A stretch of DNA of 64,000 nt from Candidatus Marinacidobacterales bacterium (GCA_965226495.1 OZ245365.1:5536001-5600000); one strand, 5' to 3'; counted from the stretch's first letter, positions 1 through 64,000 are shown. The notes: generated from the letters alone by a model not told the origin. Program-made: numbers and translations.

Positions 1-254
1 GGGGAAGGCTCACGTACAACGAGGGCTGAGACTTGCGGACGGTCGGACTCGACGTCCTCGGAATTGACCCCGTAGTTGCCTATGTGCGGATAGGTAAGGG
101 TGACGATCTGCCCGCAGTAGGAGGGATCGGTGAGGATTTCTTGATAACCAGTCAGTGCCGTATTGAAAACGATTTCGCCCGTAGCGTCACAGGCAGCACC
201 AAAGGACCGACCCTCGAATGAGTGCCCATCCTCCAGTACTAAGTATGCTTTCAC
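1..254 (-). CDS. carA: carbamoyl-phosphate synthase small subunit, 5' part (runs off the window)
   Basis: Manual minus-strand translation from GTG at 254: [70 protein letters not shown], the typical CarA N-terminus. Not in the ORF track. Confidence 0.95.
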
Positions 255-452
255 CCTAAGAGAGACCCTGGGGATTCTAGACCATCCTGGCCGAAATGCA
301 AAAAGCAAAATGGGCGCATTCGCGATCCTGGCTGGCGCCAAAATGTGCCGTCGCCCTACCGACTTGGCCGGGCGCCCATTAGCCAGCGTGGTAACATGAC
401 TCCCGCGAGCGCGGCGAGACCAACATCTTCATCGCCGACTGGAGCCCTTGAG

Positions 453-1565
453 ATGACCCGCGAAGCGCCCGATGTCGTCATCATAGGAGGCGGCGTCATC
501 GGTTCGGCGATCGCGCTCCGCCTGGCCCAGGAAAAACTCCGCGTCACGGTACTGGATCAATCGGAGCCTGGCCGGAAGGCCTCAGGGGTCGCGGCGGGAA
601 TTCTGTCCACGCAAGCGGAGTCCAACGGCCCGACCCCCTTCTTCCAGCTCGCGCACGCGAGTCGAGCGCTCTATCCATCCTTTGCCGAAGAGCTCCGGGA
701 AACGACGGGCATGGACGTGGAGCTTCGACTGGACGGCGTGGTCTCGGTGGCGGAGAACGAAACCGAGGACGAGGAACTTGCCGCTCGGTTCCAGTGGCAG
801 AGCGGGGCAGGGCTCGCGGTGGAAAGACTGTCGGCCAAAGAGCTAACCCAGCTCGAACCGTCACTTCGCCCGGGCCTACGGGGAGGCATCTTTTTTCCGA
901 ACGACGGTCATGTCGTGGGTCCACGGGTTACCGAGGCCGTGATCCGAGCCGCCGCTAGCTCCGGCGTACGTTTCGAGTCCGGAAACCCTGCTCGGCGGAT
1001 TCTGCACGAAAACGGTAGAGTGACCGGTGTGGAAACGGCGAACGGCTTCGTAGCCTGCGCCCAAGCCGTTAATGCCGCGGGGGCGTGGTCGGGTTTCGAT
1101 TCGACGCTGCCGTTTGCGGTTCCGATTCGCCCTGCCCGGGGGGACATCGTGGCTCTCAGGGGACAGCCGGTACCGCGGCATGTGGTCTACTCACACGAAC
1201 TTTATGTCGTGCCCCGACTCGACGGTCGTATCCTATTGGGAGCAACGATGGAGTTCGCCGGCTTCGATAGCACTGTCAAGGCAGCCGGTGTCCAGAAGCT
1301 CATGACGAGGTGCTTCGGGCTTCTTCCTTATCTAGAAGGTGCGGAGTTCGATTCCGCCTGGGCGGGACTTCGACCTTGCGCGCCCGACCAATTACCCATC
1401 CTCGGCACCACTCCCATCGAGGGACTCCACGTGGCGACCGGTCATTGCCGGAACGGCATTCTGTTAGCTCCCGTTACGGCTCGAATCGCGGCCGATATCA
1501 TCGCCCATGGGACGTCGGAGCTCGACGTTTCTCCGTTTTCCGTCTCTCGATTCGAAAACGCGTGA
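453..1565 (+). CDS. thiO: glycine oxidase ThiO / DAO-family FAD oxidoreductase
   Basis: DVVIIGGGVIG FAD motif, ASGVAAGIL, WAGLRP, TGHCRNGILLAP. ATG 453 follows GGAG; ATG 396 is an alternative start. Confidence 0.8.
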   Translation: MTREAPDVVIIGGGVIGSAIALRLAQEKLRVTVLDQSEPGRKASGVAAGILSTQAESNGPTPFFQLAHASRALYPSFAEELRETTGMDVELRLDGVVSVAENETEDEELAARFQWQSGAGLAVERLSAKELTQLEPSLRPGLRGGIFFPNDGHVVGPRVTEAVIRAAASSGVRFESGNPARRILHENGRVTGVETANGFVACAQAVNAAGAWSGFDSTLPFAVPIRPARGDIVALRGQPVPRHVVYSHELYVVPRLDGRILLGATMEFAGFDSTVKAAGVQKLMTRCFGLLPYLEGAEFDSAWAGLRPCAPDQLPILGTTPIEGLHVATGHCRNGILLAPVTARIAADIIAHGTSELDVSPFSVSRFENA

Positions 1566-2248
1566 GCTCTTTCTACCCACCTCTAGAACCGACTCCCGCA
1601 ACACCCACAAGAATCGTCCGGGAAACTCACCTCTCGGGAAAACCGGCGGCCGCTAGTGGTTGGATCGCGCTGGCGAGTGTCGGCGCGCTGTTCTTGGTCT
1701 CCGCGATCTATTGGACGGATTTTCTCGGGCTCACTTCACAGCTCGCCGCAACGCCGGAAATGGTCTTCGACCGCAACGAGTACTGGCGACTCCTCACCGC
1801 CATCGGCACGCATGCGAACTTTCAGCACTTGCTGAGTAATGCCCTCGTTTTCGGAATCTTGAGCTACCTGCTCTACGGCTATTTTGGTCCCGTCGCTTAT
1901 CCGGTGCTCGCAATAGCGGGAGGTGTCGCGGTCATGGCCGTGTCCTTGTCGACGTATCCACCGATGACGATCCTGGTGGGCGCTTCGGGAGTCACGTATC
2001 TGATGGCGGGTTTTTGGCTCACGCTGTATCTTTTCGTCGAGCGACGGTTTTCGCCTGTGAAAAGACTTCTGCGCTCGATAGGATTCAGCCTCATCGTATT
2101 GATGCCAACGGTATTCGAGCCGACGGTGAGCTACCGCACGCACTTGTTCGGTTTTGCAGTCGGTATGGTGCTCGGGCTGGGTTATTTCCAGTTCAATAAG
2201 GTAAGCCTGCGACGTGCCGAGCGCGTCGAGGTCGATCTCGACGACTAG
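1562..2248 (+). CDS. rhomboid-family intramembrane serine protease
   Basis: EYWRLLT, HANFQHLLSN, catalytic GASG, HLFGF and several TM segments. GTG overlaps the upstream stop (GTGA). Confidence 0.85.
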   Translation: MSSFYPPLEPTPATPTRIVRETHLSGKPAAASGWIALASVGALFLVSAIYWTDFLGLTSQLAATPEMVFDRNEYWRLLTAIGTHANFQHLLSNALVFGILSYLLYGYFGPVAYPVLAIAGGVAVMAVSLSTYPPMTILVGASGVTYLMAGFWLTLYLFVERRFSPVKRLLRSIGFSLIVLMPTVFEPTVSYRTHLFGFAVGMVLGLGYFQFNKVSLRRAERVEVDLDD

Positions 2249-2250
2249 TA

Positions 2251-2319
2251 GAGCCGTCAGCTGTCCCGCAGCCGCTCGTCGGCGAAGGGACAAGCCGTGG
2301 GGGTGGGGCCCCGCGGCAC
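2251..2319. repeat. dispersed intergenic repeat, GGGGTGGGGCCCC family (REP/MITE-like), copy 1
   Basis: Its reverse complement closely matches 43683-43750 (ggggccccacccc...cttcgccg.c.agcggct.cg.gacagctgacggctc). Lies between convergent genes. Confidence 0.75.
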
Positions 2320-2321
2320 TA

Positions 2322-2942
2322 CTAGAAGTAGAACCGGAGCTCGTTCTCGCGGACGCTTCGTAACGAAGTGGACAGCTGCTCCAGCAGTGCCACCGCCTGG
2401 CTGCGATACATATCGATCCTCTCCATCCGTCGCTGATCCTTCGGGTCACCACTCTCGAGGTACGACTGGCGTAACTCAGCCAACCGCCCCTCCGCTTCTT
2501 CCAAACTCAATGCAACGGAGATGAAGACCATGAGGTCGAGCTGACGTCGACTGAAGCCTCGACTCTGCCAAACCAGATCTTCGCGTAAGAGCGCTTGCTG
2601 TACCCGCAGGCTGCGTTCGGGATCGAACCCCTCGGCCACTTTCTGTAAGTATGCGGTCGCCGATCGAGTCAGCCGAGGCACGAGGCCATGCGCCTGCTCG
2701 AGAAAGGGACACGGGTCGACTTGGCTCGCCAAAGGTTCCTGAAGGCCGCACCGCCACGCCGTGGTCGGAAGATCCGGGGTATCTTCGCTACCCGGACTCC
2801 CTGGGGTCGAAGTACCACGCGCTCGTACAGATGTAGGCACAATCCCACACCAGATGAAGGAGACTAAGGCCAGCATCGCCGCGCCCCTGGCTATGCCGGG
2901 GACAGCTAACCTTTTGTCTTTTAATGGGTTGACCTTCATCAC
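2322..2942 (-). CDS. hypothetical protein, probably exported or membrane-anchored
   Basis: 206-aa ORF with an AGGAGG RBS, an N-terminal hydrophobic stretch and a helical C-terminus. No recognised motif. Confidence 0.6.
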   Translation of the reverse strand: MMKVNPLKDKRLAVPGIARGAAMLALVSFIWCGIVPTSVRARGTSTPGSPGSEDTPDLPTTAWRCGLQEPLASQVDPCPFLEQAHGLVPRLTRSATAYLQKVAEGFDPERSLRVQQALLREDLVWQSRGFSRRQLDLMVFISVALSLEEAEGRLAELRQSYLESGDPKDQRRMERIDMYRSQAVALLEQLSTSLRSVRENELRFYF

Positions 2943-3094
2943 CCCACCTCCTCAGGTTGTGTCGGGAACGTCCTTGTACGTCTTTACTAATGTACATAGG
3001 CAAATTGGATGCCAGGAATGGGGGAAAATGAGCCGACGGGGGGACGTCCAAACTAGGGTTGTGCCAAGGGGTCGACGTGCGCAGGACGGCGGAC

Positions 3095-3907
3095 TTAGCT
3101 TCGACGAGTTCCCTCGCCGCCATAGGCAAGGGCCATGGCGCGCTCGGTCACCTTGGCGTAAAGACGCCCGAGGGCACCGCGGATCTCCGGGTGTGCCTTC
3201 CAAAACGGAGGAACCCCAAGCCGTTTGAGAAGCGAGACAGACACTGCCGGAGGACCCACCGACACCGCGAAGGTCTTCAGCGAGTCACCGGCCTGCCAGA
3301 ATTGGTCGATGGACTCACGTAGCGAAGGCGCGTTTTCGCGCACCCCGGTACGCCCCGAAGCTTCGGCGGCGCGGCGGCCGCGGAGTGCCTTGAGGATTTT
3401 CTCTCGATCCCGGCCGCGAAGACGGAAGAGCAAGAAAGGATCTTGATCCAATTGCTCTGCTAGAGCGTAGTGCACCGCCGCGATGTGTTTGCATGGATTC
3501 GCGGCATCCGGGCAGGAGCACTCGGTCACCAGATCGCCCTGAGAAGTGGGGAACAAGGACAGTCCCGCGCTTTGAAATGCGTCCTCGATATTCTGTGGCA
3601 TCTCGCCAGCAAGGAGCTTGGCGGCGAACAAAGCTTGAGAGGTAAGAGTTTCCAGGGCTTTTTCCCATTGGGCGCGGGTAAGTGATTTCACCCGGAACGT
3701 CACTCGATAGGGATCGTAGCGAGATCCTTGGATGTCTGCTTCGATTCGCCCGGGTTCGATCTCGAGCCGCAGCACACGACCGGAAGCCGCGTAGCGCCGC
3801 CCTCTCTCTAGTCGGTTGGCCAGGCCGAGAAGCTCGAGGACGGCGATCCAACGCTGTGCCCACCATCGCTCTGCGAAATCGTCTCGTGTCCTGTGCTCGG
3901 AAGTCAT
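3095..3907 (-). CDS. SWIM zinc-finger protein
   Basis: RLERGRRYA, IQGSRYDPY, CSCPD-x4-CKHIAAV, DPFLLFRLRG. Confidence 0.9.
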   Translation of the reverse strand: MTSEHRTRDDFAERWWAQRWIAVLELLGLANRLERGRRYAASGRVLRLEIEPGRIEADIQGSRYDPYRVTFRVKSLTRAQWEKALETLTSQALFAAKLLAGEMPQNIEDAFQSAGLSLFPTSQGDLVTECSCPDAANPCKHIAAVHYALAEQLDQDPFLLFRLRGRDREKILKALRGRRAAEASGRTGVRENAPSLRESIDQFWQAGDSLKTFAVSVGPPAVSVSLLKRLGVPPFWKAHPEIRGALGRLYAKVTERAMALAYGGEGTRRS

Positions 3908-3919
3908 CGTCTCATCCCA

Positions 3920-6900
3920 CTAGTCTTGTACCGCGTCCCGCCGCAATGCGAAGAGCTCTTTGAGATCGCCCGTGGAAAGTTCGGTCAACCATCCCTCTCC
4001 GGCACGCACCACCAAATCTGCGAGATCCTTTTTTTGCTCGATGAGCTCGTCGATTTTCTCTTCCACGGTGCCGGCACATATGAATTTATGCACCGCAACC
4101 GATCGTGTCTGGCCGATTCGGAAAACGCGATCGGTCGCTTGGTTCTCGACGGCCGGGTTCCACCAGCGATCGAAATGAAACACGTGACGCGCACGCGTCA
4201 GGTTCAAACCGAATCCGCCCGCCTTGAGTGAAAGCACGAAGACACTTGGTCCCGGCACTTCCTCTTGGAAACGGGTAATCATTTCGTCCCGCTGGCGCAC
4301 GGGAACCGCGCCATGAAGAAAGAGCACTTCGGTCGACAGCGCTTCGCGCAAATGCCGATGCAGCATACGACCCATCTCGGCGAACTGAGTAAAGATGAGG
4401 GCTCGATCGCCCTCGGCTAACACTTCTTCCAACATTTCGGTGATTCGGGTTAGTTTGCCGGAACGGCCATCGAGCTCGCTGTCGTCCCCAAGGTAATGAG
4501 TGGGATGGTTGCACACCTGTTTCAGCCGCGTGAGCGCAACGAGAACCTCGCCCTTGCGGCCCATGCCTTCGGAGTGGTCGATGCGAGTCAGGCTCTCGCG
4601 CACTACGGCTTCGTAGAGTGTCGCCTGCTCTCGAGTCAGGCTGCAAAAAACCTTCATTTCGTTCTTGCGTGGAAGATCCTTGATCACCGTGGGGTCGGTC
4701 TTCACGCGGCGCAGCACGAAAGGTTGCACGAGACGGCGGAGCTCTTCGGTAGCCTCTGGATCGCGGTACCTCTCGATGGGCACCGCGAAACGTCGCTTGA
4801 ACGAGAGATGAGAGCCCAGATACGAGGGGTTCAAAAACTCCATGATCGACCACAGCTCGGAAAGGCGATTCTCGACCGGTGTGCCGGTAAGAGCCACCCG
4901 GATCGGAGCGCCTAGACGCGTCACCGACTTGGTTTGCTTGGCGGCGGGGTTTTTGATGTTTTGTGCCTCGTCTAAGACCAGACCATCCCACTGAACTGCC
5001 GAAAGACGTTTTAGATCGCGATGAACCAAGCTGTAGCTCGAGACCACCAAATCGTGTCGTGCCGCCTGTCGGACGAAGGCGTCTCCCTCACGGCGTCCCA
5101 ATCCGTGGTGAATCAATACTCGCAATGCAGGTGCGAATCGCTCCGCCTCCTTCCTCCAGTTGCTCATCACCGAAGTGGGACAAATCAGAAGGAACGGGCG
5201 TTTCAGCTCGCCCGCTTGCCGGCGATGAAGGAGGAACGCAAGCATCTGAATGGTTTTTCCGAGTCCCATATCATCTGCCAGGCACGCCCCGAGGCCCCAC
5301 TTTCCGAGAAAGGTGAGCCAGGAAAGACCGCTAACCTGATAGGGCCGAAGCTGACCCTGGAAGTCACCCGGCGGGTCGAGCATTGGCAAAGACTCCATAC
5401 CCCCGAGCCTCCCCAAAAGTGTTTCGACCCAACCATCCGCCTCCAATCCACGGACCGGCAAGCCGTCTTCGCCGCGGCCGAGTCCCAACTGCAGGACTTC
5501 TCGAAGCGACATCACCGCTCGCGCCGGTTGGGAGCCGATCACTTTTAGCGCTTCCGCGACGTGCTCCTCTTTGAGCTCTACCCACCGGCCGCGCAGGCGA
5601 ACCAATGGCTGCTTGAGCGAGACGAGCTGAAGAAACTCTTCACGGTCTAAGCTCTCGTCACCGATGGCGACTTGCCAATCGAACTCTACGAGAGCATCGA
5701 GACCGAGAGCCGAGTCGACCCTTCCGGGATCCTCGGGGGCCGCCACGTGAAGCTTCAATCCGAAACCCGCTTCCTGCTTTTCCCACCAGGACGGAACGAG
5801 AACGCCGAAACCACTTTCGCGTAAGAGAAAAGCTGACTCGCGAAGAAAAAGATAGGCTTCGTCCAAGTCCAAATCGCAATACTCGGGCCTAGATTCCTTC
5901 AAGCTTTCTTCGATCGGTGGGAAAAGCGTCGAGGCGCGGCCGAGCGCTTCGAGGGCTCGTTCCTGCGGACGGTCCATCCGACGTTGGAGATAACGCCAAC
6001 TCTGTCCCGCATGTCTCCAAATTCGACCCACGGGAATGAGGAGACTCGGGTCATCGACGGCCTGCAGAAAAAACTGGAGCCTCCATCTTTCGCCGGCCCC
6101 GGCGCCTTCTCCTTCAGGTGGATCGAGTCGGAAAGCGATCCGAAAAGGCGCTTCGGTCTCGTCCTCCAAGGACCGGCGCCAATCGGCCAGCTCGAGCTCC
6201 AACGAGCGTCTCTCGTTTCCAGTTGCGGAAAGCGCGCCCTGGGAATCCAATAGAGCCGCCGCGAAGTGAGCACCTTGGCTATCGATGACACGAGGTCTCA
6301 GTCTCAGGCGCGAGGCAGCCTGACGCACGAAGACATCGACGGCGGTCGCCAGGAAATCGTTCAACAAGTCGTCGGGGTCGACACCTTTGCGATTGGCTTG
6401 AACGAAAGCGCGGCAAACCGGAGGCATCGCCGAGGCCAAACCTTCCACTCGCTCGTCCTCCTCATCCAGCAAAGGCTCCCAAAGAGCGCGGGCCCTGGAA
6501 TTCGACCCGTCCACACCGGGTAAGAATCTCTGACGCGCGAGGAGCTCGAGCGCCATACGCGCCGCAGTAGCCCAAAAGCGCACATCCTGCCCTAGCCGTA
6601 CGCGTAACGGAGTTTGACTGAGCTCGTCAAAATGACCAGGCTCACTGGGGAGGCTCGCCAACCATCCGAGTGCGGTCATGGGCGCAAGCGATAGGCCCGG
6701 GATTCGCCATTTGGCCAAACGTTTCGCGGAAGAGATCTCGCGCTCGTCGACGATCAATTCTGGGGACGCCACCGGTTCCCCGTGAAGACTCGGCAGGAAA
6801 AAATCCGATTCGCCTCGTGAAAAGCTGGCTTGATAACCGTTTTCCCCGAATGCCGCGAAGATCTCCTCTTCGATCTGCCGGCGAGGCGAGTGAAACGGAT

Positions 6901-7120
6901 GAAGGGGCGCGGCATCCGCCTTGGTGCGACCGCGAGGGGGCGCGGGAGAACCGGTTTCTCCCCAGAGGAAGAACCCTCCTCCTCCAGATGACGGAATCCA
7001 TGTTCCGTGGGCGACAATCACGTGATTCGTCTCAAAAAGCCGAGGCGGCGCGTTCCGTCCAGGCGATCTTTCCAGTCTAGCACGAGGCGGCCGAGCCCAA
7101 GCCTCCGAAACAAGTGCCAC
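3920..7120 (-). CDS. SNF2-family helicase/ATPase (true start may be GTG 7021)
   Basis: LADDMGLGKT, DEAQ, LTGTPVEN, LKQVCNHP, GLNLT, DRWWNPAVENQATDR. Confidence 0.95.
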   Translation of the reverse strand: MALVSEAWARPPRARLERSPGRNAPPRLFETNHVIVAHGTWIPSSGGGGFFLWGETGSPAPPRGRTKADAAPLHPFHSPRRQIEEEIFAAFGENGYQASFSRGESDFFLPSLHGEPVASPELIVDEREISSAKRLAKWRIPGLSLAPMTALGWLASLPSEPGHFDELSQTPLRVRLGQDVRFWATAARMALELLARQRFLPGVDGSNSRARALWEPLLDEEDERVEGLASAMPPVCRAFVQANRKGVDPDDLLNDFLATAVDVFVRQAASRLRLRPRVIDSQGAHFAAALLDSQGALSATGNERRSLELELADWRRSLEDETEAPFRIAFRLDPPEGEGAGAGERWRLQFFLQAVDDPSLLIPVGRIWRHAGQSWRYLQRRMDRPQERALEALGRASTLFPPIEESLKESRPEYCDLDLDEAYLFLRESAFLLRESGFGVLVPSWWEKQEAGFGLKLHVAAPEDPGRVDSALGLDALVEFDWQVAIGDESLDREEFLQLVSLKQPLVRLRGRWVELKEEHVAEALKVIGSQPARAVMSLREVLQLGLGRGEDGLPVRGLEADGWVETLLGRLGGMESLPMLDPPGDFQGQLRPYQVSGLSWLTFLGKWGLGACLADDMGLGKTIQMLAFLLHRRQAGELKRPFLLICPTSVMSNWRKEAERFAPALRVLIHHGLGRREGDAFVRQAARHDLVVSSYSLVHRDLKRLSAVQWDGLVLDEAQNIKNPAAKQTKSVTRLGAPIRVALTGTPVENRLSELWSIMEFLNPSYLGSHLSFKRRFAVPIERYRDPEATEELRRLVQPFVLRRVKTDPTVIKDLPRKNEMKVFCSLTREQATLYEAVVRESLTRIDHSEGMGRKGEVLVALTRLKQVCNHPTHYLGDDSELDGRSGKLTRITEMLEEVLAEGDRALIFTQFAEMGRMLHRHLREALSTEVLFLHGAVPVRQRDEMITRFQEEVPGPSVFVLSLKAGGFGLNLTRARHVFHFDRWWNPAVENQATDRVFRIGQTRSVAVHKFICAGTVEEKIDELIEQKKDLADLVVRAGEGWLTELSTGDLKELFALRRDAVQD

Positions 7121-7188
7121 CCTTTTGGTGAGAACGACCGGATAACCTTCTAACTGTTTGATTCCTGAGGGTATTCAGGCAGGGAGGT

Positions 7189-7284
7189 TGGCGGAGAGGG
7201 TGGGATTCGAACCCACGTGCCCAGTTATTAACCGGACAAGACGCTTTCGAGGCGCCCCCGTTACGACCACTTCGGTACCTCTCC
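7189..7284 (-). tRNA. tRNA-Ser (anticodon CGA)
   Basis: GGAGAGG acceptor stem, GGCGC-CTCGAAA-GCGTC anticodon arm, long variable arm, GGTTCGAATCC T-arm, encoded CCA. Confidence 0.95.
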
Positions 7285-7348
7285 GCGCGAGTGCTCGCCG
7301 ATTCGACGACGTTCCTTATCGGTACGATAGCTTCTCTGGAGCTTCCTC

Positions 7349-7867
7349 CTACACGCGATCCCGCCGGTAGCGGAAAAAGTCCTGCATCAGTTTTCGGCAG
7401 TCATGCTCGAGAACACCTGAAATAACTGCCAGCCGGTGAGGCACCCGGATGCTTTCTAGATCCACAATCGATTCCACGGCCCCAAACTTGGGCTCCTTCG
7501 CTCCGTAGACCAACGTGCTGACCCGCGCGTGAACGATGGCTCCGATACACATCAGGCACGGCTCCACCGTTACATAAAGCGTCAACCCCCGGAGTCGGTA
7601 ATCCCCAAGCTCCTTTGCGGCGTGGCGAATCGCAACCAGCTCTGCGTGTGCGGTGGGGTCAACCGTGTGGATGGGCTGATTGAACCCGGTCGCAACAATC
7701 ACCTCATCCTTAGTCAGGATGGCGCCAATCGGCACCTCTCCCAAGTGGAGTGCTTTGTGCGCCGCCTCCAGGGCGTGTCGCATCAACTCTTCGTGGGTCC
7801 CGATTCCTAAGTCCTCAGCGACGACGTTTCGCCTCGCATCACGCCGCGCAAGCCACTCGTCGCACAC
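7349..7867 (-). CDS. tadA: tRNA adenosine(34) deaminase (start may be nearer ATG 7783)
   Basis: GEVPIGA, DPTAHAE, LYVTVEPCLMCIGA, EPKFGA. Confidence 0.9.
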   Translation of the reverse strand: MCDEWLARRDARRNVVAEDLGIGTHEELMRHALEAAHKALHLGEVPIGAILTKDEVIVATGFNQPIHTVDPTAHAELVAIRHAAKELGDYRLRGLTLYVTVEPCLMCIGAIVHARVSTLVYGAKEPKFGAVESIVDLESIRVPHRLAVISGVLEHDCRKLMQDFFRYRRDRV

Positions 7868-7931
7868 ACATTATAATAGGAACCGCCCGATTTCGCGCCC
7901 GATTGCCGCTTGAAATCCCAACTATCCGAAG

Positions 7932-8010
7932 TGCTAAAAATTTAGCAAATAAACTTGACGGGACCGCGGTCTCAGTGCTAGATTTCCAGCATGATGCTGA
8001 AATATTAGCA
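7932..8010 (+). promoter_or_regulatory. sigma70-like promoter overlapped by three TGCT-N8-AGCA operator boxes
   Basis: TTGACG 7955-7960 and TG-c-TAGATT 7976-7984. Boxes are TGCTAAAAATTTAGCA 7932-7947, TGCTAGATTTCCAGCA 7976-7991 and TGCTGAAATATTAGCA 7995-8010. Confidence 0.75.
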
Positions 8011-8038
8011 TGGCAGGAAGTCGAGGAGGCGAAACCAC

Positions 8039-8446
8039 GTGACCAAGAAACATTCGATGGGCGAAAAAGCGTATCTAAGCTTGAGCACTCGGGAACGGCA
8101 GATCATGGACTTGTTGTATCGCTTTGGCCAGTCTACCGCGGCCGAAGTGCAGGCCAACCTGCCCGATCCTCCGGGTTACTCGGCGGTGCGGGCAACGCTA
8201 CGCATCCTGGAGGAAAAGGGACACGTTGGCCACGACCAGGACGGTCCGCGTTACGTCTTCACTCCTACCGTGGGGCAGGACAAGGCCAAGCGCTCTGCTA
8301 TCCAACACCTTCTTCACACGTTCTTTAACGGATCGACCGAGCAGGCCGTCGCTACGCTCTTGGACGATTCCACCGCCGATCTCTCGTCCGAAGAGCTGAG
8401 CCGCCTCGCGAAGCTGATCGACAAGGCGCGCACGAAAGGAGCCTAG
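8039..8446 (+). CDS. BlaI/MecI/CopY-family transcriptional repressor
   Basis: LSTRERQIMDLLY, YSAVRATLRILEEKGHV, TFFNGS. GAGGAGG RBS; adjacent to an M56 gene. Confidence 0.9.
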   Translation: MTKKHSMGEKAYLSLSTRERQIMDLLYRFGQSTAAEVQANLPDPPGYSAVRATLRILEEKGHVGHDQDGPRYVFTPTVGQDKAKRSAIQHLLHTFFNGSTEQAVATLLDDSTADLSSEELSRLAKLIDKARTKGA

Positions 8447-8448
8447 CC

Positions 8449-10557
8449 ATGTCTTGGACCCTCTTCACTGCGAACATTCTCGTCAAAGGATTTGTTGTCC
8501 TGGGAGTGGCTTCTCTGATGACCGTCGCACTGAGACAGGCCTCGGCGGCGACGCGGCACGTCGTTTGGGCGTTGGCGCTGATCAGTCTTCTGGCCTTGCC
8601 TTTCTTGTCTTCGGCCTTGCCCACGTGGCAGCTGCCGCTGCCGGTAATGTTCTTGCCGGCTACGCCTTCACCCGACACCCTTGTTCCTGAACGCGGCGTC
8701 GTTGCTGCGGCCCCGACCACGACCGTTCGACCCAAACGCAACGTGTCGCCCTCTACTGAAACGCGGCCGTCCCCCTCCCAGCGTCCCGCACCGGCCGGTG
8801 ATCGCACCGGCTCGACTCTGGCGACCATTGGTTGGCAAACCTGGGTCCTGGCGATCTGGCTCGCCGGATTGGCGCTATTCGCTTCGCGCATCCTCGTTGG
8901 CTTGGTTCGAAGCCGCCATGCCGTGCGCTCGGCGCATGCGATCAAAGATCCCTCGTGGAAGCTTCTGTGTGAAGAAATCGCAGATAAGTTTGGGATCTCG
9001 CAAAGGGTCAGGCTGCTAGAAAGCCCTCGTGCCTCATTGCCTGTGACTTGTGGGTTCTTTCGTTCCTCGGTGCTCCTACCGGAAAACGCCAACGAATGGA
9101 CGGCGGAGCGGCGGCGGAGTGTGTTGCTTCATGAGATGGCTCACGTGAAGCGTCGAGACTGCCTCGTCCAGTTGTTCGCGCAACTCACCTGTGCTGCACA
9201 CTGGTGCAACCCGGCTGTTTGGTTCGCGGCAAGAGAGTTACGGCGCGAGAGCGAGCGAGCCTGCGACGATCTGGTCTTGCACGCGGGTACCCGCCCTTCC
9301 GATTATGCGCACGACCTTCTCGACATGGCTCGGGTATTGACCATGACCCCGACTCCTACCCTGGCCGCGGTCACGCTCGCGCACCGTTCAAGGCTCGAGG
9401 AGCGACTCCTGGCCATTCTGAATCCCAAGCTCCCGCGGCGAGCCCTGAGTCGCCTTTCCGTCTCGTTAGCCACGCTGGCAGTCGTTCTCTTCGTTCTCCC
9501 ATTGGCGACGCTCGTGCCGTCTGCAAAGGCCAGAGAGACATTGCGACCCCACTCGCCGAACCCGCTACTACTCTTAGAAGAGAGTGCGTTGGAAAATAAA
9601 ATGAGCGAACGGGTCCGTTTGCAGGGGCGGGAAACGGACGGAGGGATCCAAACGCTTTCCGAAGTGGAAACAAAGGAGCAGGACGTGGACTCGGATCGCG
9701 ACCGTCAGGTGAACGTTCGCGACGTCGATGACGATGGTGACGACGACGATGAGCGAGAGCGTGTGGACGAGCGCTTGTTGATCCCGCTAATGGAAGCACT
9801 CTCCGATCCGGAACCGGCGGTTCGAGAGCAAGCGGCGGAGGTGCTTGGCGACCTCGAAGACGAAAGAGCGGTCGAGCCCCTCATGGCAGCCGTCACCGAT
9901 GAAAATGAGGACGTGCGAGCGCAGGTCATTTGGGCGCTCGGAAACATGGAAGATCCTCGAACCTTCGAAACCCTCCGTACCGCACTTCGCGATGAGAGCG
10001 AAGAAGTCCAGGAGAGCGCGATCTGGGCTCTTGGGCAACTCGAAGACCCACGGTCGATCGACGCCTTGACCGAAGCGCTCAAATCTGCGAATCCCGACAT
10101 CCGGGAGACGGCCGCCACCTCTCTTGGAAGGATCGAGGACCCTCGCGCGATCGGTGCATTGGAGAGCGTGATCCACGACGAAAGCTCCGACGTCCGAGAG
10201 CAGACCGTCTGGGCACTCGGCATGATCGAAGATCCCGGCTCGGTGCCGGCTTTGAAGGAGGCGCTCCAGGATGAGAATCCTGACGTCCGTGAGCAGGCCG
10301 CTTGGGCGCTCGGCAAAACGGAAGATCCGAGCGCGCTCGATGCTCTCGCGACCGCAGTAAACGATGAGAGTCCCGATGTCCGTGAACAAGCCGTCTGGGC
10401 AATGGGCATGATCCAGGATGCCCGCTCGGTAGACGCCTTGATCGTTGCGCTCAAAGATCAAGAACCCGACATCCGCGAACAGGCCGCTTGGGCGCTCGGC
10501 ATGATCCAGGATTCCCGCGCCGTCGACCCTCTGATCGCCGCCGTCACCGATTCCTAA
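8449..10557 (+). CDS. BlaR1-like M56 metallopeptidase with C-terminal HEAT repeats; the repeats continue to 10717 past an in-frame TAA and a frameshift
   Basis: SAATRHVVW, LLHEMAHVKRRD, HWCNP, ESERACDDLVL, then many ~31-aa D-x4-VREQAxWALG repeats. Confidence 0.9.
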   Translation: MSWTLFTANILVKGFVVLGVASLMTVALRQASAATRHVVWALALISLLALPFLSSALPTWQLPLPVMFLPATPSPDTLVPERGVVAAAPTTTVRPKRNVSPSTETRPSPSQRPAPAGDRTGSTLATIGWQTWVLAIWLAGLALFASRILVGLVRSRHAVRSAHAIKDPSWKLLCEEIADKFGISQRVRLLESPRASLPVTCGFFRSSVLLPENANEWTAERRRSVLLHEMAHVKRRDCLVQLFAQLTCAAHWCNPAVWFAARELRRESERACDDLVLHAGTRPSDYAHDLLDMARVLTMTPTPTLAAVTLAHRSRLEERLLAILNPKLPRRALSRLSVSLATLAVVLFVLPLATLVPSAKARETLRPHSPNPLLLLEESALENKMSERVRLQGRETDGGIQTLSEVETKEQDVDSDRDRQVNVRDVDDDGDDDDERERVDERLLIPLMEALSDPEPAVREQAAEVLGDLEDERAVEPLMAAVTDENEDVRAQVIWALGNMEDPRTFETLRTALRDESEEVQESAIWALGQLEDPRSIDALTEALKSANPDIRETAATSLGRIEDPRAIGALESVIHDESSDVREQTVWALGMIEDPGSVPALKEALQDENPDVREQAAWALGKTEDPSALDALATAVNDESPDVREQAVWAMGMIQDARSVDALIVALKDQEPDIREQAAWALGMIQDSRAVDPLIAAVTDS

Positions 10558-10717
10558 AGCGACGTCCGGGCCGAGGTCGTTGGCGCCCTCGGAATGCTCC
10601 AGGACCGACGAGCCCTCGACACCTTGACGCAAGCCATCAAGGACGAAGACCCGGGACGTCCGCGCACAGGCACTTTGGGCGATCTCCATGTTGGCTCGTG
10701 GATCGGACGACGAGTGA
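9770..10717 (+). repeat. coding tandem HEAT/PBS-lyase repeats (~93-bp period)
   Basis: Recurring GACGTCCG(T/A)GAGCAG and TGGGCGCTCGGC units encoding DVREQA(A/V)WALG. Confidence 0.85.
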
Positions 10718-10786
10718 CGACCGCGCGGCATAGCGTCCTCTGAGACACCGGCCAGCCGCCATGCCGGAAGTCGGGGCCGATGAAGC

Positions 10787-12190
10787 ATGAAGACGGCGCT
10801 TTTTTTCCTCCTCTCGTCGACGCTCGTTGCTGCCGCTGAGCAACCGCGAGTCAGCGCCTACGAGCTCGACGTCTCTTTTTTCCCGGACACGAGGTCGATG
10901 GAAGGCCTCGCTCTGATTCGCTTCGAGCCTACCGATAGCGCTCCGCCCACACTCACGTTCTACCTCCACGGCGAGCTCTCGGTAGACGCGGTTCATCTCG
11001 GCGAGGACTCGCTCGAAATAGAGCAGGACCAGGTGTTCTACGACTTCGACTACTCCCTGGTCGCAACCAGAGTCCGACTCGAGCTCGAAGGAAAGAACCT
11101 GGACCAGGGCCTCTCGATAACCTATTCGGGATTTTTCAACCCGTCGCAAGCTCGGTCACGCACCGACTACATGCGCATCGACTCGGACGGTGTCTTTCTA
11201 CGAGCCTATGGATACTCCCTCTGGTTCCCGACCTTCTTGGAAGCGCAACGAGACTCTTACCCGGTCTCCTTTTCCAAGGTCATGCTCCGAACGCCGCCCG
11301 ATTTCGAATCCGTTTTCGTGGGCCGCAAGCTCACAGAGCGCCAAGAGGACGGCCAACGAGTGACCGAATGGATCGCGGAGGGGATCAACTTGATCGACGC
11401 CCAATGTACGGCTCAGCGGTACTCCGTCACCGCTCACGGCGGCTACTTTCTTTATCATCATGATGACCAAGTGTCGCGGGCCGCGACAGAGCGCATCCTG
11501 CTTTTCGCGAAACAGCTGAACGGCTTCTACCAGAACGTATATAAGAAGGATGCGGATGCTCCCCAGTTCCATATTATGGATATGCCCCGCTATGGCGACA
11601 TCTCGAGCGGCAACGTAGTCGGGATCAACCGCGAGTTGTGGGTCGAGCTCGATGAAACCTCTTACCCCGCGCGAGTCCTCGCTCACGAGCTGGTTCATCC
11701 CTTGGTGCATGTTGATACGAATCGTGCCGACCCCTTGGCGGCTTTGGCGGTCGAAGGATTCCCTGCGTACTTCCACCTTCCGATCATGGCGGAGTTTTTG
11801 GGCGAGGACTACTACCGGACGCACCTAAAGCGGACCGAGACGCGCTATCTAGAGAAAAAATCCTCGGGAACCGATCGTCGCGGACATCCGTTGCCCCAAG
11901 AGAAACCGCTTCTCGATATCGAGGAGGACGAGATCGGTGCCTACAAAGATCCCTTTCTTCTATCGGACCGGGCGCTCTTGTTCTTCGATTACCTCCGAAG
12001 ACAAATGGGCCACGATTTGTTCTTCGCCTTCATCCGGACCCTTTTTAACCGCGAAAAGCTAGACTTGGCGACCTTCGAAGCCACCGTACTCGATTACCTG
12101 CCCGGGACAAAAGGAGAACTCGATCTGTGGCTCAGGACGACCGATTACCCCGAACAGCTTCGACTAGATCACGGGGAAAGGACCAGATGA
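10787..12190 (+). CDS. secreted M1-like (gluzincin) zinc metallopeptidase
   Basis: Signal peptide, HELVH motif with a downstream VEGFPAY third ligand, LFFDYLRRQMG. Confidence 0.75.
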   Translation: MKTALFFLLSSTLVAAAEQPRVSAYELDVSFFPDTRSMEGLALIRFEPTDSAPPTLTFYLHGELSVDAVHLGEDSLEIEQDQVFYDFDYSLVATRVRLELEGKNLDQGLSITYSGFFNPSQARSRTDYMRIDSDGVFLRAYGYSLWFPTFLEAQRDSYPVSFSKVMLRTPPDFESVFVGRKLTERQEDGQRVTEWIAEGINLIDAQCTAQRYSVTAHGGYFLYHHDDQVSRAATERILLFAKQLNGFYQNVYKKDADAPQFHIMDMPRYGDISSGNVVGINRELWVELDETSYPARVLAHELVHPLVHVDTNRADPLAALAVEGFPAYFHLPIMAEFLGEDYYRTHLKRTETRYLEKKSSGTDRRGHPLPQEKPLLDIEEDEIGAYKDPFLLSDRALLFFDYLRRQMGHDLFFAFIRTLFNREKLDLATFEATVLDYLPGTKGELDLWLRTTDYPEQLRLDHGERTR

Positions 12191-14583
12191 TGCAGACGTT
12201 CTTCCAAGACATTCGGTTCGGCTGTCGATCGCTGTGGAAACAACCCACCTTCACTGCCGTTGCGGTGATCACCATCGCCTTGGGCATTGGTGGCAACACG
12301 GCCATGTTCAGCGTGGTGAACGCGGTACTCCTCAAACCTTTCTCCTTCCAGGATCCGGAACAACTCGTTCGTGTCGAGAGCCGCAACTCCTATCCCGATG
12401 TGGCCGACTGGATCCAACAGTCTCGGACGGGAGAGAACTTCGGTGGATACGCGACGTTTTTTCTCGACCTGACCCAAGGGGACGAGCCGGAGCGCATACC
12501 GGGTTCGGCGGTCACCGGAAGCCTCTTTCCGCTACTGGGCGTCAACCCCGCCCTAGGCCGAACACTCGAGCCCGATGACGACGTTCCCGGCGGGGCACGT
12601 GTCATCCTTCTGAGCGACGGCTTCTGGAAAAGGCATCTGGGTAGCGATCCCGAGATCGTCGGCAAGCCTCTTTCCTTTAATGGAGATCAATACACGGTGG
12701 TGGGGGTCATGCCGATGGGGTTCCAGCTGCCTCTCAATCGTTCCGAGACTTGGGTACCGACTCGGGTGGTGATGCGGGAAGCCTCCGCGGCACGCGGGGC
12801 ACACATGTTTCAAGCGGTGGGCCGTCTCAAGACAGACGTGAGCCTCGAACAGGCGCAGGCCGATATGGACAATATCGCAGCTCGTCTCGAGGAGCTCTAC
12901 CCTGAGGAGAACCTCGACCGCCGTTTCATTCTCGCTCCGCTACAGGAGTACGTTGCTCGTGGAGCGAGACCCACGCTGGTGATCCTTCTCGGCGCGGTCG
13001 GTTTTGTCTTGCTCATCGCTTGCGCGAATGTCGCCAACTTGCTGCTGGCGCGAGGGGCGGCGAGACAGCGTGAGATCGCCTTGCGCGCTGCGCTGGGCGC
13101 CGGACGCGCGCGGCTTTTCCGCCAGCTACTGACAGAGAGCGTACTTCTCTCGCTCGCCGGCGGAGCGCTCGCCGCGCCCTTAGCGTTCGCCATCGTGCGC
13201 GTCGTCGTGGCGCTCGGCTCGGAGAGCATCCCTAGACTCGACGAGATCGCACTAGACGGACACGTCTTGGGCTTCGCACTCGGGCTCTCCGTCCTCACCG
13301 GGATCGTGTTCGGACTCATTCCCGCCGCCCACGCCACAGTACCGCGCCTCTTCGATGCACTCAGGGAGGGTGGTCGAGCCTCGGGTAGCGTTTTGCCCCG
13401 CAGATTCCGCAGCGGACTCGTCGTTTCCGAGATGGCGTTGGCAGTCGTGTTGTTGATCGGGGCCGGCCTCTTGCTACGGAGTTTCTATCAACTACAGAAC
13501 GTCGAGCCCGGGTTCGACCACGAAAAACTCTTAACGATGGAATTTTCTCTTCCCGCCAGCACCTATCGTGAGATACCCAAAAGAATTCTCTTCTATCAAC
13601 GGCTACTCGAAGAGCTCGGCACCCTTCCTGGTGTCGAATCTGCGGCGGCGACCACCGAACTGCCGTTGGGAAGCAACTTCGTCCCTCACAACTTTGTGGT
13701 CGAGGGTAAACCCATGGATCCAGGAACCGAGCCCGAGATCTATTATCGCGGCATCAGCCCGGGCTACTTGGATACGATGGGCATTCCGCTCCTTAAGGGT
13801 CGCCGCTTCACCGATCAAGACCGAGAGGGGGCCCCGAGCGTCGGCATCATTAATGAGGCCCTCGCTCGACAACTCTTCCCTGATGAGGATCCCATCGGGC
13901 AAAGGTTCCGATGGGCGCGGCGGTCGGTCCTCTACTGGATCACCATCGTGGGTGTGGCAGGTGACGTGAGGCCCTTCGGGTTGGATGTCGCCGAGCAAGC
14001 GGCCGTCTACATACCATTCACGCAGGAGCGGGATTGGTGGCGAACGTGGATGCACGTTGTGCTCAGAACGACTACCGAGCCCATGAGCTTGGCGCCGGCG
14101 ATCAAGAGTCGCGTCGCGGAACTCGCCAAGACCATCCCGGTCGCCAACATCCGAGGCATGGAAGATCTCATGGCCGACTCGCTCGCCCCGCGCCGGGCAC
14201 GATTTTGGTTGCTCGGAGGTTTCGCCGCGATCGCTATGCTCCTGGCCGCGGTTGGAATCTATGGCGTCCTCTCGTTCATGGTCGTGCAACGCACCAGCGA
14301 AATCGGCGTCCGCATGGCCCTGGGGGCGCGCCGGGCCGACGTCTTGAGAATGGTCATTGGCGAAGGAATGCTCTTGGCGATCGTCGGGATCGCCCTGGGA
14401 GTATTGGGAGCACTAGCTTTGACTGGAGTCATGTCGAGCCTTCTTTATGAAGTAAACGCCGCCGACCCGCTGACCTTCGTCATCATCGCCGCCCTACTGA
14501 CCGGTGTGGCTCTCGCCGCGAGCTTCGTGCCCGCCTTCCGGGCCACCCGAGTCGATCCCCTCACCGCACTCCATTACGAGTAA
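12187..14583 (+). CDS. ABC transporter permease, duplicated MacB/FtsX (ADOP-type orphan)
   Basis: QDIRFGCRSL, ALGIGGNTAMFSVVNAVLL, CANVANLLLARG, EIGVRMALGA, RATRVDPLTAL. ATGA overlap with the upstream gene. Confidence 0.92.
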   Translation: MMQTFFQDIRFGCRSLWKQPTFTAVAVITIALGIGGNTAMFSVVNAVLLKPFSFQDPEQLVRVESRNSYPDVADWIQQSRTGENFGGYATFFLDLTQGDEPERIPGSAVTGSLFPLLGVNPALGRTLEPDDDVPGGARVILLSDGFWKRHLGSDPEIVGKPLSFNGDQYTVVGVMPMGFQLPLNRSETWVPTRVVMREASAARGAHMFQAVGRLKTDVSLEQAQADMDNIAARLEELYPEENLDRRFILAPLQEYVARGARPTLVILLGAVGFVLLIACANVANLLLARGAARQREIALRAALGAGRARLFRQLLTESVLLSLAGGALAAPLAFAIVRVVVALGSESIPRLDEIALDGHVLGFALGLSVLTGIVFGLIPAAHATVPRLFDALREGGRASGSVLPRRFRSGLVVSEMALAVVLLIGAGLLLRSFYQLQNVEPGFDHEKLLTMEFSLPASTYREIPKRILFYQRLLEELGTLPGVESAAATTELPLGSNFVPHNFVVEGKPMDPGTEPEIYYRGISPGYLDTMGIPLLKGRRFTDQDREGAPSVGIINEALARQLFPDEDPIGQRFRWARRSVLYWITIVGVAGDVRPFGLDVAEQAAVYIPFTQERDWWRTWMHVVLRTTTEPMSLAPAIKSRVAELAKTIPVANIRGMEDLMADSLAPRRARFWLLGGFAAIAMLLAAVGIYGVLSFMVVQRTSEIGVRMALGARRADVLRMVIGEGMLLAIVGIALGVLGALALTGVMSSLLYEVNAADPLTFVIIAALLTGVALAASFVPAFRATRVDPLTALHYE

Positions 14584-14597
14584 GCTTCCCTTCCTTA

Positions 14598-14626
14598 TTG
14601 ACAGCTAGAGTTCTGCCCTCTATCAT
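14598..14626 (+). promoter_or_regulatory. near-consensus sigma70 promoter
   Basis: TTGACA (14598-14603), 17-nt spacer, TATCAT (14621-14626). Confidence 0.75.
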
Positions 14627-14757
14627 GTAATCAAATACAAAATTCAAACCTTTTCAGAATTTCCTGCGGCGCACTGCGTATCGTTCGATGGTGATTCCGC
14701 CCTATCTTCCAAGACGGCGCACCACCGAAGTCTCATCACAACTAGAAGAGGAGTCCT

Positions 14758-14958
14758 ATGAATCAAGCGCGTGCCATTTGGGCGATGTTGACCGTCGCAG
14801 CGACTTACCTTAGTGTCACCGGAGCCTTCACGCTCCTGGCTTTTGTCGGCCTCGTCCCCTGGACCGAGGCCAGCGAGGTCGTCGAGGCCTTCTCCGCCTT
14901 GTCGAGCCTCGGCGTAGGCGGGGTTATTGGGCTCTATTTGGGCTCCGGTCCCTCTTAG
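14758..14958 (+). CDS. small 66-aa two-TM membrane protein
   Basis: GAGGAG RBS just before the ATG, its own consensus promoter, two hydrophobic segments. Confidence 0.6.
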   Translation: MNQARAIWAMLTVAATYLSVTGAFTLLAFVGLVPWTEASEVVEAFSALSSLGVGGVIGLYLGSGPS

Positions 14959-15375
14959 CACCCACCAGTAGCGACACGACAAAACAAAGCAAGATGAATC
15001 CGATCGTGATGATCGGTGGGTAGATGAAGTACGCGACGCTGATGGCTAGAAGAACCGTCGTGTAGCCGGCGTCCATCCAGGTCAATGTTCGAAGGAACTC
15101 ATGATCGTCGCCTCGCGCTCGGACCACAACCAGGCTCAGCGATCCTGCGAAGACCAGACTTGCCGCGAAGATCAAGCTGTACCCCTGCAGGAAATCCATC
15201 ATCGAGCGCTCGATGCCGCCGAAGTCAAAGCGGTAGGTGGTCATCAGCGCGAGGGAGTGTCTCCTCGGTCTCGTTAGCGGGCTCGGCACTGCTGAAGTGG
15301 CCGATCATATGAAGCCCCGCGGTTCACCAGCATCGCGTAAGCCCCCAGCTTGAACCAGAATGTGCTTTTCTTCAT
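14924..15375 (-). pseudogene. small integral membrane protein with two apparent +1 frameshifts
   Basis: From ATG 15375: MKKSTFWFKLGAYAMLV / TAGLHMIGHFSSAEPANETEETL / ALMTTYRFDFGGIERSMMDF. Continuity requires removing single bases near 15324 and 15254. Confidence 0.6.
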
Positions 15376-15387
15376 GTCGTAGCCCGC

Positions 15388-16179
15388 CTATTGGATCAGG
15401 TGCGTCGGCAAGGGTTCGCCGGTCTCGAGTAATGTCTTCAGGCTGTTGAGAAGGATGGGCCAACCGCCCGAGGTCTCCTTGTAGGTCCGGGACTCCCCGT
15501 CGAAATCATCATGGGTTACAGTGAGCTTCACGAGGTCGGTATCCCCGAAGCGCTCGATCTCGTACGAGGCGCGGGAAGGCTTGTCTCCGGTTTGTGGGAA
15601 GGAGAAGGTGTGAACGAGTTTCCTTCCTGGGTCGACTTCGAGAACCTTTCCCGTGACCGCCGCTACCCGCTCTCCCTTTTCGTCGTTCATAAAGTAATTC
15701 AGGGGCGAACCGGGCTCTAGGTCGGTTTCGATATCGGTGCCATAAAAGTACTGACGCGTCCGTTCGGGATTAACGAGCGCATCCCAGACCTTATCGGGTG
15801 TCGAGCGGATGTAGAGAACATAAACCTGCTGCAGCTTGGTTTGGGTGGTCACGGTGTCCTCCTTTTCGAGCTCATCTTTCAACGCCGTCAGCCTGGAAGC
15901 CCAGCGGGCGCTGTACTGCGACATCCACCGGTCGGAGATGGCCTGGATGGGGATCGCGTTGAGATAGAGCTCCTTGGTCTTGCCGTTCCGGCGCCGCACG
16001 ATAAGCCCTGCGTCCTCCAGGACACGAAGGTGTTTGAGGACGGCGTACCGGGTGAAAAAGAAGTGAGAAGCAAGCTCGGAGACGGTCATCCCGGGCTGAT
16101 CTTTCACTAGATCGAGCATTAGCCGGCGATTGGAGTCGGCAAGTGCCCTAAACGTGCGGTCATCTGACATTTCTTTCAT
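15388..16179 (-). CDS. ArsR-family HTH fused to an SRPBCC/AHSA1 ligand-binding domain
   Basis: FRALADSNRRLMLD, VLKHLRVLEDAGLI, YIRSTPDKVWDAL, GGWPILLNSLKTLLETG. Confidence 0.9.
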   Translation of the reverse strand: MKEMSDDRTFRALADSNRRLMLDLVKDQPGMTVSELASHFFFTRYAVLKHLRVLEDAGLIVRRRNGKTKELYLNAIPIQAISDRWMSQYSARWASRLTALKDELEKEDTVTTQTKLQQVYVLYIRSTPDKVWDALVNPERTRQYFYGTDIETDLEPGSPLNYFMNDEKGERVAAVTGKVLEVDPGRKLVHTFSFPQTGDKPSRASYEIERFGDTDLVKLTVTHDDFDGESRTYKETSGGWPILLNSLKTLLETGEPLPTHLIQ

Positions 16180-16268
16180 GTGAACAATAAGTCACTTTAA
16201 ATATCAACGATCAGCAATATAGGTTCATTAGGTGCCTTTGTCAATATACTAGTGACTATTTAGTCACT
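16180..16268 (-). promoter_or_regulatory. promoter flanked by two palindromic operators (likely ArsR autoregulation)
   Basis: Minus-strand TTGACA (16244-16239), 17 nt, TATATT (16221-16216). AGTGACTA-TT-TAGTCACT at 16251-16268 and GTGAACAATAAGTCAC at 16180-16195. Confidence 0.7.
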
Positions 16269-17342
16269 TATTTGTAGTGTAGCGCCATGACTAATCGGCA
16301 ACACCCAGACGCCCTCGAGATAGACGCCTACGAAACTCCAGATCGGAGATCCAAATGGTCGGATTTCGACTCCCCTTCGTCACCGTAAACCTATGAATTC
16401 AAGCCCTCGGGCTATTGGCTCGCTTGTTGCATTATTGCAGCCGGTGTGGTTTGACAGGTCGACATCATGAGACCTATGCTTCGTCTACCAATGTCATCCC
16501 GGTCCATCTGCAATGTTCTGGAGTGGCCGGCGATTGTGCCGAATCTTCGCTTGGCGCGATAAGGAGCATTAATGTCTAGAAAACTTCCTTTGATTGCTAG
16601 CTTTCTCGCATTGTTTTCCCTGAGCGTGCCGGTGATGGCCCAGCGCACCACCGGGAACATCGTTGGAGTCGTGTCCGACGAGACCGGCGCGATTTTGCCG
16701 GGAGTGACAGTCACGATAGCTGGTCAATACCTCATGGCTTCTCAAACCGCGACGTCCACCGCGTCCGGACGCTACCGGTTTCCCAACTTGCCGCCCGGTC
16801 CCTACACACTGACCTTCAGCCTCACCGGGTTCGCTTCCTTAACTCGCAGCGACCTGCGGTTGGAAACCGGCGCGACTCTCGAAGTGAACGTTGTGCTCAA
16901 GTTGAGCCAGGTCGCCGAGTCGGTCACCGTGACCGGAGAACAACCGGTCGTCGACGTACGTTCCTCCGAAATAAGCACCAACTACGATCGCGAATGGGTA
17001 GAGAATGCTCCGCTTCCACGCTTCACCTTCTTCGACCTCATCAACGCGGCCCCGGGCATCAGCCAGAACGACTCACAGGACTCCCGATCCACCGCACTCG
17101 GCTCGGGAACAGACGAGAACTCCTATATGCTGGACGGCACAGATTTCACGTCCCCTTTTACCGGGGCCGCCTGGCCCTGGCCCAACACCGATGCCATCGC
17201 CGAAGTGGAGGTGCTGTCCTTAGGAGCTCCCGCCGAGTACGGCAACCTCTCCGGCGCTGTCTTCAACATCACCACTCGCCAGGGAAGTAACGACTTCCAC
17301 GGGGATGTGAATTACTACTACCAATCCGAGGGCTTGACGGCT

Positions 17343-18420
17343 TGTGACTTCAAGTTTGAAGCGCACCATTCGTTAGTTCCCATGGAAACGTTCCTCCGGT
17401 GTGCGGTAACCGAGCCTCTTGCGGGGCCGTGTGTTGAGCTTCTTTGCGATACCATCGCAGTGGCGTTGCGTGAGCGCTGCTTGGCTGGTGCGCTTCGGCA
17501 GGTATTGTCGTAGCAATCCATTGAAGTTCTCGTTGCTGCCTCTCTCCCATGAGTGATAGGGAGTTGCAAAGTAGAACTTGACGCCGGTCGCTTCCTCGAC
17601 GGATTCGTAGTCGTGGAACTCCGTGCCATTGTCCGCGGTGATGGTCTTGACCTGATCCGGCACCCGCCGGAGCAACATCTTCGTTCGCTGGCTAGTGCCG
17701 AACATGCTGCGGTCGGACAGTTTGCCGATCAGCGCATAGCCCGTCTTTCGTTCCACGAGCGTGGTGACGCAGTCCGGCGCGTCTTTTCCTACCACGGTGT
17801 CAATCTCCCAGTGGCCAACGGCACGGCGCTTGTCGATACAAGACGGCCGCTCGGAGATGTGACGCTTCCCGGCCAGGCGGCCTCGGCTGTCGTAGCTGTT
17901 GTGGCGCTTGCGTCTAAGTTTGGGCGAGCATCGAAGGTGGCGGTATAGATGTCCTCCGGCCTCCTTGTCCCGCCAAACGTGGGTGTAGATCGTCTCGTGG
18001 CTGATCGAGAGCTCGCCGTGAAGGCGCAGGTGGCCGGAGATCTGCTCTGGGCTCCAGTCGGCCTTAAGCTTCTTCTCCACCAGGGCAAAGTCGGCCTTTG
18101 TGAAGTACTGGTTCCGGCGAGACCGCGAGCGTCGTCCGTTCGTTCTCTCGATGGCCTTGCTCGGCCGGTAGCATCCATCACTAGGTGAGCTGTTCCTCCT
18201 GACCTCTCTCGAGATGGTGCTCCGGTGGCGCCCCAGGCGCCGCGCGATCTCGGCCGAGCAAAATCCCTCCCGTCGCAGCGCCGCGATGGTGTAGCGTTCT
18301 TCCGAGGTGATCTGGTAATAAGTCATTAGCGAGTCCCCATTCTTGGTTGTTTGAGGAATCGTGGCACATTCCAGGTCACCTCATCCGGGAGCTGTGTTGC
18401 ACTTACTTTATGAATTCGCG
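17343..18420 (-). mobile_element. IS30-family insertion sequence (1078 bp) with a 3-bp target duplication GCT
   Basis: Imperfect terminal IRs: TGTGACTTCAAGTTTGAAGCGCACCA versus CGCGAATTCATAAAGTAAGTGCAACA (reverse complement of the right end). GCT at 17340-17342 and 18421-18423. Confidence 0.9.
17373..18326 (-). CDS. IS30-family transposase
   Basis: IARRLGRHRSTISREVRRN HTH, WSPEQIS, GHWEIDT, TADNGTEF, WERGSNENFNGLLRQYLPK, LNTRPRKRLGYRTP. Confidence 0.97.
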   Translation of the reverse strand: MTYYQITSEERYTIAALRREGFCSAEIARRLGRHRSTISREVRRNSSPSDGCYRPSKAIERTNGRRSRSRRNQYFTKADFALVEKKLKADWSPEQISGHLRLHGELSISHETIYTHVWRDKEAGGHLYRHLRCSPKLRRKRHNSYDSRGRLAGKRHISERPSCIDKRRAVGHWEIDTVVGKDAPDCVTTLVERKTGYALIGKLSDRSMFGTSQRTKMLLRRVPDQVKTITADNGTEFHDYESVEEATGVKFYFATPYHSWERGSNENFNGLLRQYLPKRTSQAALTQRHCDGIAKKLNTRPRKRLGYRTPEERFHGN

Positions 18421-20492
18421 GCTAGTAACACCACTCCGGCGCAGGACGACGGCTTCCCCTTCAACCGCGACTTTTACAACGACTTCACGGCGCAGGTCGG
18501 TGGACCGATCATAAAGGACAGGCTCTGGTTTTTCGGCTCCTACCAGCACCAAGAGGACTCCAGTACCCAGCCCGGCGTCAATCCGGACTTCCCGACCCTG
18601 ACCGAGAGCGACCGGATGTTCGTCAAGGTCAATTATCAAATTAATGACAACCACCGGCTGCTCTTCGCTCTCCATAACGACTGGTACTTTCTGCCAGGCG
18701 AACAAAATGCCAACACCGCTCCCACCACTGTGGGTGTAGAGTCCGGAAACAACCCGTCACCCAATCTGACGTACACCGGAATATTCTCGGCAAACACTCT
18801 CGTCGAGGCCCGCTTCTCGGGTTTCTACGGCACCGACCACGGAGACCCCATAGTGGAGGGAGAGCCCCGAGTAAAACCTCGCTTCTACAATCTCGATACG
18901 GGTCAGATTACGGGAGGGGTCTACTACTGGTACGACAGCAACGTTTTCAAGACCGGCGTTTCCGGCAAAGTCTCTCACTACGCCGATCAGTTTCTCGGAG
19001 GAAGCCACGACTTCAAGTTCGGCGCTCAGTACAGCCGGGGCGGTGTGGACAACGGCGCCTACGGTGCCAACGACTTCATCTACACGTACGAGTACTACGG
19101 CGAGCCCTATGCCTATGGATACTCCTACGATGCCTTTGGCTACGGCGGCATCGCAGAAACCATTGGTGTCTTTGTCGATGACAGCTGGGCGGTCAACGAC
19201 CGACTCACGCTCAACCTAGGTCTTAGGTACGATCACAAAGTCGCCTCGGTCCCCGAGCTTTCCGTCCCTGACGCGGCCGGGAACCTTACGGGTGCAACCT
19301 TCCCCGCGAGGGATCTCTACACGTGGGACACTATCTCACCCAGGCTGGGCTTCAACTTGAGACTGACCACGGATGGAAAAACAGCCCTGAAGGGACATTG
19401 GGGTCGCTACTACCGGGGCATCGTGACCGGCGAGTTTGTCTACGAGCTCGGGTTGACACCCGCCTCGACTTTTGCCGGGTCCTATGATCTAGCCACACAG
19501 CAGTTCACAAGCCTAGAAGAGTTCGAGTCCAGTTTGAACAAGGGCGTGGATCCGGACTACTCCAACCCATACACCGATCAGTTCATTATTGGTTTCGAGA
19601 GAGAGCTCACCACCAATTGGGGGTTCTCCGCCAACTATGTTCACAAGCGGGGGAGGAACAACGCCGCCTGGAGCGCCACCGGTGAGTACGAGGAGATCAC
19701 CTATATCGACGACCAAGGCACAGATGCCACCGGCAATCCCATCACGGTCTTGGCTCTGGTGAGTGATCCAGGCGACCGCTTCTTTACCATCGGCAATGAC
19801 GACCGGATGTCGACCGACGTGAACGCCGTCACCATCACGCTCAGGAAACGGATGTCCGACCGCTGGCAAATGACCAACTCCCTGGTCTTCATGAAGACTA
19901 GCGGACGACTGCCTTCTAGTATCGACTCCTTCGGTCGTCAGAACGCTTCTCTCGTTTTCAGCGACTTCGGACAAAATCCCAACGACTTCATCAATACGGA
20001 CGGACGACTCGTCAACGACCGACCGGTGGAGTTCAAGACCTCGCTCGTCTACGAGTTCCCCTTCAACCTCATGCTCGCGGCCGGTTGGAGGCTTCAGAGC
20101 GGGAAGCCATGGGCGAGGACGGTTCGGCCCGAGGGAACCGGGCTCGTCACCGAGATCTTGGCAGAGCAGATTGACGGTAGTCGCCGCGTTTCCACGTGGA
20201 ACCTCCTCGATCTGAGAGCGCAATATGCCATCGAGCTTGGCGGCGGAACGAATGTCGCGTTTTTCGGCGACGTTTTCAATCTGTTCAACGAAGACGCCAA
20301 CGAGGAGGTCTTGAGCACGCTCGGCACGTCGGAAAGCTTTGACTTTCCTAGCTTCTTCGTGCTTCCACGCCGTTTGATGCTTGGCGCGAAGTTCCGCTTT
20401 TAGAAGAAACACGACCGCACGTCGAGCTTTGCTCCTACAAGGCCCCGGGGCTTTTTTTCGCCCGATGGAGTGGACGGGAATCTAAGCCCATA

Positions 20493-22088
20493 ATGTCCGT
20501 TGCCATGGGTTTTACACCGAGCACCGCCTGTCTCCTTTTGCTTTTGCACGCGCCCGGTGCTTTTCCGCAAACCGTGAAGAAGTCCTTGGCTCAATTGGAA
20601 CGACAAGGATTCGAAGCGCTCGGTCAAGGAAGATACGATAGCGCCCTTGACGCATTCGAGTTGCTTCTTGTCGTGAACCCCGACCGCGCCTCTGCCCATT
20701 ACGGCAAAGGGCTCGCACTCACGGGCATGCTGAACTACTCGGCTGCCGTCGACTCCCTCGAGAATGCCGCTTCGCTCGATCCGAATCGTGCCGAGACCTG
20801 GCGACGACTCGTGACGCTCTATTCCCAGCTTCAGCGCGACGAGAAGGCGAAGCGCGCTTTTGAGAACGCTCGAAGACTCGCGCCGGTGCCGGATGAGGAA
20901 AGGCTAGGCCTGGCGCGCGCCTTGAGAAAGACGGGATGGCTTAAGGAAGCCCATGCTTTGCTCCGCGAGGCAGAGCCTCTCGGTGCGGAAGAATATTTCG
21001 AGCTTGGCCTCCTCGCACTGGAGGAAGACGACTCAGGCCGGGCGGAAGCGCACTTCGAGAAAGCGACCGCGGACCCGATACGCTCCGCAGCGGAGGCGGA
21101 ATACCAGTACGGACGGACGCTCGAGACTCTGGGTAAGCCTGAGCCGGCGATCCAGCACTACCGTCGGGCGCTATCCAAGGATCAGCGCCTTTTGAGCGCT
21201 CGCTTCCGATTGGGGACTCTCTTGCTGCGTACGGGCGATGCCGAGCAAGGTCGGGCTTTGCTGCGCGGGTACGAAGAGTTGCGTCAATGGGATCGGAGGG
21301 TAAATCTCTTGCTCTCCATGGTGACATCCGGAACACTCTCCGACACTGCAGAGCGAGAAAAGAAGCTCGAGCTCGTGAATCTATTTCTTCAAGCCGGTGC
21401 CTTCGAAGACGCAGGCGCACTCATCCACTCGGCACTGGCCAAGGACTCGAACGACCCCGCATTTCTCGTTGCCCAAGCGGAGTGGCTCCTTTCGTCGGGA
21501 CAGCCGGATAAGTCACGGGTGGTTCTGGACACCTTGGTCTCAGTATCCAGCCCTCTTCCAGATGCGCTCTGGCTTTCCGGTCGGCTCCACATTATTGAAG
21601 GTGAACCGAAGCAAGCGCTCGAATCCTTCCAACGGCTCATCGCGATCGATCCCGATCCACCCGCCGCCCTCTTGAAGGAGGTCGCCACCGCCTACGCCAT
21701 GAGCGGGCAAAGCAGTCAAGCCGAGACCTATTTTCACAGGGCTATTCAGAAAGATCCGCTGCTGGCGGGAGCCCAGGCGGGGCTCGGCGCGCTTCTAGAG
21801 TCCACAGGACGCCTCGAGGAAGCGGAGCAGCGCTATCGCCGCGCCCTCGAGATCAATCCCGATCTTCTTTCCGCACAACAGCTACTTGCCGAGCTTCTTC
21901 TGCGAAGAGGCGATGCAGAAGATGCGGTGACGCTATTGCGAAGGAGTGTAACCACGAACCCCGCGAACGCACTGCTCCGTCGCAACCTCGCTCGCGCTCT
22001 CGAGAGGGTCGGGAACATCGCAGAAGGGGAGGCGGAGCTGGAAAAGGCTCGAGAGATCGAAGCGCGGAAAAGCCCGCGCACGAAATGA
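20493..22088 (+). CDS. exported tetratricopeptide-repeat protein
   Basis: Signal-like N-terminus and many TPR units (AHYGKGLAL, ARFRLGTLL, YRRALEINPD). Confidence 0.85.
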   Translation: MSVAMGFTPSTACLLLLLHAPGAFPQTVKKSLAQLERQGFEALGQGRYDSALDAFELLLVVNPDRASAHYGKGLALTGMLNYSAAVDSLENAASLDPNRAETWRRLVTLYSQLQRDEKAKRAFENARRLAPVPDEERLGLARALRKTGWLKEAHALLREAEPLGAEEYFELGLLALEEDDSGRAEAHFEKATADPIRSAAEAEYQYGRTLETLGKPEPAIQHYRRALSKDQRLLSARFRLGTLLLRTGDAEQGRALLRGYEELRQWDRRVNLLLSMVTSGTLSDTAEREKKLELVNLFLQAGAFEDAGALIHSALAKDSNDPAFLVAQAEWLLSSGQPDKSRVVLDTLVSVSSPLPDALWLSGRLHIIEGEPKQALESFQRLIAIDPDPPAALLKEVATAYAMSGQSSQAETYFHRAIQKDPLLAGAQAGLGALLESTGRLEEAEQRYRRALEINPDLLSAQQLLAELLLRRGDAEDAVTLLRRSVTTNPANALLRRNLARALERVGNIAEGEAELEKAREIEARKSPRTK

Positions 22089-22217
22089 AGACCGCTGTCC
22101 TAGGACTGCGTTATTCTGACCGCTTGAGAAAGGGGGTCAAAGCCTCTGAGTTACGGAGACTTAGGAGGGAGTTAGCATGCTACACGCGGATTTTCCAAGA
22201 ATCGCAGCGAACTCCGA

Positions 22218-23555
22218 GTGACGAGCTACCACGCCCCGCTCGCTTGGCTTGGCGGCCCATCGCTGGCGAGCAACGTCCTTTTCAGTGTCGAACATGGGCA
22301 AGTCACCAACATCCGAGCGGCTGCGGACCCGACCGAGGCATCCCGACTCGGCGGCATCGTCCTCCCCGGCTTGGTAAGCGCGCATTCGCATGCTTTCCAC
22401 CGCGCACTTCGTGGGAAGACGCATGGTGAAGGTGGCGATTTCTGGGCCTGGCGAAACAAGATGTACGCAATGGCCAATCGGCTCAACCCGACCACTTACC
22501 GCCGCCTTGCGACCGAGGTGTTCGGCGAGATGCTGCGAGCCGGGATCACAGCAGTCGGCGAATTTCACTACCTCCACCATCAGCCCGACGGCGCTCCGTA
22601 TGCTGTAAGGCATGCAATGGAACACGCTATCGTGGGAGCCGCCCGCGACAGCGGTATCCGCCTCACGTTGATCGACACGCGCTACCTGTCCTCCGACATC
22701 GACGGATCGCCCCCGTTGCCCGAGCAACGGCGCTTCTCCGATGGGACCGTGAACGACTGGGCTACGCGAGTACGAGAACTCGCCGAATCACTCGACACGC
22801 CGACAGTTCGACTCGGTGTGGCCGCCCACAGCGTGCGAGCCGTGCCGGCACCAGATCTTCCGAACGTCGCGGCCCTCGCCGACGAGCTCGACGCGCCGGT
22901 CCATGTCCACATATCGGAGCAGCGCGCCGAGAACGCCGCGTGTCGCGCCGCGCATGGCACCAGTCCCACAGCGCTCCTTCGCGACACCGGAGTGCTGAAC
23001 CAGCGTGCGACGGCCGTGCACGCAACTCACTTGGAGGAAAGCAACATCGCAATCTATGGGTCTTCCGGAGCAGGCGTCTGCTTGTGCCCGACGACCGAAC
23101 GCGAGCTCGGCGACGGGATCGGCCCGGCCATCGAATTGCGTGACGCAGGCGTACGACTCAGTCTCGGGAGCGACAGCAACGCGGTCGTCGATCTGTTCGA
23201 AGAGGCACGCGCCTTGGAGTTAAACGACCGGCTCCGTCTCGAACGACGCGGGATTCATGCACCCGAGCATCTGATGACGGCCGCAACAAGCGGCGGGATG
23301 CGCGCGTTGGGATGGGGCGACTGGCGGCCGCTCTCGGTCGGCGCTCCTGCCGACTTCATCGTGCTCGACCCGAACGCTGCGGAACTTGCCGGGTTCGAAA
23401 CGGCCGACGGTGTCGGCGGGCTGCTGTTCGCGGCAACGCCGAGGGCCGTCTCGGACGTGGTGGTGGCCGGAGAACAGGTCATACGCAATGGTGAAAACGT
23501 GGGAGGACAATCTCCAACCGGTCTGGCTGCGGCAATCTTGGCGGTGTCGTCATGA
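22218..23555 (+). CDS. hutF: formimidoylglutamate deiminase
   Basis: PGLVSAHSHAFHRALRG, DFWAWR, VGEFHYLHH, HSVRAV, HISEQRAE, CPTTERELGDG, GSDS. Confidence 0.92.
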   Translation: MTSYHAPLAWLGGPSLASNVLFSVEHGQVTNIRAAADPTEASRLGGIVLPGLVSAHSHAFHRALRGKTHGEGGDFWAWRNKMYAMANRLNPTTYRRLATEVFGEMLRAGITAVGEFHYLHHQPDGAPYAVRHAMEHAIVGAARDSGIRLTLIDTRYLSSDIDGSPPLPEQRRFSDGTVNDWATRVRELAESLDTPTVRLGVAAHSVRAVPAPDLPNVAALADELDAPVHVHISEQRAENAACRAAHGTSPTALLRDTGVLNQRATAVHATHLEESNIAIYGSSGAGVCLCPTTERELGDGIGPAIELRDAGVRLSLGSDSNAVVDLFEEARALELNDRLRLERRGIHAPEHLMTAATSGGMRALGWGDWRPLSVGAPADFIVLDPNAAELAGFETADGVGGLLFAATPRAVSDVVVAGEQVIRNGENVGGQSPTGLAAAILAVSS

Positions 23556-24784
23556 CAATCTCCGTTGACACCGTGATCGTCGACGGGATCGTTGCAACCT
23601 TGCAATCCGGATCGGCTGGATCGGAGCCATACGGGCTGCTCAGCGACGCCGTCATAGGGATCACCGATGGCCGCATCAGCTATCTCGGTCCGGAGGTCGG
23701 TGCCGAAACCAAGCAGCGTTGGTCCGTCGGCGGCCGGTTGATCACACCCGCCCTCATCGACTGTCACACCCACCTCGTCTTCGGAGGCGAACGCATCACC
23801 GAGTTCGAGCGACGACTCGGTGGCACCACTTACGAAGAGATTGCGAGTGCCGGCGGCGGCATCCTTTCGACAGTCACAGCCACCAGAGCCGCGTCGAACG
23901 ACGAACTTTTTGATTCCGGCGCTCGCCGCCTCCGCTGGCTACTACAGAGCGGTGTCGGCACGGTGGAGATCAAGTCGGGCTACGGGCTGAATGCCCACCA
24001 TGAGCTACGCATGCTGCGGGTGGCCCGACGTCTCGGCGACGCGTTGCCGGTGCGGATCGTGACGTCGCTCCTCGCGGCTCACGCCATCCCTCCCGAACAT
24101 CGAGCAGACCCGGACCGTTACATCTCCGAGATCTGCGAAGACATGATCCCGGCGGCGGCGGAAGAGGGATTGGCCGATTCTGTGGATGCGTATGGCGAAC
24201 GGATTGCATTTACACCGGCACAGGTCCGCCGGGTCTTCGACGCGGCGCGCGACGCCAATCTAGCAGTGCGATTGCACGCCGACCAGTTGAGCGATTCGGG
24301 CGGTGCCGCTTTGGCGGCCGAGTATGGCGCGTTGTCCGCGGATCACCTCGAACACACCTCCGATGCAGGCGTTGACGCGTTGGCGACTGCGGGCACGGTC
24401 GCGGTACTGATCCCAGGAGCGTCCGCCTTCCTGAACGAGGAAGCACGCCCACCGATCGCAAAGATGCGTCGCGCCGGCGTGCGGATCGCGGTCTCAACCG
24501 ATCTCAACCCCGGGACCGCTCCATTCGGTTCCCTCCAAGAAGCGATGGCATTGGCCAGCGCTCGCTTCCGGCTGACACCTGAGGAAACGCTGGCCGGGAC
24601 CACTCGACATGCGGCGGCCGCTCTCGGTTTGGGCGACACCGGGGTTATCCAGCCCGGCATGCGTGCCGACCTCACGGTTTGGGACGTGAAGTCGCCGGCG
24701 GCTTTGTCGTACTGGTCCGGGGCACCACTCTGCGCGGAGGTATGGATCAACGGAATCATCCACTATGAAAGAGACGAACCATGA
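23552..24784 (+). CDS. hutI: imidazolonepropionase
   Basis: PALIDCHTHLVFGG, GGGILSTV, EIKSGYGL, HADQL, SADHLE, STDLNPGT. Confidence 0.95.
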   Translation: MTISVDTVIVDGIVATLQSGSAGSEPYGLLSDAVIGITDGRISYLGPEVGAETKQRWSVGGRLITPALIDCHTHLVFGGERITEFERRLGGTTYEEIASAGGGILSTVTATRAASNDELFDSGARRLRWLLQSGVGTVEIKSGYGLNAHHELRMLRVARRLGDALPVRIVTSLLAAHAIPPEHRADPDRYISEICEDMIPAAAEEGLADSVDAYGERIAFTPAQVRRVFDAARDANLAVRLHADQLSDSGGAALAAEYGALSADHLEHTSDAGVDALATAGTVAVLIPGASAFLNEEARPPIAKMRRAGVRIAVSTDLNPGTAPFGSLQEAMALASARFRLTPEETLAGTTRHAAAALGLGDTGVIQPGMRADLTVWDVKSPAALSYWSGAPLCAEVWINGIIHYERDEP

Positions 24785-25362
24785 TCCGCCCCATTCCACA
24801 GATCGGCGACCCCATCCTGCGAACCGCCGCCACCGCCGTTACCCTCGAAGAGCTCCGTGGCGAGGAGACGCAGCAACTCATCGACGACATGATCGAAACG
24901 ATGCGCCATGCCGAAGGTGCCGGAATCGCCGCCCAGCAAGTCGGCGTCCCGGTAAGAATCTGCATCCTCAGTGTGGAGCGGAACGAGCGGTATCCCTACA
25001 AGCCACCGCTTCCCCTCACCGTGCTCGTCAACCCGGTGCTCGAGGTTCTCGAGGACGTCACCTTTCTCAACAACGAAGGCTGCTTGAGCGTGCCGCTACG
25101 TGGCGATCTCCATCGTTTCATGACCGTACGCGTCCGCTCCTTGGATCGGCATGGGGAGAAGTTCGAACAGACCTATCGCGGTTTGAGTGCCGGCAGCGTG
25201 CAACACGAGCTCGATCATCTCGACGGGCACCTCATCGTCGACCGGATCCACGACCCCACTACGTTCTCGACTTGGGACAACTTCAAGATGTACGGGTATG
25301 ACGACTACATCCGGCGGATCCAGCCCGTGATCGAAAAGACCGAACCGCGATCGGAGAAGTGA
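24781..25362 (+). CDS. def: peptide deformylase family protein
   Basis: All three PDF motifs: GAGIAAQQVG, EGCLS, QHELDHLDG. ATGA overlap with hutI. Confidence 0.9.
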   Translation: MIRPIPQIGDPILRTAATAVTLEELRGEETQQLIDDMIETMRHAEGAGIAAQQVGVPVRICILSVERNERYPYKPPLPLTVLVNPVLEVLEDVTFLNNEGCLSVPLRGDLHRFMTVRVRSLDRHGEKFEQTYRGLSAGSVQHELDHLDGHLIVDRIHDPTTFSTWDNFKMYGYDDYIRRIQPVIEKTEPRSEK

Positions 25363-25397
25363 TAACCGGCATCGCCTCGCCGGCACTTTACCTAGAC

Positions 25398-25700
25398 CTA
25401 CTTGCGGGCGGTCTCGGTATCCTTCTCAGCTTTTTCAGGTGCAGGATTTTCGGGCTCCGGAGGTGGACTCCAGAAGTTCGGGCTGCCTCCGGCCTTTGCG
25501 GCATGCTCACCATGGTAGAGAGCGCAGTTGAAGACGATGCGGAAGGTGCCAAACGATTGGCCTCGCCATTGCGGTCGAAAGCCAAGCAGGACGACGTGAC
25601 CCTTGCCGTGGCGAACATCCAAAGCGGCAGCGAAACCGTTGATGTGCTCCTCACCTAGCAAGTAGCCCGACAGAAGGGGAGAGCCCGCCTCGCCAGGCCA
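25398..25700 (-). pseudogene. C-terminal remnant of a large M14-type zinc carboxypeptidase-like protein
   Basis: [16 protein letters not shown]...[27 protein letters not shown] resembles the C-terminal domain of such proteins. No start or N-terminus. Confidence 0.6.
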
Positions 25701-25956
25701 CCATCGCAATGAGTGTGGGTATCGATGAATCCGGGAGCGACGACCAAACTCTCAGCATCAATGATCTGGGCGGCCGTTTTCCCGGCCAGCTCCCCTATCT
25801 CGACGATGGTGTCTCCCATGATGCCGACGTCGCCTCGAAACCCGGAATCTCCGGAACCATCAACGTTCCGTTCGTTCTGATGAGGATGTCAAAATCTTCA
25901 CCAGCGCTGACACAACCGAACGAGATCAAAATGAGAATTAAGCTGCGTTCGGGCAT
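25700..25956 (-). pseudogene. N-terminal remnant of an N-acyl-D-amino-acid deacylase (amidohydrolase)
   Basis: Manual translation: MPERSLILILISFGC...DFDILIR / VDGSGDSGFRGDVGIMGDTIVEIGEL...[21 protein letters not shown], then an abrupt end. Confidence 0.75.
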
Positions 25957-26067
25957 GGTTCCCCTCGTGGCCCGGAACTGTACCGACGGAAACGTAGCCC
26001 GGCAAGAGTAGAGCGCCCTGAACCACCGTGGGGAGATTCCTTTCCGAGTGTGTTACGCTCGCGCGAA

Positions 26068-26922
26068 ATGCCAGTCTACAACGGCACCGGCATGCTCAAG
26101 AAGGTCTTGCTCTGTCCGTCCACCTATTACGAGCTGGTTCCAGTCGACGACTACGCGCGAACCGCGCTCGAACGAGGCGACAAGGTCGACCACGAGAAGG
26201 CCGAGGCACAGCACAACGAACTAGTTGATATCTACCGAGATGCAGGGGTTGACGTCTTTTGGACCGAGGAGCCCGACCCCACCCGCCACTACGCAGTCAA
26301 CGCGCGGGATTTCGCCGTCAACTCTCCTGAAGGGTTCGTCATCTGTCGCTTCAAGTATTCGGAGCGCCGAGGAGAAGAGATTCCCGGCGAAAAACAATTA
26401 CGGAAATTGGGCTACAACATTTTCGGACACATCGAGCGCGGTTGTTGGGAAGGCGGTGACAATAAGTACATCGACGACAAGAATCTCGCCACCGGAACAG
26501 GGGAGCGAAGCACCTGGCCCGGTATTCACAACGCACAAGAGATATTCGCCAAACAAGGCATCAAGGTGCATGGCATTCCCTTCCCACCGAAATGGACTCA
26601 TCTTGATTGTCTTTTCGCTCCCGTCGCCCCGAAGCTGGCTTTGATCGTGAAATCCGAGGTCCCCGACTGGTTCGTGGGATTTCTCGAAGGCCGAGAATGC
26701 GAGCTGGTAGACATCCCCGTAGAAAAAGCCGAAGGAGAGGTCGCCCTCAACGTATTGTGTCTTGGCAAGGATCGAGTTATCTCTTTCAAAGACAACACGT
26801 ATATCAATGACATCTTGAAAGGCCTGGGGCTAACTGTCTACGCACCAGATCTAAGCGAGTACACCGAGCGCGGTCAGGGACCGCATTGCCTGACCTGCGA
26901 GCTCGATCGAGATCGGGAATAG
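26068..26922 (+). CDS. amidinotransferase / dimethylarginine dimethylaminohydrolase-family (pentein) enzyme
   Basis: AEAQH, NARD, ERRGEE, WEGGD, HLDC, and C-terminal GQGPHCLT with the catalytic Cys. Confidence 0.85.
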   Translation: MPVYNGTGMLKKVLLCPSTYYELVPVDDYARTALERGDKVDHEKAEAQHNELVDIYRDAGVDVFWTEEPDPTRHYAVNARDFAVNSPEGFVICRFKYSERRGEEIPGEKQLRKLGYNIFGHIERGCWEGGDNKYIDDKNLATGTGERSTWPGIHNAQEIFAKQGIKVHGIPFPPKWTHLDCLFAPVAPKLALIVKSEVPDWFVGFLEGRECELVDIPVEKAEGEVALNVLCLGKDRVISFKDNTYINDILKGLGLTVYAPDLSEYTERGQGPHCLTCELDRDRE

Positions 26923-26997
26923 GCATGCTCGTCAGCTCGGGTCGTATCAACAATATTTATTTTGAAAAAGCCCGCTAGTGAACGGGTAGGAGATGCC

Positions 26998-27350
26998 ATG
27001 AAGATCACTCTATTTCGACGCCTGGCTCTAACCGTTTTGTTACGGGGTGATGGGCGGCAGCATGCAACCAACAAGGCCACGTCCAGGTGCTCCTCAACAT
27101 GATCGAGTTCGGGATGAATGTGCAGGAGGCGGGTGAGGCACCACGGTTCCGGCACTTCACCGGTCCAAACGTCGGCTTCGAATCGGGGATCGACATCGAA
27201 GTGCTGCAGGAGCTCATCCGAAAGGGTCATCGGCCCATGACGCGCATGGGAGTCTATGGCGGATACCAAGCCATCCGGATTGATTGGGAAACCGGCGTCC
27301 TCATCGGAGGCTCCGATCCCCGCAAGGACGGGGCCGCCATGGGTTATTGA
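26998..27350 (+). pseudogene. ggt: gamma-glutamyltransferase with a large internal deletion
   Basis: AGGAG RBS and signal-peptide start MKITLFRRLALTVL joined directly to the C-terminal YGVMGGSMQP/QGHVQVLLN...GGSDPRKDGAAMGY. Confidence 0.8.
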
Positions 27351-27410
27351 GCTGAATCAGGGGAGGTGCAGTTCAACCGCAGTTTGTGTCGGGGCCGAGT
27401 CGAAGGAGAC

Positions 27411-29420
27411 CTATTTCTTCTCTTGCTTTTCACGTTTCCACGGTTCCCAGTCCATCCCCATGACATATTTCTGCATCCACCTGATCTCTTCATTGTCGCG
27501 GGTGCGCTGGTGTCTAGCTTCCTGGAAACGATGTGGCTCGCGCGGAAATCTCACATAACGCACCGGCGCCTTGCCGATGTCTTTGAGGGCGGTAAAGAAC
27601 ATCATGGCCTGGTTGGCGGTACTGACCAGATCGCGATCCCCGTGGAGTAGGATCGTTGGGGTCGTCACGTTCTTGACGTACCAGAGTGACGAAACCCGGC
27701 GCCACTCCTCCGGATTGATCCAGTGGGCTCCCCCAATATAGTGAAGCCTGAGGTCAAAGCTGTTCCCGGGTCCCGTCTCTGCCGTCCAACTTCCCACCAT
27801 CGCCCCGAGCGACGCGGCCTTGAAACGGTTGGTCTGAGTAATAACCCAGCTCCCAAGAATTCCTCCCCAACTCCAGCCGCGCAGCGCCAGCCGCTCTGGA
27901 TCGACGTTTCGCTCTGCAATCACATAGTCGACGCCGGTCATGAGATCCTCGTACTCGCCACCGCCCACGTCGCCCATTAGTGCAGTCAGAAGATCATCGC
28001 CATAGCTGTCGCTACCGCGGATGTTCGGCCCCAGGGAGGCGTACCCCAGGCCCCCGAAAATGTGGAACTCGGTCCGGAACCGGTTCCAATAGTGATCCTC
28101 GGGGCCGCCGTGGATGTGGAGGATGAGGGGAAGCTTGGTCCCGGCCCGATGGTCCCCGGGCAGATAGAACACCCCTTCGATCTCCATCCCATCCTTGCTC
28201 TTCCAGCGGATTATCTCCGCCTTCGCCATCAGAATCTCTTTTTCGATCCAGGGGTTGGCGTTCGTTAGACGCACTGGGTTGAGCTCATCCAACGAAGACG
28301 AATACAAATCGGTCGGAGTTTTGAAATCGTTGAGCGAGTAGACCATTCTCGATCGATCTTTCGAGAAATCGAGAGCGCGGAGGGTACCGCTGACGCTCGT
28401 GACGTCGGTGACACGGTTCGTCGCGACGTCGAGGCGCTGGAGATTGCTGTTCGTCCGGCGCGTCTCGTTGAACAGCAGGCTCTTGCTGTCCGGCGCCCAA
28501 GTAAGATTGGAGATCTCGCCTTGATTCTGACCTTGAAGTTTCTTCTTCTCTTTTGTTTCCGGATTCATCACCCAGATAAAACCGTTGGTTAGTTCGTACT
28601 CGCCGTCGGAAGGGGCGTGGTAGGCAATGGTTTCGCCATCCGGAGACCAGATAACGCTGCTTTCGGGAGCGTTGTTATTGGTGAGGCGAACGATCTCAGG
28701 CTTCCCGGTATCGACGAGGTAGAGCTCCGACAAGTAGAAGTAATCATCGAGTTCCTGCCGCTCCGCCGCAAAGACTGCTCGCTCGCCGTCCGGCGAGATG
28801 TCGAACTCACTGATGACGAGCTCTTCGTCCGTGAGGCGGATCTCTTCCATGGAAGAAAGGTCGAGCGCCCAAAGGTTGCGCCAACTTCCTTCCTCTCGCC
28901 CATGCGGGCCCTCACGGACGAAGTATGCATCCTCCCCCTTGTCATGCTCCTTTTCCTTTTCCTCGCTCAGCGCCTCGTCGGCGGTGAAGAATATCCCACG
29001 CCCGTCCGGAGACCATTTGTAAGACTCGACACCGTTCTCATGATCGGTGAGTCTCGTGGCCTCGCCACCATCGGTTCTCATCCAAAAGACCTGGTCGTCG
29101 TCATCGATGGACCTAAAAAAAGAGAGATACTTCCCGTCCGGGGAGAACTGGAACGATTCGCCCCCCGCGTCCCCAATGAACTGAGTGGCATCCCCGCCTC
29201 CGGCGGGAATCATGTAGTATTTCTTCTTCCTCTCGTTCTCGTCCCAATCGAGCTCCGATTCAGAAAAGAAGACCCATTCGCCATCCGGGGCCATGATCAC
29301 GTCTGCGATGCGGATCATGTTCAGGGCGTCGTCGACAGTCATGGGACGGCGTGCCGAACCTTGTGCGAGAAGGCTCGAACCAATGAACACACCAGTAACG
29401 ATGCTGATGCTTACGCGCAT
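27411..29420 (-). CDS. S9 family peptidase (acylaminoacyl/dipeptidyl peptidase-like)
   Basis: Signal peptide, WSPDG propeller repeats, IHGGP, GWSWGG nucleophile, HGDRD, PREPH. Confidence 0.92.
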   Translation of the reverse strand: MRVSISIVTGVFIGSSLLAQGSARRPMTVDDALNMIRIADVIMAPDGEWVFFSESELDWDENERKKKYYMIPAGGGDATQFIGDAGGESFQFSPDGKYLSFFRSIDDDDQVFWMRTDGGEATRLTDHENGVESYKWSPDGRGIFFTADEALSEEKEKEHDKGEDAYFVREGPHGREEGSWRNLWALDLSSMEEIRLTDEELVISEFDISPDGERAVFAAERQELDDYFYLSELYLVDTGKPEIVRLTNNNAPESSVIWSPDGETIAYHAPSDGEYELTNGFIWVMNPETKEKKKLQGQNQGEISNLTWAPDSKSLLFNETRRTNSNLQRLDVATNRVTDVTSVSGTLRALDFSKDRSRMVYSLNDFKTPTDLYSSSLDELNPVRLTNANPWIEKEILMAKAEIIRWKSKDGMEIEGVFYLPGDHRAGTKLPLILHIHGGPEDHYWNRFRTEFHIFGGLGYASLGPNIRGSDSYGDDLLTALMGDVGGGEYEDLMTGVDYVIAERNVDPERLALRGWSWGGILGSWVITQTNRFKAASLGAMVGSWTAETGPGNSFDLRLHYIGGAHWINPEEWRRVSSLWYVKNVTTPTILLHGDRDLVSTANQAMMFFTALKDIGKAPVRYVRFPREPHRFQEARHQRTRDNEEIRWMQKYVMGMDWEPWKREKQEKK

Positions 29421-29434
29421 AATTGAATCACGGA

Positions 29435-29870
29435 GCTATTCCAACCTTCCTCTGTGTTCTGGGCACCGCGGATGCCGACCTGCACCGCCCGCTTGGGATC
29501 GAGCAACCCCTCTTCGACAGCCCGTCGGAACGGCGCGGCGTGCACCTTACGGCAGAACTCCGCAATATCTTCGAGCGCTTCTTCCACGTTGTAACCATGT
29601 GTCAGAATGACGTCACCCCAAATCGGCCACGCGGCAAAGCTCGTAGGGATCGATCTTGCTGACGTGATGGATAGCGCGCATCAGGCTCGAGCTGTTTCGC
29701 ATTTCGCAAGGGCCATGCCGTGCGCCGGTCCTATTGGTGACCGCGATGTCGAACGGCACACCAATCAAGCCGATGTCTACTTCAGAGGGATCACGAACGA
29801 GCGGGGCACGCATGAAGGTAGCGATGTCCGTGTAGCGCGGCGACAGCACGGGGTTATAGTCGTCGGCCAC
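29435..29870 (-). pseudogene. agmatinase/ureohydrolase remnant (frameshift, catalytic core deleted, truncated)
   Basis: PRYTDIATFMRAP, GVPFD...GARHGP, ADLG/D...KVHAA joined to PFRRAVEEGLLD...VQVGIRG. The GGDHS and DAHxD motifs are missing. Confidence 0.8.
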
Positions 29871-29952
29871 GAGCCGTGTCCGCTCCTTTGGCTTGTTCAC
29901 GATATATAGCTTCCCCGTGCTCGTTGAACCCTCTTGGACAGTGCCCGGACCG

Positions 29953-32100
29953 ATGATGATAATGATAGCCGTGACGACAAGGCAAACCGCTGCTCGGTTG
30001 GCCGCCTGCACCTGCCTCTGGGTGACAGCGCTCTTTGCCACATCGTGCAATTGGCTCTCAGATGAGCCACCACCAGCGGCACGGCACCTCGTCCTCGTCA
30101 CCATCGACACGTTGCGCGCCGATCGTCTCGGGATCTACGGCAACAAGGACGTGGCCACACCACACATGGACCGGCTGGCGGAAGAAGGAGCGATGGCACC
30201 GGACGCAACGGTCCATGTGCCTCTGACTCGTCCCTCACACGCGTCCCTGTTTTCCGGTCTCCTGCCTTCAGAGCATGGTATCCGCGATAATGTCGCACCG
30301 AGCCTCGACCCCGACATCCCGTTGCTAGCCGAGGTCCTGAAGGCAGCGCGCTTTCGCACCGCCGCCTTCGTCTCTTCGGTCGTGCTCGAAGCGCAGTCCG
30401 GCCTCGACCGAGGCTTCGAACTCTACGGCGATGAGTTCGAAGAAGAAGACGGTGACGACGCGCGTTTCCTGAACACGGTCCAGAAACGTGGTGACCTCAC
30501 GATGGACGACGCCCTGGCTTGGCTCGAGTCGAATAGCGCCGGCGACAGGCTCTTCGCGTGGATCCATCTTTACGATCCGCACGACCCCTACGAACCTCCC
30601 GAGCCCTATGCCACTCAATACGCCGACCGACCCTACGACGGCGAGGTGGCGTGGTCCGATGAGCTGCTCGGTCGCCTCGACGAGAAACTAGAACTATTGG
30701 GTCTACGGGACGACACGCTCCTCATCGTGACATCTGATCACGGCGAAGGCTTGGGAGACCACGGGGAAACCCTTCACGGTTTCTTCCTCTACCAATCGAC
30801 TCTCGCCGTGCCACTCCTCTTTCGTGGGCCCGGCGTGGTTCCCGGTCAGCGCCTGTCGGTGACCGCGCGAACTATCGATCTGTTTCCAACAATGCTCGAC
30901 CTGCTGGGCTTGAACATTCCGCCGGAGATCCACGTCTCCGGACGTAGCCTGGCAGGTGCGCTGCGGGGAAGGGAAGACCTCGCCGAGGAATCGTCTTATG
31001 CCGAAACCTTGGTGCCGCTTCTCCATTTCGGATGGAGCGATCTCCGATCATTCCGCAAAGGTCGTTGGAAATACATCGAGGCACCTCGCCCGGAGCTTTA
31101 CGACTTGGAGAACGATCCGGGGGAGACGAAGAATCTGGTGAGATCGAAATCGTCCGCGGCCGACTCCCTCCGGTCCAGTCTCGCTCAAGTTCTCGAGGCG
31201 GAGCGCGCGACAGCAAAGTCCGACGTGAGCGATGTCCCTCGCGATCTTCTCGAGAAGCTGGGGGCGCTCGGTTACCTCGGTGCCGGCGCGTCGGCGACGG
31301 AATCCCCGGGAGCGGATCCCAAGGACAAGATCGAAGAGTTTCGTGTCGCGAACGCCTTGATCCGGGAAGGACTCACTCTCTTCCGCGAGAAGAAATTTTC
31401 TCAAAGCATCGAGCGGTTCGAGGAATTGCTCCGTCGACGAATCGAGAGTTTCGAAGTGCACTACTATCTTGGCCGTGGGCTTTTGGCCTCGAAACGATAC
31501 TCGGAGGCGGCACCTCACTTCGAAAAGGCGATCGAGCTCCAACCGAGTTACGCAGCTGCCTACGAAGCGCTTGCCGAGTGCCGCGCCAGCAACGAGGATC
31601 TGGAAGGCGCGGTGGCGGCCCTGCAGGAGGGTCAGCGGGCCGTTCCCGGCGACGCCGGGCTGTTCAAACGCGAAGCGAGGGTTTGGCGATTGCTCAAGAA
31701 CGGACAGGAGGCACGCCGCGCTTATGAAGCCGCCCTTCCGCTGGCACCCGATGACGCCCTCCTTCGCGTGCAGCTCGGGGAGCTTCTCCGCGATTTGGGT
31801 CACTTAGACGATTCGGTGCGGCGCCTGAAGGAAGCGATCGAGCTCGAGCCTGACCGGGCGTCCTTCTGGAACTCCCTCGGAATGGTGCTGGGAGGAAGGG
31901 ACCAACTCGACGAAGCCGAAAACGCCTTCCGGGAGGCATGGAAGCGGGACGAGTCCAACGCCCAGTACGCCTACAACCTCGGTTTGGCGCTTCTCCGTCT
32001 AGGACGCGCTGAGGAAGCTCGGGGTTTCTTCGAAACCACCCTTCAACTAGACCCGAAGTTCGAAGCCGCCCGCGTCCGTCTCGTCCAAATGGGCTCCTGA
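29953..32100 (+). CDS. sulfatase-like hydrolase (alkaline phosphatase superfamily) with C-terminal TPRs
   Basis: LVTIDTLRAD, PLTRPSHASLFSG, HLYDPHDPY, TSDHGEGLGDHGE, ELYDLENDPGE, TPR tail. Confidence 0.9.
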   Translation: MMIMIAVTTRQTAARLAACTCLWVTALFATSCNWLSDEPPPAARHLVLVTIDTLRADRLGIYGNKDVATPHMDRLAEEGAMAPDATVHVPLTRPSHASLFSGLLPSEHGIRDNVAPSLDPDIPLLAEVLKAARFRTAAFVSSVVLEAQSGLDRGFELYGDEFEEEDGDDARFLNTVQKRGDLTMDDALAWLESNSAGDRLFAWIHLYDPHDPYEPPEPYATQYADRPYDGEVAWSDELLGRLDEKLELLGLRDDTLLIVTSDHGEGLGDHGETLHGFFLYQSTLAVPLLFRGPGVVPGQRLSVTARTIDLFPTMLDLLGLNIPPEIHVSGRSLAGALRGREDLAEESSYAETLVPLLHFGWSDLRSFRKGRWKYIEAPRPELYDLENDPGETKNLVRSKSSAADSLRSSLAQVLEAERATAKSDVSDVPRDLLEKLGALGYLGAGASATESPGADPKDKIEEFRVANALIREGLTLFREKKFSQSIERFEELLRRRIESFEVHYYLGRGLLASKRYSEAAPHFEKAIELQPSYAAAYEALAECRASNEDLEGAVAALQEGQRAVPGDAGLFKREARVWRLLKNGQEARRAYEAALPLAPDDALLRVQLGELLRDLGHLDDSVRRLKEAIELEPDRASFWNSLGMVLGGRDQLDEAENAFREAWKRDESNAQYAYNLGLALLRLGRAEEARGFFETTLQLDPKFEAARVRLVQMGS

Positions 32101-32107
32101 CCTCCGG

Positions 32108-33298
32108 TTAGGTCGCTGCCTCCAACGCCTGCGTCAAATCGGCAATGAGATCTTCCGTGTCTTCGATCCCCACCGAGTAACGGACGAGCCCTTCCGGAAT
32201 CCCCAATGACTCGCGCTCTTGGGGCGTGAGCTCTACGTGACTCGTCGTCGCGGGAGGGCCGGCAATGGTCTCCACCGAGCCCAAGTGCGCGGCCAAGTGT
32301 GCGTATCGGAGCCGCGGTAAGAAACCTCGAACGCTTTCGAACCCTCCCTTCAATTTGAAGCTGACAATGCCACCGAAGCCCGTCATTTGTCGACGCGCAA
32401 TCTCATGGTGAGGATCCGACTCGAGCCCAGGATAATAAACCTGATCGATGGTGGGATGTTTTTCGAGGAAGCGTGCGATTTCGAGAGCGCTGGCGTTTTG
32501 TTGGCGGATACGGAGGTGCAGCGTCTTCATTCCTCGGAGCAGTAAATAGGCGGCCATCGGATGAAGCGAGGGGCCGGTGATCTCTCGATAGTGTGATATC
32601 TGCTGGACGAGATCGTGCCTTCCACAGACCACACCTCCCAACGCGTCGGCGTGTCCACCCAGGAATTTCGTCGCACTGTGAACGACCAGATCTGCGCCGA
32701 GCTCGAGAGGTCTCTGGTTCACTGGTGTTGCAAAGGTATTGTCGACAACAACGATGGCACCTGTTTCGTGAGCCGCTTTCGAAAGATGGGCGATATCGAC
32801 CAACTTCAGAGTCGGGTTGGTCGGGGTCTCGAGGTATACGATCCGGCATCCCCGAGCGATGGCGGCTTCGATCGCTTCGGGATCGGTGGTTTCACAAAGC
32901 GTCGCTTCCATCTTGACGCGCGGAAAAAACTCGAGGAATAGCTTACTCGTCCCACCATAGGTGTCTTTGGTGGAGACGACGCGGTCTCCCGAGGAAAGCA
33001 GGCCAAAAAACGTACTGGTGACGGCCGCCATGCCGGTGGAAAAGCTGGTCGCCGCCTCGGCGCCTTCGAGCGCGCGCACTTTTTCTTCGAAGACCTGGAC
33101 GGTGGGATTCGACTGGCGGCCGTAGATGTGTCCCGACTCCTCGGACTTGGCAACGCGCAGCCATTCGTCCAGATCCGGATAGCCGAACGAAACGCTGTGG
33201 ACAACGGGCACCTGGGTCGCGTGCTGCCACCCCTCGCCGCCTTCGCCCGCCCAAACGGCTTGCGTCCCTATCTTGGGTTTTTTTTCCATGCATGCCAC
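32108..33298 (-). CDS. Cys/Met metabolism PLP enzyme (cystathionine gamma-synthase / methionine gamma-lyase family)
   Basis: YGRQSNPT, FSTGMAA, ETPTNP, VDNTFATP, HSATKFLGGH, RYSVGIE. Confidence 0.9.
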   Translation of the reverse strand: MACMEKKPKIGTQAVWAGEGGEGWQHATQVPVVHSVSFGYPDLDEWLRVAKSEESGHIYGRQSNPTVQVFEEKVRALEGAEAATSFSTGMAAVTSTFFGLLSSGDRVVSTKDTYGGTSKLFLEFFPRVKMEATLCETTDPEAIEAAIARGCRIVYLETPTNPTLKLVDIAHLSKAAHETGAIVVVDNTFATPVNQRPLELGADLVVHSATKFLGGHADALGGVVCGRHDLVQQISHYREITGPSLHPMAAYLLLRGMKTLHLRIRQQNASALEIARFLEKHPTIDQVYYPGLESDPHHEIARRQMTGFGGIVSFKLKGGFESVRGFLPRLRYAHLAAHLGSVETIAGPPATTSHVELTPQERESLGIPEGLVRYSVGIEDTEDLIADLTQALEAAT

Positions 33299-33323
33299 CT
33301 ATTCCTCTCCTAATTCCTCCGAG

Positions 33324-35021
33324 CTATCGGAAGGGGAACGTACCGACGACTCCTAACCCCTCGACCACGAGAGCCAGTTCACCCGCCCGCAGTGGTCCCA
33401 ACGTCTCCTCGCCGGCGCCTGGCCAATAGATACGCGCACTCGGAACCTCGGTCTTGGATCCCAGACCAATGTGTACCACGAGCTCGTTCTGGGATGCATA
33501 GCTCGAGCCGGCGCGGACCTCGGTCGTCATAGGCTCGTCTCCTCCAATGTCCAAGACCAGGCGAGCACCGACCGCGTTGCGGTTGGCGGCCCGTCCGATT
33601 AGCAAAAGACGAAGTGCGTTCCCTGACGATGTCTCGTTTGCAAGCAAGTCCGGCCGGTCACCCGAGTTGGCAAAGAGCAGGTCTAGATCGCCGTCTCCTT
33701 CGAGGTCAGCCACCGCTAGACCGCGGCTGACCTTCACCAGCTCGAAACCCGGGCCGACCTCCAGGACCTCGTTGAATCGACCACTACCTCGATTCCAAAA
33801 GATTTGATTCCGCTGCGGGTAGGACGAACCCTCGGTCAATTCTGAGGTGTTATCCAGAACATGCCCGTTGGCCGCGACGATGTCGAGAAATCCATCATTA
33901 TTCAAATCGGCGAAGGCGGTTCCGAACCCGAGAGAGCGGAGCGAAGGACGACCAACCCCTGCATAAGAAGACACATCGGTAAAGAAACCACCCTGGTCGT
34001 TTCGATACAGCGTGTTGAGCTCACCTTGGAAGTTCGTGACGACGAGATCGAGATCACCGTCCCGATCGTAATCACCTACATCAACACCCATTCCAGCGAG
34101 GGCTCGGCCATCCCCATCGTAGGCCACACCGGATTGGAGAGCCTCTTCCGTGAAGTATAACCCTCCGTGGTTTCGAAAGAGAAAATTGGGAACGGTGTCG
34201 TTGGCCACGTACAGATCGCTGAGACCGTCCCCGTCGTAGTCGAACGCCAGGACGCCGAGACCTTTCCCCGACGGTAGTGCGATGCCCGCTTGCTGACTCA
34301 CATCTTCGAACGTGCCGTCGCCTCGATTACGGAATAGAGCATCGGGCAACCCACGAAAAGCGTCGGGCAGGCAATAGGAGCGAAGAACCTTGCCTCCTTT
34401 ACGCTGTGAACAATCGGGATTGTTGTCGAAGCCGAAGTCCAGGTAGTTCGACACATAGAGGTCCAAGTTGCCGTCGCCATCGAGATCGGACCAACTCGCA
34501 CCGACACTCCAAAGGTGGCTGACGACACCGGCCCACTCCGCCACCTCGGCAAAACTCCCGTCGCCGTTGTTGCGGAAGAGTCGGTTGGGACCAAACTCCG
34601 TGACGTAGAGATCTACGTCACCGTCATTGTCGTAGTCACTCGCGGCGGCACCCATTCCATAGCCTGGGAAAGTCAATCCGGAAAAAGCTGTGACGTTCGA
34701 AAAACGTCCCTGGCCATCGTTCCGGTAAAGGGCACCGGTCACAGACTCTTCCCGTTGGAAGCCGGGAAGCATACCTCCGTTTACCAAGTAGAGGTCCGGG
34801 TCGAGATCTCCGTCGTAGTCGAAGAAGACCACGCCGGCGCCCATCGTCTCGATCATGTACTTCTCCCCCGAGGCTCCGGTGACGTGGGTGAAATCGATTC
34901 CCGCACGTGCAGTAATGTCGACGAATTGGAAGGTCGGGGGTTCCTGTGCGGGAGACAAAGACGGTAGGGCGATTACAATCGCGATGACCGGGACGTGAGA
35001 AAGACGCTCCACGCGCGGCAT
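33324..35021 (-). CDS. CRTAC1-family FG-GAP/ASPIC-UnbV protein
   Basis: Repeated D(Y/L)DGDG-x-DLYV and LFRNxG motifs; C-terminal SSYASQN...HIGLG. Confidence 0.9.
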   Translation of the reverse strand: MPRVERLSHVPVIAIVIALPSLSPAQEPPTFQFVDITARAGIDFTHVTGASGEKYMIETMGAGVVFFDYDGDLDPDLYLVNGGMLPGFQREESVTGALYRNDGQGRFSNVTAFSGLTFPGYGMGAAASDYDNDGDVDLYVTEFGPNRLFRNNGDGSFAEVAEWAGVVSHLWSVGASWSDLDGDGNLDLYVSNYLDFGFDNNPDCSQRKGGKVLRSYCLPDAFRGLPDALFRNRGDGTFEDVSQQAGIALPSGKGLGVLAFDYDGDGLSDLYVANDTVPNFLFRNHGGLYFTEEALQSGVAYDGDGRALAGMGVDVGDYDRDGDLDLVVTNFQGELNTLYRNDQGGFFTDVSSYAGVGRPSLRSLGFGTAFADLNNDGFLDIVAANGHVLDNTSELTEGSSYPQRNQIFWNRGSGRFNEVLEVGPGFELVKVSRGLAVADLEGDGDLDLLFANSGDRPDLLANETSSGNALRLLLIGRAANRNAVGARLVLDIGGDEPMTTEVRAGSSYASQNELVVHIGLGSKTEVPSARIYWPGAGEETLGPLRAGELALVVEGLGVVGTFPFR

Positions 35022-35105
35022 TATAGCGGTAGTCGGCCGGAGTGGCCGGATCCTGACACCCGTCCTATACTACCGCCACCATTCACCGGGAACCCGGGTT
35101 TCATC

Positions 35106-35891
35106 ATGAGCCACAAGAAACCACCTTCTGGAACGCAGGCAGTATTGCGTGCAATCGCGTTACTCAAAGCCTTCACCGGAGACAAGCCGGAGATGGACCT
35201 TCCAGATCTCGCCGATCGGGTGGGCCTTACCAGGACGACGACACACCGCTTGTTGTCCGCTCTGGAAAGTGAGGACCTCGTTGCCAAGGATCCGTTGTCC
35301 CATGGTTACCGCTTGGGGCCGGCCGCGATCGCTCTAGGGTCTCGAGCGTTGCGCACGAACGACTTGCGTAAGATTGCCCGGCCGTACCTTGAATCGCTAG
35401 CCGCTCGCACTCGGGAAACGGCAACACTCGAAGTATTGGTAGATGGCTGGATGTTGATCCTCGATGAAGTGCTGGGGGCGCATTTGGTCGGTACGACTCC
35501 TTCGGTCGGAACGTCCTGGGCCATCCATGCGACCTCCACCGGTAAGGTGTTGCTCGCACACCTGCCGGAAACCGATCGAAAGAAGCTCTTGAAGAAACCT
35601 CTTACTCGCTATACCCCGCGCACCATTACCGACTCGCGAGAGCTGCAAAAAGAATTCGATCAGGCGCGCCAGCGGGGTTACGCGATTGCTGCGGAAGAGC
35701 TCGAGGAGGGTTACGTGGCGGTGGGCGCGACCATCACCGGTCCACTCGGGAACCCAGTCGGAAGTCTGAGCGTCGGAGGTCCCAGTGTTCGTCTCAAGCG
35801 GAACCAGCTTTCCGATCTGGGAAAGCTCGTCACCGCAGCTGCCCGCCAGGTCTCGATACGTCTAGGCTACGAGACCACCGACTTCAAGTGA
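35106..35891 (+). CDS. IclR-family transcriptional regulator
   Basis: QAVLRAIALL, TTHRLLSAL, HATSTGKVLLA, RQRGYA, SLSVGGP. Confidence 0.92.
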   Translation: MSHKKPPSGTQAVLRAIALLKAFTGDKPEMDLPDLADRVGLTRTTTHRLLSALESEDLVAKDPLSHGYRLGPAAIALGSRALRTNDLRKIARPYLESLAARTRETATLEVLVDGWMLILDEVLGAHLVGTTPSVGTSWAIHATSTGKVLLAHLPETDRKKLLKKPLTRYTPRTITDSRELQKEFDQARQRGYAIAAEELEEGYVAVGATITGPLGNPVGSLSVGGPSVRLKRNQLSDLGKLVTAAARQVSIRLGYETTDFK

Positions 35892-36223
35892 GACCGCAAC
35901 TCGAAACGAGGAGCAGACAGGTCCTCGCGGCCCTCGATGACCGCGACATCTTCATTGTTGGCGGCGACTCCGAACAACCGAGAGGGGAATTCCCCTCCGC
36001 CAATGCTCTTCTCGCCGCGATCCGGAACTCCAAGCATCAATTCGATGAGATCGAGATGGCTGCCTATCCGGAAGGCCATCCCTTCCTCAGTGACGCAGAG
36101 TTACTCGAAGCTCTTCACGAGAAACAACCCTTCGCCTCCTATATGAGCAATGGCGGAAGAAACTGCTGGCACGGCTCGAAACCATGTTGGCTTGAGGGTA
36201 GGATAGACCGGCCAGGAATGTAA
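35888..36223 (+). pseudogene. internal fragment of a methylenetetrahydrofolate reductase-like protein
   Basis: IFIVGGD...F.SANALL...AAYPEGHP...LLEALHEKQPFASYM resembles the MetF core. The N- and C-terminal parts are absent. Confidence 0.6.
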
Positions 36224-36243
36224 ACGGACGAGGAGAACTCGGC

Positions 36244-37476
36244 ATGGAGCTCTATGACTTGGGAGATCGCCCGGCGCTGGGAGAAGTTCCATCGAAGATG
36301 CACGCATTCACCGTACGGCAAGACCGTTTCGGAGAACCGCGCGATGCCTGGAAGCGAGAGGTCATCCCGACGCCCACGATCGGTGATCAAGAGGTTCTTG
36401 TCTACGTCATGGCGACAGGGATCAACTACAACAACGTCTGGGCCGCTCTTGGCAAACCCCTGGACGTGATCGCCGAGCGACAGAAGAAAGGCGAGCCGGA
36501 AGATTTTCACGCCGGCGGGAGCGACTGTTCGGGGATCGTCTGGAAAGTGGGTGAGAAGGTCACGAACGTCAAGCCGGGAGACGAAGTCGTCGTCCATAGC
36601 GGTTGGTGGGAACCGGACGATCCGTGGGTCCTATCGGGCAAGGATCCCATGCTCGCGGAGAGCACGCGGATCTGGGGGTATCAGACCAACTACGGTAGCT
36701 ATTGCCAATTCGCACGGGCGCAATCGCATCAATGCCAACCCAAGCCCAAACATCTGACCTGGGATGCAGCCGGGTGCTACATGCTTTGCGCCTCCACCGC
36801 TTATCGAATGCTGATGGGTTGGTCCCCCAACGTCGTGGAGTCAGGAGACGTGGTACTGGTTTGGGGCGCAGCGGGTGGACTAGGAAGCATTGCCTTACAA
36901 ATCGTCAAAGCCGCGGGAGGGCGGGCCGTCGCGGTCGTCTCCGACGATGCCAAGAAAGAGTTTTGCCTCGAGCACGGAGCGGTAGGGGTCATCAATCGCA
37001 AGAACTTCGACCACTGGGGAGCCATGCCGAACACGGCCAGCCCTGAGTACGGAGCGTGGGCGAAGGGTGCGCGGTCCTTCGGCAAAGCCTTATGGGAGGC
37101 CCTCGGCGAGAGGACGAATCCACGAATCGTTTTCGAGCATCCGGGTGAGGCGACGCTTCCGACTTCGATCTTCGTCGCCGCCACCGGCGGCATGGTCGTT
37201 ATATGCGCCGGGACCACCGGATACACCGCGACCATGGACCTTCGTTATCACTGGATGCGTCAAAAGCGATTTCAAGGAAGCCACTTGTCCAATGACGAAC
37301 AGGCGGCGGCCATCAATCAGCTCGTCATCGATGGCAAAGTTGACCCCTGCCTTTCGAAGACTTTGTCTTTCGACGAGATCGGTGAGGCTCATCAATTGAT
37401 GCATGAGAACCGTCATCCGTACGGAAACATGGCCTGTCTGGTGAACGCGACGGAGCCCGGGCAAGGCGCATCGTAG
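36244..37476 (+). CDS. ccr: crotonyl-CoA carboxylase/reductase-family enoyl-CoA reductase
   Basis: [61 protein letters not shown]. Confidence 0.82.
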
Positions 37477-37495
37477 ATCCCAACCTTGTGAAGAT

Positions 37496-38011
37496 TTGAA
37501 GCTCGATAAAGCTCTCTTCGCACTCGTGCTAGCCCTGTGCGTCTTGGTCGGCGCACTGATGCTCGTTCCCGACCGGTCGGACTACCACGGTATCACCCAC
37601 CCGGACTTCCCGAGCTTGTTGCAAGGCGGCCCCGGCGCGGAGCGGCACGCGCGCGTCATGGGGCTCGGATGGGCCTTCGGTACTCTTCAACTCGTATTCT
37701 TCGCCTGCCTCATCGCCTTCGGAGCTAAAAAGCAGCATGGCTTACGCGGTCTCGGGAAGCCGCTTCTCTTCGGCCTAGCCTTGAATACGGCCGTTTGGAC
37801 ACTCTGTGTTCTTACATACCGTGTTTATTTGACGGAGCCGACTCACATGCTCCTGCTGGGACTTCCGCTATCGACCGCGATCATGGCCTACGGAATGTGG
37901 CTCGCCCCGACCATCTACACTTTTCTCTTCGTGTTCGGCTTCAAGCGTTGGTACCTCTCGGACCAAGATCTCGCAGCTTACGATCGTCTTATGGAAAGCA
38001 AACAGCAATGA
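37496..38011 (+). CDS. membrane protein, possible accessory subunit of the downstream symporter
   Basis: About four TM segments; its stop overlaps the symporter ATG. Confidence 0.65.
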   Translation: MKLDKALFALVLALCVLVGALMLVPDRSDYHGITHPDFPSLLQGGPGAERHARVMGLGWAFGTLQLVFFACLIAFGAKKQHGLRGLGKPLLFGLALNTAVWTLCVLTYRVYLTEPTHMLLLGLPLSTAIMAYGMWLAPTIYTFLFVFGFKRWYLSDQDLAAYDRLMESKQQ

Positions 38012-39501
38012 TGGAGTCACTGCGAAACCCGATCGTCCTCGGGAGCGTCGCCCTCTACATGGCTGTGTGCGTCGGCATGGGCATCTGGGCACTCCAACGA
38101 ACGAAGTCGACGCGCGACTTCTTCATGGCCGGTCGCAACCTCGGCATGCTCGTTACCGGGGTGGCTCTTTTCTCCAGCATGATGAGTGGATTCGGTTTCG
38201 TGGGAGGCCCTGGCCTCGTGTACCTCATGGGGATGAGCTCGGTTTGGATGATCGCAACGGTGCCCGCCGGCTGGGCAGTCACCGATTTTCTGGTCGCCAA
38301 ACGTCTACGAGTATTTGCGGGCGTCTTCGACACCATCTCCCTCCCCGACGCGGTGGCGGCCCGATACGGCAGCGAGACAAGCCGCCTTCTTACTGCGGTT
38401 GCTCTCCTCTTGGGTGTCATGGGCTACCTGGCCACACAGATACTCGCCATGGCGATCGTGTTGCAAACGATCCTCCAAAACTCGCTCGGCGAGATCGGAC
38501 TGGTGACCTGCGCGGCGATCGCCTGTACGGTCCTCGTTTTCTACAGTGTCACTGGTGGGATCATCGCATCCGTCTACACCGATATCGTGCAGGGCACGGT
38601 GATGGTCGTGGCGGGTGTGCTCATTTTTTTCACTGCCATCTCTGTATTCGAAGGTGGCGGGAACGCGGCGACGACGATGATCATGAACGATGATCCAGAG
38701 GCGATCGGTCCCTGGGGAACGCTGGGCATGATCGGCTGTCTCTCTTGGTTCTTCATGTTCACCGTGGGCAATGCCGGACAACCTCACATCGTGACCAAAG
38801 GCATGATGATCCGGCGGCTCCAAGACTATCAATACATTCCGCTCATTTCCGTTTTCGGATACACCCTGACCGCACTACTTTGGGTCAGCATCGGACTCGT
38901 GATGCGAGCACTGGTCCTCCAGGGGGCTCACCCCGAGCTCGCTACGGCCGACGCCGCCGCACCGGAGTTTCTCCAACACTACGCCCATCCGATCCTTGCT
39001 GGTTTGGTTTTCGCGGCGCTGTTTGCCGCCATCATGTCGACGGCGGACGTCTTCCTCAATATCGGGGCCGCCGCCGCCGTCCACGACATCCCGCGGGCGA
39101 TCCTCCGCCGTCCCCTCGCGAACGAGCTCTTCTGGGCTCGCGCGGGCACGATTGTCATCGCGGTCGTCGCTCTACTCTTCGCGATGTACTCCTACTATGA
39201 GAACGCTCGTTTTGTCGCGTTGCTGGGCGCTTTCGGATGGGGTACTTTCGGAGCGGCGCTGGTGCCGGTGGTCGCCATCGGGTTCAATTGGAAACGGGCT
39301 ACACCTTTGGCGGCTAACGTCGCCATCGTATCGAGTCTGCTCGTGAACTTTGGTATCGAAGTCTTCGACGTCAGCATCCCTCATAACATTCACGGCGGCA
39401 CGATTTCGTTGCTGGTTTCCTTATTCCTGTTTTTCACAATCTCTTTTGCTTCGACCCCGCCGAAATTGAGTGCCGACGTCGAAGCTGCGATGGACATCTG
39501 A
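38008..39501 (+). CDS. sodium:solute symporter (SSS, PutP/PanF-like)
   Basis: DFFMAGRNLG, SMMSGFGFVGGPG, GGIIASVYTDIVQG, GQPHI, FAAIMSTAD. Confidence 0.92.
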   Translation: MMESLRNPIVLGSVALYMAVCVGMGIWALQRTKSTRDFFMAGRNLGMLVTGVALFSSMMSGFGFVGGPGLVYLMGMSSVWMIATVPAGWAVTDFLVAKRLRVFAGVFDTISLPDAVAARYGSETSRLLTAVALLLGVMGYLATQILAMAIVLQTILQNSLGEIGLVTCAAIACTVLVFYSVTGGIIASVYTDIVQGTVMVVAGVLIFFTAISVFEGGGNAATTMIMNDDPEAIGPWGTLGMIGCLSWFFMFTVGNAGQPHIVTKGMMIRRLQDYQYIPLISVFGYTLTALLWVSIGLVMRALVLQGAHPELATADAAAPEFLQHYAHPILAGLVFAALFAAIMSTADVFLNIGAAAAVHDIPRAILRRPLANELFWARAGTIVIAVVALLFAMYSYYENARFVALLGAFGWGTFGAALVPVVAIGFNWKRATPLAANVAIVSSLLVNFGIEVFDVSIPHNIHGGTISLLVSLFLFFTISFASTPPKLSADVEAAMDI

Positions 39502-40776
39502 TGCCGACGAAACTCCTCAACTTCCTTTTGTTGATTCTCCTCGCGGTGCCGTCCTTCCCACAGGGGTTGCCTAGCGCAAAGCCCGAGGATGTCGGCATGT
39601 CGACGGCGCGACTGGAGCGCATCCGCCCGGTCATGCAGGCCTATGTCGATGAGGGAAAGGTGCCCGGCATGATCACCGCCGTGGCACGGCGGGGGAAGCT
39701 GGTCCATGTCGATCAGCTGGGAATGATGGACCTCGAGCCAGGGAAGAAGATGAGATCCGACACCATCTTCCGCATCTACTCCATGACCAAGCCGGTTACC
39801 GCCGTGGCGATGATGATCCTCTATGAGGAGGGGCGGCATCGCTTGAACGAACCGGTCTCGAAGTACCTCCCCGAATTGCAGAACTTGACGGTCTAGCTGG
39901 GGGGGGCTGGGCAAGAATCTGCGCACGGAGCCGGCGAGGCCGATGACGATCAAGCACCTCCTCCTTCACACCTCAGGTTTGATCTATGGAGCCGATGAGC
40001 CCGGAGTCCCCCAACTCTACCGGGACGCCGAGATCTGGGAAGCGGTCAGCCTTGAGGACTTCGTCGACAAGCTTGCGGGGCTTCCGCTTCTCGCCCAACC
40101 GGGAACGGAGTGGAATTATGGCGTATCGACGGACGTTCTCGGTCGATTGGTAGAAGTCCTTTCCGGAGAACGTTTCGAAGAATTCCTGGAAGAGCGCATT
40201 TTTCTGCCCCTCGGGATGGTGGACACGGCCTTCTACGTTCCGGACGAAAAGCTCGACCGCTTCGCAGCCAACTACCAAGCCACACCAGAGGGTGGCTTGA
40301 AGCTCATCGACTCGCCCAAAAACAGCGAGTTCCGAAATCCGAATCCAGTGCCCTACGGCGGTCAAGGCCTGGTCTGCACCGTCGGCGACTTCGTACGTTT
40401 CGCCCAGATGCTCGCCAACGGTGGAGAGCTCGACGGGGTTCGGATCCTCGGACGCAAGACCGTAGACTTCATGATGCTCGACCATTTGGGACCCGAGCTG
40501 GGGCCCGCGCCGCTCGGCGAGGCCGCGGGTTGGTACGGGATGAGCCCCGAAGGCTTGGGCTTCGGACTTGGCGGCTCCGTCGTGCGCAACGTCGCTCAGA
40601 ACTCCTTGATCGGCTCGACCGGCGACTTTTCCTGGGGCGGGGTAGCGAGTACCTACTTCTGGATCGATCGGAGCGAAGCGCTCATCGCCGTGCAGTTCAC
40701 CCAACTCATGCCCTCCGACAAGTATCCGATCCGTGCCGAGATGAAAATCCTCACCAATCAAGCCATCATCGACTGA
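39501..40776 (+). pseudogene. serine hydrolase (beta-lactamase-related esterase family) split by a TAG and a frameshift
   Basis: FRIYSMTKPVT (SxxK), HLLLHTSG, WNYG, FSWGG. TAG at 39894-39896 and a frame change in the G-run near 39899-39906. Confidence 0.85.
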
Positions 40777-40794
40777 ACGCAAAAAGCGCAGAAT

Positions 40795-41934
40795 ATGACA
40801 CAAGACGTTTTCGCTCCCCAACTGAGCATCGGACCTCGCGTCCGCAAGTCACCCTACTTCGACGCCACGTTGCGGTGGGGGGTCAAAGCCTTCACGATTT
40901 ACAACCATATGTACATGCCGACCGTCTTTACCGATCCGGTGGACGAGTACTGGAAGCTCGTGAAGAACGTCACGTTATGGGACGTGGCCTGCGAGCGACA
41001 GGTCGAGATCACCGGTCCCGACGCAGCCAGGTTCGTCCAGCTCTTGACACCGCGGAATCTCGCGAAATGCGCGGTAGGTCAGTGCAGGTACGTGATCTTC
41101 ACGACAGAGGACGGCGGGATTCTGAACGACGCGGTCCTGCTACGCCTCGGCGAGAACCAGTTCTGGCTCTCCCCGGGGGACGGCGACGTGCTCCTATGGG
41201 CGCAAGGCGTCGCGGTGAACTCCGGGATGGACGTCACTATCGACGAGCCCGATGCGTCACCACTCCAGCTTCAAGGGCCGAAGGCGCCTCTGGTGGCCCA
41301 AGCCCTTTTCGGTGACCGGGCACTCGACCTCTCCTACTACCACTTACGGGAGACTGAGCTCGACGGGATTCCACTTGTCTTATCTCGCACCGGCTGGAGC
41401 GGCGAGCTCGGCTACGAGCTCTTCTTGAGAGATCGCCGCCAGGGCGATGCCCTTTGGGAAAAAGTCATGACGGCAGGCAAACCATACGGCATCGCCCCCA
41501 TCGCGCCGAATCTCATTCGGAGCGTCGAGGGTGCCATCTTTTCTTACGTCTCCGACATCACGCGCGAAGACAATCCATTCACCATCGGTTTCGATCGCAT
41601 GGTCGATCTCGACCATGACTTCATCGGCCGCCAGGCGCTCACAAAGATCAAAGCAGATGGCGTCAAGCGCCGCTTGGTAGGTGTCGAGATCTCCGGCGAT
41701 CCGTTACCCGGGAACGATCAATTCTGGTATGTAACGGTCGGCGGAAAGAGGGTCGGACGTGTGACTCGATGCGTTCACTCGCCTCGATTGAAGAAGAACA
41801 TCGGCTTCGTCAACGTGCCGACCGAATATTCCGAAGCCGGTTCGAAGCTCACCATCGCCGTGCCTTCAGGCGACGCCGAGGCCACGGTGGTACCGACGCC
41901 GTTCGTCGCGTCTCAGAAGAAGATCCCACGGTAA
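40795..41934 (+). CDS. GcvT-family THF-dependent demethylase, DmdA-related
   Basis: RKSPYF, YNHMYMP, WDVACERQVEITGPDA, EPDASPLQLQGP, RTGWSGELGYEL. Confidence 0.8.
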   Translation: MTQDVFAPQLSIGPRVRKSPYFDATLRWGVKAFTIYNHMYMPTVFTDPVDEYWKLVKNVTLWDVACERQVEITGPDAARFVQLLTPRNLAKCAVGQCRYVIFTTEDGGILNDAVLLRLGENQFWLSPGDGDVLLWAQGVAVNSGMDVTIDEPDASPLQLQGPKAPLVAQALFGDRALDLSYYHLRETELDGIPLVLSRTGWSGELGYELFLRDRRQGDALWEKVMTAGKPYGIAPIAPNLIRSVEGAIFSYVSDITREDNPFTIGFDRMVDLDHDFIGRQALTKIKADGVKRRLVGVEISGDPLPGNDQFWYVTVGGKRVGRVTRCVHSPRLKKNIGFVNVPTEYSEAGSKLTIAVPSGDAEATVVPTPFVASQKKIPR

Positions 41935-41941
41935 CCCGCGC

Positions 41942-43546
41942 TCATTTACCGTCCGCGAACTGCTCTCTGAGCTTCGTTTTCAAGAATTTTCCTGTCGATG
42001 TACGGGGGATCGCTTCCACGAACTCGTAGGCATCGGGGATCCACCACTTGGCGAATTTGGGCGCGAGAAAAGCGCGGAGCTCTTCGGCCGTGGCCTTCGC
42101 TCCTTCTTTGAGAACCACAACGGCGAGAGGGCGTTCTTGCCATTTGGGATCGGGGATCGCGATGACCGCCGCCTCCTGAACCGCTTGGTGACCCATGAGC
42201 GCTCCCTCAAGATCCACGGAGCTGATCCACTCGCCCCCCGATTTGATAAGGTCCTTCGTGCGATCGGTGATCTTGACGTAGCCTTCGGGATCGATCGTCG
42301 CTACGTCTCCCGTACAGAACCACCCGTCTTCGGTCCATCGGTCTCGCTCGGACACCTTGAAGTAGCTTGACGCGACCCAGGGTCCGCGAACCTGAATTTC
42401 TCCCATCGTCTTTCCGTCCCACGGAACTTCACCGTCTTCGGAGACGGCGCGCAGATCCACCAGCGGAGAAGGTATACCTTGCTTCGCGCGGTAGGCGTAT
42501 CGCTCGTCCTCTGAGAGATCCCTCATGCTGGCCTTTACCTTGCTCAACGTCCCCAGGGGTGTCGTCTCGGTCATGCCCCACGCCTGGATGACCTCGATAC
42601 CGTGACGATCGAACGCTCGGATCAATGTTTCTGGGACGGCGGATCCTCCGACCAAGGCCCGCATTCCTGGAGAGAGGGTCCAACGGTCCGGAGTCTTATC
42701 CAGCTCTTGCACCATCCCGAGCCAGATGGTGGGAACGCCCGCGGTGACCGTGACCTTCTCTTTTTCGTATAGATCCAGGAGACTTGGTGGGTCCAAGTGC
42801 GGACCGGGGAACACCAGCTTACAACCGACGAGAGTCACGGTGAATGGAAGCCCCCAGCAATTGACGTGGAACATCGGCACCACCGGCAAGACGACGTCCC
42901 GCTGGGAAAGTCCCATCATGTCTTCGAGTGCACAGGCAAAGGAATGCAGCACGAGAGCGCGATGGGAGTACACGACGCCCTTGGGACGGCCCGTGGTGCC
43001 GGAGGTGTAGCAGAGGCCGGCCGCATCGTTCTCCTCGATCTCCGGTTCCTCGAAATCTCCAGTGGCACGATCCAGTAGCTTTTCGTAGCTTTCACAACCT
43101 TCGGGGATCGCGTCCTCCGAATGAGAGACCACGAAGATACGCTTGAATTTAACGCGGTCGGCGAACTTCTCGAAGAGTGGCAGCAAGACATCATCGACGA
43201 TCAGGAACCGATCTTCGGCGTGCTCGACGATGTAGACCAAGTCGTCGGGGTGAAGGCGGAGATTCAGCGTGTGGACGACCCCACCGGCAGCCGGAATCCC
43301 AAAGTAGGCCTCCAGGTGTGCGTGATGATTCCACATGAACGTCGCCACGCGGTCGCCGCGATTGAGACCCGCTTTGAGCAACCCCTCGCTCAGAGCTCGA
43401 GACCGGCGTTCGATGTCCGCATACGTGTGCCGCCGGAGCGACTTGTCGGGTTCCTGCGAAACGATCTCGACTCGAGCGAAGAGCTTCGCAGCCCGCCGGA
43501 GGAGGTGGGTCAACGTGAGAGGGTAGTTCATCATGTTCCCTTGCAT
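41942..43546 (-). CDS. acyl-CoA ligase (AlkK/DmdB/long-chain FACS-like)
   Basis: YTSGTTGRPKG, VPMFHVNCWG, WGMTET, TGD, DRTKDLIKSGGEWISS, TSTGK. Confidence 0.92.
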   Translation of the reverse strand: MQGNMMNYPLTLTHLLRRAAKLFARVEIVSQEPDKSLRRHTYADIERRSRALSEGLLKAGLNRGDRVATFMWNHHAHLEAYFGIPAAGGVVHTLNLRLHPDDLVYIVEHAEDRFLIVDDVLLPLFEKFADRVKFKRIFVVSHSEDAIPEGCESYEKLLDRATGDFEEPEIEENDAAGLCYTSGTTGRPKGVVYSHRALVLHSFACALEDMMGLSQRDVVLPVVPMFHVNCWGLPFTVTLVGCKLVFPGPHLDPPSLLDLYEKEKVTVTAGVPTIWLGMVQELDKTPDRWTLSPGMRALVGGSAVPETLIRAFDRHGIEVIQAWGMTETTPLGTLSKVKASMRDLSEDERYAYRAKQGIPSPLVDLRAVSEDGEVPWDGKTMGEIQVRGPWVASSYFKVSERDRWTEDGWFCTGDVATIDPEGYVKITDRTKDLIKSGGEWISSVDLEGALMGHQAVQEAAVIAIPDPKWQERPLAVVVLKEGAKATAEELRAFLAPKFAKWWIPDAYEFVEAIPRTSTGKFLKTKLREQFADGK

Positions 43547-43590
43547 GCATCCCTCCATCGGTGAATCAGTGCGCGCTCACTCTTCCATTC

Positions 43591-43750
43591 GTGGCGCGGG
43601 GCCCCACCCCCACGCCTCTCGCTTCGCTGGCGCTGCGCTCGGGCTGAGGGCTCCGCTCGGGCCGGGCTCGCTCCTTCATCAACGCGGCGGGGCCCCACCC
43701 CGGCCGCCGTCGCTTCGCCGGCAAGCGGCTTCGCGACAGCTGACGGCTCC
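43591..43750. repeat. two tandem copies of the GGGGCCCCACCCC intergenic repeat
   Basis: Units start at about 43591 (gcgcggggccccacccccacg...cgcttcgc) and 43683 (gcggcggggccccaccccgg...cgcttcgcc). The second matches 2251-2319 in inverted orientation. Confidence 0.75.
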
Positions 43751-43836
43751 TCGCAGAGGGTGCAGTGAATCCGTAGGCACCCTCTGGTGACTCAATGGTG
43801 CTTCTACTACTACTTTGACTTGCTGGCAAGTCGACA

Positions 43837-45118
43837 TCACCGGTCTTGAAACGTTTCGTCGGAGCGGATCCCGAGCCAGAGAAGAGCGGCGATCCAACTC
43901 ACCACAGCGGCGCTTCCCAAGGCGAAAGACCAGCCGAACCAACTAACCAGCAAAGGGACCAAGGGTGTACAGATGACGCCACCCAAGTTGGTCCACATGT
44001 TCATCACTCCGCTTGCCGAGCCCGCATGGCGCCCCGAGACGTCCACGATGGACGACCAGTAGGCGCCCTCGGTGAGCTCACCGAATCCGAAACACGACGA
44101 AAGCGCGAGGACCGCGTGCCCGGTATTGGCACCGATCACGAGTGTAATGCCGGATAGCGTCATCCCGATGAGGCCCACCCACCTTCTACCCCAACGTCGT
44201 CCGATGCGAATCGACAAGCGGTCGGTAATGTGTCCCCCGACCGGCGCCGCGATCCCGCCCACGATGAAGGGCATGCTCGCGAAGAAACCGCTTTCCAGTA
44301 TCGTGAACCCTCGCACGTCGATCAGATACAAGAAAACCAGAATACGAAATATAGAAGACGTAGCCGTAGCAGAAGTAGCTTATCGAAAGGAGGAAAACGT
44401 TCTTGTTCCTGAACAATAGCCACGGATTCGCTGCGGTGGGCGTCGAAACGGTGGTTTCTTCTCCACCTTGGGAAATGATCGCTAGCTCTCCGCGCGTCAC
44501 GGCGCGGTGATCCTCCGGTCGCTCGGTGGCGTACCAGCGGTACAACACGGCGATCAAGAAGGCGAAACCGGCGGCCACGTAGAACGCGTTACGCCACCCT
44601 ACTGTCACCATCAACGACGAAATCACGGGCGGCGTAAAGGCGGAACCGATCGATAGCCCGCCGATCAAAAGAGCGAGCGGGAAAGCTCGCCCGTTCGAAG
44701 GAAACCAGTTTGCTACCGCCCGGGCCGCTACCGGATAAGTGGGTGCTTCCACGACGACCCCCAGGAGGAAGCGCAACACGAGCAAAGAAACTAGCGCGGC
44801 GAACCCGCCGGGAACGAGCAGACCGGGAACCAACCCGCTCAAGACGGTGAAGATTCCCCAGAAGAAGGCCGCTCCCCATAGAACCCGCCACGCCCCGAAA
44901 CGGTCCCCAATCCAACCGGCCGGAATCTGGCAGATGGTATAGCCGATCATGAAGCTGCTGAAGACCCAACCCATCTGCTGTTCAGACAGGTCGAGCTCGG
45001 GCATCATGAACGCCGAGGCAACGGAGATGTTCATCCGCTGCAGATAGCTGACGAAGCTAAACCCGACCAAGAGGGCCAGGATCTTCCACCGAACTCTGGA
45101 AGCCCTGGAAGGGGACAT
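43837..45118 (-). pseudogene. MFS transporter (ACS-like), frameshifted near 44340
   Basis: SYLQRMNISVA, GWIGDRFG, LRFLLG...EAPTYP, continuing in a second frame with GGHITDRL...SGVMNMWTNLGG. Confidence 0.85.
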
Positions 45119-45158
45119 TGTGGAGGATAGGCGGCGGGAAGACGGTCGATCCGTCTTG

Positions 45159-45782
45159 CTACGGACCGACCCATTCGACGTGTGCGTACTCGCCGCTCTT
45201 GCCGGACAGGTCCCAGTTCCGCCCCCAGTCGCGAAAGCGGCTCTTGGTCCCGGTGCACACGACGACGTCCGGAGACATCCAGTAGCTCGTGTTCTTTATC
45301 TCGGTGACGCCTAGGCCACCGGCTCCGACGATGGGCTCGATTAAGCCGTCGATCGTCTTCGGGATGGTCACTTGCCATCCTCTGCCCTTTTTCTCGAAGC
45401 TGATGGGCACTTGCTTGCTGCCGAGAAAGTTGGCGATCATGATCCGGAACCAACCGACCGGGCCACCAGCCTGACCGGAAAGGATGTCGGTCATGGCCTT
45501 GGCGGCGGCGGGACTCGCCTGGTCGTCGATGTAGAGAGCGAAGGTCCAGCCACCTTCGGCGAGAGGACCGGGCACCTCCATCAGCACCGCCGCCTTCAGG
45601 CCGTCCAGCTTCTCGTCACCCGCATGCCCCTTGTGGATGTTGAGCCCCCACCAAGTCTGACAAACACCGTGGCTGGGCTTCGCCTTACCGAGGGAAACAA
45701 CGCAGGGACAAAAAACCTCGCAGTTGCAACTGAGTGCCAGCTCTCCTTTGATCTTCCAAGGTGCCACTTCTTCCTTCTTCAC
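45159..45782 (-). CDS. DUF1326-family Cys-motif protein
   Basis: WKIKGE-x3-SCNCEVFCPC, C-x6-HKGH, YIDDQAS, SGQAGG. Confidence 0.8.
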   Translation of the reverse strand: MKKEEVAPWKIKGELALSCNCEVFCPCVVSLGKAKPSHGVCQTWWGLNIHKGHAGDEKLDGLKAAVLMEVPGPLAEGGWTFALYIDDQASPAAAKAMTDILSGQAGGPVGWFRIMIANFLGSKQVPISFEKKGRGWQVTIPKTIDGLIEPIVGAGGLGVTEIKNTSYWMSPDVVVCTGTKSRFRDWGRNWDLSGKSGEYAHVEWVGP

Positions 45783-45810
45783 GTTCGTTCCTTTCGCCGT
45801 TACGTTGTCG

Positions 45811-46626
45811 CTAGTTCATCAGGCCCAACCTCAACAAGTACAGCCCCCAAACTACGAACAACACGCCCGCCCCGCGTCCGATCTGGTGCCCCGATGGGGC
45901 CAGTTTCTCAACCAGAACCAAGCCAGCGATCGCCGCCAGCCATAGAAGGTTCATGACCCCGGCGACGAACATCAGAGCCATCAACGCCCAGCAGCAACCT
46001 ACGCAGAACGCCCCATGCTCGAGCCCCATCACCAGTGCCCCCGACCTACCAGGCCGCCAAGACGTCATGAAGAAGGCGAGAGGAGACCGACAGTGAGTCA
46101 GACATGCGTTCTTCAGTCGACTCCATTGAAAGAGGCCGGCCACCACCAAGACGAGTCCGCCGAAGATCACATTGGTGCTCACGCCCGCCGCCGAAACGAG
46201 TGCCGCATGGTGAAGGCCCCATTGAGCCACCGCGCCAAGCGCGCTGAAACCGGTCCACACGACGATGTAGCCGAGCAAGAACGCCGCCGTGGGGGAGAAG
46301 GGTTCACGATCGGGATCTGTTTGTTGTTTCCGGTTGATCTTCGCAAAAGTCAAAATCATCTGAGAGGCCGAAGGAACCATCATCGCGATCATCATGACCG
46401 TCCACATCACGAACAGAAACAGGAAGTCCCGGACGCTCCACGCCTCGATGTGCGGATGGGTGATGCTCGTGCCAACAAATGTATGCGCGGGGTTTGTCGC
46501 CAGGTAGGCAGTGTAGGTCCAGGCGAGGAGCGACACACCGATGAGGCCACTCATCACGACCGCGCGGTCGCGACTCAATACCGACTCCAGGGCGGTAACT
46601 CCTTCATGCGTATGATGCGTCACCAT
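45811..46626 (-). CDS. DUF2182 predicted metal-binding integral membrane protein
   Basis: MWTVMMIAMMVPS, KNACLTHCRSP, GAFCVGCCWALM, GVMNLLW...VEK. Confidence 0.85.
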   Translation of the reverse strand: MVTHHTHEGVTALESVLSRDRAVVMSGLIGVSLLAWTYTAYLATNPAHTFVGTSITHPHIEAWSVRDFLFLFVMWTVMMIAMMVPSASQMILTFAKINRKQQTDPDREPFSPTAAFLLGYIVVWTGFSALGAVAQWGLHHAALVSAAGVSTNVIFGGLVLVVAGLFQWSRLKNACLTHCRSPLAFFMTSWRPGRSGALVMGLEHGAFCVGCCWALMALMFVAGVMNLLWLAAIAGLVLVEKLAPSGHQIGRGAGVLFVVWGLYLLRLGLMN

Positions 46627-46682
46627 TTGCTTTTCGATGAGTACTCTTTCCCAGTTTGTGTGTCAACTTGCAGGCTAAGTGA

Positions 46683-47953
46683 CTAATCGCCGTCTTTCTC
46701 GAAACGGGACAGCGAAAAGAATGGGTCGGGGGTCCGCTTTTCTAGCACGAGCTCGGCAACCTGTTCGCCAACCGCGGGGCCGTGTTTAAACCCGTGTCCG
46801 GAGCCTCCACCAACCAGCCACACGTTCTCTAAACGTGGATGGCGATCGAGTATGAAGTGTGAGTCGGGACTGTTCTCGTACTGACACACGCGCGCCTCGA
46901 GAAGGGGAGCCCCCTTGAGGCCGGGGAATCGGAACTCGACATAGTCACGTGCCGCCGATAGTGCGGTCGGCGAGTAGGTTCTTTCACCGTCAGTAGGATC
47001 GAACGGCTCGCCTCGACCATCGTCTGCGATTTTGAATCCCCGCCACTCGCTTCCTGGAATGCCATAGAAGAGACGCTCGCCGTTATCGATCCATACCGGA
47101 AGGGTGTGGCCCGAGTAGCGAGAGTCTCCAGGCGGCGTGCCAAAGTAAAAGATTTCCTGTCGCGTCGGGCGGATGCGATCTCCTAGGACATCGGGGAAAA
47201 GCCTGCCGAGCCAAGGACCGCAGGCGAAAACGAACTGGTCGCCGGAAACGAGGGACCCATCCGGGAGCAGGACCCCTCCCAACTTTCCGTTCTCATCGGG
47301 TCTCGGTTTAGCCGCACTCTGAAGGTACTGACCTCCTTCGGCGAGGAAGCCTTCGAGAACAGCGGCGCAAGCCCGACGCGCCAGCAAGTAGCCCGCGTCT
47401 TGTTCCTGGATCGCCCAACGGACGCCCTCGAAATGGATCTGGGGAAACCGTCGTCGCGCCTCTGCCACATCGAGCTCCTCGAACCGGAGTCCGACGTCGC
47501 GCAATATGGGTAGAGATGCTTTTTCGTAGCCGTCGTTCTCCCCAACCATCCATAAGGCGCCGGTCGGTCGGTAAAGCGGACGGTTCCAGAGTTTCTCGTT
47601 CTCTTTCCAGAGCGCGAGCGAACGGGCCACCATCTCGGCGTAGATCCGATCCGGACCGTAGGTTCCCCGAATGACCCGCGACTCGCCCCCCGAGCTTGCC
47701 CGGGAGTTCCCGGTCCCCAGGTGTCGAGGAGAGTCACCTTGGCACCGCTCCTCGAGAGATGAAGCGCAGTCCAACCCCCGAAGGCTCCGGCGCCTACCAC
47801 AACCACTCGCGGTCCTTGGCGCGTCGCGACCTTAGCCGGCTTCCCCTGCGAGCCGAATCCCGGAATCATTGCCACTGCGGCACTCGCCTTCAAAAGCGAG
47901 CGGCGTGAAACGCCGCCTTCCTTTCGGCTAGGACCACCCCCCTTTTTCGCCAT
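46683..47953 (-). pseudogene. Tat-exported sarcosine-oxidase-like FAD oxidoreductase, frameshifted near 47715
   Basis: SRRSLLK twin-arginine motif, VVVVGAGAFGG, SSGGESRVIR, ARVCQYEN, GGGSGHGFKHGP. Confidence 0.82.
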
Positions 47954-48028
47954 CAGACCTCCTCGGTCCCGCAAAGCCTCTGCACGGTTGAACTTGTCGT
48001 CCAGCCCCCCGCCGCGAGGCCTAACGGT

Positions 48029-48067
48029 TTGACCATAATATGGTAAAATCCATCACGATATGGTCAA
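48029..48067 (+). promoter_or_regulatory. candidate operator/promoter in the divergent intergenic region
   Basis: TTGACCATA (48029-48037) with inverted TATGGTAAA (48039-48047) and TATGGTCAA (48059-48067); extended -10 TGgTAAAAT at 48041-48049. Confidence 0.45.
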
Positions 48068-49202
48068 GACCCGTGCTCCGGTTGTGGGCTCACTCGGCGC
48101 CAAGGGGACGCGCCGGCCATTCGAGCAAGCCTCTCCGCTTCCAGGCGATTTCTTCCATTCTTCAGAGGTCCTTTCCGCAGAGCTCGACCGAATCTTCGCA
48201 AGAACGTGGATCGTCGTCGGCCGCGAGGAAGACATTTCCGAGCCCGGGAGCTATTTCACTCGTGAGATCGGTAAGGAGTCCATCGTATTGCTCCGTGGTA
48301 CCGGCGGTGAACCCAGAGCGTTCTTCAACGTCTGCCGCCACCGAGGTGCCAAGCTCTTAGAGAGCTGTGACGGAGCCAAGCTCAAGAAGATCCAATGCCC
48401 TTATCATGCCTGGACCTACGATCTCGACGGGCGACTCGCCGCCGCTCCGCTCATGGAGTCGACGCCCGGCTTCTCGAGGGAGGATTATCCACTAGTTCCT
48501 GTAAGGGTCGAAACATGGGAAGGTTTCCTTTTCGTGAACTTGGATGACGATGTTGAGCCTCTCGAGCCGCAACTCGCAGGCTTCCCCAACGTCTCGCGCT
48601 TCCAGCTTCCCAACCTGCGCCGGGGCGGGCGCGTCGCCTACGATGTGGCCGCCAACTGGAAGCTCATCGGCGAGAACTACAACGAGTGCTACCACTGCGC
48701 TCTCGTTCATCCTCAACTTCATCGCATCAGCCACTATCAAAGTGGCGGGAGAATAGAATCGGGGATGAATTTCACCGGAGGTCCCATGACCCTCAACGAG
48801 GGGTTTACGACCATGACCATGAGCGGGAGGAGCACACGCCCTCCCATTCCTGATCTCGTTCCAGAGGATCATCGGACCGTTCACTATTTCCACCTCTACC
48901 CAGGCTTTCTGCTCAGCCTCCATCCTGACTACGTCTTGACGCACACCGTTTGGCCGGTCGACACATCCCACAGCCGCGTGATTTGTGAATGGCTCTTTAC
49001 GCAAGATGCCATGGCCCGGGAAGACTTCGACCCCAGCGATGCTATTGAGTTTTGGGACGTCACCAACCGGCAAGACTGGGAACTTTGCGAGATCGCTCAG
49101 AAAGGAGTCCGATCTCGAGGCTACCGGCCCGGCCGCTATCAAGCGGGCGAGAGCTCGGTCCACGCCTTCGACAACTGGTGCCTCGATCAACTGGAGAGCT
49201 AA
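48060..49202 (+). CDS. Rieske non-heme iron oxygenase alpha subunit (choline monooxygenase/GbcA/Stc2-like)
   Basis: NVCRHRG...CPYHAWTY Rieske motif, ANWKLIGENYNECYHCALVHP iron site, LSLHPDYV, TNRQDW. Confidence 0.9.
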   Translation: MVKTRAPVVGSLGAKGTRRPFEQASPLPGDFFHSSEVLSAELDRIFARTWIVVGREEDISEPGSYFTREIGKESIVLLRGTGGEPRAFFNVCRHRGAKLLESCDGAKLKKIQCPYHAWTYDLDGRLAAAPLMESTPGFSREDYPLVPVRVETWEGFLFVNLDDDVEPLEPQLAGFPNVSRFQLPNLRRGGRVAYDVAANWKLIGENYNECYHCALVHPQLHRISHYQSGGRIESGMNFTGGPMTLNEGFTTMTMSGRSTRPPIPDLVPEDHRTVHYFHLYPGFLLSLHPDYVLTHTVWPVDTSHSRVICEWLFTQDAMAREDFDPSDAIEFWDVTNRQDWELCEIAQKGVRSRGYRPGRYQAGESSVHAFDNWCLDQLES

Positions 49203-49358
49203 CTAACCGACCGCTCTCGGTGCTGGCATCGAAGCTCCTACCTGTGGTACTCAACTCCGCCGGGGGCGATCGTTCAGAGGTCAGCCACGATCGTGCCCAC
49301 GCGCTTAAATCGTAATCATCCAAACCCACTGTGCTGCTAGCCGAGGAGATCCAAACCC

Positions 49359-51035
49359 ATGCCCAAGTCTGCCATCCCTCCCGACATAGAGATCGCGCAA
49401 TCGGCCAAGATCCGACCCATCGTGGACGTAGCCTCTGAGCTAGGACTGGCGCCCGAAGACATCGAACCTTACGGCCACTACAAGGCCAAGGTGCGTCTCG
49501 AGGTGTTGGATCGAGCCAAGAAGAAAGCTCGTTTGGTCTTGGTGACCGCTACCAGCCCCACTACAGCGGGGGAGGGGAAAACCACCATGACCGTCGGGCT
49601 GGCTCAAGCGCTCAGGCGGCTGGGTCACAAGGCGGCGCCGTGCATCCGTGAGCCGAGTCTCGGTCCGCTCTTTGGTATGAAGGGCGGGGCGGCAGGAGGC
49701 GGTTACTCTCAAGTCATCCCGATGGAAGACATCAATCTGCATTTCACCGGTGACTTTCATGCCATTACTTCTGCGCACATGCTCCTTTCCGCCACCATCG
49801 ACAACCATCTTCACCAAGGGAACACACTGGGACTGGACCCCCGCCGGATCCCATGGACTCGATGCTTGGACATGAACGACCGAGCCCTGAGACAGGTCGT
49901 GGTTGGGTTGGGCGGCCCGACCGGAGGTGTTCCACGGCAAGAAGAGTATGTCATCACCGCCGCGAGCGAGATCATGGCGATCCTTTGTTTGTCGACGGAC
50001 CTTGCCGATCTAGAAAAGAGGCTCGGGAACATCCTCGTGGGCTACAACCAGGAGCGAAAGCCGGTCCGGGCGCGCGAGCTCGAGGTCCAAGGCGCGATGA
50101 CGATCCTTCTCAAAGATGCCTTGAAGCCCAACCTGGTACAAACGCTCGAAGGAGGACCCGCCTTTATTCACGGCGGACCCTTCGGGAATATCGCGCATGG
50201 ATGTAACTCTATCCTGGGAACTCGAATGGCCATGGCTTTGTCCGACATCGTCGTCACCGAGGCCGGTTTCGGAAGTGATCTGGGAGCCGAGAAGTTCTGC
50301 GATATCAAGTGTCGCGCGGCGGGTCTCACTCCCGACGCTGCGGTCATCGTGACTACGGTAAGAGCACTCAGGTACAACGGTGGTCAACCGAAGGGTGAGA
50401 CCGGGGAGAATTCAAAAGCGCTCGAGGCTGGCTTCGCCAACTTGGATAAGCATATCGAAAACGTCGCTACGTTCGGCTTGCCTGCTATCGTCGCGGTGAA
50501 TCGCTTCCCCACGGACACCGACGCCGAAATTGAACAAGTGATTACCCACTGCGAGAAGGTCGGCGCCGCCGCGGCAGATGCCGATATCTTCTCGAGAGGG
50601 GGAGAAGGGGGAGAAGCCTTGGCCGAGGCGGTGGTCGAGGTGCTGGAAACTAAGAAGTCCGAATTCCGGTTCGCCTACGAAGTCGACGAGCCGATCAAAG
50701 ACAAGGTCCACGCGGTGGCCACCAAGATGTACGGTGCCGACGGTGTCGACTACACCGCCAAAGCGGAGAAAGCGATCGCCGCTTTAGAGCGAAACAGTCT
50801 TTCCAATCTTCCCGTCTGTATCGCCAAGACGCAGTATTCACTCAGCGACGAGCCGACCAGGCTCGGGCGCCCACGAGGTTTCCGGATCCAAGTGCAAGAC
50901 GTGATCGCCTCCGCCGGAGCAGGATTCCTAGTCGTGTTGGCAGGGTCGGTGATGAGAATGCCGGGGCTTCCTCGCGTTCCGGCCGCTACTCAGATGCACA
51001 TCGGCCCCGATGGAAAAACGGTGGGACTCTCGTAA
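49359..51035 (+). CDS. fhs: formate--tetrahydrofolate ligase
   Basis: GEGKTT, REPSLGP, GGAAGGGYSQV, HGGPFGNIAHG, TEAGFGSDLGAEK, AKTQYS, MPGLP. Confidence 0.97.
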   Translation: MPKSAIPPDIEIAQSAKIRPIVDVASELGLAPEDIEPYGHYKAKVRLEVLDRAKKKARLVLVTATSPTTAGEGKTTMTVGLAQALRRLGHKAAPCIREPSLGPLFGMKGGAAGGGYSQVIPMEDINLHFTGDFHAITSAHMLLSATIDNHLHQGNTLGLDPRRIPWTRCLDMNDRALRQVVVGLGGPTGGVPRQEEYVITAASEIMAILCLSTDLADLEKRLGNILVGYNQERKPVRARELEVQGAMTILLKDALKPNLVQTLEGGPAFIHGGPFGNIAHGCNSILGTRMAMALSDIVVTEAGFGSDLGAEKFCDIKCRAAGLTPDAAVIVTTVRALRYNGGQPKGETGENSKALEAGFANLDKHIENVATFGLPAIVAVNRFPTDTDAEIEQVITHCEKVGAAAADADIFSRGGEGGEALAEAVVEVLETKKSEFRFAYEVDEPIKDKVHAVATKMYGADGVDYTAKAEKAIAALERNSLSNLPVCIAKTQYSLSDEPTRLGRPRGFRIQVQDVIASAGAGFLVVLAGSVMRMPGLPRVPAATQMHIGPDGKTVGLS

Positions 51036-51061
51036 GAATGAAAGTAGCCTGGGGTCCCGTA

Positions 51062-52270
51062 TCACACACTAGGTCTCTTCAGAACGCTCCGCTTTCTTTC
51101 CGGATCGAAAAAGGGAAGCGGTGCGACTTTGGCAGCCACACGCTTGCGCGCGTACTCAATGGTCATCTCGAGTTCGACGCGCGTGCCCGGCTTAGCGTGC
51201 TCGGACCTGACGCTCGCAAGCGCGATGAACTTCTTCAGAAGCTTTGACCAACAGCTACTGGTTGCCCGACCGACCTGCCGATCGTCGACGTAAACGGGAA
51301 CCGGTTCCCGCGAAGCAACGTTCGACAGTTGCGGGAGCAAACCCACTTCCTCGTGGAGCTTCTCTAGCTCCTCCCACTTGATTTCAAGCCCCACGAAGGC
51401 GTATGTCGAGCCCTTCTCCTTCTCTTTCTCGAGCGCCTCGCGACCGATGAAGTAGGGCTTGTTGAAATTCACCGCCCATCCCAGTCCTATTTCGTAAGGA
51501 GAAGACTTTTGCGACTCGATGAGAGCCTTCTCGGCGCTAATGAAGTCCACCTCGATGAGCGGATACCCGGCTTCGATGCGAGCCAGATCCAACGCAAGCA
51601 TGCCGGCCGGAGTGATACCCCGACCCTTCCCGGCTTCCATCAAGAGATCCCATACCTGCTCGGCGTGATCCCGCGAAACCCAAACCTCGTACCCCAAATC
51701 GCCCGTGAAGCCGGTTCGGCTTACCCAGGTTGGAATGTTTCCCAAATTGGTGCGCGTGATCCAGAAGTACTTTAGATCGGACAAATCGGAGCTCGAGAGC
51801 TCCATTAAGATCTCTCGCGAGCGCGGCCCTTGAAGAGCGAGCGCGCCCACTTGCTCGGAGAGATCTTCTATCTCCACTTCCATTCCTTCGGCGTTCAGCT
51901 CGAACCACCGAAGCGTGGGGTCGGCAGCGGTGGCTCGAAAGGTGGTCTCGCCGAGACGCTGAAACGTGCCGTCTTGGATGACTTTGCCTTCTCGATCACA
52001 CCAAGGCACATAAAGGACCTGCCCTACTTTAGCCTTCGCCGCGTTCCTCGTGACGACACGGTTGACAAGCTTTGCCGCATCCCGGCCACGGATTTCGTAT
52101 TTGAAGAGCGGAGAGACATCGATGAGGCCCGCGCCGTTCCGCATTGCGTGGTACTCCGGGTCATGAAAATCGTCGTAAGAGCTGGGAGCGAAGTACCCGG
52201 ACCAATGACGCCAGTTCATACTGGTGCAGAGCACGGAAGTCCGAGAATGAAAGGGCGTTCCTACGGCCAT
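51062..52270 (-). CDS. GcvT-family aminomethyltransferase
   Basis: GTPFH, DVSPLFKY, QGPRSR, SRTGFTGDLGYEVW, RIEAG, PFFDP. Confidence 0.9.
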   Translation of the reverse strand: MAVGTPFHSRTSVLCTSMNWRHWSGYFAPSSYDDFHDPEYHAMRNGAGLIDVSPLFKYEIRGRDAAKLVNRVVTRNAAKAKVGQVLYVPWCDREGKVIQDGTFQRLGETTFRATAADPTLRWFELNAEGMEVEIEDLSEQVGALALQGPRSREILMELSSSDLSDLKYFWITRTNLGNIPTWVSRTGFTGDLGYEVWVSRDHAEQVWDLLMEAGKGRGITPAGMLALDLARIEAGYPLIEVDFISAEKALIESQKSSPYEIGLGWAVNFNKPYFIGREALEKEKEKGSTYAFVGLEIKWEELEKLHEEVGLLPQLSNVASREPVPVYVDDRQVGRATSSCWSKLLKKFIALASVRSEHAKPGTRVELEMTIEYARKRVAAKVAPLPFFDPERKRSVLKRPSV

Positions 52271-52441
52271 GATGCCCTGGCTTGGAAGGTGGTCATAGAA
52301 AACTCCTCGTGGTCGGCAGTCTAGGTAGCCGCTTTTTTCGCGTCAACTCTACTACCTTATTACTATTGCCCATGCTATTCTCTTGGACCGCGTACCACAA
52401 TGCAACCAGCGGTTCCATAATGTGGTTCGGATCGACCGGGT

Positions 52442-54028
52442 ATGGCAAAAAGCTACGACGTCATCGTCATCGGTGCGGGACACAACGGCTTGGTGCACGC
52501 GGCCTATCTCGCAAAAGCCGGCAAGAAAGTTCTGGTGTTGGAACGTCGGCATCTCGTCGGCGGCGCCACCGTCACCGAGGAGATCTACCCCGGTTTCAAG
52601 TACTCGGTTTGCTCCTACGTCGTGAGCCTTCTCCGACCGGAAATCATCGAAGACCTGGACCTTGCTAGCCACGGACTTCAGCTTCTTTCTCTCGACGGCA
52701 CCTTCACTCCTCTTCCTAACGGCGACTACCTCGCCCGTTGGGGTGATCATGATAAGACGCGCCAAGAGCTGATCCGTCACTCCCGAAAGGACGCCGAGGC
52801 TTACGACCAGTTCGGAACGTTGATGTACCACCTTTCGCGGGCAGTTCGGTCCATGCTTTCCACGGTGCCTCCCGATCCCACCTCTTTCAAACCGTCCGAT
52901 CTCGCCGGACTTGCACGAATCGGACATCAATTTCACGGCCTGGGAGAGGAGCGTCTCTACGATCTCACCAAGCTCATGACGATGAGCTCCGTCGATTTCC
53001 TCGACGAATGGTTCGAGTACGAGCCGTTGAAGGCGACTATGGCTGCGAGCGGTATCATCGGTACGTTTCTCGGTCCCCGCTCGCCGGGAACGGCCTACGT
53101 CCTCCTCCATCACTACATGGGGGAGATCGACGGTGTCTTTCGTTCTTGGGGATTTCCGCGGGGGGGCATGGGTTCGGTCGCCGAGTCCATCGCTTCGTCG
53201 GCGAGAAGCCTCGGCGCTGAAGTTCGCACCGAAGCTCCCATCGCTCGTCTCCTCGTCAAGAATGGCAAGGCAGAAGGCGTGGTGCTCGAAAGCGGTGAGG
53301 AGATCCGTGCGCGAGCCGTCGCCTCGAGCCTGGATCCCAAGCGGACCTTCTTGAAACTGATCGAACCGAGCGATCTTGACTCCGATTTCGCGGAATCCGT
53401 ACGTCGCTTCAAGATTCGTGGCTCTTCTGGAAAAGTGAACCTGGCGCTCGACGAGCTTCCCAACTTCACCTGTTTGCCTGGCGACGGCCCGCATCTCCGC
53501 GGATCGATCTCCATCAGTCCGAGCATCGACTACTTAGAGGAAGCCTACGACGACGCCAAGTACGGAGATTTTTCGAGAAAACCGTACATGGACATCCTCA
53601 TTCCCTCTGTAATCGATCCATCGATGGCCCCACCGGGAAAGCATGTGATGTCGATCTTCGTGCAATACGCCCCCTACCATTTGAAGGAAGGTACTTGGGA
53701 GGAAAAACGCGAAGCGTTCGGTGACGCCGTCGTGAATACGCTCAGTGAGTACGCGCCTAATCTAAAGAACTCCATTCTTCATCGACAAGTGCTCACGCCT
53801 TGGGATCTCGAGCAGAAGATCGGGCTCACCGAAGGGAATATCTTTCATGGCGAGTTGACTATGGATCAACTCTTTTTCCTCCGACCCGTCCCCGGTTGGG
53901 CGAAGTATCGCACCCCTATTCGCAACTTCTATCTCTGCGGATCGGGAGCTCACCCAGGTGGGGGCGTGATGGGCTCACCGGGTAAGCTCGCCGCCCAAGA
54001 ATTGCTAAAGGATTGGGAAAGCCTGTAG
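52442..54028 (+). CDS. phytoene-dehydrogenase-like (PYROXD2-type) FAD oxidoreductase, copy A
   Basis: IGAGHNGLV, GGATVTEE, CSYVVSLLRP, LLHHYMG, GNIFHGEL, CGSGAHPGGGVMG. Confidence 0.9.
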   Translation: MAKSYDVIVIGAGHNGLVHAAYLAKAGKKVLVLERRHLVGGATVTEEIYPGFKYSVCSYVVSLLRPEIIEDLDLASHGLQLLSLDGTFTPLPNGDYLARWGDHDKTRQELIRHSRKDAEAYDQFGTLMYHLSRAVRSMLSTVPPDPTSFKPSDLAGLARIGHQFHGLGEERLYDLTKLMTMSSVDFLDEWFEYEPLKATMAASGIIGTFLGPRSPGTAYVLLHHYMGEIDGVFRSWGFPRGGMGSVAESIASSARSLGAEVRTEAPIARLLVKNGKAEGVVLESGEEIRARAVASSLDPKRTFLKLIEPSDLDSDFAESVRRFKIRGSSGKVNLALDELPNFTCLPGDGPHLRGSISISPSIDYLEEAYDDAKYGDFSRKPYMDILIPSVIDPSMAPPGKHVMSIFVQYAPYHLKEGTWEEKREAFGDAVVNTLSEYAPNLKNSILHRQVLTPWDLEQKIGLTEGNIFHGELTMDQLFFLRPVPGWAKYRTPIRNFYLCGSGAHPGGGVMGSPGKLAAQELLKDWESL

Positions 54029-54281
54029 CAACTATGTGTGTTGATCGCCCCAGGGTCCCAGTGAACTACCGTCCCCGCCGGAGGGCAACGTGGCCAAGAC
54101 GGCCCGGCAGGGCCGCCGGCCGGGAGGAATTGACTCATGAATTACACGGTCAAGGGAACCGGCCGGGTTTTTCGCCCGAGCGAAGCCTTGAAACGATGTC
54201 GTAGTCGCGAAGTCGACGGAGCATCAAGGCTTGGGGGTGGGGCCCCACTCGCATTAATCAAAGATTGGGAAGGCCTGTAGC
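54005..54281 (+). repeat. imperfect direct duplication of the gene 3' end around a ~230-bp insert holding a GGGGTGGGGCCCC repeat (54233-54246)
   Basis: GATTGGGAAAGCCTGTAGC at 54011-54029 versus GATTGGGAAGGCCTGTAGC at 54263-54281 (18/19). Confidence 0.7.
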
Positions 54282-54282
54282 C

Positions 54283-55890
54283 GTGAGCACGAACCACGAT
54301 GTCATTATTATCGGCGCAGGACACAACGGCCTCGTCACCGCGGCCTACCTAGCCAAGGCCGGCAAGAAGGTCCTGGTCCTCGAGCGACGAGACATTGTCG
54401 GCGGTTCGGTGGTCACCGAGAAGTTCGCGCCCGGCTTCAAGGCCTCCCCGACGACGGACCTGTGTGGTCTTCTTCTTCCCCAGGTTGTCCGTGAGTTGGA
54501 TCTAAAGAGTCACGGTCTCGAGCTTCTTCCCGTGAACCCCGCAGTTTTTCTACCTCTTGAAGACGGTAGTCATCTCACGATCTGGCGCGAACGAGAGAAG
54601 ACGCTCCGCGAGATCGAGCGTCACTCGTCTGCCGATGCGAAGGCGTATCCGCGTTTCGCCAAGCTCGTTCAGAGCCTCACGTCGTTCATGCGACCCCAGC
54701 TTTCGCGCCCCGCGCCGAAACCCGGCAGCGGGAGCCCAGGTGACCTCTTGGAGTTATTGAGGCTCGGATGGGGTATGCGAAGTCTGGGTGCCAACGACAT
54801 GCATCAACTTCTCCGCGTCCTGCCGATGTCGGTAGCGGACTGGGTCAATGAGTGGTTCGAAGGAGATGGCTTGAAGGCAGCGTTGGTAGCACGCGGCATC
54901 GGCGGCGTGTTTCTGAGCCCCCGAGACGCGGGCAGCGCCGCCGTCTTCCTCTACCACCATCTGGGACGACCGGATTGGCCTCTCGTGTCTTGGGGATTTC
55001 CTCGTGGCGGCATGGGCGGCGTGACCCAGGCGCTTGCAAGGGCTGCTAAAGCGGCGGGCGTCGAGGTTCGCACCGGCACCTCTGTCGCCCACGTCATCTT
55101 GAAGAACGGTCGAGCCACCGGCGTCGCCCTCGATAACGGAGATGAGCTCACGTCTAGACTCGTCGTTTCCAATGCCGATCCGCACACCACGTTCCTGAAA
55201 CTCGTCGAGCCCCATGAGCTCGAAACCGAGTTCATCGGTCGTGTCAAGGCCATTCGTTACCGAGGCGTCGTCGCCAAGATCAACATGGCCGTTTCCGAGC
55301 TCCCTAATTTCTCTTGTCTTCCGGGCAAGGAGCCTGCCGCTCATCATCAAGGCCTGATCCAGATCGGAGCCGAGATCGATTACTTGGAGCGCGCTTTCGA
55401 CGACGCGAAGTACGGTCGCTTCTCGTCCAAGCCCTTCCTTCAGGCAACGATACCGTCATTGACTGATCCCAATCTAGCCCCTTCCGGACAGCACGTCGTG
55501 TCGGTTCTCATGCAGTACGCTCCCTACCATCTCCGTGAAGGGACCTGGGACAATCGAAGAGAAGAGCTAGGTGACGTGGTGGTCGACACACTGAACGCGT
55601 ACGCTCCGAACTTGAGGCAATCGATTCTCCATCGTGAGGTACTGACGCCGCTGGACTTCGAAACAAGGTTTGGATTGACAGAAGGTAATCTCCATCAAGG
55701 AGATCTCGCTCTCGACCAATTTCTTTTCATGAGGCCGGTGCCCGGCTGGGCACGCTACCGGACTCCCGTTCCCAACCTCTACCTCTGCGGTGCTGCAACT
55801 CACCCCGGCGGTGGCGTCAGCGGTGCCCCCGGCTACAATGCTAGCCGTCAGATCTTGAAAGACTGGGGAACGATCGAAGCGAACCGCTGA
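54283..55890 (+). CDS. phytoene-dehydrogenase-like FAD oxidoreductase, copy B
   Basis: Paralog of copy A: IGAGHNGLV, PRGGMG, GNLHQGDL, CGAATHPGGGVSG. Confidence 0.9.
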   Translation: MSTNHDVIIIGAGHNGLVTAAYLAKAGKKVLVLERRDIVGGSVVTEKFAPGFKASPTTDLCGLLLPQVVRELDLKSHGLELLPVNPAVFLPLEDGSHLTIWREREKTLREIERHSSADAKAYPRFAKLVQSLTSFMRPQLSRPAPKPGSGSPGDLLELLRLGWGMRSLGANDMHQLLRVLPMSVADWVNEWFEGDGLKAALVARGIGGVFLSPRDAGSAAVFLYHHLGRPDWPLVSWGFPRGGMGGVTQALARAAKAAGVEVRTGTSVAHVILKNGRATGVALDNGDELTSRLVVSNADPHTTFLKLVEPHELETEFIGRVKAIRYRGVVAKINMAVSELPNFSCLPGKEPAAHHQGLIQIGAEIDYLERAFDDAKYGRFSSKPFLQATIPSLTDPNLAPSGQHVVSVLMQYAPYHLREGTWDNRREELGDVVVDTLNAYAPNLRQSILHREVLTPLDFETRFGLTEGNLHQGDLALDQFLFMRPVPGWARYRTPVPNLYLCGAATHPGGGVSGAPGYNASRQILKDWGTIEANR

Positions 55891-55900
55891 GGTCCTGAAC

Positions 55901-56587
55901 ATGCGTAAGCTTCTACTCGCCTTTCTCTTTCGGCGATGGTCGCGTACGCTCAGGAATACGATTCGAGCCTTCCTACTCCCGAGTCGGTGCTTGGATCTCG
56001 GCTCGGTGCCCAGGTCACCGACCACGCCGGCATGGAGCGGTACCTGGCCGCGCTCGCCCAAGCCTCACCGCGTATCGTCTACGGCGCCTACGGATCGGAT
56101 TACGAAAACCGAGAGCTTCGCTACCTCGTCGTCTCGAGCGAAGAGAACATAGGACGCCTGGACGACATCAAATCTGCGAACAACCGCCTGACCGACCCCA
56201 GAACACTTTCCGTCGGAGATGCTTCGTCTCTCATCGAGAAGACACCGGTAACGGTGTGGCTCAACTGCAGCACGGATGGAAACGAGACCGCAGGTTTGGA
56301 ATCGGCGCTCATGATGGCCTACTACCTCGCATCGGCGACGGACATCGAGACGAAGAACCTGCTCGAAGGGGCGGTGGTCGTTCTCACTCCCCTCATGAAC
56401 CCGAGCTCCCGCGGGCCCCACCGGTAATCCCGATGCACAATCCTCCGTGGGGCATCCTGACCAACAATAACCATTACCTCGTCGACCTCAATCGAGAATC
56501 GATCCGGGCAACACAGAAAGAATCGGCAGCGCTCCGCGACTTTTACTACGAATGGAACCCGATGGTCTTCATCGACCTCCACGGGCT
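55901..56587 (+). pseudogene. M14 zinc carboxypeptidase-like remnant (frameshifts, deletion, truncated)
   Basis: Signal start MRKLLLAFLF / PTPESVLG...YGSDYENREL...STDGNETAG...PLMNP / NHYLVDLNRE...VFIDLHG. Confidence 0.75.
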
Positions 56588-57966
56588 CCTCCATGGGTCG
56601 TCGACCGCCTTCAATTCAAGCAAGACTACATCGGCTACCTGGATCGTCGCCGTACGCATCTCTACGTTTTGAACGTCGACACCGGAAAGCAAACGCAGCT
56701 TACCTTCGGCGACTACGACGACTCGCAGCCTGCCTGGTCGCCCGACGGCCAGCGGATCGCGTTTGTGAGCAACCGCACCGAAGAACCCGACATCAACTAC
56801 AACACCGACATATGGGTCGTGGATGTCGACCGCCCGGCCGAGCCTGCCAAGCCTGCTAAAGAAGGCAAGCTCACCCAGATCACAACCAACCCCGGACCCG
56901 ATCGCTCGCCGGCTTGGAGCCCCGATGGCCAGTCCATCTATTTTCTTCTCGAGGATAGTGGCGAATTGAACCTGGCGAGCATTTCGGCCGGTGGAGGTTC
57001 GGTGGCGCGTATCGTCCAATGACCTCGCGTCGTCAACACGTACTCTCTAGGGGCGAGGCGGGGCAGTCGTCGCGCTCGTCAGCGAGACTCATTTCACACC
57101 AGAGGTGTTCACACTCAAGGACGGGAAACTCGAGCAGATCACCCACGCCAACCGCGACCTTTTGGCCGAAGTTCGCCTTGGCGAAACCGAGAACATCCAC
57201 TTCAAGAGCAAAGACGGTACCCACATCGAGGGCTTTATTACCAAACCTCCCGACTTTCAGCAGGGCACGCGTTATCCCACACTTCTTCGCATCCACGGGG
57301 GGCCGATTTCGCAATACGATTTTGGATTCAGTTTCGACGCACAGCTCTTCGCGGCCAACGGCTATGTCGTGGTCCGAACCAATCCGCGAGGGATCCTCGG
57401 GCTATGGTCAGACCTTCTCGCTCGGAATCTGGCAGAGCTGGGGGGAGAAAGATTCTGAGGATGTGCTAGCAGGTGTTGACTACGCGATCGAGCAGGGCTA
57501 CGCCGATCCTGAACGGCTCGGTGTCGGGGGTTGGTCGTACGGCGGCATTCTGACCAACCACGTCATTACCCGAACCGATCGGTGCAAGACGGCGATCACC
57601 GGAGCCAGCGAGACCCTTTACATCGTCAACTACGGGCACGACATTTATCAGCGGTGGTGGGAGCGCGAGCTAGGACTTCCTTGAAAGAACCGGGAACTGT
57701 GGGAGAAGATGTCTCCGTTCAACAACGTCGAGAAAATCGTCACCCCCACCCTCATCATGGGCGGCGAGAAGGACTGGAACGTGCCCATCAACAACTCCGA
57801 GCTTCTCTACCAAGCGCTGCGCCGACTCGGCCGCACCACGGAACTCGTGGTCTATCCGAATCAGTACCACGGCCTGAGCGTACCGTCGTACCAGAAGGAT
57901 CGATTCGAACGTTACCTGAATTGGTACGGCAAGTACGTAAAAGGAGAAGACGAAGCTACCAACTAG
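56588..57966 (+). pseudogene. S9 peptidase remnant (no N-terminus, deletions, frameshifts, TGA at 57682)
   Basis: PWVVDRLQFKQD, PAWSPDG x2, IHGGP, NPR/GSSGYG, GGWSYGG, LP*KNRELW, GGEKDWNVP, YPNQYHG. Confidence 0.8.
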
Positions 57967-57981
57967 GAATGGAAAAAATAG

Positions 57982-58013
57982 AGGGGAGCATCCTGAGCGG
58001 ATGCTCCCCTTTT
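57982..58013 (+). terminator. rho-independent terminator between convergent genes
   Basis: Perfect 12-bp stem AGGGGAGCATCC-TGAGC-GGATGCTCCCCT followed by TTT; an A-run upstream suggests it works in both directions. Confidence 0.8.
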
Positions 58014-58026
58014 CTGTCTTGCTAGA

Positions 58027-58515
58027 CTATTCTTCTTCAGTACTCGGCGGAACCATCGGTATTCGACTAAGACCGGCCTCGTACAGCCACTCGCCGTCTT
58101 TCTTCCCCAAGACTACGGTGTACAAACCCTCCATCGGTGGTCCTCCTTCAGCGTCCGGAAGACCACTCATCGTCCATACACCATCGCCAATAGCAACGTT
58201 GGGTCGGATGAAGCGAATGGAGAGCTGCTCGAATTCGAGTTGAGCGCCTTCGGGCAAGTCGGCAAACGCTTTTGCTTCCTCTTCCTCGATCGCCATACGC
58301 CCGCTGATGATCTCGCCCGTGACACTAACGCCAGAGGCATCCTCTGTATAGAGTGCACCGATGGACTTCGCATCGCGGTTGCTCCAGGCTTCCCGGTAGC
58401 GGTCATCCAACTGGGCAATGGCTTCCTCGTCCGCTGCGGTGTCCTGAGCAACAATAACACTACCCAACGACACGAGGAGCCCCAAGACTGTTATCACTGA
58501 AAAGAAAATGCGCAT
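58027..58515 (-). CDS. exported NTF2-like (SgcJ/EcaC, DUF4440) protein
   Basis: Signal peptide, EAWSNRDAKSIGALYTEDA, SGRMAI, IRFIRPNVAI, KKDGEWL. Confidence 0.8.
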   Translation of the reverse strand: MRIFFSVITVLGLLVSLGSVIVAQDTAADEEAIAQLDDRYREAWSNRDAKSIGALYTEDASGVSVTGEIISGRMAIEEEEAKAFADLPEGAQLEFEQLSIRFIRPNVAIGDGVWTMSGLPDAEGGPPMEGLYTVVLGKKDGEWLYEAGLSRIPMVPPSTEEE

Positions 58516-58558
58516 CGCTATCCCTCCTTAAATGGGATCTATTCTTAGAAATCGAGAC

Positions 58559-59080
58559 TTATGTCGTGCCGGGAGCCTTGACCGGGAACCAGGAGCGGAG
58601 ACTGGTGATGAGCCACTGGTCTCCTTCTTGGACGAGGATATTGGTGTACAAGCCTTTTTGCGCTGGCATCTCCTCACCCTCGGCGCCCGCAATACCCGAG
58701 ACCTCGAAACTACCGTGGACAAGGGCAACGCCCTCATCCAACTCGCGGAGGTTAGTCGTATGGATCGAGACGGTAGTCCCCGAGTAGATGGTCTCGAACA
58801 ACATGGCGTACCGTTTAGCTATCTCCTCACGACCGGAGTACATCTCACCGTCCGGCCCGGAACTGTCAGCATCTGCGGTGTACTGAGCCGCGACTGCGGC
58901 GGCGTCCCCGGCGTTCCATGCAACCTCGAAAGCCTCAATGATCGCCTGCTGGCCCGCTTCGACGGAAGACTCCATCGATTCTTTGGCTGGGGCCTCCTCG
59001 GTGGCCTGCTCTGCCGCCGGCTGGCAGCCTATCAAAACGGCGACGGCCGCAAAAGTGACGAAAAAGAATAGTTTATGCAT
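58559..59080 (-). CDS. NTF2-like (DUF4440) lipoprotein, paralog of its neighbour
   Basis: VLIGC lipobox, AWNAGDAAAVAAQYTADA, SGREEI, EGDQWLI. GGAGG RBS. Confidence 0.8.
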   Translation of the reverse strand: MHKLFFFVTFAAVAVLIGCQPAAEQATEEAPAKESMESSVEAGQQAIIEAFEVAWNAGDAAAVAAQYTADADSSGPDGEMYSGREEIAKRYAMLFETIYSGTTVSIHTTNLRELDEGVALVHGSFEVSGIAGAEGEEMPAQKGLYTNILVQEGDQWLITSLRSWFPVKAPGTT

Positions 59081-59604
59081 AGTCCCTCCTTCTTTGGGGG
59101 CGAAACGTCCCCCTAACCCCGCATTGGCGGGTTGACTCTATGCCCCCGTCACCTCCAAGTCAACTGCCTGAGATCACGGAAAAGAACCTTGATGAGCATG
59201 GATGTGCAGATTTTCACGGAAACGCCGCGAAATACCCAGCTCAGCCGATAGCCCGCGAGCGCACCGACAGGCGCTCTCATCTATAACAGTTCGCCCCCAT
59301 GCCGGTCGAAGCCGAGCTCGCCGGTTCGAGCTTCGGGGGTCATTTCCTCAAGGTGAAATGGATCGGCGTCAACATGCGGATGGAACTTCAGATCGAAGGG
59401 CAATTCATCGTCACGCCGCCAGTCCGCTCCGTCGAGATCGACTCCAGCCTTCCGGGCCCGTTTTAGTTTCCCGCCGGAATCTCGAAGCTGTCTCCCTGCT
59501 TGGGCGAGATACAATCCCGGCAATCCGACACTTCTTCACTCGGCTGGTGGTGGTAGATCACTTTTCTATCACCGGGCAACTGCCTTCCCGCCCGCATCGT
59601 CTCA

Positions 59605-60432
59605 TCAGCATTTCGCCAGAACACCGCCATCGGCGACGAGATCGATTCCAGTGATAAAGCTAGCTTGATCGGCAAGCAGAAACAGAGTCGCAAAGGAAAT
59701 ATCTTCGGGTTGGCCGACCCGACCCAATGGTGTCCGGGACGCCATGGCCTCGATTCTCTCGGGATCTCGATAGATCTCATCGGTCATGGGGGTTTGCACA
59801 GCACCCGGACAGACCGTGTTGGATCGAATCTTATAGGGCGCATACTGAATGGCCAAGGACCGGCTCAGAGAAATGAGTGCCGCCTTGGACATCTGGTAGG
59901 CATCCAAAGCGCCGCCTTCGGAAATATTCTCCATATTATGAAGACCGGTGATGCTGGCGATATGAACCATCGCCCCTCCATACTTCAACATGTGTGGAAG
60001 ACACGCCTTTGTAGAAAGGATGGCACCAAAAAGATTGACCTGCAGCGTACGTTTCAACACTTCCATGTCGCGTCCCAAAATACCGCCATCGCGATCGAGA
60101 AGGGCCACCCCGGCAGCGTTCACTAGGTAGCGCGGCGGGCCGAGTGCGTCGGTGACTTGCTGAACCGAGTCGGCGACGAAGTTGGCATCTGTGATGTCAC
60201 CACGGTAATAGTGTCGTCCTTCGTTAGTCTCGGCGAATGGATGCGGCTTCTTGTCCAGTATCGCGACCGACACACTCGACCGACGCAGATCGGTGGCGAT
60301 GCAACAGCCGATTCCTCCCGCGCCGCCGGTGACGACGGCGACTTTGCCGGAAAATGTTGGTTTCACGTCATCGGCTCCTACGTTCACTCTACTCTTCCAC
60401 GTCACCGGAAACGAGAGTCGCGAACGCGGCAC
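59605..60432 (-). CDS. short-chain dehydrogenase/reductase (true start probably near 60385-60370)
   Basis: VVTGGAGGIG, VNAAGV, YQMSK, VCPG, FITG...DGG. Confidence 0.9.
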   Translation of the reverse strand: MPRSRLSFPVTWKSRVNVGADDVKPTFSGKVAVVTGGAGGIGCCIATDLRRSSVSVAILDKKPHPFAETNEGRHYYRGDITDANFVADSVQQVTDALGPPRYLVNAAGVALLDRDGGILGRDMEVLKRTLQVNLFGAILSTKACLPHMLKYGGAMVHIASITGLHNMENISEGGALDAYQMSKAALISLSRSLAIQYAPYKIRSNTVCPGAVQTPMTDEIYRDPERIEAMASRTPLGRVGQPEDISFATLFLLADQASFITGIDLVADGGVLAKC

Positions 60433-61249
60433 GCAGCAAATGTTGGCGGTCCTCCGGCACCAAGGTGGATAATCGGAGGGGTTGATCCGGTCTCCGAACG
60501 CGCAGGTGGGAAGACTCTTCTAGGCTCGTCGTTCCGTCGAGACACTCCGCTACGACCCGCACCGCATCGGCAGGATCCGCGAAACGCGATCGCAAAGCCG
60601 GGTCCTGCTTCCACTGGTGAAGAAACTCCGTCCAACGTTCTTCCACGAAGCGCGTCTCGCTCTCTCCTAGAAGTGCAAAGAGCCGGGCAGCTTGCCTTTC
60701 GAACCTACCAAGCGCCTTGTACGGAAGAGTTCGCCCTAAGATCCGAGAGTAACCACCGAGTAACGCCTCGATGGACGCTACCTTCAGCGGAACGAGCCAG
60801 GAATCCATGACTCGCTTTAGCTTCGCCTGCCGATCGTGGTCAACTAGCTCCGACAGGGGTGGCTCTCCATCCGGCTCGTAGCTCAGAAAAGTGTGGCTCC
60901 CCAACGCCTCGATCACGTCGGAGAGAAAATCCGACGGCCGATAGTATTTGTTGGTCAGACAGAGATTCACGCTGGAGTTGGCGATAGCCTCGAGCTCGGC
61001 GGTCTCGGCGGCATTGCCCAAGTTGAACAACCGGTCCAACTGGGAGCGGAACGAGCCCGCATCGGCGTACGATTGGCGCACCTCGGCGTCCTGACCCGTT
61101 CCATGCCGGTAGTGACGGAGGCTCCGTTGAATCTCCCGCTGGTGGTACCACTGTCGCGTCTTCGCGGCGAGCTTCTGGACAATCTTCAAAGACCTGACTT
61201 TCGCCCTTCTACCAACCGAACTATAGTAGGCAGCCTCGTCGAGAAACAA
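60389..61249 (-). CDS. hypothetical protein, possibly truncated at the N-terminus
   Basis: 286-aa ORF with protein-like composition, co-oriented with the SDR. No convincing start or RBS and no recognised motif. Confidence 0.5.
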   Translation of the reverse strand: MFLDEAAYYSSVGRRAKVRSLKIVQKLAAKTRQWYHQREIQRSLRHYRHGTGQDAEVRQSYADAGSFRSQLDRLFNLGNAAETAELEAIANSSVNLCLTNKYYRPSDFLSDVIEALGSHTFLSYEPDGEPPLSELVDHDRQAKLKRVMDSWLVPLKVASIEALLGGYSRILGRTLPYKALGRFERQAARLFALLGESETRFVEERWTEFLHQWKQDPALRSRFADPADAVRVVAECLDGTTSLEESSHLRVRRPDQPLRLSTLVPEDRQHLLRAAFATLVSGDVEE

Positions 61250-61276
61250 GCGAGGGATTAAATAGGGAGGAAGGTC

Positions 61277-62107
61277 ATGAAATCAGCTCTTGTGTCCTTG
61301 CTTTTCTTGCTCGCTTCTTCGACGCTCGGGCCCAACTCATCGGAGCAAAGAAGGGCCCCGTCGCCATGGGCCACCATCATTTCTTCGTGACCGACGTCGA
61401 TGCCCACCTGAAACTGTGGACGGAGCTTCTCGGCGCAGAGCCGGTCAAGCTGGCCGAGTACAATGTCTTGAGGCTCCCGAATCTCATCATTTTTATCACC
61501 GAGAACCCACCCGCGGGCGGCACCAAGGGCACCATCGTGAACCACATAGGATTGCAGGTGCGAGAGCTCCGGCCGCTGATCGCGAAGCTGAAGGCGGCCG
61601 GTGCCGATGTAGCGACCAAGAGAGAGGTCCCTGCGGCCGAAGACGACGTCTTCTATTTCGAGGATACCGACTCCTACCTCGCCTTCGTGATGGGCCCGGA
61701 CCACACGAAGGTGGAGCTCGTCGAGAACCGGGCGCTCGACGCCCCCATCGCCAATCACCACATTCACTTCTCCACCCCCGAGGTGGACGAGATGAAGGAC
61801 TGGTACGTCCGGCTCTTCGGTGCAACACCCGGCAAACGCGGTAAGTGGGAGGCTGCCGATCTACCCGGCGTCAACCTAACATTCACCGCCACGAAAGAAC
61901 CGGTGGTGGGCATTCAGGGCCGCGTACTCAATCACATCGGCTTCGAGGTTCAGAACCTCGAGTCTTTTTGTAAGAAGCTAGAGAGCATGGGCGTGAAGTT
62001 CGATCGTCCCTACCGCGAGATCCCCGAGCTGGGCGTCGGCTTGGCCTTCTTGACCGACCCTTGGGGGAACATACATCGAGCTTACTGAAGGGCTCGACGA
62101 ACTCTAG
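61277..62107 (+). pseudogene. exported VOC/glyoxalase-family multi-domain protein, frameshifted near both ends
   Basis: GGAGG RBS, MKSALVSLLFLL / MGHHHF...NHIGLQV...KVELVE...HHIHF...NHIGFEV...FLTDPWG / TYIELTEGL. Confidence 0.8.
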
Positions 62108-62116
62108 GGTATCGTC

Positions 62117-63613
62117 ATGTCAATCCAAACATCGGTCGCCTTCTTTGGAATTCTCTTCGCCCTTGGTCCAGGAGGCAGCTCGCAAATAGCCAAACACCTC
62201 CCGCCTTTCATCCCAGCCAGCCAGAGCTCTTTCTCGAGCCGGGGGCCCTGACCAATGCCGACTTCGACGGAGACGGCGACCTCGACCTCTTCGTCGGCTT
62301 CCGCATCGGTCACGTCAATCGCATGTATCGGAATGACGGCGGTCGCTTCGACGATGTCGCCGCCGAGATCGGTCTCAACGATGTCGCCGAGAGCCGTGCT
62401 GCCGCCTGGGGAGACTACGACGGTGACGGTCACCTCGATCTCTTCGTCGGCTTCGCGCGCGGAACGACTAGCAAGAACCGGCTCTATCGCAACGAGGGTA
62501 ACGGGAAGCGCTTCACCGATGTCGCCCCCACGTTGGGGTTAGACCTCGTCGGAACGACTCGCCAGGTCACTTGGGTGGACTTCGACAACGACGGCGATGT
62601 CGATCTATTCATCGCCTTCCGTGATCTTCCGAACGTATTGATGAGAAACGATGGGGGTCGGTTCACGGATATCTCCAAGGAGCTCGGGATCGACGACCCG
62701 AGGAAAACGGTCGGCGCTGTTTGGTTCGATTTCGACGAGGACGGGGACCTCGATCTTTTCGTCGCCAACATGGATGGCACCGCCAACGCTCTGTTCCGCA
62801 ACGAAGGGACGCATTTCGAGGATCGCGCCGCCGAGCTCGGCCTGGCCGGTGGTGGCCGGCCGCTGGGCCAAGCCGAGTACGGAAGCGTCCGGGCCTGCGT
62901 GGTCGACTTCGATACCGACGGGGATCTGGATCTTTTCGTCGCCAACTACGGCCCCAACGCGCTCTATCGAAATGAGGGCGGCGGCAACTTCGTCAACGTC
63001 GCACCGGAGATGGGGTTGGCCATCGACAGTCGCTACGACTCTTGTGCCTGGGGCGACTACGACAACGACGGGCGGCCCGATCTCTATGCCAACGGAACGG
63101 TGAGCCGGTTATTGAACTATCGGGACTACCTATTTCACAACCAGGGGGATTTCTTCGTCAACGTAACTCCCCCAATCGTTCTACACCAAGAATCGGATCA
63201 CGGTGTCCAATGGGCGGATGTCGATGGTGACGGTGACCTCGATCTCGCCATTACCGGCGCCAACCACTACCTGTTACTCAATCTGTTACGACCGGATAGG
63301 GCGCGCCGATCCATGCAGGTTCTGGTGACGATGCCGAAGGCCACTATACGCGCGCCGGCGCGGAGGTGCGCATTTATGGATCGCGGAACGGCAAGCTACT
63401 GGGCACCGGAATAATGGACACCGGCTCAGGGTATAACTCGCAAAACGCGATGCCCCTTCATTTCGGTTTGTCGGAAGGCGGGCCAGTCGACGTCGAGATC
63501 GCATCGATGACCCGCGACGGGAGGACGATCGATCGAGTGAAGGATGTGGACCGGAAGCTCTCGCCAACCGCCCTCTGGTGGTGAAAGTCGGACTAGACGG
63601 TCACCTCCGCTAA
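62117..63613 (+). pseudogene. CRTAC1-family FG-GAP/ASPIC-UnbV protein with several frameshifts
   Basis: Repeated DFDxDGDLDLFV and LYRNEG motifs; the C-terminal GSGYNSQNAMPLHFGL lies in a different frame. Confidence 0.8.
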
Positions 63614-64000
63614 TTATTCGATGCGCAGCGCGACCAGCGGGTCCACGCGAGAAGCGCGGTACGCCGGAGCGTAGCACGCGACGAGTGCGATCAGCGTTAA
63701 CAAGGCGGCGGCCCCTGCAAAGCTCAACGGGTCGGCCGGACTCACTTCGTAGAGAAGCGTTCCGAGTGACCTCGCCAAGACAAGTGACATGGCGAGCCCT
63801 GCCACCGCACCCACCACGACTAGCTTCATTCCCTGCGCCAGCACCCTCGCCCGAACTTGGCCGGGTCCTTCACCAAGCGCCATTCGAATCCCGATTTCTC
63901 GCGTCTGCCGGCCGACGTAATAGGAAATGACGCCGAAGATGCCGAGCGAGGTGAGGAGCAGCGCCGCGGCCCCAAAAATTCCCATCAGGGCGAGAGAGAA
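63614..64000 (-). CDS. ABC permease (ADOP-type), 3' part only
   Basis: GIFGVISY, REIGIRMALG, RASRVDPLVALR. Runs off the window. Confidence 0.9.
   Translation of the reverse strand, partial: FSLALMGIFGAAALLLTSLGIFGVISYYVGRQTREIGIRMALGEGPGQVRARVLAQGMKLVVVGAVAGLAMSLVLARSLGTLLYEVSPADPLSFAGAAALLTLIALVACYAPAYRASRVDPLVALRIE

Follow-up and report, generated by a model that had tools for sequence, protein, structure and literature searches.

In the five-step histidine pathway of Pseudomonas type, HutF converts N-formimino-L-glutamate to N-formyl-L-glutamate and NH3, and this product is deformylated by HutG (EC 3.5.1.68; PF05013, TIGR02017). Formimidoylglutamase (arginase fold, TIGR01227) and FtcD (TIGR02024) likewise dispose of the histidine one-carbon unit and yield glutamate, but their substrate is formiminoglutamate itself, so that N-formylglutamate is bypassed. 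To our knowledge, the peptide deformylase (PDF, EC 3.5.1.88) fold has been studied almost solely for its action on nascent peptides, as a target of antibiotics. Genome surveys count PDF paralogues, and such counts also enter into arguments about PDF inhibitors.

We analysed a window of 64,000 nucleotides from a Candidatus Marinacidobacterales bacterium (GCA_965226495.1, OZ245365.1:5536001-5600000). A first-pass annotation of this window had noticed a PDF gene behind hutF and hutI, where HutG is expected, and had proposed that the paralogue was recruited as N-formylglutamate deformylase. The genomic evidence (linkage to hut genes, a separate def1-fmt pair, lack of a canonical hutG, and PDF-HutF fusions) speaks for this proposal, and the protein, named Def2 here, is quite probably a PDF-fold N-formyl-L-glutamate deformylase which replaces the non-homologous HutG in the HutF-type pathway. 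Def2 and HutG would catalyze the same reaction at the same step after HutF, and they share the genomic association with hutF, hutI and hutU. There is no sequence or fold relationship between them, and the Pfam scan of Def2 returned PF01327 only.

Gene block hutF-hutI-def2

22218-23555, plus strand: hutF, formimidoylglutamate deiminase, 445 aa
23552-24784, plus strand: hutI, imidazolonepropionase, 410 aa
24781-25362, plus strand: def2, PDF-fold metallohydrolase, candidate N-formyl-L-glutamate deformylase (HutG analogue), 193 aa

HutF (NF006681, 580.9 bits, cut-off 362; TIGR02022, 461.8, cut-off 413) and HutI (TIGR01224, 427.9 bits, cut-off 298) matched their families over the cut-offs, and Def2 was above all PDF cut-offs (PF01327, 141.4 bits against 22.8; NF001159, 139.1 against 125; TIGR00079, 107.5 against 103.95). 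The DNA has ATGA overlaps between the hutF stop and hutI start and between the hutI stop and def2 start. The translation of def2 carries the three motifs G46-A-G-I-A-A-Q-Q53, E99-G-C-L-S103 and H142-E-L-D-H146 and keeps the metal ligands (Cys and two His) as well as the catalytic Glu; the motif positions are invariant among the 46 closest proteins. Reading frames, profiles, overlaps and motifs all agree with the chained genes and intact PDF motifs first described for this locus. The reported absence of hutG and fmt from the window was also borne out, since tblastn with an FGase-family protein and the genome's own Fmt gave best E values of only 0.2 and 1.2. A promoter and terminator scan gave nothing above the shuffled expectation.

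The block carries the sole hutF in the genome by profile search and the sole hutI over cut-off. At both borders, contigs from other public runs read across with zero differences, so the block is not an assembly chimera. It is near-identical in 20 runs from 8 studies, and no RNA run is listed among those with this stretch.

In the proposed pathway, imidazolonepropionate would be converted to glutamate by HutI, then HutF, then Def2, from three translationally coupled genes. Def2 would hydrolyze the HutF product N-formyl-L-glutamate to formate and L-glutamate, and the first two steps would be supplied by the resident hutU-hutH locus.

Other histidine and deformylase genes in the genome

A separate def1-fmt pair exists elsewhere in the genome (G000:C1:2209232), as the first-pass annotation had suggested looking for, so def2 is not the sole def. 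Def2 itself, unlike housekeeping PDF, has no fmt linkage. We did not find canonical hutG in the genome; the sole FGase match is a C-terminal fragment of 132 aa with 26.6 bits, far below the TIGR02017 cut-off of 278.75, and the objection that a canonical hutG may lie elsewhere in the same genome did not hold.

The genome has an intact hutU (953.7 bits), and its hutH is split by a 1-nt deletion frameshift. The deletion adjoins a short stretch of Gs, and the assembly is a single contig, so the frameshift may reflect a sequencing error. FtcD is present (363 bits), and an arginase-fold gene adjoining hutH reached 137.9 bits with the formimidoylglutamase model, whose cut-off of 229 it misses; both are unlinked to the hutF-hutI-def2 block. 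It means that the HutF branch is not the only possible formiminoglutamate route of this genome.

Fold and substrate pocket of Def2

The AlphaFold2 model of Def2 had pLDDT 94.3 and pTM 0.90. In the Foldseek search the top ~40 matches were all PDFs (best 1SV2, E 3.9e-20), and the model fits true PDFs with 1.0-1.4 Å rmsd. The nearest solved relative is the PDF of Leptospira interrogans (42-43% identity), which was deposited as peptide deformylase with actinonin bound; its structures (1SV2, 1SZZ, 1Y6H) have the same fold as Def2 (TM 0.95, target-normalised; rmsd 1.2 Å over 171 columns, 42% identity). The three motifs and metal ligands are common to peptide deformylase and Def2, and the enlarged loop N-E-R-Y-P-x-x-P after strand 60-65 is common to Leptospira PDF and Def2. 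The RYPYKPP insert, which had been taken as the mark of a subclade, therefore failed in this role, as it is common to the Leptospira-type true PDF; only Tyr73-Lys74 and some other positions are specific to the clade.

The differences lie around the pocket. Motif 1 of Def2 reads G-A-G instead of the G-V/I-G of peptide deformylase, with Ala47 in place of the hydrophobic Ile, Val or Leu of housekeeping PDF. This second residue is Ala in 97% of 43 hut-linked rows and Val, Ile or Leu in 97% of 45 fmt-linked rows. Positions 138-139 are Gly-Thr/Ser in the hut-linked PDFs and Arg-Ala/Val in the fmt-linked PDFs. Tyr73 and Lys74 show no variation in the 43 hut-linked rows, and Leptospira PDF has Gly-Thr there; in the 46 closest proteins Lys74 is likewise invariant, with Tyr73 at least 90% conserved. 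In addition, Def2 is one residue shorter than PDF between the Pro after EGCLS and Arg107, and has a conserved tail Thr164-Trp165 with a long C-terminal helix (165-187), unlike PDF. According to PMC3101196, the motif-1 Ile (AtPDF Ile42, EcPDF Ile44) and AtPDF Ile130 wall the hydrophobic S1' pocket which binds the Met side chain. By sequence comparison the clade has a remodelled substrate pocket and an intact catalytic site, and we infer that Ala47, Gly138-Ser/Thr139, Tyr73-Lys74, Arg107 and Arg133 would accommodate the side chain and carboxylates of glutamate.

Linkage with hut genes

We sampled 251 Acidimicrobiia genomes and counted as def2-type every gene with E<=1e-30 to the window protein, with context ignored. 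Def2-type genes were found in 31 genomes and hutF in 38, with both in 30; related genomes are treated as separate here and are not independent, so the statistical strength of the co-occurrence is overstated. Among the 213 genomes without hutF only one has def2 (G146), placed between hutU and hutI.

In the analysis of gene neighbourhoods that the first-pass annotation had proposed, the PDF homologues are strongly hut-linked: of the 31 def2 genes, 29 share the strand of hutF and are within ~3 kb of it, and four gene orders occur (def2-hutF, 10 genomes; hutF-def2, 8; hutF, ~1.2 kb, def2, 7; hutF, 2.7-3.0 kb, def2, 4). Eighteen of the 31 are immediately beside hutF, which is the tightest and most frequent neighbour. 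The order hutH-hutU-def2-hutF-hutI was found in Thermoleophilia and other Actinomycetota, and public contigs gave 14 further hut-linked def2 loci. In no locus examined does a gene of the def2 clade lie beside fmt.

Canonical HutG (TIGR02017 over cut-off) was found in none of the 251 genomes, and any match to this model in six (27-56 bits). FGase-family (PF05013) matches occurred in 22 of 251, including eight of the 30 genomes with def2 and hutF, as common as elsewhere. The matches in these eight are weak, and those that were scored lie far below the HutG cut-off; ten full-length ones gave from no match up to 142 bits against the HutG equivalog model. So the suggested anti-correlation between def2 and hutG could not be cleanly demonstrated and we dropped this argument, as PF05013 matches are equally common with def2 and hutF. 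The part that stands is that canonical hutG was found in none of the 251 genomes sampled from the donor class.

Of the 38 genomes with hutF, eight lack both a def2-type gene and HutG, which means that another solution exists or that these genomes are incomplete. We looked beside hutF in the eight for a common alternative deformylase and found none; encoded there are a methyltransferase, GcvT, a protein with a tRNA-editing domain and one M20 peptidase.

PDF-HutF fusions

Fifteen of 44 longer homologues contain both PDF and amidohydrolase domains, and urocanase domains occur in 11 of the 44. The best family for the amidohydrolase part was formimidoylglutamate deiminase in all nine fusions scanned, three of which (P0141, P0159, P0161) come from eukaryote transcriptome sets. 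In the tree, the fusions have their PDF domains placed within the hut-linked PDF group. Since HutF is both the fusion partner and the closest neighbour, its product points to being the substrate of Def2.

Phylogeny and origin of the block

In a quick IQ-TREE tree of PDF, all 43 hut-linked PDFs fell in one clade of 61 rows (support 98), apart from the 45 fmt-linked PDFs. The window def2 belongs to a 10-row clade (support 95) which otherwise holds only hut-linked Acidimicrobiia PDFs. The window HutF is 58-60% identical to HutF of Acidimicrobiia hutU-hutF-hutI-def2-hutH operons and sister to them in the tree (support 99), against 38-40% identity to same-order Acidobacteriota, and for HutI the identities are 64-68% to Acidimicrobiia and 43-56% to same-order Acidobacteriota. 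No def2-type PDF was found in 400 other sampled Acidobacteriota, and no hutF in seven same-family relatives. By these comparisons the whole hutF-hutI-def2 block is assigned to acquisition from an Acidimicrobiia-like donor; the identities and trees of Def2, HutF and HutI agree, which argues that it moved as a unit. It would have entered the Acidobacteriota genome whole, from an Acidimicrobiia-type hutU-hutF-hutI-def2-hutH operon.

Six Myxococcota or metagenome members of the clade are not hut-linked, and have MvdD-like ATP-grasp, methyltransferases and a DUF255 protein as neighbours. Ala47 is present in all six, and Tyr73-Lys74 with Gly138-Thr139 in five; the exception, L070, has Asn-Arg and Val-Ala at these positions. 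So the pocket signature is not exclusive to hut loci. A frameshifted Thermoleophilia copy (L118), nested among the hut-linked rows, also has no hut neighbours. In same-order relatives an ORF of 277 aa lies upstream of hutF; we rejected it as spurious, since it has no family match in two libraries and is antisense to hutI.

Alternative explanations

Def2 could be an ordinary second PDF for nascent N-formyl-Met peptides, with its hut location due to co-regulation or historical accident. Its scores, its complete set of catalytic motifs and the close fold match are all what such an enzyme would show, and two PDFs are common in bacteria (all 13 other genomes checked with a def2-like gene have at least two PDF genes). 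We consider this quite improbable, however, because def2 stays linked to hutF in four gene orders and two actinobacterial classes, hutF is present in 30 of 31 genomes with def2 while def2 occurs in only one of 213 without it, and no such gene was found beside fmt in the loci examined. Co-regulation by operon cannot explain the PDF-HutF fusions from eukaryote transcriptomes. The replacement of the Met-pocket Ile (PMC3101196) by Ala also stands against it.

Unlikely, too, is an activity on another small molecule tied to the pathway, or on a broad range of N-formyl amino acids including N-formylglutamate. A candidate for such a substrate would be a formylated side product from the unstable imidazolonepropionate, for instance N-formylisoglutamine. 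The Myxococcota members which mostly share the pocket signature away from hut genes, the def2 of G146 between hutU and hutI with hutF not detected, and the eight genomes with hutF but neither def2 nor HutG would be easier to understand with such a substrate, but the direct contact with hutF in 18 of 31 cases and HutF as partner in nine of nine scanned amidohydrolase fusions point back to N-formyl-L-glutamate. Another question is whether the block is only a recent passenger in this host, of little or no use in a pathway that is broken or redundant; this bears on the use of the block here and not on the enzyme function. The frameshifted hutH, the presence of FtcD and the arginase-fold candidate formimidoylglutamase, the absence of hutF from the seven relatives, and the gene remnants and IS30 element around the block are in line with a passenger. 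All three frames are intact with translational coupling kept, the block holds the only hutI and only hutF of the genome and recurs near-identical across the 20 runs, and the hutH frameshift beside the G run may be an error, so we give this explanation very little weight.

Implications for the PDF family

N-formyl-L-glutamate deformylation by Def2 thus remains our preferred function, and it may extend to relatives. It seems likely that the whole clade, whose members now carry the name "peptide deformylase", supplies the N-formylglutamate deformylase that HutF-type histidine catabolism was missing. On this view the clade is the rule in Acidimicrobiia and Thermoleophilia, exists as a HutF fusion in some eukaryotes and passes between phyla as a hutF-hutI-def block, the present Acidobacteriota genome being one case. 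Its marks are G-A-G in motif 1, N-x-R-Y-P-Y-K-P, A-G-T before HExxH and the T-W tail; its place in hut operons and its fusion to HutF in some organisms set it apart from peptide deformylase.

If so, a pathway hole would be filled, as 38 of the 251 sampled Acidimicrobiia have HutF and none has canonical HutG, and the same hole may apply to other Actinomycetota and some eukaryotes. A systematic misannotation would be corrected, every source name seen being "peptide deformylase". With Def2, a PDF-fold enzyme would for the first time have a small molecule of catabolism as its substrate, and the fold would have evolved to be specific for a free N-formyl amino acid; this would bear on how PDF paralogues are interpreted. 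We found no paper tying a PDF-family protein to N-formylglutamate or hut operons; the matches, judged from listings alone, name the terms separately. The transfer between phyla is a natural experiment, in which another phylum received the three genes of the last three steps jointly, and this argues for one functional unit.

Flanks of the block

22178-22221, plus strand: 14-codon ORF (MLHADFPRIAANSE, then stop) behind a GGAGGG Shine-Dalgarno-like site
25398-26052, minus strand: frameshifted, truncated gene remnants directly downstream of def2, from stop-to-stop translations

The TGA stop of the upstream ORF overlaps the GTG start of hutF (GTGA), and the same GTGA overlap joins the hutU end and hutF start in three Acidimicrobiia genomes (G150, G158, G166). 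The last codons of hutU in these genomes align weakly with the window, and the ORF may be a relic of the hutU 3' end of the donor operon. No hutU or hutH remnants were found in the window by tblastn, with only weak DNA-level similarity at the hutU/hutF junction. Two proteins can be recognised in the downstream remnants, a D-aminoacylase-like amidohydrolase by its N-terminus and another by its C-terminal tail, and positions 25706-25828 (minus strand) weakly match the HutI profile at profile positions 6-49. The remnants are probably the scar of the rearrangement that delivered the block. An IS30 element lies 4 kb upstream of the block. Further away, Fhs, named in the first-pass annotation as a possible acceptor of the released formate, was confirmed at 49359-51035 (PF01268, 845.3 bits).

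The hutF-hutI-def2 block

Three genes form the block at 22218-25362, at the positions proposed in the first-pass annotation:

22218-23555, plus strand: hutF (NF006681 580.9 bits in the profile scan, cut-off 362)
23552-24784, plus strand: hutI (TIGR01224 427.9 bits in the profile scan, cut-off 298)
24781-25362, plus strand: def2, peptide deformylase (PDF; P0001, 193 aa; PF01327 141.4; NF001159 139.1, cut-off 125)

Both junctions, hutF/hutI and hutI/def2, have an ATGA start/stop overlap, and Def2 carries the PDF motifs G46AGIAAQQ53, E99GCLS103 and H142ELDH146. The chaining and the intact motifs had both been described by the annotation, which was also right that the window holds neither an FGase-type hutG (PF05013, TIGR02017; the canonical N-formylglutamate deformylase) nor fmt. 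The block with both its borders is covered without differences by contigs of other public runs. A single contig of run X2 spans 21854-25556, contigs of X5 (20400-23988 and 23960-25724) and X6 (21846-23989 and 23960-25724) match the window, and X10, which may be the source of the window DNA, has the whole 7 kb on one contig.

It had been proposed that this PDF paralog was recruited as an N-formylglutamate deformylase. Support for the proposal comes from linkage, co-occurrence, fusion proteins, phylogeny and the missing canonical HutG, and on this evidence from sequence we consider it quite likely that Def2 has this candidate activity. No published description of a PDF as N-formylglutamate deformylase was found in a full-text literature search. 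Formate released by Def2 could plausibly be taken up by formate--tetrahydrofolate ligase (Fhs), whose gene was confirmed at 49359-51035 (PF01268 845.3 bits); it stands 24 kb from the block and is unlinked to it.

PDF, HutG and hut genes in the rest of the genome

The genome is one contig of 6.34 Mb. A separate def-fmt pair, which had been suggested as a check, was found at C1:2209232, where a second PDF gene (def1; 170 aa, PF01327 167.6 bits) lies directly 5' of fmt (TIGR00460 304.8 bits), so Def2 is not the housekeeping enzyme. Canonical hutG was not found in the genome: the sole match to the FGase family covers a C-terminal half of 132 aa (26.6 bits vs the TIGR02017 cut-off of 278.75), directly behind an unrelated luciferase-like gene. 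The window copies of hutF and hutI are the only ones, and hutU (953.7 bits) lies together with hutH at C1:2840518-2843689. The HutI profile gave 133 amidohydrolase-like matches in the 6.3 Mb, an unusually large expansion of this superfamily.

Linkage and co-occurrence with hut genes

In a public genome contig set of 80 loci, 13 had 48-58% identity, and at 10 of these def2 was followed directly by hutF and hutI, mostly with hutH-hutU before it; the ten belonged to Thermoleophilia and Acidimicrobiia. Four more loci of this kind were on metagenome contigs. PDFs linked to fmt (seven loci on genome contigs, two on metagenome contigs) had at most 44% identity to Def2 (tblastn), and the seven from genome contigs were nearer to Def1 than to Def2.

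We then sampled 251 Acidimicrobiia genomes evenly, the unpublished G281 among them. With a Def2-type gene defined solely by a match to the window protein at E<=1e-30 and hutF by E<=1e-60, Def2-type genes occurred in 31 genomes, hutF in 38 and both in 30. The hut linkage expected for this PDF subclade was borne out, since 29 of the 31 def2 genes lay on the same strand as hutF and within about 3 kb of it. Judging from match coordinates there were four arrangements: def2-hutF (10 genomes), hutF-def2 (8), hutF followed after about 1.2 kb by def2 (7) and hutF followed after 2.7-3.0 kb by def2 (4). The other two genes were a copy at a contig edge and that of G146, the sole genome of the 251 with def2 and no detectable hutF, where the order was hutH-hutU-def2-hutI.

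None of the 251 genomes had a canonical HutG (TIGR02017 over cut-off), and six had weak matches of 27-56 bits. PF05013 matches of the FGase family occurred in 22 and were neither enriched nor depleted among def2 genomes, so the expected anti-correlation with hutG did not appear. When ten full-length FGase matches were scored, they reached 142 bits at most and two gave no match.

Fusion proteins

Among 44 longer homologues (E<=1e-20), PDF was joined to amidohydrolase domains in 15, to urocanase domains in 11 and to a PhyH domain in 3. In all nine amidohydrolase fusions scanned, the best family of the partner was formimidoylglutamate deiminase (265-649 bits; five passed the NF006681 cut-off), usually in the layout PDF, linker, HutF. 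Three of the nine came from eukaryote transcriptome collections and are thus not explainable by operon read-through. One bacterial call of 1021 aa was PDF-HutF-HutI. We place little weight on the urocanase-PDF calls, in which gene calling could have merged separate genes.

The fused PDF domains (n=20) retain Ala47, N-x-R-Y-P-Y-K-P, Arg107 and Arg112, and 19 keep A-G-T (P0154 has A-A-T). They were placed inside the group holding all hut-linked PDFs, with a node support of only 77%. The PDF part of the three PhyH (phytanoyl-CoA dioxygenase family) calls, P0121, P0125 and P0126, clusters with actinobacterial hut-linked PDFs; these calls could be merges of separate genes or could point to a further gene associated with hut.

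Phylogeny

Trees were made from 229 rows (FastTree) and from 90 rows (IQ-TREE, LG+C20, quick search). One clade of 61 rows (support 98) contains all 43 hut-linked PDFs, together with 11 rows whose contigs are too short for a judgement and 7 without hut neighbours; fmt-linked PDFs fall outside it. The window Def2 belongs to a 10-row subclade (support 95) consisting solely of hut-linked Acidimicrobiia genes. Two clade members on metagenome contigs, L197 and L203, form a divergent pair: the L197 gene lies between genes for a PLP-dependent decarboxylase and a SET-domain protein, followed by an ammonium transporter, and at L203 a same-sized ORF lies 3' of the clade gene.

Structure and pocket of Def2

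The predicted model of Def2, made from 46 relatives, had a pLDDT of 94.3. It superposes on several PDF structures, among them that of Leptospira interrogans (1SV2), with TM 0.95 by target, rmsd 1.2 A and 42% identity; the Leptospira enzyme was likewise the best match in the sequence search (131.6 bits). Its enlarged loop, NERYPGTP, corresponds to NERYPYKPP in Def2, so the insert itself, which had been taken as a mark of the subclade, is not diagnostic.

Other positions distinguish the clade. The second position of motif 1 is Ala in 97% of 43 hut-linked rows, where 97% of the 45 fmt-linked rows have Val/Ile/Leu, Tyr73-Lys74 is invariant, and Arg123, and usually Arg133, are distinctive. Gly138-Thr/Ser139 precedes HExxH, vs Arg-Ala/Val in fmt-linked PDFs. 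Before EGCLS the clade has Asn98, while fmt-linked PDFs have Glu, most others Trp and the Myxococcota members Tyr/Phe. A conserved tail, Asp158...Thr164-Trp165, leads to a long C-terminal helix.

As described in PMC3101196, the motif-1 Ile (AtPDF Ile42 = EcPDF Ile44), Phe58 and Ile130 form a hydrophobic S1' pocket that takes up the Met side chain, S1' contact with this side chain drives closure of the active site, and the Leptospira CD loop is mobile, with open and closed forms. By offsets within motifs, AtPDF Ile130 would map to position 139 of the window protein. This suggests that the formamide-hydrolysing centre of Def2 is intact and its side-chain pocket wider and more polar, and new basic residues would be available for both carboxylates of N-formylglutamate.

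Points against the deformylase reading

The reading is weakened by clade members without hut neighbours, most of which have the same pocket signature. Six of these seven are Myxococcota or metagenome rows (L062, L066, L070, L191-L193) that branch near the clade's base, where the tree is unresolved; their neighbours encode an MvdD-like ATP-grasp protein, large methyltransferase proteins, GreA or a DUF255 thioredoxin; the seventh, L118, is a frameshifted Thermoleophilia copy. A methyltransferase-PDF fusion was also called (P0130). A further weak point is that eight Acidimicrobiia genomes have hutF with neither a Def2-type PDF nor canonical HutG (G086, G099, G134, G194, G230, G251, G257 and G287; L313-L320), which leaves room for a third type of N-formylglutamate deformylase. 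In G099 an M20 peptidase gene lies directly 5' of hutF, and in G134 and G251 a gene for a winged-helix-domain methyltransferase lies between hutI and hutF.

Alternative formiminoglutamate routes and a hutH frameshift in the window's own genome also count against Def2 as the deformylase. An arginase-fold gene (C1:2843728-2844594) stands directly 5' of hutH-hutU, its best family being formimidoylglutamase, below cut-off (137.9 vs 229), and FtcD (363 bits, C1:3649554-3650438) adjoins an NtrX-like regulator. Because HutF, the arginase-fold candidate and FtcD are all present, formiminoglutamate could have up to three fates; it is only in the HutF branch that N-formylglutamate is made and a deformylase needed. 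The sole hutH (C1:2842176-2843689; L005 1420-1560) is split by a 1-nt deletion that adjoins a short G run and comes just past the G-A-S-G-D-L-A-P segment, and could be a real pseudogene or a sequencing error.

Distribution and origin of the block

The best match to Def2 in 40 relatives from the same genus, family or order (including the unpublished G007) had 43% identity, no better than the window genome's own Def1 (39%). Seven of 400 further genomes of the phylum had a match at E<=1e-30 (39-47% identity). In these seven, motif 1 reads G-V/I-G, EGCLS is preceded by Trp and HExxH by A-R-V/I; all lack the clade signature including RYPYKP, and no hut genes were found in their +/-1.5-kb flanks. 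The closest proteins in a large protein collection had 55-73% identity and about 190-196 aa; those named by their source came from Acidimicrobiia or Actinomycetota MAGs and were always labelled 'peptide deformylase'.

The closest Acidimicrobiia, G158, G166 and G150 (Def2 65-67% identical), and G302 carry hutU-hutF-hutI-def2-hutH and therefore share the internal order of the window.

Identity of window HutF and HutI to their counterparts
HutF: four closest Acidimicrobiia 58-60%; same-order Acidobacteriota 38-40%
HutI: four closest Acidimicrobiia 64-68%; same-order Acidobacteriota 43-56%

None of seven same-family relatives had hutF. In a 38-row tree the window HutF is sister (support 99) to those of G150, G166 and G158, inside an Actinomycetota clade (support 98) and apart from the Acidobacteriota relatives. 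The G+C of the block is the window maximum (0.63 and 0.61 vs about 0.59). It is well supported by these comparisons that hutF-hutI-def2 was gained as a unit from an Acidimicrobiia-like donor, and the inter-phylum transfer of this three-gene block is what the window adds.

Both borders have unusual features:

22178-22221, 5' of hutF: 14-codon ORF behind a ribosome-binding-like GGAGGG site; the ORF stop overlaps the hutF GTG start (GTGA)
25398-26052, minus strand, directly 3' of def2: frameshifted and truncated gene remnants

In Acidimicrobiia operons hutU ends in the same GTGA overlap and its last codons align weakly with the 14-codon ORF, which may be a hutU relic. The remnants belong to two genes, one for a secreted D-aminoacylase-like amidohydrolase, with the signal peptide [20 protein letters not shown], and one of which a C-terminal tail is left; they would probably be a scar of the rearrangement that introduced the block. 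The next intact gene (26050-26922, 290 aa, PF02274 51.4 bits) belongs to the amidinotransferase/DDAH/arginine-deiminase superfamily, with no hut link seen. An IS30 copy lies 4 kb 5' of the block; an IS30-family transposase gene (17373-18326, minus strand) interrupts a TonB-dependent receptor gene at 16572-20403.
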